A stretch of 32,000 nt of DNA, taken from positions 73,493 to 105,492 of the forward strand of contig JAEOUO010000003.1 of NCBI GenBank assembly GCA_016839265.1, in the 5' to 3' direction. Below, one piece after another: positions 1-32,000 of the stretch; the first letter of the stretch is position 1; each line of letters opens with the position of its first letter. A program made the position numbers and the translations under genes. The notes beneath the pieces are model-generated. The model was not told the origin of the DNA. It saw nothing but the letters and a program-made list of their open reading frames with translations, and did no database searches. Source of the stretch: Candidatus Odinarchaeota archaeon. GTDB lineage: Archaea; Asgardarchaeota; Odinarchaeia; Odinarchaeales; Odinarchaeaceae.

Positions 1-525
1 AACGCCTTTAGACTCCTTTTTAAGCTGTTTAATGTCCTCTTTTATCTCCTGTAAGCTTGGTAGACCTTTACAAGGCCTGTTAATAATCTTATAAGCTTTC
101 TCATCTCCCGCATCGAATTTAGCGCTTACAAAGTCGAAGGTTAAAAGCGCTTGAAAAACATCTTCACGCGGAATCAAAGAGGAATTCGTTAAGATACCTA
201 AAGGTTTCCCCTTGATAAGATCTCGTATATTATCAACGATTTCAAGTAGAGAAAGATTTAACGTTGGCTCACCTGTTCCCGAGATTGTGACGAAATCTAT
301 TGAGTCTAATTCAATCTTATTCAAGTATTCTTCTAAAGCGGTTCTAATCTGTTTCGCGGCGGGGAGCTGGTTTTGAATATCCTCAGGTTTCGAAACATAA
401 AACTCAGTTCTGCCTAGTTGACAGTAAATACAAGAGTAGCTGCATTTCTTCGGCAGCGTGGTCACGTCCACACCAAGTGAGCGCCCGAACCTCCAAGAGG
501 GTACAGGCCCGTATATTAAACTCAA
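1..525 (-). CDS. Radical SAM protein (COG0731-like), 3' end runs off the window
   Basis: Manual translation from TTG at 525: MSLIYGPVPSWRFGRSLGVDVTTLPKKCSYSCIYCQLG (CxxxCxxC), later FVTISGTGEPTL. Open to position 1; starts 2 nt after the Mrp stop. Not in the ORF track. Confidence 0.85.
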   Translation of the reverse strand, partial: MSLIYGPVPSWRFGRSLGVDVTTLPKKCSYSCIYCQLGRTEFYVSKPEDIQNQLPAAKQIRTALEEYLNKIELDSIDFVTISGTGEPTLNLSLLEIVDNIRDLIKGKPLGILTNSSLIPREDVFQALLTFDFVSAKFDAGDEKAYKIINRPCKGLPSLQEIKEDIKQLKKESKGV

Positions 526-527
526 CT

Positions 528-1343
528 TTAAGCCTTCACATCTATTATTTTAATTAATTCGTCAACCAGCCGATCATAAGCTTTTTCAACTTCACTATTG
601 TTTCCAGCTAGAATTACAGGTTTACCTGTATCAGCTAGTTTAGAAGCTTCTAAATCTAACGGGATTTTCGCCAGTAAAACTGTTTTAAGATAGCTAGCTA
701 TTTTCTCCCCGGCGCCCTCTCCGAAAATATTATAGGTGGAACCGCATTTCGGGCATTTAAAACAGCTCATATTCTCTACAACCCCTAAAATAGGGATTTT
801 CAGTATTTTAGCCATGTTACCAGCTTTATCCACGATGAACTCGGATAGTTGAGAGGGGTGAGTTACAAGTATTATTCCTTTAATAGACGGAATTAACTGC
901 ATGATGCTTAAAGGTTCATCCCCTGTTCCAGGCGGTAAATCAATAAACAAATAGTCTAAGCTACCCCAGTCAGCGTCTGATAGAAAACGCTTAATCATAT
1001 TACCTTTCATCGGCCCACGCCAGATCACCGGCATAGTCTTATCAGGGAGCATTAAATCAATGGACAAAACTTTAACACCCCGCACGCCGCTCGGTAAAAT
1101 CAGCGAATCGTTCGCACCGTATAAACCTTCAGTAACCCCCAGCATTTTAGCAATAGAAGGGCCGTGGAAATCCGCGTCGAAAACACCCACCTTAAAACCA
1201 CGGCTTGCTAAGCCTACGGCGAGGTTAACTGTCACCGTGCTTTTACCAACACCACCCTTACCGCTCATCACAGCGATGACATTCTTAACAGAGCTTAAAC
1301 GCTTAGCTAAATTTCCATCATCACGCCTACTATCTGAACTCAT
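528..1343 (-). CDS. mrp: Mrp/NBP35 (ApbC) family Fe-S cluster carrier ATPase
   Basis: Deviant Walker A SGKGGVGKST, DADFHGPS, WRGPM, DLPPGTGD, ENMS followed by CPKC. Confidence 0.93.
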   Translation of the reverse strand: MSSDSRRDDGNLAKRLSSVKNVIAVMSGKGGVGKSTVTVNLAVGLASRGFKVGVFDADFHGPSIAKMLGVTEGLYGANDSLILPSGVRGVKVLSIDLMLPDKTMPVIWRGPMKGNMIKRFLSDADWGSLDYLFIDLPPGTGDEPLSIMQLIPSIKGIILVTHPSQLSEFIVDKAGNMAKILKIPILGVVENMSCFKCPKCGSTYNIFGEGAGEKIASYLKTVLLAKIPLDLEASKLADTGKPVILAGNNSEVEKAYDRLVDELIKIIDVKA

Positions 1344-1396
1344 AAGAATAACCCCTTAGCGAACAGTTAAACAGTTATATTTTAAACATATAAATA

Positions 1397-1416
1397 TTTT
1401 GTGTATAAGCACAAAA
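1397..1416. promoter_or_regulatory. Inverted repeat TTTTGTG-N6-CACAAAA upstream of mrp (possible operator, or terminator of the upstream TA operon)
   Basis: 7-bp arms at 1397-1403 and 1410-1416 in an intergenic region; function not demonstrated. Confidence 0.3.
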
Positions 1417-1466
1417 ATATAATATTCACTATTAGTATACAGTGTTAAATCAAAAAAATTGAAGAA

Positions 1467-1986
1467 TTATAAACTAATATTATTCAGTAAATCTATAATT
1501 TTTAGATAGCTTTCAATACTACACCGCCAGCCTGCACCGATCATTTCATAAACAGCTTTCACAGCTCTATCTTTTGGAATAATACTTTCAAGCACAGCAC
1601 GAATTCAAATATAAGGTGTTCCAGCGTAAGACATTTCATAAATCTTAGCAACATTACTCGCAAGCTCGTCGTCAATTATCGCTAAGCCTTCTAACTCTCT
1701 GGCAAGAGATAAAACCTCAGCATCCGCTTTATGAAGCCCTCTTGTTTTCATCAATCTTCTGGTAAACTCATTATCTTCCGGTTCAATAATTTTAAATATT
1801 TTATTATTAAAGAGTTTTTCTAATATAATAGCGTCTGCAACACCTTTATTTTTCCCCTTATCCACTACTTCAATTTTAACTATTGGCGTTGTTATTTTTT
1901 CCTCACTTAGTTTTTCTAAAACATGACTTAAACCAGTTTTAACTAGGGTAAATTAAAGGTGTAGAGTTGAAGACAAGAGGTTTCAT
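1467..1986 (-). pseudogene. PIN-domain toxin (DUF3368-type) pseudogene
   Basis: ATG 1986 gives MKPLVFNSTPLIY; one extra C near 1947 shifts the frame (LVKTGLSHVLEKL...EVVDKG...LHKADAEVLSLA...IIDDELA...GTPYI). An in-frame TGA at 1605-1607 is followed by IRAVLESIIPKDRAVKAVYEMIGAGWRCS to TAA at 1467. Track ORF 1605..1865 is only the middle fragment. Confidence 0.85.
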
Positions 1987-1989
1987 TAA

Positions 1990-2301
1990 TTATTCCGCCG
2001 AAGCGTCTTTAAACTCTCTTTCAATATCAGTAGGGGTTAACTTAACCCATTCAATGTTATGTTGTTTCACAAGTTCAGCAAAATCCCATAGTGAAAGCTT
2101 AGCTATTTCAGCAGCAGCGGTAAAGGTTATCTTTCCAGCTCGGAGAAGCGCTAATGCATTCCGTTTACGCCATTCAGAGAGGCCTAGCTCGATAAGATTC
2201 CTAACAATGGTTGCTCTATCCTGTTTAGTATCCTCAACTACTTGGAGAATTTCCTGTTCTAATTATTTCGGAATTCTAACAGTTAAAGGTTTAAGAGACA
2301 A
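1990..2301 (-). pseudogene. UPF0175-family antitoxin pseudogene
   Basis: GGTGA RBS, then TTG 2301: MSLKPLTVRIPK*LEQEI...GKITFTAAAEIAKLSLWDFAELVKQHNI. In-frame TAA at 2263-2265; ends 3 nt before the toxin ATG. Confidence 0.8.
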
Positions 2302-2437
2302 TTCATTCACCGTATACAAATGATGCTAAACGAATACATAAATATTCGCTAAACATTATTTTTATATAATAGGCTGTGCATATTCAGATGAATATTTAAT
2401 TTTATTTTTAATGAAATAATAAATATGGTAATGTTAT

Positions 2438-2974
2438 ATGGTTAACAGATTATTAGTTTGGGAGATTATCGGAATAATTTTCATAATAATTGTAGGAAGT
2501 TTTATGCATTTTGCTTGCGAGCTTTCAGGCGGGTTTCCAGCTGTAGGTATATTCGCCGCGGTTAATGAGAGTGTTTACAAGCATTTGAAACTAGGGTTTT
2601 GGCCGGCGGTGTTTTTTATACCTTTAGAGTACAGTTTCGTGAAGGATAAGGCTAATAACTTTATGCTGGCTAAGATGGCTGCTGCTTTGATTATTCCCGC
2701 TTCAATTATCGGAATATTCTATTTGTACTCTGCGATCTTAGGCGGGGACCTGTTTATTCTGGATATTGCGACGTTTATTATCGCAGTGGTTATCGGTCAG
2801 CTTGCAAGCTATAAGATTTTAACTGTTAGACCTGTTTCAAAAAGAATCGCTTGGATTTCAGTTATTGTGCTAGTGGTGTTTATGATTGTTTTTCCGTTGC
2901 TAACTTTCTATCCTCCGGAGATGTTCATCTTTCAGGACCCTGTTTCAGGCTTATACGGTATAAAGACCGTTTAA
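2438..2974 (+). CDS. Integral membrane protein, DUF6512-like
   Basis: About 5 TM segments; GSFMHF...AVNESVYKHLKLGFWP resembles the family motif VNESxWEHLKL. Confidence 0.6.
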   Translation: MVNRLLVWEIIGIIFIIIVGSFMHFACELSGGFPAVGIFAAVNESVYKHLKLGFWPAVFFIPLEYSFVKDKANNFMLAKMAAALIIPASIIGIFYLYSAILGGDLFILDIATFIIAVVIGQLASYKILTVRPVSKRIAWISVIVLVVFMIVFPLLTFYPPEMFIFQDPVSGLYGIKTV

Positions 2975-3026
2975 TATTCTGAAAAAAATAAAAATTAATA
3001 ATAAAAAAAGAAAGATAGTTTAAGAC

Positions 3027-4334
3027 CTACTCGTACCCACACCATTCAAGTGCTGCATATGCGTATATTTTAGCCGCTTTAACTAATTCATCTATTTTCA
3101 CATATTCATTTGGACCATGAGCGACTCTAAGATCACCTGGACCTATTGTAACTGTAGGGATGCCAGCCATATTTAAGAATGCAGCGTCGTCAACCGCTGC
3201 GAAACCATAATATTTGGCAGGCTCGTTCATTACTGCCTCGTAGGCTTGGCCACAAAGACGGGAAATTGGAGCGTCTATTGGTAAATCGAAGGCGGGCCAG
3301 AATAAAAGCCACTCGACTTTTGGCGGATGCTTTGTAAGCCAGGGATCTGTTAAAGCCCATTTTTTGATTGTATCTTCAATCTCCTTTTGTATCTGCTCGT
3401 AGGAGTCTTTTGGATGACCCCAGATAGCATATTCTATTGTGCTTTTATTTGATATTACGAAGGCACCATTAGGGCCGCCTGTTATAACACCTGGGTGTAT
3501 TGTGAAATGCCCCGGTCTGGTGAACAGCGGATGTGTTTTAGTTCTCCCCCATTCGTCTTCTAGTTTTCTAAGTCCTTCATATATTATCATAGCTTTGTCT
3601 ATTGAGGAGACTCCTATTTGGTCACCACCACCGCCGGCTCTTATAAGTTCATCTCTCATCGAGGCGTGAACAGCCTTTCCTTCAATGGTAACGCGCATAT
3701 AAGATACGTTCGGGGATGCGGGTATAACAGCTAGGGAATATGGTGGTGCAGATGGTTCAACATTAATACAAGCGTCGGCTTTATATCCTTTTTTGATACA
3801 TGCGCCGGTGCCCGCATCGGTGTTCATCATTTCTTCTCCTACAACACTCTCGTATATTATGTCCCCTTTTAATTTGTATCCTGCGTCAAGGATCCCCCTA
3901 ATAGCGGCTATTGCAGCTATATTGCCGCCTTTCATATCAGTAGATCCACGGCCGTAGATTTTACCGTCTTTGATCTCTCCGCTCCATGGCCCTGCAATAG
4001 TCCAATCTTCATCCGGCCCAGGAGGTACAACGTCAACATGACCATTAAACATTAAGGATTTACCGTTGCCTGTTCCTTTTAGAGTACCTACGAGGTTTTT
4101 TCGCCCCTCTTCATGAGCGAATAAGTCAGTTTTAAAGCCTAGATCCTTCAATATTTGTTCAACGAATTCGTTAACCTTTGTTTCACCCCCGAGTTCTTCT
4201 TCATATTTCACACCGATGTATGTAGGATTTACGCTTCGTATACGAATAGTGTCTTGAGTATGTTTTACTAGTGTATTTTTTAGGGCATCTATTTTTTTGA
4301 ACACTTTATTTTTTACATCTTCTTCTACCGTCAA
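3027..4334 (-). CDS. M20 family ArgE/DapE-like deacylase
   Basis: NGHVDVVP, GRGSTDMKGG, VGEE and AHGPNEY metal-binding motifs; TDPWLTKHPPKVEW segment typical of the YlmB/YodQ/ArgE-like subgroup. Confidence 0.9.
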   Translation of the reverse strand: MTVEEDVKNKVFKKIDALKNTLVKHTQDTIRIRSVNPTYIGVKYEEELGGETKVNEFVEQILKDLGFKTDLFAHEEGRKNLVGTLKGTGNGKSLMFNGHVDVVPPGPDEDWTIAGPWSGEIKDGKIYGRGSTDMKGGNIAAIAAIRGILDAGYKLKGDIIYESVVGEEMMNTDAGTGACIKKGYKADACINVEPSAPPYSLAVIPASPNVSYMRVTIEGKAVHASMRDELIRAGGGGDQIGVSSIDKAMIIYEGLRKLEDEWGRTKTHPLFTRPGHFTIHPGVITGGPNGAFVISNKSTIEYAIWGHPKDSYEQIQKEIEDTIKKWALTDPWLTKHPPKVEWLLFWPAFDLPIDAPISRLCGQAYEAVMNEPAKYYGFAAVDDAAFLNMAGIPTVTIGPGDLRVAHGPNEYVKIDELVKAAKIYAYAALEWCGYE

Positions 4335-4355
4335 GTCCGTTCACTCCTTTTTATT

Positions 4356-4895
4356 TTAAGGTAGGGGTATGCCCATTGGAGTGAAGTATCCAAATATAAA
4401 CCCCAACGCAACTATGCCATTTATCACCGCTACAAGATAGGTATTCCATGCGGTAATCTTCGGCCCTACTTTTCCAAGACCACTGAAGAGATAATAATTG
4501 AACCATAATTGCATCCATAAAACCCAAAAGAATGCGACTAAATACCAGCCTCCAATGATATTAAAGTATATATACGGCCATGTTGCGAAAACGACAAATA
4601 GGGCATAATGACCTAGACCTTTATAATTTTCAGCTCTCCCCAGAATATCAAAAGCGTAAAAGTAATATGTAAACCCAAACAGAAAGCTGCCGGCCATACT
4701 CGCAACGTCGCCTAAAATTAATCCGTAGTAAAAACCTGATATGGCGTTTATAGTTCCCGTTATAAAGCACATAATCATTACTTCAAGCGGTTTGACTCTG
4801 CCTTCTACGCCCAGACCTATTATGAAGAGAACTGCACATACGTATAACATGTTGACTCCTAGTAGGCCTATCGGGAAACTCCAAGGTATTTGCAT
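4356..4895 (-). CDS. AmiS/UreI family amide/urea channel
   Basis: Six TMs; LYVCAVLF, FLFGFTYYF, KGLGHYALFV and WVLWMQLWF match AmiS/UreI signature segments. Confidence 0.8.
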   Translation of the reverse strand: MQIPWSFPIGLLGVNMLYVCAVLFIIGLGVEGRVKPLEVMIMCFITGTINAISGFYYGLILGDVASMAGSFLFGFTYYFYAFDILGRAENYKGLGHYALFVVFATWPYIYFNIIGGWYLVAFFWVLWMQLWFNYYLFSGLGKVGPKITAWNTYLVAVINGIVALGFIFGYFTPMGIPLP

Positions 4896-4949
4896 ATTAT
4901 AACCCCGATTATTTATTTATTTTATATATAAAAATATATCGCATATATT

Positions 4950-4976
4950 AGTATATTTAATATATATGAATATACT
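4950..4976. promoter_or_regulatory. Palindrome AGTATATT-N11-AATATACT upstream of the AmiS/UreI gene
   Basis: Perfect 8-bp arms at 4950-4957 and 4969-4976, about 55-80 nt upstream of the ATG, but in very AT-rich sequence. Confidence 0.35.
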
Positions 4977-5173
4977 GCTAAGATGAAACAATTAACTATT
5001 CTTAAAAAGGAAAAAAATTGTTATAATATCCTAATAAAAATTTATTTAGAAAGTAAAAGATTAGAATAAGCTCCAGGTTTATAAATATTCTAATGCTTTA
5101 GAAAATAGAGACAATAAAAAAATTGAATACTTGTTAATTTTAAATTCGAATATGTAAAGATCAATAATGTATA

Positions 5174-5866
5174 TTATCTTGCTCTGTTAACCCTTGGTCC
5201 TATTAGAGTCCACAGCCATTCTACGAATTCTCTGAGGTTTTTGGTTTGAATATATACTTCTCCAGGTCCTTTTATTTCTGTTACTAAGCCTTCTCCGCCG
5301 AGTATGGTTGATTTTAAGCCGCCGAATTTTTTCACAGTATATTCGCAAGAATTGCTGAAGGCGACTAGATGATAGTTGTCTATGATGAGGCTTTCACCCG
5401 GTTTTAACACATGTTTGTCTAGGGCTCCAAAGCAGTTTAGGAATACTTGTCCTTCCCCTTCTATTTTGATCATGAATAGGCTTTGACCGAAGATTCCTTT
5501 TACGAATCCTTGCCATTGAGTGTCTAAGGTTACTCCGGGTGTTGAAGCTATATAAGCTGATTGCTGGACGATGTAGCCGTTTTTACTATTCACTTCCAGT
5601 TTCACTATATCTCCTAATGGAGCGGATACTAATCCTATTTCCCCTGGACCGCCATGGGCGATGTAATCGTTAACGAAGAATGATTGTTGTCCTAGTATCG
5701 CGACTTTAAGAGATTTAAAGATCCCTTCCTCTCTTTTCCTAGTTTTCACCTCTAAGTTCGGGGTCATATAAGTCATAGCACCGGATTCAGCGGTTATCAT
5801 TTCTTCAGGTTTAAGTTTAACTACAAGCATTGAATACGAGGGACTGTATTTTATCTCATACTCCAT
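5174..5866 (-). CDS. TIGR00266/AIM24 family protein
   Basis: AESGAMTYM, SFFVNDY, TQWQGF, GGEGLVTEIKGPGEVYIQT. Confidence 0.9.
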   Translation of the reverse strand: MEYEIKYSPSYSMLVVKLKPEEMITAESGAMTYMTPNLEVKTRKREEGIFKSLKVAILGQQSFFVNDYIAHGGPGEIGLVSAPLGDIVKLEVNSKNGYIVQQSAYIASTPGVTLDTQWQGFVKGIFGQSLFMIKIEGEGQVFLNCFGALDKHVLKPGESLIIDNYHLVAFSNSCEYTVKKFGGLKSTILGGEGLVTEIKGPGEVYIQTKNLREFVEWLWTLIGPRVNRAR

Positions 5867-6024
5867 TTAAAATCCTCCAAAATAAACTGTTATAGTTTAT
5901 TATATCTTCATTAAAGTATATTTAACCTTGATTATTAACTAGACGAATATATTGAATTATCTGTTTAACTTTACTTCAAATAATTTATAAATGTGTATAT
6001 TTATACGTGTATGTGGGGGATATT

Positions 6025-6243
6025 ATGGGAGTTAAAAATATTTCAATAAAGGATAAAGTCTATAAAATGCTTAAAGAAGAGAAACGTGGCGAAGAAAGCT
6101 TCAGTGATGTAATAGAGAAGCTTATGACTAAGAGAAAAATAGATTTAAAAGATTTTTACGGTTGCCTTAGGGATAGTATGATTTTAGATGAAATATTTGA
6201 AAAAATAAAGGAATATCGAGATGAAGCGAGGGTTCGAATTTGA
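6025..6243 (+). CDS. vapB: VapB-family antitoxin (DUF217-like)
   Basis: KNISIKDKVYKMLKEEKRGEESFSDVIEKL motif; ATG 6025 follows a GGGGG RBS (track starts at 6007); overlaps the toxin start. Confidence 0.85.
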   Translation: MGVKNISIKDKVYKMLKEEKRGEESFSDVIEKLMTKRKIDLKDFYGCLRDSMILDEIFEKIKEYRDEARVRI

Positions 6244-6623
6244 TCATCTTGGATACTAGTGCTATAATTGATATTTTCAGAGGTAGAGAAGGTATTTTAG
6301 ACCTTATAGATACGGATGTAACTACAACGGTGATAAACTATCATGAAATAATGGCTGGTGTGAAACATAAAAAAGCTAAAATTGAGGAACGCTATTTTAG
6401 AAGGTTTTTTTCAAAAATAGAGGTCTTACCATATGAGAGTTCAGCGGCTGAAAAATCAAGTGAAATCCAAGCGTATATGATGAATTTAGGTAAAAAAGCG
6501 AATACGCTTGATATTTTAATAGCTGCGATAGCTATTCAAAATGGAGCTGAGAAAATACTAACAAGGGATAGAGATTTTGTTGAAATATCGAAAATAACTG
6601 ATTTAAAAGTGATAGTGTATTAA
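6240..6623 (+). CDS. vapC: VapC PIN-domain toxin
   Basis: IILDTSAIID, NYHEI, LDILIAA and TRDRDF retain the acidic catalytic residues. Confidence 0.92.
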   Translation: MIILDTSAIIDIFRGREGILDLIDTDVTTTVINYHEIMAGVKHKKAKIEERYFRRFFSKIEVLPYESSAAEKSSEIQAYMMNLGKKANTLDILIAAIAIQNGAEKILTRDRDFVEISKITDLKVIVY

Positions 6624-6638
6624 ATTTAGAATATCAGT

Positions 6639-8249
6639 TTATCTGGCAATTATGGATATTAAAGCTTTCATTAACGGTTTACTAGGTGTTGTTAAATCCA
6701 CGTTTTTAAGCATTGTTAGCATTTGGGCTGGTTGACCGCCTATTTTATCTATGAATCTTAGTGTTTCATCTGATAGTCTTGAGAACAGTTTGTTTAAGAA
6801 GACTTGGGTTAGGGAGACTTTAGCCCCAGCTGTCACGTGTTTAATATATTTTAAGGCGAATTCTGCGCTTAGCTTCCAGCTTCTGGTTACAAGCTCCCAG
6901 CGAGCGTCATTCATTAGATATGTTTTGAAGAATTCTTCACCGCTGAGAGCGCTGATACCTATTGGAATGAAGAATAGTGGGAAGAACCAGGCGGGTGTGC
7001 CTTTAAGATCGTCTAGAAGCTCTAATGTCAGCATGATATCGTCGTCTGTTTCATCAGGTAAACCGGTTATCATGGTTATGCACGGATACCAGTAGACGTC
7101 TTTCAGTATTTGGCAGGCTTCTACAACTACTTCATGCCATTCTTGAGGTGTGTATGGTAGAACTTTACCGCGCATATATTTTTCAAGCAACCTGGGGCTG
7201 CCCGTTTCTAAACCGATCTGCGGGCCTATCCAAGGCTCCTTCTCGTTTACACCCATGTAATAGTTTAATTCTTCTATAGGTTTTTCACCTGCAAGCTTCA
7301 TTGTACTGAAGTTTACATGTGTTGAAACTATTTTATCCACTCCAGGAATATTTCTAAGAGTTTGAAGGAGTTTAGTTAGCGCGTTTAAATTAAGTTCACG
7401 GAATCCTTTAGCCCCATATCTTAACCAATCTTCGCTTAGAAGATACAGGTTTTTCTCACCCGCGGCGATGCTCAGCTTCGCCTCTTTCACGATGATATCT
7501 AAAGGTACACTCCGCCAAGGCACCTGGGTTGGACCGCAGAACTGGCATCCTCGACCGCATCCTTCAGTTATCTGAACGAAACCGCATCTAGCCGGTCCGA
7601 GTATAGGATACACTTGATCAGGTTTTGGGGGTGCTGCTTTCACCACAGCCGGTACACTTTCACCTTTAATGAGTTTATCAATTATTTCAGGTAATGTTAC
7701 TTCAGCCGGACCGTAGTATCTTACATCTATCCCTAATAGTTCCGCCTCCTTATCTGTGACCTGCCAAGCCCCCGGTCCTCCTAAAATAACTTTAAAATTA
7801 TATTTTTCTTTAAGCAGTTTAATCTTCTTCATCAAAGAGAGAAACGCTAATTGAGTGGCTGTTTTCCCTCCTCCTAAGAGGTGGCGTAGAGTCCATGAAA
7901 CAGGGCCTCGACCCATCGGGTCAACCGCATCCACCCCTATTATCTTGGTTTCCTCAGATACAGCTTCATTCAGTTTAGAGGGGTGAATGAATTTTATATC
8001 ACTTTTATTGTAACCGCTATGGACTAAGCTGGCTTCCACTTTTCTAAGTGAGTATGGGGGGGCTAAAACCTCACCGTTCTTCATTCGAGGGCGAGGGCAT
8101 ATAATATATTTTACTAGAAAGTTTGGTAGCACTCTACGTGGAGCGCATAATATGAATCCTAGGAAGGAGGCTCCACCATACTCTGTCATAAGTGTTTCAT
8201 CAGCTGTTAAAATTATCCTGTTCATAAGCTCCCCTCCCAAAGCATACAA
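6639..8249 (-). CDS. Radical SAM protein with N-terminal B12-binding-like domain, function unknown (likely true start ATG 8225)
   Basis: GCGRGCQFC (CxxxCxxC), VILGGPGAWQ, IGLETGS, MITGLPDET; GGGAGGGG RBS precedes ATG 8225. Confidence 0.82.
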   Translation of the reverse strand: MYALGGELMNRIILTADETLMTEYGGASFLGFILCAPRRVLPNFLVKYIICPRPRMKNGEVLAPPYSLRKVEASLVHSGYNKSDIKFIHPSKLNEAVSEETKIIGVDAVDPMGRGPVSWTLRHLLGGGKTATQLAFLSLMKKIKLLKEKYNFKVILGGPGAWQVTDKEAELLGIDVRYYGPAEVTLPEIIDKLIKGESVPAVVKAAPPKPDQVYPILGPARCGFVQITEGCGRGCQFCGPTQVPWRSVPLDIIVKEAKLSIAAGEKNLYLLSEDWLRYGAKGFRELNLNALTKLLQTLRNIPGVDKIVSTHVNFSTMKLAGEKPIEELNYYMGVNEKEPWIGPQIGLETGSPRLLEKYMRGKVLPYTPQEWHEVVVEACQILKDVYWYPCITMITGLPDETDDDIMLTLELLDDLKGTPAWFFPLFFIPIGISALSGEEFFKTYLMNDARWELVTRSWKLSAEFALKYIKHVTAGAKVSLTQVFLNKLFSRLSDETLRFIDKIGGQPAQMLTMLKNVDLTTPSKPLMKALISIIAR

Positions 8250-8306
8250 GCACTAAAAACCAGTTTTAGATAATGAATTAAATCATATAAATATATTTCG
8301 ATATAC

Positions 8307-9872
8307 TTACTTGTAGTTAAATATTAAGAGAAGTATTTTCTCTAAGAGAGGGGTGTTAAGAGAGGTTTGACTTTCAAATCTTCCTTTATAAGCTTCCTGC
8401 TCTAATCCTAGATCGTAGCATGTGGTCTGCTCGATGTTGATGAGTAAACCTGGTGTTTTAAATTTCTCAAAGTCAGGTTGATGTTTTTCATAGAAGGGCG
8501 CGCAGCAGCAGCCAATGTATCCTTTAGACCCGGCTTCATCCAGCTCCCCTAGTTTTTCCTCTAAATGCTCGTAGTTTACTATCGTGAGAGGTTTAAGATT
8601 ATATTTTAAAGCGAGCTTGTAACCGTCTCCTACAGTGCATAAACCACATAAAGTGCATCCTTCTTTATGCCTATAATCGCAGCCGACCAGCTTAGAGCAA
8701 TAGGGTAAAAGAAGAGTGTCTACACCGTTAACTATAAAATAATCAAGTTTCTTGTTTACTAGAAAAAGATTGTTGATCTCGTTCAGAGTTAAACCGTAAG
8801 TAGTATATTTTATTCGATCTATAGCTTCTTTAAATAATAGTTTGAAATCGCCGAGTTTAACACCAGGAATCTGAAAGTCTCGTCGACTCAGCTTTAATAA
8901 TACTTTATTAACTTCCCTCATATCAAGCGGTAGATGTTTTAAACTAGATTCTAAATCGTATATGATCCCTGGCGGGTAAGCGAAGAAGTCACCTGTAATG
9001 AAAGCGGATGTGATCAAGTTTAATTCAACATCTACAGATAAAGCTAGCTTAACAAGTCCGCCGGGGGTTTTTCTAAGCGTGAAGAGAGCGTTACCCTGGT
9101 TTCCAGACGCTCTTATCCCGTAAACCCAGTCCTTCGATTTAAAGTATGGCAGCTTGTTTAAAAACTCTGTTCGCTCAAAGTCTGTAAGATCACCTTCCAC
9201 GAATTGTATTCGAAACTCCTCGCTGAAGCCCTCTAAAATAGCTTTTTTAATCTCAGTGTACGAGGGAATATAACCCAACTCCCATTTTATCGTTGTAACC
9301 CTTTCTTTAAGACTGGCCACCTCTTTATCAGATAGTTTTTTAACGGGGACTTTTAAAGCGCGAAGCATTCTATTAATATCTAAATCAACTAGAAGCGTGC
9401 CTTGAAACATGAAAGCACCGCCGTTACTAGTGCCACCTGTCCCGCTTATCTTCCGGTGCCCTATCTCTATATCATTTTTAGGTCGGAATCGTGCTTTCAA
9501 ACCAAGTTTACGTAAACCTTTAACCGCAGCGTTGCAAAGCCGCTTGTAAAGTAAGTCAACTTTATACGGGAATCTATCACCGTCTAAAGTGGCGAAAACC
9601 TCCCAGCCGAGATGCTCCGGACTAAAGTAGATAGCTCCGCCTCCCGTAATCCGCCTATTAATATCGATATTATTCTCCACACAATATGAGATTCGAATCT
9701 CCTGTTCAACAGATTGATGATATCCGACGAGGGCTACAGGTGGATTAAACCTGAGAAAACGGAAAGTATTAGGTACCAAGCCTTCAGCTCGAGCGTCTAA
9801 GATAACCCGGTCAAGAGTAATATTCTCCGCTCCAGTTAGAAGCCCCGTGTCTACAACTCTCCAAGTCTCCAT
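8307..9872 (-). CDS. Lipoate-protein ligase (LplA catalytic plus LplB-like domain) fused to a C-terminal Cys-rich DUF116-like domain
   Basis: RRITGGGAIY, KNDI..GHRKISGTG, FQGTLL, ITGDFF; C-terminal LPYC..GC..GCTLCGLC..GCCC. Confidence 0.85.
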   Translation of the reverse strand: METWRVVDTGLLTGAENITLDRVILDARAEGLVPNTFRFLRFNPPVALVGYHQSVEQEIRISYCVENNIDINRRITGGGAIYFSPEHLGWEVFATLDGDRFPYKVDLLYKRLCNAAVKGLRKLGLKARFRPKNDIEIGHRKISGTGGTSNGGAFMFQGTLLVDLDINRMLRALKVPVKKLSDKEVASLKERVTTIKWELGYIPSYTEIKKAILEGFSEEFRIQFVEGDLTDFERTEFLNKLPYFKSKDWVYGIRASGNQGNALFTLRKTPGGLVKLALSVDVELNLITSAFITGDFFAYPPGIIYDLESSLKHLPLDMREVNKVLLKLSRRDFQIPGVKLGDFKLLFKEAIDRIKYTTYGLTLNEINNLFLVNKKLDYFIVNGVDTLLLPYCSKLVGCDYRHKEGCTLCGLCTVGDGYKLALKYNLKPLTIVNYEHLEEKLGELDEAGSKGYIGCCCAPFYEKHQPDFEKFKTPGLLINIEQTTCYDLGLEQEAYKGRFESQTSLNTPLLEKILLLIFNYK

Positions 9873-9951
9873 TTTAAGGTCATAGAAAAATTAAATAAAC
9901 AGTATATAAAACTATTTTAAATATTCGATGAAAGTTTATTCTTCTTAGTGG

Positions 9952-10941
9952 TTGAAGATGAGTTTTCAAAAAGAAGCGCAGAGCGTATTCAACAGTCCAC
10001 CAGCCGAGTTCGCCGACTACTTACAGCAAGCTTGGAATCTTACAAGAAAACTGCACGGATGGGAGGTAAACTTTTACGCTCCTAGCATACTCAAATACGA
10101 CGCTGAGGGTTTCAGAGAGCCTGTTAAAAATATTTTTCAATCCATTTCAGTCACCGGTTGGAAGTGCATGTTAATGTGCGAGCATTGTAAGGGGCGACTC
10201 CTGCGACCCATGCACAGTGCAACCAGCCCTGAGCGGCTTTTAAAACTAGGAGAAGAACTTTATAATAAAGGCTGTCGAGGTCTTTTAATCAGCGGTGGCT
10301 CAGATTTAAACGGTGCTGTACCTTTAGCCAAGTTCACGAATAGCATAAGAGTTTTAAGAGATAAATTTGGAATGAAGATAGCTGTTCACACCGGTTTAGT
10401 AGATTATCAAACAGCTAAAGCGCTTAAAGAAGCAGGCGTAGAATCAGCGATGATCGATATAATAGGCGATGAAGAGACGATCAGAGAAATATATCACTTA
10501 AATAAGCAGCCTGAGGATTTTGAAAAAGCTTTAAGTGATCTAATTCAAGCCGGCTTGGAGGTGAGCCCTCACATCGTAGTAGGATTATATAAAGGCCGGG
10601 TTAAAGGCGAGTTTAAAGCTTTAGAGATAATCAGTAAGAGTAAAGCCTCGAACATCGTCATCGTAGCTTTAAAACCACTAGACACCGGTGAACTCGGTGA
10701 AAGAGTTCCTACACCCTTAGAGATAGGGCGTTTTATCACACTCACGAGATTAAAAAATCCTAGTAAAAAGATTCTTTTAGGGTGCGCTAGACCAGGCGGA
10801 GACCACAAAGTTAAAACAGATCTACTCGCGATCCGAGCGGGGGTTAACGGAGTTGCTTTTCCAACACAGGAGGCTATTAAATACGCGGAGAGAATCGGGT
10901 TAAACGCGAAGTTCAGCGCTTACTGTTGCTCGTTTATTTAA
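9952..10941 (+). CDS. Biotin-synthase-like radical SAM protein, probable LipS1-type lipoyl synthase subunit
   Basis: ISVTGWKCMLMCEHC, LISGGS, SPHIVVGL, GCARP and C-terminal YCCSF; divergent from the lipoate ligase. Confidence 0.75.
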   Translation: MKMSFQKEAQSVFNSPPAEFADYLQQAWNLTRKLHGWEVNFYAPSILKYDAEGFREPVKNIFQSISVTGWKCMLMCEHCKGRLLRPMHSATSPERLLKLGEELYNKGCRGLLISGGSDLNGAVPLAKFTNSIRVLRDKFGMKIAVHTGLVDYQTAKALKEAGVESAMIDIIGDEETIREIYHLNKQPEDFEKALSDLIQAGLEVSPHIVVGLYKGRVKGEFKALEIISKSKASNIVIVALKPLDTGELGERVPTPLEIGRFITLTRLKNPSKKILLGCARPGGDHKVKTDLLAIRAGVNGVAFPTQEAIKYAERIGLNAKFSAYCCSFI

Positions 10942-11024
10942 ATATTTATTTCATAAATATTTATTAAATAGAATCTACTAATATATAATTAAAAATTAAT
11001 TTAAAATAAAAGGAGAGATAAAGT

Positions 11025-11351
11025 ATGAGTTATGTGAAAGTGGCTGAAAAATCCGAAATACCAGTCGGAGAGATGAAAGCCGTTAAACTAGGAGATAAAG
11101 ATATCCTAATAGCTAACGTTAACGGAAAATACTATGCGATCGGGGGTAAATGCACTCATAGAGGCGGGGATCTAGCTAAAGGAAAACTGGAAGGAACCAC
11201 GGTTATCTGCCCAAGACATAAAGCTCAGTTCGATGTAACTACAGGGAAATCTGTTGCAAAACCTAAAGTACCTTTAAGCCAGCCTTTAAAAGATGAACCC
11301 GTATACAAAATTAAAGTCGAAGGAGAAGATATTCTAATCCTACAAGAATAA
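11025..11351 (+). CDS. Rieske [2Fe-2S] ferredoxin
   Basis: CTH...CPRH ligand set with FDVTTG. Confidence 0.9.
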   Translation: MSYVKVAEKSEIPVGEMKAVKLGDKDILIANVNGKYYAIGGKCTHRGGDLAKGKLEGTTVICPRHKAQFDVTTGKSVAKPKVPLSQPLKDEPVYKIKVEGEDILILQE

Positions 11352-11366
11352 AAAATATAAGGTAGG

Positions 11367-11978
11367 CTAGCTTAACATTCGATCCCGCCAGCGCTCTATT
11401 TGAGCGGTTAACTCCTCCACATCTCTTTTAGTAAGCTTCGAATCCTTATATTTTCTCAACGTGTTTATAACTCGCGCGATTTCATGGTATACTGGATGGA
11501 AAGAATGATACTCCATTAATTTATCCCTAGATGTTTCGAATTCTCTTGCAAGTTCTTCACCTGAAAGATCAGCTTCTAAAGTTGAAGCCATATACCGGAA
11601 TATATCATCCACTGGACCTTTAGAAGGAGTAGCCTGAGAGACTTTAACGGCTACGCTTACAGGTTCTTCAACCGGTTTAACCACAGCTTCAGAAACCTTA
11701 CTTTCCTGCACTACTGCAGTTTCAGGTTTAACTGAAACAACAGGTTTAGCAGCAAGACTTCTAACAGACTCTTCTATAGCTAGTACCCGATCATATAATT
11801 CTTTGACATCTATTTTCTGCTCTTTCAACTGGTTAAGAGACACGCGAATCTGCTCGAATTTACCGGCTACGATTTCGATAAGCTCCTTGAAAAGAGTTTT
11901 AAGCGAGTTATTTAAGTTGACAAGCTCCTCTATTTTCTTAATAAGCATGCGTTGAACATCCTCAGACATGAAAACCAC
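11367..11978 (-). CDS. Hypothetical protein: N-terminal coiled coil, Pro/Val/Glu-rich linker, C-terminal helical bundle
   Basis: 203-aa ORF with GGTGG RBS and host-like coding pattern; no family recognised. Confidence 0.7.
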   Translation of the reverse strand: MVFMSEDVQRMLIKKIEELVNLNNSLKTLFKELIEIVAGKFEQIRVSLNQLKEQKIDVKELYDRVLAIEESVRSLAAKPVVSVKPETAVVQESKVSEAVVKPVEEPVSVAVKVSQATPSKGPVDDIFRYMASTLEADLSGEELAREFETSRDKLMEYHSFHPVYHEIARVINTLRKYKDSKLTKRDVEELTAQIERWRDRMLS

Positions 11979-12117
11979 CTTAACTTATTAAAAATATATA
12001 TTAAACGGTATTAAAACCTAGCTTACTGCTAATAGAAAACTTAACAAAACACTTTTATTAAAGGATTGTTTTAAAAAATTTAAAAGAGAAGTTAACAATA
12101 TTTTAAGAGGGTTAAAC

Positions 12118-12816
12118 TTGGGTAATGAAATAGGGGAGATTAAAGCCGGAATCGTTTTAACAGCGATACTAGAATTCTTCGAAGAAATCTTCGTCAGTCG
12201 AAAAGTTACGAAAGACGGCGCGGTAATATACCAAGTTGAAGGCCCTTTAGGATCACTGTGCAGTTTCAAAGTGGAAGAAGATAAAGTTATCTTCACACAG
12301 GATTCAAAATTCGGTGGAAGAGAGAATGAAATCAAAGAATTAATCGCGAAGAGAGCCGGCTTAATCGAATACGCTCCACCCCCTCTTATAGAAAAAACCT
12401 TTAAAGAAGAACCGGCTATACCCGTTGAATCCGTGATTAGAAAAAGGGAAATTGAACTTGAACTTGTTTTAACCGAGACTAAGCCGATAATACCTTCAAC
12501 ACCAGGAATAGCTGAAGGCTTAGACACCGCTCCAGGAGGTGTATTAGATTACGAAGGAACACCCTTTCAAATACTCACAGAGCAGCAGCCTATTCCCTCC
12601 ACATCCTACACAGTCTCACTTGGAAAATATAAAAACGAGTGGGCGGTAGCTGTAACAAGGGGTAAAAAAGTTATAGGGGTTGAGAGATTGTCAACACTAG
12701 ACACTAATGTAATAATAGGAGCAATCCAAAAAATAATAGTTATACCATTATTCTCCCCATACGCTGTTTCAAGAGCTGTCGGTAGACTTTTAGAAGAAGT
12801 TAAATCGAAAAAGTAG
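12118..12816 (+). CDS. Hypothetical two-domain soluble protein
   Basis: TTG start after AGAGGG; Pro-rich central linker; no family recognised. Confidence 0.65.
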   Translation: MGNEIGEIKAGIVLTAILEFFEEIFVSRKVTKDGAVIYQVEGPLGSLCSFKVEEDKVIFTQDSKFGGRENEIKELIAKRAGLIEYAPPPLIEKTFKEEPAIPVESVIRKREIELELVLTETKPIIPSTPGIAEGLDTAPGGVLDYEGTPFQILTEQQPIPSTSYTVSLGKYKNEWAVAVTRGKKVIGVERLSTLDTNVIIGAIQKIIVIPLFSPYAVSRAVGRLLEEVKSKK

Positions 12817-12834
12817 AAAAGAAAAAAGAAAAAA

Positions 12835-13224
12835 TTATTTTTTAAGACCCTGGTAGACGCCTATAATTGTGACTCCTAAGCCTATCAGTGTTAAGATCAA
12901 CGTCATTATTTGAATTGTTCCCAGTAGAATGTGTGGGAGGAAAGATATAAGGCATGCTAAACCAATGAAGAATATTAGCAGACCCCCTCGAAGAGTTGAA
13001 TTAGGGTTAGGGAGTTTTTCAGAGATTAAACCGAATATAATGTTCGCGAACCCTGCGAAAATCATTACAAACCCGAAGACATTCCAGAACCCTAATCCTC
13101 CGAAAAACAGTGAAACAATCACTGTCACTATTACACCTATGATAATCAGCATTATTGACCCGTAGAACTCCGCTAACATAGATACTCGCTTATTTTTAGA
13201 TGCGTTCGCCGTCATTTCAATCAC
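12835..13224 (-). CDS. Small 4-TM membrane protein (likely start ATG 13215)
   Basis: Four hydrophobic segments; GGGTGA RBS next to the upstream stop codon. Confidence 0.7.
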   Translation of the reverse strand: MIEMTANASKNKRVSMLAEFYGSIMLIIIGVIVTVIVSLFFGGLGFWNVFGFVMIFAGFANIIFGLISEKLPNPNSTLRGGLLIFFIGLACLISFLPHILLGTIQIMTLILTLIGLGVTIIGVYQGLKK

Positions 13225-13225
13225 C

Positions 13226-15337
13226 CTATGTTAAAGCTCCTGCAGGCTGGTAGACGGCAGCCTGCCATTCAGCCACCGCGTAAGCCCATGCACCCACTTC
13301 CATAGCAATCGCGTGATCCAAGTAGGATGTAACATCTCTTATCCTATCCCCGATCGTTATCATATTTAGTAGGAATTGATCTATCTTAAACTGGCATATG
13401 TCAAGTGTATGGTAGAACATATAGTACATCTTGTATAAGGGTCCAGCCGGCCATACAGCGGTTATATTAGCGTAGAAGTCCACTAGCAGCGTAGTTATAT
13501 TCGATCCCGCGTATATGGAAGGGTCGAATCCCCATCGGATGAGTGTAGCATTATCCGGTGTAAGACTTGGCGTTGTCCTGTTCAACGATAAGATTTCATT
13601 ATACACCCGGTAGTACTCTCTTGTATAGTTGAAGGCTGAAGGATACAGTAACTCCACAGTCTCATTCTCTATGAAGATGAATAACCCGAGTAGATCTGTG
13701 AAGTCAGCGGCATCACCTATATAAGGCGCGAAAACGTTTCCAGTCCAGTCACTGTCATCTATAAAATGGTTATCAACTGGGAAAGACTCCGAGTAGTTGA
13801 AGAAGCTGTCTATTAACGCCAGTGCATAGTCGATTACCGCCTGAGTTTTAGCTGAAACACTGCTTCTTAACAGGTTTAACTTATAATATTCGTACTGGAA
13901 TTTAACAGCGTCACGTTTTAACGTGGTTAAATGCTCTGTTAACTTCAAACCATAGTACATGACTACTTCATCAAACCACATGCCAGCCGGGTTATAGTGG
14001 TCACCGCCTCGAAGATTCACCATAGCAGTAGCTGTCCTCGTAAAAGACTCTAAGTAAGGCATCACAGCGTCGATAGTGGATAGAATACTGTTAACTCTAC
14101 TGTAAGTTATTTCAACAGGATTATACATGGTTGAAGCTGGATCAAGGAAAGAAGTGTCTACACGTTTCTGAGCTACCCAGAAAACTGCTTGAGCGTGCAG
14201 TCTAGCGCCTGGACCAGGCCACTCAGGATGAGGACCGAAGGCTACGATTCTACCGTTACCACGCTGAGCTGCTATTATCGCAGGCTCACCCCAGATACTG
14301 TTAGCTATACCAGCCGCAGCCAGGTTTTGAGATATTGGAGCACTATAGTTCCCTAGCACAGTTATATTCTCACCCATATCTGTGTATGCTGGGCCGCCGT
14401 AATAGTATAATGGGACAAGAGGCCCGTATCCTGGTCTAACAGCGTTCTCACCATAGCCGAACATAACAGGGTGCTCAGGCGCTTCAACACTAATCAAAAT
14501 CGGACCTATCAACGCCTTCCACTCGTTAGCACCGTAGCCTGCCGGTGCAAGCGTGTCATCGAACCATTCCCTATGATAGTCAGCGTCAACAAGATCAAGA
14601 GTTGTATACGTTGTTTTCGTAGAGTTTAAAGCTTCAGAGGAGCCGGCGCATACACTAACATAGCCTCCACCATGGTAAACCCACTCCGTGATATTCTGTA
14701 TAGCCCAGGTTGCTTCATCACCCCACCCGAAAGACCACAAGTGCAATGCCCCACCAGGCATTATAAACACGTTAGCATCGTATAACGGGTGAGCGGTGTC
14801 ATTCCACCAGACTCCCACCATTGAATCAGCTGTAGCTAGTTTAACCTTGAAGCCGAGGCTTAGGAATCGCTCATAATGGTTAATAGCGTTATCATATGTG
14901 GATTTATCATAGAATAACACTACTCGCGGCGTAACCAGTGTAGTTGAGTTTACAGTTATTTTCTCAGTGGTTGTATCCACTCGGAGAACCCTGTTAGTTT
15001 TAGCAACCCACATAAACCATTCCATGAACACGTCACTGGATATATTATTACGGGTTGTGAAAGGTGTTTCAATATAGAATGTTCCAGCCGGGTAAGCCAC
15101 CCCGCCTACGGTGAACGGCTCCATAGCCCAGTGAACGGTTACATTCTCTTCGAGAAGCGTGTTAACAAGTCTTATCGCAGCGATATCATCGTTTCTAAGA
15201 TAGTCTTCTAAAGGTATAATGTATGTTAAGTCACCTTGCCCTCTAGCGTAAGGTGTTATCAAAGATACGGTCGGCGCTGTTAAAGCGAAAACCAGGGTTA
15301 AAGCTAAAATTATTTTCTGGTTTTTAGACAGTTTCAT
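13226..15337 (-). CDS. Secreted protein with a class I glutamine-amidotransferase-like (BPL_N-type) domain
   Basis: Signal peptide MKLSKNQKIILALTLVFALT...ARG; FIMPGG, GGGYVSVCAGS (Cys at 14648-14650), AFGPHPE (His at 14228-14230); about 15 N-x-S/T sequons. Confidence 0.75.
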   Translation of the reverse strand: MKLSKNQKIILALTLVFALTAPTVSLITPYARGQGDLTYIIPLEDYLRNDDIAAIRLVNTLLEENVTVHWAMEPFTVGGVAYPAGTFYIETPFTTRNNISSDVFMEWFMWVAKTNRVLRVDTTTEKITVNSTTLVTPRVVLFYDKSTYDNAINHYERFLSLGFKVKLATADSMVGVWWNDTAHPLYDANVFIMPGGALHLWSFGWGDEATWAIQNITEWVYHGGGYVSVCAGSSEALNSTKTTYTTLDLVDADYHREWFDDTLAPAGYGANEWKALIGPILISVEAPEHPVMFGYGENAVRPGYGPLVPLYYYGGPAYTDMGENITVLGNYSAPISQNLAAAGIANSIWGEPAIIAAQRGNGRIVAFGPHPEWPGPGARLHAQAVFWVAQKRVDTSFLDPASTMYNPVEITYSRVNSILSTIDAVMPYLESFTRTATAMVNLRGGDHYNPAGMWFDEVVMYYGLKLTEHLTTLKRDAVKFQYEYYKLNLLRSSVSAKTQAVIDYALALIDSFFNYSESFPVDNHFIDDSDWTGNVFAPYIGDAADFTDLLGLFIFIENETVELLYPSAFNYTREYYRVYNEILSLNRTTPSLTPDNATLIRWGFDPSIYAGSNITTLLVDFYANITAVWPAGPLYKMYYMFYHTLDICQFKIDQFLLNMITIGDRIRDVTSYLDHAIAMEVGAWAYAVAEWQAAVYQPAGALT

Positions 15338-17004
15338 CTTGATTCAACCTCCTTTCGTTTAAAAAGCCGGTCTCTGAAAATCAGTATACCTGTTGAAACC
15401 GCAAATATTACAGTAGCCAGTATCGTCAACGCTATTGCCAGGATATCGCCTCCAGCATATGGTGGAATAATATGCCACCAGGTTAAACCTGAACTGTAAA
15501 ATGTAAGCCAGATACTGAATGCAGAGCACACTATGATCAGCAACCCTACTGAAACCGCTATCCCCACCAGACTCCATATAGGTCTCTTCCAACCACGGTC
15601 TACAGGCTCGGATCCACTTTCCCCACCTGCAGCTTTAAAAACAGCAGGGCGGAAAGCATGGTTAACACAGACGAGAAGAGCTCCGATGATAATCCAGATG
15701 AAGAGAATCCATTTCAAGTGTAGAGGAACACCGAATATTATAAACCATGTGCACAGGAAGATACCAGCCCAAGGTATAACACCGTGAACTATAATGTTTT
15801 TCGCAGTAAACCCGTCTTTCCGGTAATGCCAGAAAGCTAGCAGATTAGTTATTATGAAAGCTGGTAAAGCTCCTGTAGCTATAGTGTAGGCTATAACCTC
15901 CCACGGCGTGAAGTTGGCTAAAATCATAGTGATCACGGAGATTAAACCTATCGCGATAACAGGGGTTTGCAGTTTTCTATCAACCCTACCTAAGGCTTTA
16001 GGAGCTATTCTATCAGCTCCAAGTTTCTGAAGCACTCTACTCGACGCGGTGACAGCGGCTAAAGCTGCTATTAAACCTGCGATTATCCCAGCGAAGTTTA
16101 AAATATTCCCTATTCCAGAACCCCATATAGCGTTACCCATAGCAGGCACAGGGTTCACATAGTATAGTAGGGAGAATAAGCCTATGGAGGGTATAGCTAG
16201 TACAAAAGCCCAGGCGAGTAAAAGATACAAGCCTGTAGCCGCTACAGCTGAGATTACAATAGCCCAAGGCACAGTTTTAGTTGGCTTTTCAGATTCCTCA
16301 GTAACAGAGGCCGGTGCCTCATATCCTAGGAAAGAGTAAACCGCCACTGTAGCACCAACCATAATACCCGCGATTCCGAATAGTGAACCAGCCGGAGTGA
16401 GTGATAAAGAAGCCTGTGTAGCGAAATTCCCAGTATTAATAGACCAGATCACAGCGCTCACCGCGAAAGCGATAAGTATAGCCAGCTGAGCCACGAATAA
16501 AATAGCCATAGAGCGGACGGATAGGTTCGTCCCACCCCAAGCCAGTAAAGAAACCACCGCTACGAAAACGATCATAGTAACCCATGGGGGAACCCCAAGC
16601 CAGCTTTGCAGAAAGAATCCTGCCGGAATCAACGCTGCAGCTGGAACTACAAGAATCTCTAAAAGATAAATCCAAACTGAGAACTGCCCGAATTTAGATC
16701 CTACAGCCCCGCTTGCAAGCGCCCACACACTACCCGACTTCGGAAAAACCCTGACCAGTTCAGCGAAGCTTATCGATGTTATAATAATAGTTACACCTGC
16801 GATAAGATAAGATAAAGGTATACCCATCCAAGTGTAGCCTGCAGTCATCACAAGGTTGAAAGTTGCTAGAAGCGATAAGCCTGGAGCCATGAAAGCTAAA
16901 CCTAGTACAACAAGCTTCCAAGTGTTAAAAGACTTACCCATAGCCTGTTCGACCGAGCCACTCTCCTTATTCCCTTCACTTGAAGGTTTAACAGTTTTCT
17001 TCAT
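15334..17004 (-). CDS. APC-family amino acid/polyamine permease
   Basis: GLAFMAPG (TM1), FPKSGSVW, YSFLGYE (TM6), SRVLQKLGAD; ATGA overlap with the downstream gene. Confidence 0.9.
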   Translation of the reverse strand: MKKTVKPSSEGNKESGSVEQAMGKSFNTWKLVVLGLAFMAPGLSLLATFNLVMTAGYTWMGIPLSYLIAGVTIIITSISFAELVRVFPKSGSVWALASGAVGSKFGQFSVWIYLLEILVVPAAALIPAGFFLQSWLGVPPWVTMIVFVAVVSLLAWGGTNLSVRSMAILFVAQLAILIAFAVSAVIWSINTGNFATQASLSLTPAGSLFGIAGIMVGATVAVYSFLGYEAPASVTEESEKPTKTVPWAIVISAVAATGLYLLLAWAFVLAIPSIGLFSLLYYVNPVPAMGNAIWGSGIGNILNFAGIIAGLIAALAAVTASSRVLQKLGADRIAPKALGRVDRKLQTPVIAIGLISVITMILANFTPWEVIAYTIATGALPAFIITNLLAFWHYRKDGFTAKNIIVHGVIPWAGIFLCTWFIIFGVPLHLKWILFIWIIIGALLVCVNHAFRPAVFKAAGGESGSEPVDRGWKRPIWSLVGIAVSVGLLIIVCSAFSIWLTFYSSGLTWWHIIPPYAGGDILAIALTILATVIFAVSTGILIFRDRLFKRKEVESR

Positions 17005-17269
17005 ATTTACAACCTCGAAGCCGGAACTAACATCCAGCTAAAGAATGCTATCCAGCCTAGATATTTAAAAAACCAGTAGTATAATATCCTACACTAAGTA
17101 TATATGTTTATAGTATACTACGAGTTAAAACATTAAATAATAGAAGCGTGTTTTAAAAACTTAGCATATCAATTAAATAATCTACTACTAAAGAGTACAA
17201 CATGTTTTTAACATTTTACAATAACAGATATGTTAAAGAAAAGTTAAAAAAACCACTGGGGGAGTTTAA

Positions 17270-18079
17270 GTGAATGTTGAAATAAAGCCTGCTCACATGA
17301 TGTTCACAGACGGTTATAAAATAGTGATAACAGGTGAAAACGGTGAAGTTGAAAAACACTATATGAAGTTTGAAGACGGTATAAAAAATGTTTTCAAATG
17401 GAGCGTGCTCTCACCGTTCCTAGCCAGATTAAAAATAATCAGCCAAGACTATCATATAAAAGACCCCCAGTTAAGATGGGAGAACGAGTTTAAAGTCATA
17501 ACATATCTTAGAAGAAAACTATCTGAAGGAAGCTATCCTTTATACATTCCGAAAATAACTACAAACCATGTTAAATCATTAGAAAACCCTCAGCTTCAAA
17601 AATTCCTCCACCAATGGCGTGAATACAGGTATACAATACTAGAATACGTGGAAGGCCCCACACTGAGAGAAATGCTTTCAAAACCTGAAAACTACAAGCT
17701 GGAAGATGAGATAAAACTGTTAGGGGAATGCATAGGAATAATGCACAGTTTCAGCGTATGCCAGTTCGACCGGAGAACAACAAACGATATAAAAATACCA
17801 GGCGGATTCTGCTGCGTAGACTACAGTCTAGCTAAAATATTCCAGAAATGGGATAACGCATATTATAGAGCAGTAGCATTCGACATAGATAATGAAAGAC
17901 TATGGTTGCCCCCTAAACTATTCAAAATATTCCAGGAAGCCCACGACAAGTACTTAACATCAATCAAAAACTTTAACATCGAAAAATATAGAACAGCGCT
18001 AACCCAATTCAAAAGACTATCCCAGTTATCCACCATATTGAAACCGCTACTATTCCAACTGGATGGAGCTCCCTTATAG
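17270..18079 (+). CDS. Atypical protein-kinase-like protein (RIO/Bud32/Kdo-InaA-like fold)
   Basis: YMKF (beta3 Lys), RWENEF (alphaC Glu), IPKI, LEYVEG hinge, MH..QFDRRTTN catalytic loop, VDYSLA in place of DFG. Confidence 0.7.
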   Translation: MNVEIKPAHMMFTDGYKIVITGENGEVEKHYMKFEDGIKNVFKWSVLSPFLARLKIISQDYHIKDPQLRWENEFKVITYLRRKLSEGSYPLYIPKITTNHVKSLENPQLQKFLHQWREYRYTILEYVEGPTLREMLSKPENYKLEDEIKLLGECIGIMHSFSVCQFDRRTTNDIKIPGGFCCVDYSLAKIFQKWDNAYYRAVAFDIDNERLWLPPKLFKIFQEAHDKYLTSIKNFNIEKYRTALTQFKRLSQLSTILKPLLFQLDGAPL

Positions 18080-18089
18080 CTTCAACCAG

Positions 18090-19056
18090 TTAATCTACAA
18101 CTAGTTTATTTAAAAAATCTAAAGCTCGCATTAAAACCTCTAAAGCATATATTGGAATATCGGATCTAACTTTATTAATTTCTTTGACTGTGATATTAAA
18201 TTTCTTTCTTCTTGAATGCGTGAGAATCGCCCTAATATCAGAGAAAGAATATACTTCTTCCCCTCTCTTATCAGAAACATATTCAGTAGGGTTTACAACA
18301 GTTTCTTCACGAATACATTTATAACCAGCCATAAACGCGGCTTCGAAATCACTGTTTATAAACATTTCCACGCCTTCCGAAAAATAATATATTAAAAGAT
18401 CAATATCACTTTCTTTATCAGGAAATTTTTCATCAAGTTTCTTTCTGATAAAATAAATTTTCTCCTCTATTTTATTCTGAATTATGTTTTCACAAAGAAG
18501 CTTATATCTATACGTGAAATTAACAGATAAAAGACTAGTAGCGCAATATACAATAGATAAAAATATGGACACTTGTATCACGGAAGTTTCTGTTAATAGA
18601 GTAGGGTGATTCAATAGTAAAATACATAAAAGAAAAATGCCTGAACTAACACCCAACCCGTATCTTGTTAATAAAGAGAGCGGCCCATATTTTAACGTAA
18701 ATTTCATCCGAGTAAAAAAGTGTAGAAAACTAGTAATGAACGAGGGCACTAATCCAGAGAAGTAGAATACTACTAATATAGGTAAATTAAAAGCTAAGCT
18801 AATAATAAAAAAAGTTAGCCATAAACCAAGGTAGGGAGCAGGCAAAATTATTAAATAAACATTTTTATGTTTAACTGTACTACCTAAAAAAGGGGCGAAC
18901 GCGCAGTAAATTAAAATAAAATTATAAATGTATAGAGAAATAGAATACAGAAAAAACGTTTCAATAGACGTTAGTATATAAAGTAAAATTGTACTAATTA
19001 GAATATACTTTAATATAGTGAAAGATTTTTTTTAAATTATTATCTTCTCCAACCAT
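18090..19056 (-). CDS. Multi-TM protein with C-terminal HEPN-like domain; frameshifted near the 5' end (track ORF 18090..18845 is truncated)
   Basis: GGTGA RBS and ATG 19056; an A8 tract at 19026-19033 carries one extra base; the downstream frame is open 19031 to 18090; RAILTH = R-x4-H at 18233-18216. Confidence 0.65.
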
Positions 19057-19142
19057 GTTGCTTCACCTAAACAAGTTAAAAATGCTATTAACTTCCATTG
19101 TTTTCTATAACGGGGGAGAAGTCTCTTTTAACTCTTTTAATA

Positions 19143-19946
19143 TTAAAGTTCCACATATATATATCCTATTACTATCCCGGAGAATAATCCGGTAAGATGA
19201 CCTACCACGTCGATTATACTACCTTCTACGGTTACTATATTAGCGGGGAAGAAAAAGTAGACTAAAAGATAGTATACTGTAAGAGTTAGTAGGGTAGCTA
19301 AAATAATTAGCTTGGAGTACAGGTCTTTTTTAAATAAGCGGGTTATCGGTTGATGTGTTTTTAATAAAAGTATTATGCTGCAGGCTAAGGTTGTTATGAA
19401 AATTATCATGCATATAACCTCTAAGATCCGTGAAAGAGTTATAACCGAGATAGTTAACAGGATTAAAGAAAGCGCAAAGTAATTAAGCGTGAAATTGTTT
19501 TGAACCGTTTTAGTTAAGAATACTCTCAGAGACGGAATTGTTAAACCGAGTAATCCGGCTACTGCTGTTGAAAGCCCGCAGGAGATAAATGATTCTCTTA
19601 TAATGAAAGTGGTGTAAAAGTTGAAGGAGATATTATATGTGAAGGGGATTAGGAAAATAGTTAATAACATTAAAGTTAAAAGCATATGAGTTGAACCCGC
19701 CTTCCAGTTTACCAAGTATAATAGTATAGATATTATGAGAAAAGAAGCTATATTACCTGATAAGTGATCTTGATTTATATGAATGAATATTGATGTGAAA
19801 AATGTTAAAGGATTCCATTCCCCGGTTTGAAGCATAAGAGACCGCTGAACTTCAACTGGTAGAAGAGATAAAAGAACACAGGCTAAAGGTATTATAATAA
19901 TAAGTGTTATGATAAGGTAATTAGTAATATGGCTTTTACCTTTCAT
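19143..19946 (-). CDS. Rhomboid family intramembrane serine protease
   Basis: TSIFIH..DHLSGN, CGLST (GxS nucleophile), GHLTGLFSG (catalytic His), 7-8 TMs. Confidence 0.8.
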   Translation of the reverse strand: MKGKSHITNYLIITLIIIIPLACVLLSLLPVEVQRSLMLQTGEWNPLTFFTSIFIHINQDHLSGNIASFLIISILLYLVNWKAGSTHMLLTLMLLTIFLIPFTYNISFNFYTTFIIRESFISCGLSTAVAGLLGLTIPSLRVFLTKTVQNNFTLNYFALSLILLTISVITLSRILEVICMIIFITTLACSIILLLKTHQPITRLFKKDLYSKLIILATLLTLTVYYLLVYFFFPANIVTVEGSIIDVVGHLTGLFSGIVIGYIYVEL

Positions 19947-20037
19947 AGTAAAATATACTGAAACAACTTATATATAATATTCGAACTCTTTTAATTAAAG
20001 AGTTTATAAATAATTAAATCTATAATAGGGGATTATT

Positions 20038-20526
20038 TTGGAGCTGTATCATAATAGGAGACCTGAGAGGGCGTTAACGGATTTTAGAGAGATTTTACAG
20101 ATTATAGATCGCGGGAGGTATATGACGCTGGCGCTTTGCAAGGATAATAAGCCTTATCTGGTTACTGTCAGCTATGTTTTCGATTCTGAAAATTATTGTT
20201 TTTATTTTCACTGCGCTAATCAAGGTAGAAAAATAGATTATATTAAGGCGAACCCTGTGGTTTACGGTCAGATTCTAGAGGATGATGAATATATAGACGG
20301 GAAGTGTCTTCACGCTTTTAAAACTGTTCAATTCACAGGGAGAGCGGAGATAATAACAGACGAAGAGTGTAAAAGGAAAGCGTTGAATATGTTAATAGAG
20401 AAACATGAAAGAGATGTTGAGAGGAGTAAAATTAGATTTATGAAGCAGGGGAAAATTGAGAAAACCATTGTTATAAAAATCTTGGTCTATGATTTTTCAG
20501 GTAAAAGTGTTAAACGCGATAAATAG
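20038..20526 (+). CDS. Pyridoxamine 5'-phosphate oxidase-like flavin-binding protein (NimA/NimC-like)
   Basis: LALCKDNKPYLVTVSY, YFHCANQGRKIDYIKANP.V. Confidence 0.85.
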   Translation: MELYHNRRPERALTDFREILQIIDRGRYMTLALCKDNKPYLVTVSYVFDSENYCFYFHCANQGRKIDYIKANPVVYGQILEDDEYIDGKCLHAFKTVQFTGRAEIITDEECKRKALNMLIEKHERDVERSKIRFMKQGKIEKTIVIKILVYDFSGKSVKRDK

Positions 20527-20643
20527 GATGAGTAAAAATAGTTTTTTAAATTGCAGTGTACTTGCTAATATTTGGGGTTTTGCCTGAAATTTATGACTTA
20601 ATTTTTAAACTAGAATAACTAATAATTTACTAAAATATTTCAG

Positions 20644-21123
20644 GTGGATGTTTTGAAAATTAGAGCTGTTTTAGCGTTTATAATCAGTTTAATATTTTCA
20701 TGGCTTTTAATTTATTTTCTTGTTTTAGGCGCTTCATTCTCTGATCTTGTGAACGGTTTAAGCGGGGGATTGGATGGTTTTAAAGTAATTTTACTAAATG
20801 TATGTGTTATCCAGTTTTCAGCTGTTCCATTGCTTCTTGTAGGCGATTATATTTTAATGGTTGTGCTTTTTTTCACAGGTCTTCTCATAGGGGTTGTATG
20901 CAGCGGTTTTAAGTGTAGTTTAATTGTCGTGTTTTTCTACTCTCTTATAGTTTTCATAACACCTTTTATGGTGCTTTTGTCGAATAATTATCCGCCTGAG
21001 TTAGCGTTAACTCAGATTCTCTTCCTATTTATAGGCCATTCTGTAATTTATATAGTATTAAATTTTATAGTGTATGAGGCGATATTAATTCTACCCGCGC
21101 TTTTAGGAGCAGCATTAATATAA
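20644..21123 (+). CDS. Hypothetical membrane protein
   Basis: GTG start; 4-5 hydrophobic segments. Confidence 0.65.
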   Translation: MDVLKIRAVLAFIISLIFSWLLIYFLVLGASFSDLVNGLSGGLDGFKVILLNVCVIQFSAVPLLLVGDYILMVVLFFTGLLIGVVCSGFKCSLIVVFFYSLIVFITPFMVLLSNNYPPELALTQILFLFIGHSVIYIVLNFIVYEAILILPALLGAALI

Positions 21124-21170
21124 ATTTATTATATAATTTCAAGTTAAATCATGTTATAGAAGGTGAGCGG

Positions 21171-22118
21171 ATGAACTATCATGATATTAGAATAATATCT
21201 ACAAGTGAAAGAGATGCTTGGTTTGATAAATATAAGGATCAGATTTTATACGAGAAGAAAGCGGATATATACGGTGTTTGCGTGAAGCTTATCACCGACA
21301 CAGAGTGGATTAAAGATGCTTGGGAGGAGAATTTTTATTCAATGTCTGAGAATATTCGCTCACACGGCCGATTGCTAGTATTATTCGATCCCGATGTTGA
21401 ATCTCAAATAATGTATGATCCGATTTCTAAAACAGTCATAATGTTTAACATAGATTATTACGGTAAAATTAAGTCGATAGCTTTATCGAACGCTGGGGAT
21501 ATTCTAGAAGATAATCACGGGATTTACTCTGTTCACGGAGCTTGCATAGATTATAATGGGAAAGGCGTGTGTTTAATAGCGCCTTCAGGAACAGGAAAAA
21601 CCACGCACACCTACGGATTACTTAGATATAGTGATGTTCGTGTTGTCAGTGACGACTGGTTTTACGCTCGAGTATACGGGGAGCATGATGTTTTAGCATT
21701 CAGCTCTGAGAAAAACTTCTATATTAGAGCGGATATAATTGACATCTGGCCTGAATACAAGAATATTTATCATAGAATTAAATTCGATAATAAAGGCAGA
21801 TCTATAATTCATATAAACTGGGTTGTAGGTAAAGAACGTTTAAGAACTATGGCCACGTTGAAAACAACTATATTATTGAAAAGAGATTACAATGATTCAA
21901 GGAAAGTTATAGAGGTTGAAGCTGAAGAGGCTTTAAACTACTTGAAGGAGAATGATTACTATAATCCGCATACACTTGTATTAAACGAGTATAAGGAAAA
22001 GATAAGAAGAAAATTTTTCAAAACACTTCTCAACTCTACTAGAATATTTATGGTTAACACTACAAGCCCGCCTGAAGAGACAAACCGCATATTATATGAA
22101 ACGTTAAAGTCTAGTTAA
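21171..22118 (+). CDS. HPr-kinase/PEPCK-like P-loop protein of unknown function
   Basis: VHGACI, APSGTGKTT (Walker A), VVSDDW. Confidence 0.75.
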   Translation: MNYHDIRIISTSERDAWFDKYKDQILYEKKADIYGVCVKLITDTEWIKDAWEENFYSMSENIRSHGRLLVLFDPDVESQIMYDPISKTVIMFNIDYYGKIKSIALSNAGDILEDNHGIYSVHGACIDYNGKGVCLIAPSGTGKTTHTYGLLRYSDVRVVSDDWFYARVYGEHDVLAFSSEKNFYIRADIIDIWPEYKNIYHRIKFDNKGRSIIHINWVVGKERLRTMATLKTTILLKRDYNDSRKVIEVEAEEALNYLKENDYYNPHTLVLNEYKEKIRRKFFKTLLNSTRIFMVNTTSPPEETNRILYETLKSS

Positions 22119-22284
22119 AATGAAATCAAATTGTAATAACGAATATAAGGATTATATGAAGCAGATACCCTTATATTTCACTGATTATATTTTTTATTAA
22201 ATACCATTAAGTTAAATATTAAAAGACAAGTTTACAGTCAGCTGAATTCTAAAGTATTTTTCAATAAAGGTAAGGTGAGTTTAA

Positions 22285-22815
22285 ATGTGTTTAAGAAATG
22301 ATTCTCATATTACTGACAGTAAAGTTTCAGTTACCGCTGTTACATCAGAGGATAAAACAGTTCAAGGGGAGAGATGGTCACTAGCTAAGAGGATTCTACC
22401 CTTCTTTAAAAAGAAAATAGCGGTTTTAGTTGACGGCCCGAATATTTTAAGAAAAGAGTTTAATATTAAGCTTGAAGAGGTTTTAGAAGCTGTTAGCAGT
22501 CTTGGAAAAATTCAGGTTGCTAGAGTTTACTTAAACCAGCATGCATCAGAGAAGCTTATTGAAGCGATATCTAATAGTGGTTTTGAACCGATTATTTCAA
22601 CTATAGATGTTCACTTAAAAATAGCGATGGATGTTATGGAACTTATTAACAAGATAGAGCTCGATTACATCGCTCTCGCAAGCAGACATGCTAGGTGTGT
22701 ACCGATTCTTCATAAATTAAAGGAGAAGAATCTCGGAACTGTTGTTATAGGTTTCGAACCCGGGTTCAGTGTAGCTTTACAGAATACCGCGGACTATGTT
22801 TTCAAGTTAACTTAA
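22285..22815 (+). CDS. NYN domain protein (TIGR00288/DUF88 family)
   Basis: VLVDGPNILRKEF, LNQHASEKLIEAI, FSVALQNTADY. Confidence 0.85.
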   Translation: MCLRNDSHITDSKVSVTAVTSEDKTVQGERWSLAKRILPFFKKKIAVLVDGPNILRKEFNIKLEEVLEAVSSLGKIQVARVYLNQHASEKLIEAISNSGFEPIISTIDVHLKIAMDVMELINKIELDYIALASRHARCVPILHKLKEKNLGTVVIGFEPGFSVALQNTADYVFKLT

Positions 22816-22868
22816 ATACTTTAATAAAATAAAAAATATATCTTTATCAGAGTGTCACATTAATAAGC

Positions 22869-23564
22869 TTAAAGTTTACTTATATAATTCTTGTTTTCCT
22901 CCTCTGATAGAACCTTAAAGGTTTTAGTCTCCGTTGTGATAACTCCGATTTCAACAGTCTCTGGGAGTATCTGCTCTCCCTCCCCGGCTTTTAAAGCTTT
23001 AAGTCCTAAGATAATAGCTTCATCTAAGTTTAATTTCTTAGAGTAGTGTTTTTCAAGATACTCTTTTATCTTAGAGTCTTTCCCTATTACAGTAGCATCC
23101 CACCCGTAATAAGTTCCGCTTGGATCTGTTGAGTAAAGCTCAGGGCCTTTAGAGTCAACACCGCCTATAAGTAAAGCTATACCAAATGGGCGGACACCGG
23201 CTTGTTGAGTGTATTGCTGTTTAAGATCACTTATTTTTTTCACAAGGGTTTCAATCATTATCGGCTCGTCATATGTTAAACGCTCTATTTGAGCTTGAAC
23301 TCGAGCATAATCGATTACAACACGCGCATCAGCGTGTAACCCGGATATGGAAGCGCCGATATGAGAGTCTATTAAAAAAATTTTCTGAACACTTTTAGAC
23401 TCCATTAAAGGTGGGATATCCTTTTTTCTAGCGATTAAAACAACAGCGTCTTTAAGTTTTAAACCTACTGTAGGACTCCCCTGTCGGACAGCTTCTATAG
23501 CGTATTCAACTTGAAATAATCTACCGTCAGGGCTGAAAACAGTTATCGCACTGTCATAACCCAT
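22869..23564 (-). CDS. psmA: Proteasome alpha subunit (N-terminus may extend to ACG at 23585)
   Basis: GYDSAITVFSPDGRLFQVEYA, SGLHADAR, RPFGIALL, TDPSG. Confidence 0.96.
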   Translation of the reverse strand: MGYDSAITVFSPDGRLFQVEYAIEAVRQGSPTVGLKLKDAVVLIARKKDIPPLMESKSVQKIFLIDSHIGASISGLHADARVVIDYARVQAQIERLTYDEPIMIETLVKKISDLKQQYTQQAGVRPFGIALLIGGVDSKGPELYSTDPSGTYYGWDATVIGKDSKIKEYLEKHYSKKLNLDEAIILGLKALKAGEGEQILPETVEIGVITTETKTFKVLSEEENKNYISKL

Positions 23565-23613
23565 TTCATCTCGTCTCTCAAACGTTTAAACCACCAACCT
23601 TTAATTAAACAAT

Positions 23614-25086
23614 TTAGTATTGTTTCGAAACTCTTATAATTTTTACTGCTTTACGACCGCAAATACATTTTCCTTTAATATTTCTATGTTCAAGCGGCTC
23701 GCCTAAAACAGTCAGATAATTAGATATTTGCAGTTCGCATTTAACGTTATCGCAGACAGGGACCTCCACTATCCCACCTTTAAATTCACCGGTCTCCTCA
23801 TCTATGAGAATAGATACTGCATCTTGTTCTGTGAATGAGAAGAACACTTCACTCTGATATATTTTCGATTTAAAATTTTTATCAGCATCTGATTTCATAT
23901 TCTCTATGATTTCATTCATAAGCTTCTGAACTTCTTCAAGTAAATTATCTGTTTTCACATTAATCTTATTGAAGTTATCTCTTCTGAAAACTGTAACCGT
24001 ATTTGATTCAACCTCTTTTAAACCTATTTCAATCCTCACAGGGACTCCTTTAAGCTCCCATTCATAGTATTTTTTACCTGGCCTTAGATCACGGTTATCT
24101 ACTTTAACAGTGAATTCACCGGATAGTTTCTCAGCTATTTTATTAGAGTATTCTAATATTAGATTATCCGATTCTTTACCAGAGGTTATAGGGATTATAA
24201 TAACTTGTAAAGGCGCAATGTCAGGGGGTAGTTTAAGACCGTGATCGTCTCCGTGAACAGCGATTAAACTAGCTATAACCCTCTCAGATAACCCGTAGCA
24301 TGTTGTATACGCGTAGTTAGTCTCCCCATTACTATCTAAGAATTTAATGTCAAAAGATTTAGCGAATCTCTGACCGTGGTAGTGTACTGTTCCTATTTGA
24401 AGCGTCCGCCCGTCCGGGAATACAGTGTCAAAAGCGATAGAGTATTCAGCTCCAGGGAATTTATCGTAATCCGGTCTCCTACTTATTATATATGGGATGC
24501 CGAGTGTTTCAAATAGTTTTTTATATATGTTAACAGCTTCATCAACCTGTTTTAAAGCGTCTTCTTTAGAAGCGTGAGCGGTGTGAGCTTCTTTGAAGCT
24601 TGTAATCTCTCTTACTCTGATTAAAGGTTTAGTAGCTTTAGTCTCATATCTGACTGTGTTAACAAGCTGCCAGACTTTAAGCGGTAGATTCGCATAGCTT
24701 CTAATCCATTTCGAAAACATAAGATATATAGGGATTTCACTAGTAGGTCTGATCGCGAGTTTAACAGCTAAAGGGTTAATTCCGCCTTTAGTCACCCAGT
24801 AGACTTCTCCCTCAAACCCTTTAGCGGTCTCTTTTTCTAAGCTGAAAAGGTTATCCGGAATAAGTAAAGGAAAATAATATTCTTCGTGACCTGTATCTTT
24901 TAAAAACTTTCTTAAAATATTGAAGACTTTATTTCTAATCATCCAACCGTATGAAAGCCATGTTTGAAATCCTTTAACAGGGTAAGTGGTGTCAACTATC
25001 TCCGCCATACGGATAACTTCATTATACCATTCCCCAAAATCGTTTTTAGGAGGAAGCATCTTCGGTTTTTCAATTTTAACAGTCAT
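23614..25086 (-). CDS. proS: Prolyl-tRNA synthetase, archaeal/eukaryotic type
   Basis: FGEWYNEV, IRPTSEIPIY, RYETKATKPLIRVRE, LQIGTVH, YGLSER; no bacterial INS editing insertion. Confidence 0.95.
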   Translation of the reverse strand: MTVKIEKPKMLPPKNDFGEWYNEVIRMAEIVDTTYPVKGFQTWLSYGWMIRNKVFNILRKFLKDTGHEEYYFPLLIPDNLFSLEKETAKGFEGEVYWVTKGGINPLAVKLAIRPTSEIPIYLMFSKWIRSYANLPLKVWQLVNTVRYETKATKPLIRVREITSFKEAHTAHASKEDALKQVDEAVNIYKKLFETLGIPYIISRRPDYDKFPGAEYSIAFDTVFPDGRTLQIGTVHYHGQRFAKSFDIKFLDSNGETNYAYTTCYGLSERVIASLIAVHGDDHGLKLPPDIAPLQVIIIPITSGKESDNLILEYSNKIAEKLSGEFTVKVDNRDLRPGKKYYEWELKGVPVRIEIGLKEVESNTVTVFRRDNFNKINVKTDNLLEEVQKLMNEIIENMKSDADKNFKSKIYQSEVFFSFTEQDAVSILIDEETGEFKGGIVEVPVCDNVKCELQISNYLTVLGEPLEHRNIKGKCICGRKAVKIIRVSKQY

Positions 25087-25087
25087 A

Positions 25088-25771
25088 TTAACCGTTCTCC
25101 TGGAATAACGGGTTAGCTTTACCTTTAAAGAGTTTATTTAATAATTTCACTGTTAGTTTAAGAGCCCAAAGCAGATCAATACCGGATACACCTGGAACAC
25201 CGCAAACTGAAACTAAAATATTTTTAGTATTCAAATCTACTTGAACAGTTTTAGACACAGCGTAAGGATATAGAAAGAAAGGCTTAATACTATCGTAGAA
25301 AACTATATCCTTCTCCTCTAAGCTTTTATCACCTATATCCGCGGGGAAAAACTCTCCGCCGTTAGCGTATTTTAAAATAATATCCCCGTCTATTTTATCT
25401 TTATCAAATATGAATACAGGTAAACCAACCGCTCCAGTTATATAATTAACTAGACTAGACGGCAGTTTATCCCCTTCTATTTTAAGACCTGTGAACAGTG
25501 AACTGCCGTAAACCTCGTTTCCCGGTTTAACATCTATAAGGTTAAGTTTTAAAATATCTCTAAAAAACGTCTGGTATCTGATAATATCCTCGGATCTGAT
25601 TAAAGTATCAGGATCCTTAAATTTTATTGAAGCAATGTTTTTCAGTTTCAACTCAATATTCTGCAGGATTTTTTCATCAACAGGTTTAATATTAACATCT
25701 TCTATTATAGCTGAAGCTACAGTTAACCCCTTCACTCGTTCATTTAAAACTGGATCTATAATTAAACGCAT
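25088..25771 (-). CDS. Free-standing B3/B4 (PheRS-beta editing-like) domain protein, diverged
   Basis: FDKDKIDGDIILKYANGGEFF, DIVFYD, VDLNTKNILVSVCGVPG match B3/4 segments. Confidence 0.65.
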   Translation of the reverse strand: MRLIIDPVLNERVKGLTVASAIIEDVNIKPVDEKILQNIELKLKNIASIKFKDPDTLIRSEDIIRYQTFFRDILKLNLIDVKPGNEVYGSSLFTGLKIEGDKLPSSLVNYITGAVGLPVFIFDKDKIDGDIILKYANGGEFFPADIGDKSLEEKDIVFYDSIKPFFLYPYAVSKTVQVDLNTKNILVSVCGVPGVSGIDLLWALKLTVKLLNKLFKGKANPLFQENG

Positions 25772-25932
25772 GACGATATCACCGTGAAACGTCTTCAGAA
25801 TCGTGTAGTTAAAGCTATATAAAAATTTTATTTAGCGATTTTAAATTATACTTCAAGTTAAGAAGAGAAGATGTTATAAATTTAAACTCTATTTATAGAT
25901 AAGAAGCGATATATTTTCAAGAAGGGGGTTAA

Positions 25933-26340
25933 ATGGCGAATAGATTTGTAAGAGTGAGTATGACTTTACCTCAAGAGTTGTTAGATGAGTTCGATGACTT
26001 TGTTAAAAATAGGAAATATTTTAAAAGATCTGAGGCGATAAGAGATGCTCTGAGATTTTTTATAACAGAGAATAGATGGCGATATGAAGATGATAGCAGA
26101 TTTATAGGAGCGCTCCTGTTAATGTATGATCATGACGTGCCAGGTATCTCCGATTATCTTACTCATATTCAACACGTATACCATGAGAATATTAAAACCG
26201 CTGTTCACATCCATTTAGACGAGCATAAATGTTTAGAAATACTGGCTGTGGAGGGTAAAGGTTGCAGACTCAGAGATTTAGCAGACGAAATAGGCCACCG
26301 GAAAGGTGTTGAAATGAGTAAACTCGTATTAGTGAAATAA
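25933..26340 (+). CDS. nikR: Nickel-responsive regulator NikR
   Basis: RHH domain (RVSMTLP...RSEAIRDA); Ni site HIQH..H..VHIHLDEHKCLE. Confidence 0.9.
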   Translation: MANRFVRVSMTLPQELLDEFDDFVKNRKYFKRSEAIRDALRFFITENRWRYEDDSRFIGALLLMYDHDVPGISDYLTHIQHVYHENIKTAVHIHLDEHKCLEILAVEGKGCRLRDLADEIGHRKGVEMSKLVLVK

Positions 26341-26387
26341 ACTATTTTTGTAATATTAATGTTATAAAAGATTTATTAGGTGGATTT

Positions 26388-27017
26388 ATGAGCTTAGAAA
26401 ACTCGAAGAAAATATTTCAAAGCTTAATTTATTCGAGAAGAAGTATTCGCGTGTTTCAGAAGCGTAAAGTTTCATATAAAAAAATTTTAAAAATATTAGA
26501 ATACGGTGTTTGGGCTCCTTCAGCTCATAATTCTCAGCCTTGGAGATTTATACTAGTATTAAACCAGAACATACGAAGTGAACTTATAGATGAAATGAGT
26601 CGATTATATAAAGAGGATATGATAAAGGATGGTTTAACTGAAGACGAAGTTAACAGAAGACTTTCAAAGTCTAGGATAATGTTAAATGAAGCACCGGTTT
26701 TACTGATTATCTGTATGGATAAAACAGTTTTATGGAGTTATAAAGATAAACAACGGGATGAAAACGAGTTTATTATGGGAGTGCAAAGCGTTGCCGCTGC
26801 AATCCAGAACATTCTACTAGGAGCTCACGCGGAGGGGTTAGGAGCCTGCTGGATGTGCGCGCCTTTATTCTGCAGAACGTTAATCCGTAAAATATTAAGG
26901 CTACCTGAAGAATATGAGCCTCAAGCGTTTATAATTCTAGGCTATCCTGCTGAGAAACCTAATCCACCGCCTAGGAGAAGCGTAAACGAGCTCACTCATA
27001 TAATAAACAGTTTATAA
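26388..27017 (+). CDS. Nitroreductase-fold protein resembling the FbiB C-terminal domain/FbiE (putative dehydro-F420 reductase)
   Basis: RRSIR, APSAHNSQPWRF, EDMIKDG...RRL, SVAAAIQNILL, GACWMCAPLFC; immediately upstream of cofD. Confidence 0.78.
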   Translation: MSLENSKKIFQSLIYSRRSIRVFQKRKVSYKKILKILEYGVWAPSAHNSQPWRFILVLNQNIRSELIDEMSRLYKEDMIKDGLTEDEVNRRLSKSRIMLNEAPVLLIICMDKTVLWSYKDKQRDENEFIMGVQSVAAAIQNILLGAHAEGLGACWMCAPLFCRTLIRKILRLPEEYEPQAFIILGYPAEKPNPPPRRSVNELTHIINSL

Positions 27018-27032
27018 CACGGAGGAGTTACG

Positions 27033-27980
27033 GTGAAGATCACAACGTTAAGCGGAGGAGTTGGCGGGGCTAAACTTGTTAAAGGATTCTATGATATTTT
27101 AAACGAAAATGAGCTTAACGTTATATGTAACACTGGCGATGATCTAGAATTATTCGGATTATATATTTGCCCTGATTTAGATATTGTGATGTATACTTTA
27201 GCTGGTTTAGTTGATGAAGAAAAAGGGTGGGGGGTTAAAAACGATACTTTTCATTGTTTAAAAGCTTTAAACGAATTATATACACGGGAGAACTGGTTTA
27301 ATATAGGGGACTATGATTTAGCTACACATATATATAGAACAGAGCTTTTAGCCAAAGGTTACAGTTTAACTACTGTGACAGAAATTTTATGTAAAAACCT
27401 GGGTTTAGAGAAAGTTAATCTTCAACCGATGAGTGATGATCGGGTTAGAACAATGGTGATGGTTAAACCTAACGTATATATCCCTTTTCAAGAGTATTTT
27501 GTGAAAAGAAAATGCCAGGACCCGGTTTTAAACGTGGTATATGAAGGCGCTGAGAAAGCTAAGCCTGGTGTGAAAGTTTTAGAGACAATAACTAACTCAG
27601 ATATAATAGTTATCTGCCCTAGTAATCCTATAGCGTCTATAGGTCCTATTCTATCAGTTAAAGGTATTCGAGAACATTTAAAGAAGGCGAAAGGGGTTAA
27701 AGTAGCTGTGACACCGATTATTCAAGGAGCTCCTTTGAAGGGGCCTGCGGATAAATTTATGGCCGGAATGGGGTACCAAGTATCAGCGTTAGGTGTAGCT
27801 GAGTATTATAAAAGTTTAGTTGACATATTTATTCTAGATGAGAGGGATACTCATTTAAAAAATAGTATAGAGAAACTAGGTTACAGCGTTCACATAACCG
27901 ATACTGTTATGAATAGTTTAAATGATAAAGTAAAGCTCAGCAAGTTTATATTAGAAACATCTGGGTTGAAGGCTGAGTGA
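27033..27980 (+). CDS. cofD: 2-phospho-L-lactate/PEP transferase CofD
   Basis: LSGGVGGAK, NTGDD, PDLD, GDYDLATH, FQEYFV, PSNP..SIGPIL, GPADK. Confidence 0.95.
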   Translation: MKITTLSGGVGGAKLVKGFYDILNENELNVICNTGDDLELFGLYICPDLDIVMYTLAGLVDEEKGWGVKNDTFHCLKALNELYTRENWFNIGDYDLATHIYRTELLAKGYSLTTVTEILCKNLGLEKVNLQPMSDDRVRTMVMVKPNVYIPFQEYFVKRKCQDPVLNVVYEGAEKAKPGVKVLETITNSDIIVICPSNPIASIGPILSVKGIREHLKKAKGVKVAVTPIIQGAPLKGPADKFMAGMGYQVSALGVAEYYKSLVDIFILDERDTHLKNSIEKLGYSVHITDTVMNSLNDKVKLSKFILETSGLKAE

Positions 27981-27981
27981 A

Positions 27982-28626
27982 ATGAAGTGTAAAGCGAATG
28001 TGATTATTCCGGTTAAAAATCTTTCTAACAGTAAAAATAGGCTTTCAAAAATACTAGGCGGATATCAGAGACAACTGTTGGTTTTAGTGATGTTAGAGGA
28101 TATTATAAGAGAGCTAAGCAACTCCGATTATATAAATAAGATTTATATTTTAACCGATGACGAGGTTTTGAAGAAAACTGTTTTTAATAGCAACGTCGTG
28201 GTAGTTATTCAAGAATATGGTTTAGATATTAACACTTCAATTAAAACTTTTTTAAATAATGTTTACGGAGAGGTTAACAGTCAACCGGTTATAATAATAC
28301 CATCCGATATACCTTTAATTAAATGTGAAACGGTTGAGGAGATTATTAAAAAAATATCGCAAACTAAAAGAAGCGTTATCATATCCCCCGCTCATGATAA
28401 TGGTACTAATTTGATCGCGTTACCGGCTAACCGAATTATAAACTTTCATTACGGAGCGAACAGTTTCCGAGAACATGTCACTGAGATATTAAACACCGGG
28501 TTAAACCCGTTAATATATGATACAGCGGATTTAGAATTAGATTTAGATACACCTGAAGACGTTTATCAGCTGGTACATAGTGGAGTTCACCGTAAAACCG
28601 TCATATATCTTGCAAAAATGCTTTAA
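27982..28626 (+). CDS. cofC: Guanylyltransferase CofC
   Basis: IPVK...SKNRL, SDIPL, DNGTN, YG..SF..H, DLDTPED. Confidence 0.9.
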   Translation: MKCKANVIIPVKNLSNSKNRLSKILGGYQRQLLVLVMLEDIIRELSNSDYINKIYILTDDEVLKKTVFNSNVVVVIQEYGLDINTSIKTFLNNVYGEVNSQPVIIIPSDIPLIKCETVEEIIKKISQTKRSVIISPAHDNGTNLIALPANRIINFHYGANSFREHVTEILNTGLNPLIYDTADLELDLDTPEDVYQLVHSGVHRKTVIYLAKML

Positions 28627-29501
28627 CATTTTATTTTAGAAATAAGATAGTCTATTATAAGTTTCGCTATATCTATTTTTAAAACTTCGTTTAACCCATG
28701 CCAGGAGGGAGCTGCATTAGCTTCAAGCACTTTATATCCTTCGCTAGACTCTAATATATCAATCCCTGTGTAATCTAGCCCCATGATACCAGCTGTTTTA
28801 ACGGCTAATTCTTCAAGCTCCGGGTTTAAAACAAGTTTACACGGTTTAGCTCCCGCTGAAATATTACTCTTCCATTCTCCAGCCTTTGCCACCCGATACA
28901 TTCCACCGATCACATGTCCTCCTATCACGAACACTCTGATATCACGACCAGAGTTTGGAATATATTCTTGAATGTATAAAACTTGATGTAAACGTTTAAT
29001 GGTTTTAATTATACGATAAGATAAATCAGCGTTATCTGATTTAATCGGTCCCAGTCCACGGGAGCCTATTAAGGGTTTAATCACCACGCTACCCCATCTC
29101 TCAGCGGTATTATAAGCTTGCTCAGCATCCTCTGTTACCAGTGTTTTAGGCACAGGGATCCTATTTTTGCTCAGCAACGCTAAAGTAGCGTATTTGTCTT
29201 TAGCTCTTCGAAACGCATACGGTTCGTTAATTAAAATCTTCTTATCAAAGTTTAAATGTTCTAAAAGAGAGATTCTAAATGTTATTTCATCTGTGCTAGC
29301 TGCGCCTAACCCTCTTATAATACCGCCGTCGAAAGATAAAAGCTCTTTGTCAACATAGAATTCATGTTTATCGGAGATGAAAGCGCTGATCTGGTTTAGT
29401 GTAATCATTAAAGGCTGATGCCCTGACTGCTCGATAGCGTCTCTTAGCCGATTTCCAGGCCAACCTAACCTGTTATCACCGCTTAATATCGCTATTTTCA
29501 A
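28623..29501 (-). CDS. RimK-family alpha-L-glutamate ligase (MptN/CofF-like)
   Basis: DKYAT, IPVPKT, IKPLIGSRG, QEYI, DIRVFV, WKSNI, GIDIL, EANAAPSW. Confidence 0.88.
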   Translation of the reverse strand: MKIAILSGDNRLGWPGNRLRDAIEQSGHQPLMITLNQISAFISDKHEFYVDKELLSFDGGIIRGLGAASTDEITFRISLLEHLNFDKKILINEPYAFRRAKDKYATLALLSKNRIPVPKTLVTEDAEQAYNTAERWGSVVIKPLIGSRGLGPIKSDNADLSYRIIKTIKRLHQVLYIQEYIPNSGRDIRVFVIGGHVIGGMYRVAKAGEWKSNISAGAKPCKLVLNPELEELAVKTAGIMGLDYTGIDILESSEGYKVLEANAAPSWHGLNEVLKIDIAKLIIDYLISKIKC

Positions 29502-29633
29502 ATAACCCCCTCACAGAAGTGTATAGATAATTATATTTGTTTTAATATTACGAAACTCTTATATACATGTTGATATAGCAAACTTAATAATTCAAATCTT
29601 AAATATTACTAGGAGTAATTTGAGGGTTCGGTT

Positions 29634-30911
29634 ATGAAAAAACTTAGATTTAACACAAAAGTTGTACACGCAGGTTATAGAGGGGAACCGACTACACATT
29701 CATGTTTCCCTCCAATATACCAGACCGCCGCGTATTATTTCGAAAACACTGAGCATGCTGCTAAACTCTTCGCATTAGAAGAGCAGGGAAACATATACAC
29801 GCGAATAGGGAATCCTACATTGTCCATACTCGAAGAGAAAATATCAGTACTAGAAAACGGAGCTGGGGCTCTTGCAACAGCCTCCGGTCAGGCAGCTATA
29901 ACTCTAGCCGTATTAAACATATGCGAGAACGGTGAAGAAATAATATCATCTTCAAATTTATACGGTGGAACCTATAATCTGTTCGCTGTAACATTAAGAA
30001 AAATGGGTGTAAAAACATATTTCGTAGACCCAAGCGATATTAAAAATTTCAGTGAAAAAATAACTTATAAAACTAAAGCAATATATGTGGAAACACTAGG
30101 GAACCCGAAACTGGACATGGTGGATTTAGAGAAAATCTCTAAAATCGCCCACGACAATGATATCCCACTGATAGTAGATAACACGGTAACTACACCTTAT
30201 TTAATCCAGCCTGTGGAATACGGAGCGGATATAATAGTTCACTCCATGACTAAATATTTAAGCGGACACGGGAACACTATAGCAGGTATCATAGTTGATT
30301 CAGGTCGTTTCGACTGGAGTAGAAAACCGTTTAAAGGATTAACTGAACCTGATCCTAGCTATCATGGAGTAAACTATCTTAAAAGCTTCGGTGAAAAAGC
30401 ATATATAACTAAAGCGCGAGTTCAGCTTCTAAGAGATTTAGGGCCTTCACTGAGCCCGTTCAACGCCTATCTTATACTTCAAGGAATTGAAACACTTCAC
30501 TTAAGAATGCAACGACAATGCGATAACGCTTTAAAAATCGCTGAATATTTAAGTCAACATCCTAAAGTAGCATGGGTTAATTATCCGGGTCTTCCAGACC
30601 ACCCGACGCATAAACTAGCTAAAAAATATTTAAGAAACGGTTACGGAGCAATAATAGGGTTTGGAATTAAAGGCGGTTTAAAAGCTGGTAAAAAATTCAT
30701 CGACTCACTTAAAGTTTTTTCACATGTAGCCAATATAGGAGACGTTAAATCACTAGCCATACATCCGGCTAGTACAACACATCAACAGTTAACTGAAAAA
30801 GAGAGACTACTCGCTGGTGTAACAGATGATTTTATAAGACTTTCAATCGGTATTGAAGATGTAAACGATTTAATAGAAGATTTAGATAACGCAATTCAAG
30901 CATGTGGTTGA
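29634..30911 (+). CDS. metY: O-acetylhomoserine sulfhydrylase
   Basis: [34 protein letters not shown] (PLP Lys), [19 protein letters not shown]. Confidence 0.93.
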
Positions 30912-30912
30912 A

Positions 30913-32000
30913 ATGACGGAGTATGAGGAGAATACAGTAGGCCTTGTTGAAACAAAATACATCACGTTTGAAGAGGGAGTTCAACTTACAAGCGGTGTGA
31001 CTTTAAAACCGATTACAGTAGCTTATGAAACATACGGGGAGTTGAATAAAGATAAAAGCAACGCAATATTAATAGAGTCCACTCTAACCGCTGACGCTCA
31101 TGCAGCGGGAATCAATAAAGAAGGTCAAGTAGGATGGTGGGATATGCTAGTGGGACCTAATAAAGCATTCGACACCTACCAGTACTTTGTAATATGCACA
31201 AATGTGTTAGGAGGCTGCAAAGGAACAACAGGCCCCGCCTCAATTAATCCTAAAACTAAAAAACCATACGGCTTAGATTTCCCAGTGATTACAATCGAAG
31301 ATATGGTGAAAGTTCAGAAAATGCTAATAGATTATTTTGGAATAAAAAAACTTTACGCGGTGGTAGGAGGCTCCATGGGTGGAATGCAAGCCCTCCAATG
31401 GTTAGTAGACTACCCTGAGCATGTTAGAAAAGCAATAGTAATCGCAACCTCCGCTAGAAACTCCGCTATGTGCATCGCATTCAACCAGGTTGGAAGAGTC
31501 GCGATAATGTCTGATCCAAACTGGAATGGAGGAGACTATTACGGTAAGGAGCCTCCTCGAGCAGGGTTAGCTTTAGCCAGAATGATAGGGCATATAACTT
31601 ATTTAAGCGATAGCTCTATGCGTGAAAAATTCGGTAGAAGACTACAGGGAAAAGAAAGCTACGGATATGATTTCAACATAGAATTCCAAGTTGAAAGCTA
31701 CCTGCAATATAAAGGAGCGCATTTCGTTAAAAGATTCGATGCGAACTCATATCTTTATTTAACGAGAGCAATAGACTACTTTGATCTCACAAATAATGGG
31801 AAAAGATCTTTAATCGAAGCCTTCAAAAATGTGAAAAGTAAAGTGTTAGTTATCGGCATAAGCTCAGACTGGTTGTATCCAACCTACCAGCAGAAGGAAA
31901 TAGTTTTAGCGTTATCCGCGAATAACGTGGATGTTACATACCAGGAGTTAGAATCAGAATACGGCCACGACGCTTTCCTAGTTGAGAAAGGTCAAATGAA
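30913..32000 (+). CDS. metX: Homoserine O-acetyltransferase, 3' end runs off the window
   Basis: Manual translation from ATG 30913: [30 protein letters not shown] (Ser), SSDWLYP (Asp), GHDAFL (His). Not in the ORF track. Confidence 0.93.

What the first reader, a model, noticed from the sequence alone, without database searches (positions are those of the whole stretch)
18090..18480. Membrane-anchored HEPN-like domain with an R-x4-H motif
Seen: after the TM region is a soluble ~130-aa helical domain: EGVEMFINSDFEAAFMAGYKCIRE, then IRAILTHS (R 18231-18233, H 18216-18218), then YALEVLMRALDFLNKL. Established: this helix pattern plus R-x4-6-H is the HEPN RNase signature of toxins, Abi proteins and CRISPR effectors, and TM-HEPN fusions occur in defence systems. 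Inference: a membrane-sensing RNase effector, with no cas or MNT partner in the window.
Basis: partly seen in the sequence, partly recalled or inferred. Interest (0 to 1): 0.7.

Follow-up and report, generated by a model that had tools for sequence, protein, structure and literature searches.

The report
Frameshifted membrane-anchored HEPN-like RNase gene
An accessory gene of an Odinarchaeum-like (Asgard) archaeon encodes a six-pass membrane protein ending in a predicted RNA-cutting HEPN domain; it founds a small unannotated archaeal family that behaves like a virus-defence or conflict gene, and in this genome one extra A breaks its reading frame.

Summary
ORF 18090-18845 (-) ends in a 130-residue helical domain with R205-x4-H210 at the stated codons. 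A bare Rx4H arises in 13% of shuffles, but R205 and H210 are the only invariant columns in 47 homologues, and position 180 is always Glu or Asp.

[quoted passage not shown] Nine of the ten best structural matches among 48,161 chains are HEPN or KNTase_C proteins, at modest Z (6.0-7.4). No Pfam, PADLOC or NCBIfam model matches.

The real gene runs 18090-19056. It encodes six TM helices (N-in, C-in) and is broken by a +1 frameshift in an A8 run, seen in assemblies from three studies.

The family has about 48 clusters and is very patchy:
- It is absent from two of the three other congeneric genomes searched.
- It has two about 50%-identical alleles in a 90-97% identical background.
- TIR genes or integrases lie next to it in other loci, and intramembrane proteases lie next to it or are fused to it.

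Best reading: a new membrane-gated HEPN RNase family with a conflict or defence role, probably switched off here. The scan has noted other, unrelated membrane-HEPN families in Asgard archaea.

The parts
18093..18482 (-). Cytoplasmic C-terminal domain (residues 122-251 of the 251-aa ORF): a linker helix followed by the HEPN-like four-helix bundle. Helix 1 is 145-163, helix 2 is 167-179, the insert is 180-200, helix 3 is 201-208, and the kinked helix 4 is 220-228 plus 230-250.
18216..18233 (-). R205-x4-H210 motif (I-R-A-I-L-T-H). R lies inside helix 3 and H just after its end.
   Evidence: These are the only invariant columns in 47 homologues. The family motif is [FY]-S-x-I-R-x-x-L-x-H-[SA]-[RK]. 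It aligns motif-to-motif with the HepT (PF01934) R-N-x-L-x-H in hhalign, P 6.5e-4.
18306..18308 (-). E180, an always-acidic residue at the C-terminal end of helix 2, with K176 four residues before it.
   Evidence: The column is E in 25 and D in 21 of 46 sequences, and K176 is K in 38 of 47. HEPN domains typically carry a conserved acidic residue in helix 2 (PMC3710099).
18483..18845 (-). Membrane part still in frame with the HEPN domain: TM3 to TM6 (model helices 2-18, 23-45, 61-78, 86-121). Conserved polar residues H42, R46, R61, N109 and R113 all lie at the cytoplasmic face.
   Evidence: AF2 full model has pLDDT 92. Hydropathy and the positive-inside rule on the intact homologue give six TM helices, N-in and C-in.
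18846..19025 (-). Upstream continuation of the same frame (TM1-TM2). It has no start codon and no stop, and is homologous to the N-termini of full-length relatives.
   Evidence: Translation of the three frames. Alignment with P0003-P0005 and with the intact 319-aa gene of G001.
19026..19033 (-). A8 homopolymer (T8 on the + strand) that puts the start codon out of frame; the needed shift is +1. The homologous site is A6 in G001 and A5 in L001.
   Evidence: The A8 is identical in three Logan assemblies and in contigs from runs of three studies.
19034..19067 (-). True 5' end: GGTGA (19063-19067), then the ATG (19054-19056) and the first codons (M-V-G-E-D-N-N-L-K-K). As it stands this reads on to a stop at 18994, giving a 20-aa peptide.
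   Evidence: Sequence read directly. The N-terminus is homologous to that of P0003 and G001.
19143..19946 (-). Context, not shown to be a partner: a rhomboid-family intramembrane protease gene, co-oriented and 86 nt upstream of the true start.
   Evidence: Pfam Rhomboid, E 9e-9. It is the second most divergent protein of the region against G001, at 61%. It is retained in G002 and G003, which lack the HEPN gene. A rhomboid is fused to a family member in P0009.

Best explanation
The ORF is the 3' three-quarters of a gene of about 321 codons (18090-19056, minus strand). It encodes a six-pass membrane protein (N-in, C-in). [quoted passage not shown]

It founds a small, unannotated, patchily distributed archaeal family. 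Most likely the HEPN domain is a metal-independent endoribonuclease held at the inner face of the membrane. It would be kept silent by the membrane domain it packs against, and unleashed by a membrane-level event such as virus entry or envelope damage, or possibly cleavage by a neighbouring intramembrane protease. The outcome would be growth arrest, as with an abortive-infection or conflict effector.

In this genome an extra A (A8) after codon 10 breaks the frame. The copy is therefore probably off or decaying, unless slippage restores some full-length product.

Shown here: gene structure, frameshift, family, conservation, predicted fold, topology, and population and context patterns. Inferred: RNase activity, gating, and the defence role.
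For: Motif and conservation:
- R205 and H210 are the only invariant columns in 47 homologues. Position 180 is E or D in 46 of 46, and L208 is near-invariant.

Fold:
- AF2 has pLDDT 92 for the full model and 94 for the domain.
- The domain shows every anatomical HEPN feature listed in PMC3710099: two alpha-hairpins, a long insert between helices 2 and 3, the motif at the end of helix 3 running into the loop, and a kinked helix 4.
- In the full-length model, the only matches covering residues 138-251 were AbiV and TT1696.
- hhalign against an alignment of 27 HepT (PF01934) sequences gives one hit. It aligns Rx4H to Rx4H in register, P 6.5e-4.

Topology:
- Six TM helices, with K/R only in the N-tail and in loops 2 and 4, so the HEPN domain is cytoplasmic.

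Conflict-gene behaviour:
- Matches in 3 of 400 genomes of the phylum, one of them a truncated remnant.
- Present in G000 and G001 but cleanly absent between the same two genes in G002 and G003.
- 51% identity to G001, where the other proteins compared are 61-94% identical.
- Contig L001 is 93-97% identical to the window in the flank but 52-74% in this gene, where it is 92-98% identical to G001. That means two deep alleles plus recombination.
- TIR-domain genes lie directly next to two distant members. Integrases lie beside P0014 and P0027.
Against: - No Pfam, NCBIfam or PADLOC model hits any of the 47 members as HEPN.
- Profile searches against PDB sequences give nothing usable. The best hit, Cas13bt3 at E 0.029, is not aligned on its catalytic motif.
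- hhalign against PF05168 finds nothing.
- Foldseek finds nothing at E <= 1e-3.
- The residue after R is Ala in this copy. Across the family it is T, N, A, D or S, whereas the HEPN norm is N, D or H.
- The acidic residue sits in a K-x3-[DE] arrangement, not the usual E-x3-[KR].
- The window context is housekeeping, with no cas, MNT, TIR or integrase gene.
- Several other loci are also non-defence, for example metabolic genes in the Bathyarchaeia MAG.
- TIR adjacency is 2 of about 11 loci only.
- The copy here is frameshifted, so nothing may be made.
- Csx28 shows that a TM plus HEPN-like protein can work as a pore without nuclease activity.
Confidence: 0.55

Rival explanations
1. A membrane-perturbing effector like Csx28. 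The HEPN-like bundle would be an oligomerisation or gating module of a pore or channel formed with the six TM helices. R and H would serve interfaces or ligand binding, and no RNA would be cut.
For: Csx28 is a TM plus divergent-HEPN protein. It forms an octameric pore with a face-to-back, nuclease-inactive arrangement, and its motif residues sit in interfaces or salt bridges (bioRxiv 10.1101/2021.11.02.466367). This family has a large six-TM domain with conserved polar residues (H42, R46, R61, N109, R113), which is more than an anchor needs. The full-length AF2 model packs the TM and HEPN parts confidently, pTM 0.88.
Against: In Csx28 the motif is described as divergent. Here R, H and the helix-2 acidic residue are all strictly conserved over sequences down to about 20% identity, which is the pattern of a catalytic site. 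The conserved polar TM residues all sit at the cytoplasmic face, not along a pore. No cas13b gene lies nearby.
Confidence: 0.15
2. Not a HEPN relative at all. It would be a generic cytoplasmic four-helix bundle on a transporter- or sensor-like membrane protein, and the conserved Arg and His would bind a phosphate, metal or small ligand.
Against: 9 of the top 10 among 48,161 chains are HEPN or KNTase_C, far above any plausible base rate. The motif sits exactly where HEPN places it, and the insert, the kink and the acidic helix-2 residue are all present. The only hhalign hit to HepT aligns the two motifs in register.
Confidence: 0.12
3. A housekeeping membrane-proximal RNA-processing enzyme, comparable to the vertically inherited membrane-HEPN genes that the scan noted in Heimdall-group Asgard archaea. 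It would not be a conflict gene.
For: In the window, in G001 and in the Bathyarchaeia MAG, the neighbours are housekeeping or metabolic genes. No antitoxin-like partner is conserved. Anantharaman et al. proposed stimulus-dependent RNA decay at the membrane for bacterial TM-HEPN proteins.
Against: Matches in 3 of 400 genomes of the phylum, one of them a truncated remnant. Absent in two of the three other congeneric genomes, at the same site. It is the fastest-evolving gene of the region, with two deep alleles. It is frameshifted here. TIR or integrase genes lie next to it elsewhere.
Confidence: 0.08
4. The A8 tract is a functional switch rather than damage. Transcriptional slippage, +1 recoding or DNA-level phase variation would yield some full-length protein, so the gene stays active at low or variable level in this population.
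For: About 60 codons downstream of the shift remain open and homologous. The same A8 allele persists in assemblies from three studies dated 2021-2025. The tract is a homopolymer whose length differs between alleles: A5, A6 and A8. Low-level expression would suit a toxic effector.
Against: No A7 variant was seen in any contig. Contigs hide minority variants, and no RNA run holds the locus. Eight A's is short for efficient slippage (my own knowledge). No recoding signal was identified. Family members visibly decay elsewhere: a truncated remnant in G017, and truncated forms P0022 and P0040.
Confidence: 0.15

Closest known systems
HepT / DUF86 (PF01934) HEPN toxins of HepT-MntA type VII toxin-antitoxin systems (e.g. 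PDB 5yep, 7ae2, 8xdj)
   Different: There is no family-level sequence similarity. No MNT nucleotidyltransferase partner is present. This protein is fused to a six-TM domain, the residue after R is not the HepT Asn in most members, and there is no conserved Tyr after the His.
AbiV, lactococcal abortive-infection HEPN RNase (PDB 9bj5, 9bj6, 9bj7)
   Different: AbiV is soluble. According to PMC3710099 it typically lacks the motif His and uses an alternative upstream His, whereas this family has the canonical R and H. The host domain and the partners also differ.
Bacterial membrane-associated HEPN groups of Anantharaman et al. 2013 (DUF4145 with a WP-TM helix; Abi2/Swt1 with one TM; HEPN-2TM-Zn ribbon)
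   Same: A cytoplasmic HEPN domain with an intact motif is tethered to the membrane, and the proposed logic is that a membrane stimulus controls RNA cleavage.
   Different: Those have one or two TM helices and belong to named HEPN families. This one has six TM helices on the N-terminal side, is archaeal, and matches none of those families.
Csx28 (type VI-B2 CRISPR accessory protein)
   Same: An N-terminal TM segment plus a C-terminal HEPN-like four-helix bundle, acting in antiviral defence.
   Different: Csx28 has a single TM helix, a divergent motif used in a face-to-back octameric pore, no nuclease activity, and depends on Cas13b. Here there are six TM helices, a strictly conserved motif and no cas genes.
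IRE1 / RNase L KEN domains and C6orf70 (eukaryotic membrane-linked HEPN RNases)
   Same: A HEPN-superfamily RNase coupled to a membrane or stress signal (PMC3710099).
   Different: This is analogy only. There is no kinase fusion. The kinase-like gene next door (17270-18079) is a separate, convergent core gene that is also present where the HEPN gene is absent.

Membership tests
HEPN superfamily (as defined in PMC3710099) | All-alpha domain of about 100-120 aa: a four-helix up-down bundle made of two alpha-hairpins | tested here: met
HEPN superfamily | [quoted passage not shown] | tested here: met
   Residues 180-200 form a 21-residue loop with a one-turn helix between helices 2 and 3. The feature is described.
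HEPN superfamily | [quoted passage not shown] | tested here: met
   R205 lies inside helix 201-208 and H210 two residues after its end. Both are invariant in 47 of 47 sequences.
HEPN superfamily | Polar residue (N, D or H) immediately after the motif Arg | tested here: inconclusive
   The column reads T14, N10, A9, D5, S4 and V3. The window copy has Ala.
HEPN superfamily | Second conserved acidic residue in helix 2, typically within E-x3-[KR] | tested here: inconclusive
   Position 180 is E or D in 46 of 46 sequences, at the end of helix 2, but the arrangement is K176-x3-[DE]180 rather than E-x3-[KR]. Its proximity to the motif could not be measured because no model coordinates were available.
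HEPN superfamily | Significant sequence-profile match to a recognised HEPN family | tested here: inconclusive
   hmmscan of all 47 members gives no HEPN family. hhalign against PF05168 gives nothing. hhalign against PF01934 gives a motif-only hit, P 6.5e-4, probability 27%. HHpred against all HEPN families was not available.
HEPN superfamily | Metal-independent endoRNase activity that depends on the motif R and H, usually from a face-to-face dimer | not testable with these tools
   This needs a biochemical assay and an experimental or reliable multimer structure.
HEPN-MNT (type VII) toxin-antitoxin | Adjacent minimal nucleotidyltransferase (MNT) antitoxin gene | tested here: not met
   No NTase domain was found in any ORF of 100 aa or more in the window, nor among the neighbours scanned in other loci.
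Type VI-B CRISPR accessory Csx28 | Single N-terminal TM helix and linkage to cas13b | tested here: not met
   The protein has six TM helices. There are no cas genes in the window.
Known anti-phage systems in PADLOC-DB 2.0 | Match to a PADLOC protein model | tested here: not met
   There is no PADLOC hit for the window protein or for P0012. Only the neighbouring TIR protein of P0012 hits ThsB-like models.
Thoeris-like TIR plus effector pair | Conserved adjacent TIR (ThsB-type) gene, and an effector with a signal-binding domain | tested here: not met
   A TIR gene is adjacent in only 2 of about 11 loci, and the two TIR proteins belong to unrelated TIR families. None is present in the window. No SLOG-, Macro- or SAVED-type sensor domain was detected.

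The most novel reading that the evidence does not exclude
The family is an intramembrane-protease-gated RNase. A rhomboid (adjacent here and in G001, fused in P0009) or a PrsW-type protease (adjacent to P0008) would cut the six-TM domain on a membrane or viral cue and release or unlock the HEPN RNase. That would be a regulated-intramembrane-proteolysis route to abortive infection in Asgard and other archaea, and the A8 tract would act as an on/off switch for a dangerous gene.
Probability: 0.1. Interest if true: 0.8.

Novelty: new variant of a known kind. Interest (0 to 1): 0.45.

Why it matters
Membrane-tethered HEPN proteins have been predicted since 2013, but almost none has been tested. The one solved case, Csx28, turned out to be a pore rather than a nuclease.

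[quoted passage not shown] The authors of that genome found no defence system other than CRISPR (PMC9246712).

Three features make it a good candidate for a first membrane-gated RNase defence gene of Asgard archaea:
- presence/absence within the genus;
- two deeply diverged alleles exchanged by recombination;
- repeated TIR, integrase and membrane-protease neighbours.

It is also a compact single-gene system to test in a heterologous host. If it is only a decaying accessory gene, it still defines a new, currently unannotated HEPN family for the databases.

Tried and rejected
Fold and sequence searches that gave nothing:
- Foldseek against PDB with the full and the domain models: nothing at E <= 1e-3.
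- ESM Atlas by shape: TM <= 0.35, no useful row.
- ESM Atlas by features: best score 0.84. A DUF4145-carrying cluster at 0.81 is a lead only.
- Profile against PDB sequences with A5 and A6. The best hit was Cas13bt3 at E 0.029, but the alignment misses its real R-x4-H, so I discarded it.
- hhalign against 27 PF05168 HEPN sequences: probability 1.4%.
- Only three DUF4145 hits in 151 genomes of the phylum, too few for a profile comparison.
- Profile search with the domain alone in 5.8 billion proteins: only family members, none with a Pfam label.

Homodimer job (two copies of the domain): no verdict, score 0.00. I do not use it either way.

Searches for further members or expression:
- Viral contigs (IMG/VR) with A1 and with P0027: no relatives.
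- Genome contigs with P0001: none. With A1: one Bathyarchaeia MAG.
- Alignments A3 and A4 were too divergent for the search for related loci.
- Sequencing runs: no RNA holder listed, and all holders are kept as contigs. Neither expression nor minority A7 variants could be examined.

Ideas considered and dropped:
- GC content. The gene is AT-rich (29-32%) but so are its neighbours from 17 to 23 kb, so this is no clear sign of horizontal transfer.
- The kinase-like neighbour as a partner (an IRE1-like kinase plus HEPN logic). It is a core gene, present and 78-90% identical in the genomes that lack the HEPN gene.
- A8 as an assembly error. It is identical in independent assemblies from three studies.

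Full report
**1. What is in the sequence**

On the minus strand, an ORF runs from a TTG at 18845 to a stop at 18090, giving 251 codons. R205 is at 18231-18233 and H210 at 18216-18218. The last 130 residues (18093-18482) are soluble and all-helical.

The motif by itself proves nothing. 13% of shuffles of this protein contain an Rx4H and 34% an Rx4-6H.

**2. The gene is longer and is broken**

All close homologues are 300-330 aa and extend about 70 residues further N-terminally. In the window the same frame stays open, without any ATG, GTG or TTG, and remains homologous up to about 19031. A GGTGA-preceded ATG at 19054-19056 encodes M-V-G-E-D-N-N-L-K-K, which matches the homologues' N-termini. 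It is one base out of frame, across an A8 run at 19026-19033.

As it stands, the start codon yields a 20-aa peptide. The A8 is identical in three independent Logan assemblies and in contigs of oil-field and hydrocarbon metagenomes from three studies. It is therefore real DNA, not an assembly error. The other allele has A6 (G001) or A5 (L001) at the same place.

First-stage note e1-5422511 had seen the same frameshift, and I confirm it.

**3. The family**

No Pfam, NCBIfam or PADLOC model matches. An exhaustive phmmer over 1.84 billion cluster representatives finds 48 proteins at E <= 1e-3.

In the 47-sequence alignment the only invariant columns are R205 and H210. L208 and F162 are near-invariant. 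The motif reads [FY]-S-x-I-R-x-x-L-x-H-[SA]-[RK]. Position 180 is Glu or Asp in 46 of 46 sequences, and K176 is Lys in 38 of 47.

**4. Fold**

AF2 with the family alignment gives pLDDT 92 and pTM 0.88 for the 251-aa ORF, and pLDDT 94.2 for residues 122-251 alone. The domain has:
- helix 1 at 145-163;
- helix 2 at 167-179;
- a 21-residue insert;
- helix 3 at 201-208, carrying R205, with H210 just past its end;
- a loop, then a long kinked helix 4 at 220-228 and 230-250.

This is point for point the HEPN anatomy described by Anantharaman et al. (PMC3710099). [quoted passage not shown]

Foldseek finds nothing significant. An exhaustive VIA-align search of 48,161 chains puts HEPN or KNTase_C proteins in 9 of the first 10 places. 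More HEPN proteins follow below them: LsoA, Csm6, Csx1 and HepT.

|---|---|---|
| 1wol | ST0689 | 7.4 |
| 9bj5 | AbiV | 7.3 |
| 1ufb | TT1696 | 7.3 |
| 8jbc | Csm6 HEPN domain | 7.2 |
| 2hsb | AF0298 | 7.0 |
| 3c18 | nucleotidyltransferase-like protein | 6.9 |
| 3o10 | sacsin HEPN domain | 6.6 |
| 8xdj | HepT toxin | 6.4 |
| 4nqf | HEPN domain protein | 6.0 |

At sequence-profile level:
- hhalign against 27 PF05168 sequences taken from related genomes finds nothing.
- hhalign against 27 HepT (PF01934) sequences returns a single hit that aligns the two Rx4H motifs in register, P 6.5e-4, probability 27%.

I put the HEPN assignment at about 0.8.

**5. Topology**

The intact homologue has six hydrophobic segments. 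K/R residues occur only in the N-tail, in loops 2 and 4 and in the C-tail. That gives N-in and C-in, so the HEPN domain is cytoplasmic. The conserved polar residues of the membrane part (H42, R46, R61, N109, R113) all sit at the cytoplasmic face, next to the HEPN domain.

**6. Organism and distribution**

The window lies in a 1.35-Mb genome of 6 contigs. Its closest congener, G001, is a single contig of 1,418,269 bp. That matches the 1.418-Mbp closed chromosome of Ca. Odinarchaeum yellowstonii LCB_4 (PMC9246712).

The family matches in 3 of 400 genomes of the phylum. One of these, G017, is a truncated remnant holding only part of the membrane domain. One relative lies in a Bathyarchaeia MAG.

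**7. Population behaviour**

- G001 carries an intact 319-aa gene in the same place. In G002 and G003, of the same genus, the rhomboid gene abuts the kinase-like gene with 27 and 60 bp between them, so the gene is cleanly absent.
- Against G001, the other proteins compared are 61-94% identical. This protein is 51%, the lowest, and the rhomboid is next at 61%.
- Metagenome contig L001 is 93-97% identical to the window from 14.2 to 17.8 kb but only 52-74% in this gene. There it is 92-98% identical to G001. This shows two deep alleles and a recombination breakpoint near 17,850-18,000.

This is the signature of an accessory gene under diversifying or frequency-dependent selection, or of repeated replacement. 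It is not that of a housekeeping gene.

**8. Contexts elsewhere (about 11 loci)**

- A TIR_2/ThsB-like gene lies 22 nt upstream, co-oriented, with a MazG-like gene nearby (P0012).
- A CAP12-type TIR gene lies divergently adjacent, inside an integrase-flanked island of small ORFs (P0027). The two TIR proteins are unrelated.
- An integrase lies next to P0014.
- A PrsW intramembrane protease and a DUF559 endonuclease-like gene lie next to P0008.
- A rhomboid is fused in frame to P0009.
- Metabolic genes surround the Bathyarchaeia copy.

In the window the surroundings are housekeeping: proteasome alpha subunit, ProRS, F420 genes and an amino-acid permease. There is no cas, MNT, TIR or integrase gene. 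No relatives were found on viral contigs.

**9. Mechanism**

Shown here:
- a six-TM protein with a cytoplasmic HEPN-type bundle;
- invariant R, H and acidic residues at the canonical positions;
- accessory, fast-evolving and sometimes decaying gene behaviour.

From established knowledge (PMC3710099): HEPN domains with an intact Rx4-6H are metal-independent endoRNases, and the His and Arg are catalytic.

Inferred: the membrane domain keeps the RNase silent until a membrane-level cue arrives, and activation arrests the cell, as in abortive infection or another conflict role. The repeated neighbourhood of intramembrane proteases (rhomboid twice, PrsW once) suggests proteolytic gating. However, the rhomboid is a core gene that persists where the HEPN gene is absent, so I rate that idea at only about 0.1.

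For this particular copy, the frameshift makes full-length protein unlikely unless slippage occurs at A8. The internal starts at 18845 (TTG) and 18707 (ATG, the 205-aa form called in databases, P0002) have no visible RBS.

**10. Rivals**

The rivals are a Csx28-like pore without nuclease activity, a non-HEPN helical bundle, a housekeeping membrane RNase, and a functional slippage switch. Each is weighed in the rival-explanations section.

**11. Novelty**

TM-HEPN fusions are a known, mostly predicted, kind. The scan has already noted other, sequence-unrelated membrane-HEPN families in Asgard archaea (e1-5394654, e1-5416373, e1-5416044) and a horizontally acquired one elsewhere (e1-1023025).

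This family is new in three ways:
- It has six TM helices and is not in Pfam or PADLOC.
- It behaves as an accessory conflict gene.
- It differs in this from the vertically inherited Heimdall families.

I class it as a new variant of a known kind, of moderate interest.

Noticed in passing
window 19026-19033 (and 18994-19056): An A8 homopolymer puts the RBS-preceded ATG (19054-19056) out of frame with the rest of the gene. The start now yields a 20-aa peptide ending at 18994. The tract is A6 in G001 and A5 in L001.
   Followed up: yes
window about 17850-18000; L001; L011 (G001): A recombination breakpoint lies at the 3' end of the kinase-like gene. L001 matches the window at 93-97% on one side and matches G001 at 92-98% on the other. 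Two deep alleles of the TM-HEPN gene, about 50% identical in protein, circulate in near-identical backgrounds.
   Followed up: yes
L015 (G003) 3967-5649; L016 (G002) 3573-5348: In two congeneric genomes the rhomboid and kinase-like genes are directly adjacent, 60 and 27 bp apart. The TM-HEPN gene is therefore a clean presence/absence polymorphism at a fixed site.
   Followed up: yes
L007 75-1787 (P0009); L017 148-702: One family member is fused in frame to an N-terminal rhomboid domain. That rhomboid is only distantly related to the window's, and an internal ATG could be the original start. Another member has a PrsW intramembrane protease divergently adjacent.
   Followed up: partly
L018 1685-2188; L056 3959-4789: Two unrelated TIR-domain proteins (TIR_2/ThsB-like, and CAP12/Pycsar-type with an unknown N-terminal domain) lie directly next to two distant family members. 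The second lies in an integrase-flanked island of small ORFs.
   Followed up: partly
L009 1453-1938 (G017): A 161-aa ORF matches only the membrane part of the family profile (positions 9-142 of 327) and then stops. It is a truncated remnant without the HEPN domain.
   Followed up: partly
window 17270-18079 (+): A 269-aa protein has only weak, partial similarity to Bud32/RIO-type kinases (NCBIfam E 2e-6, residues 123-193). It is conserved at 78-91% in all four genomes of the genus. In L007 the convergent neighbour of the fused gene is a Kae1/TsaD-like gene.
   Followed up: partly
L015 1956-3311 (G003): G003 has an extra 451-aa gene between the PNPOx-like gene and the 159-aa membrane-protein gene. 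It encodes a signal peptide, repeats rich in N-x-S/T and a C-terminal TM helix, and is absent at this site in the window and in G001.
   Followed up: no
L002 555-1910: A 451-aa protein of no known family lies next to P0005. Its C-terminal part contains a G-A-D-L-L ... V-V-E-C-T stretch that resembles a PD-(D/E)xK nuclease motif. This resemblance is from memory and was not tested.
   Followed up: no
window 6240-6623 (+) and 22285-22815 (+): A stand-alone PIN-domain protein (E 8e-17) and a NYN-domain protein (E 6e-20) are further predicted RNases in the window. Neither is next to the finding.
   Followed up: no
G001 (L011), whole contig: The sister genome is a single contig of 1,418,269 bp. That matches the published 1.418-Mbp closed chromosome of Ca. 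Odinarchaeum yellowstonii LCB_4, so the window very probably comes from an oil-field Odinarchaeum species.
   Followed up: partly
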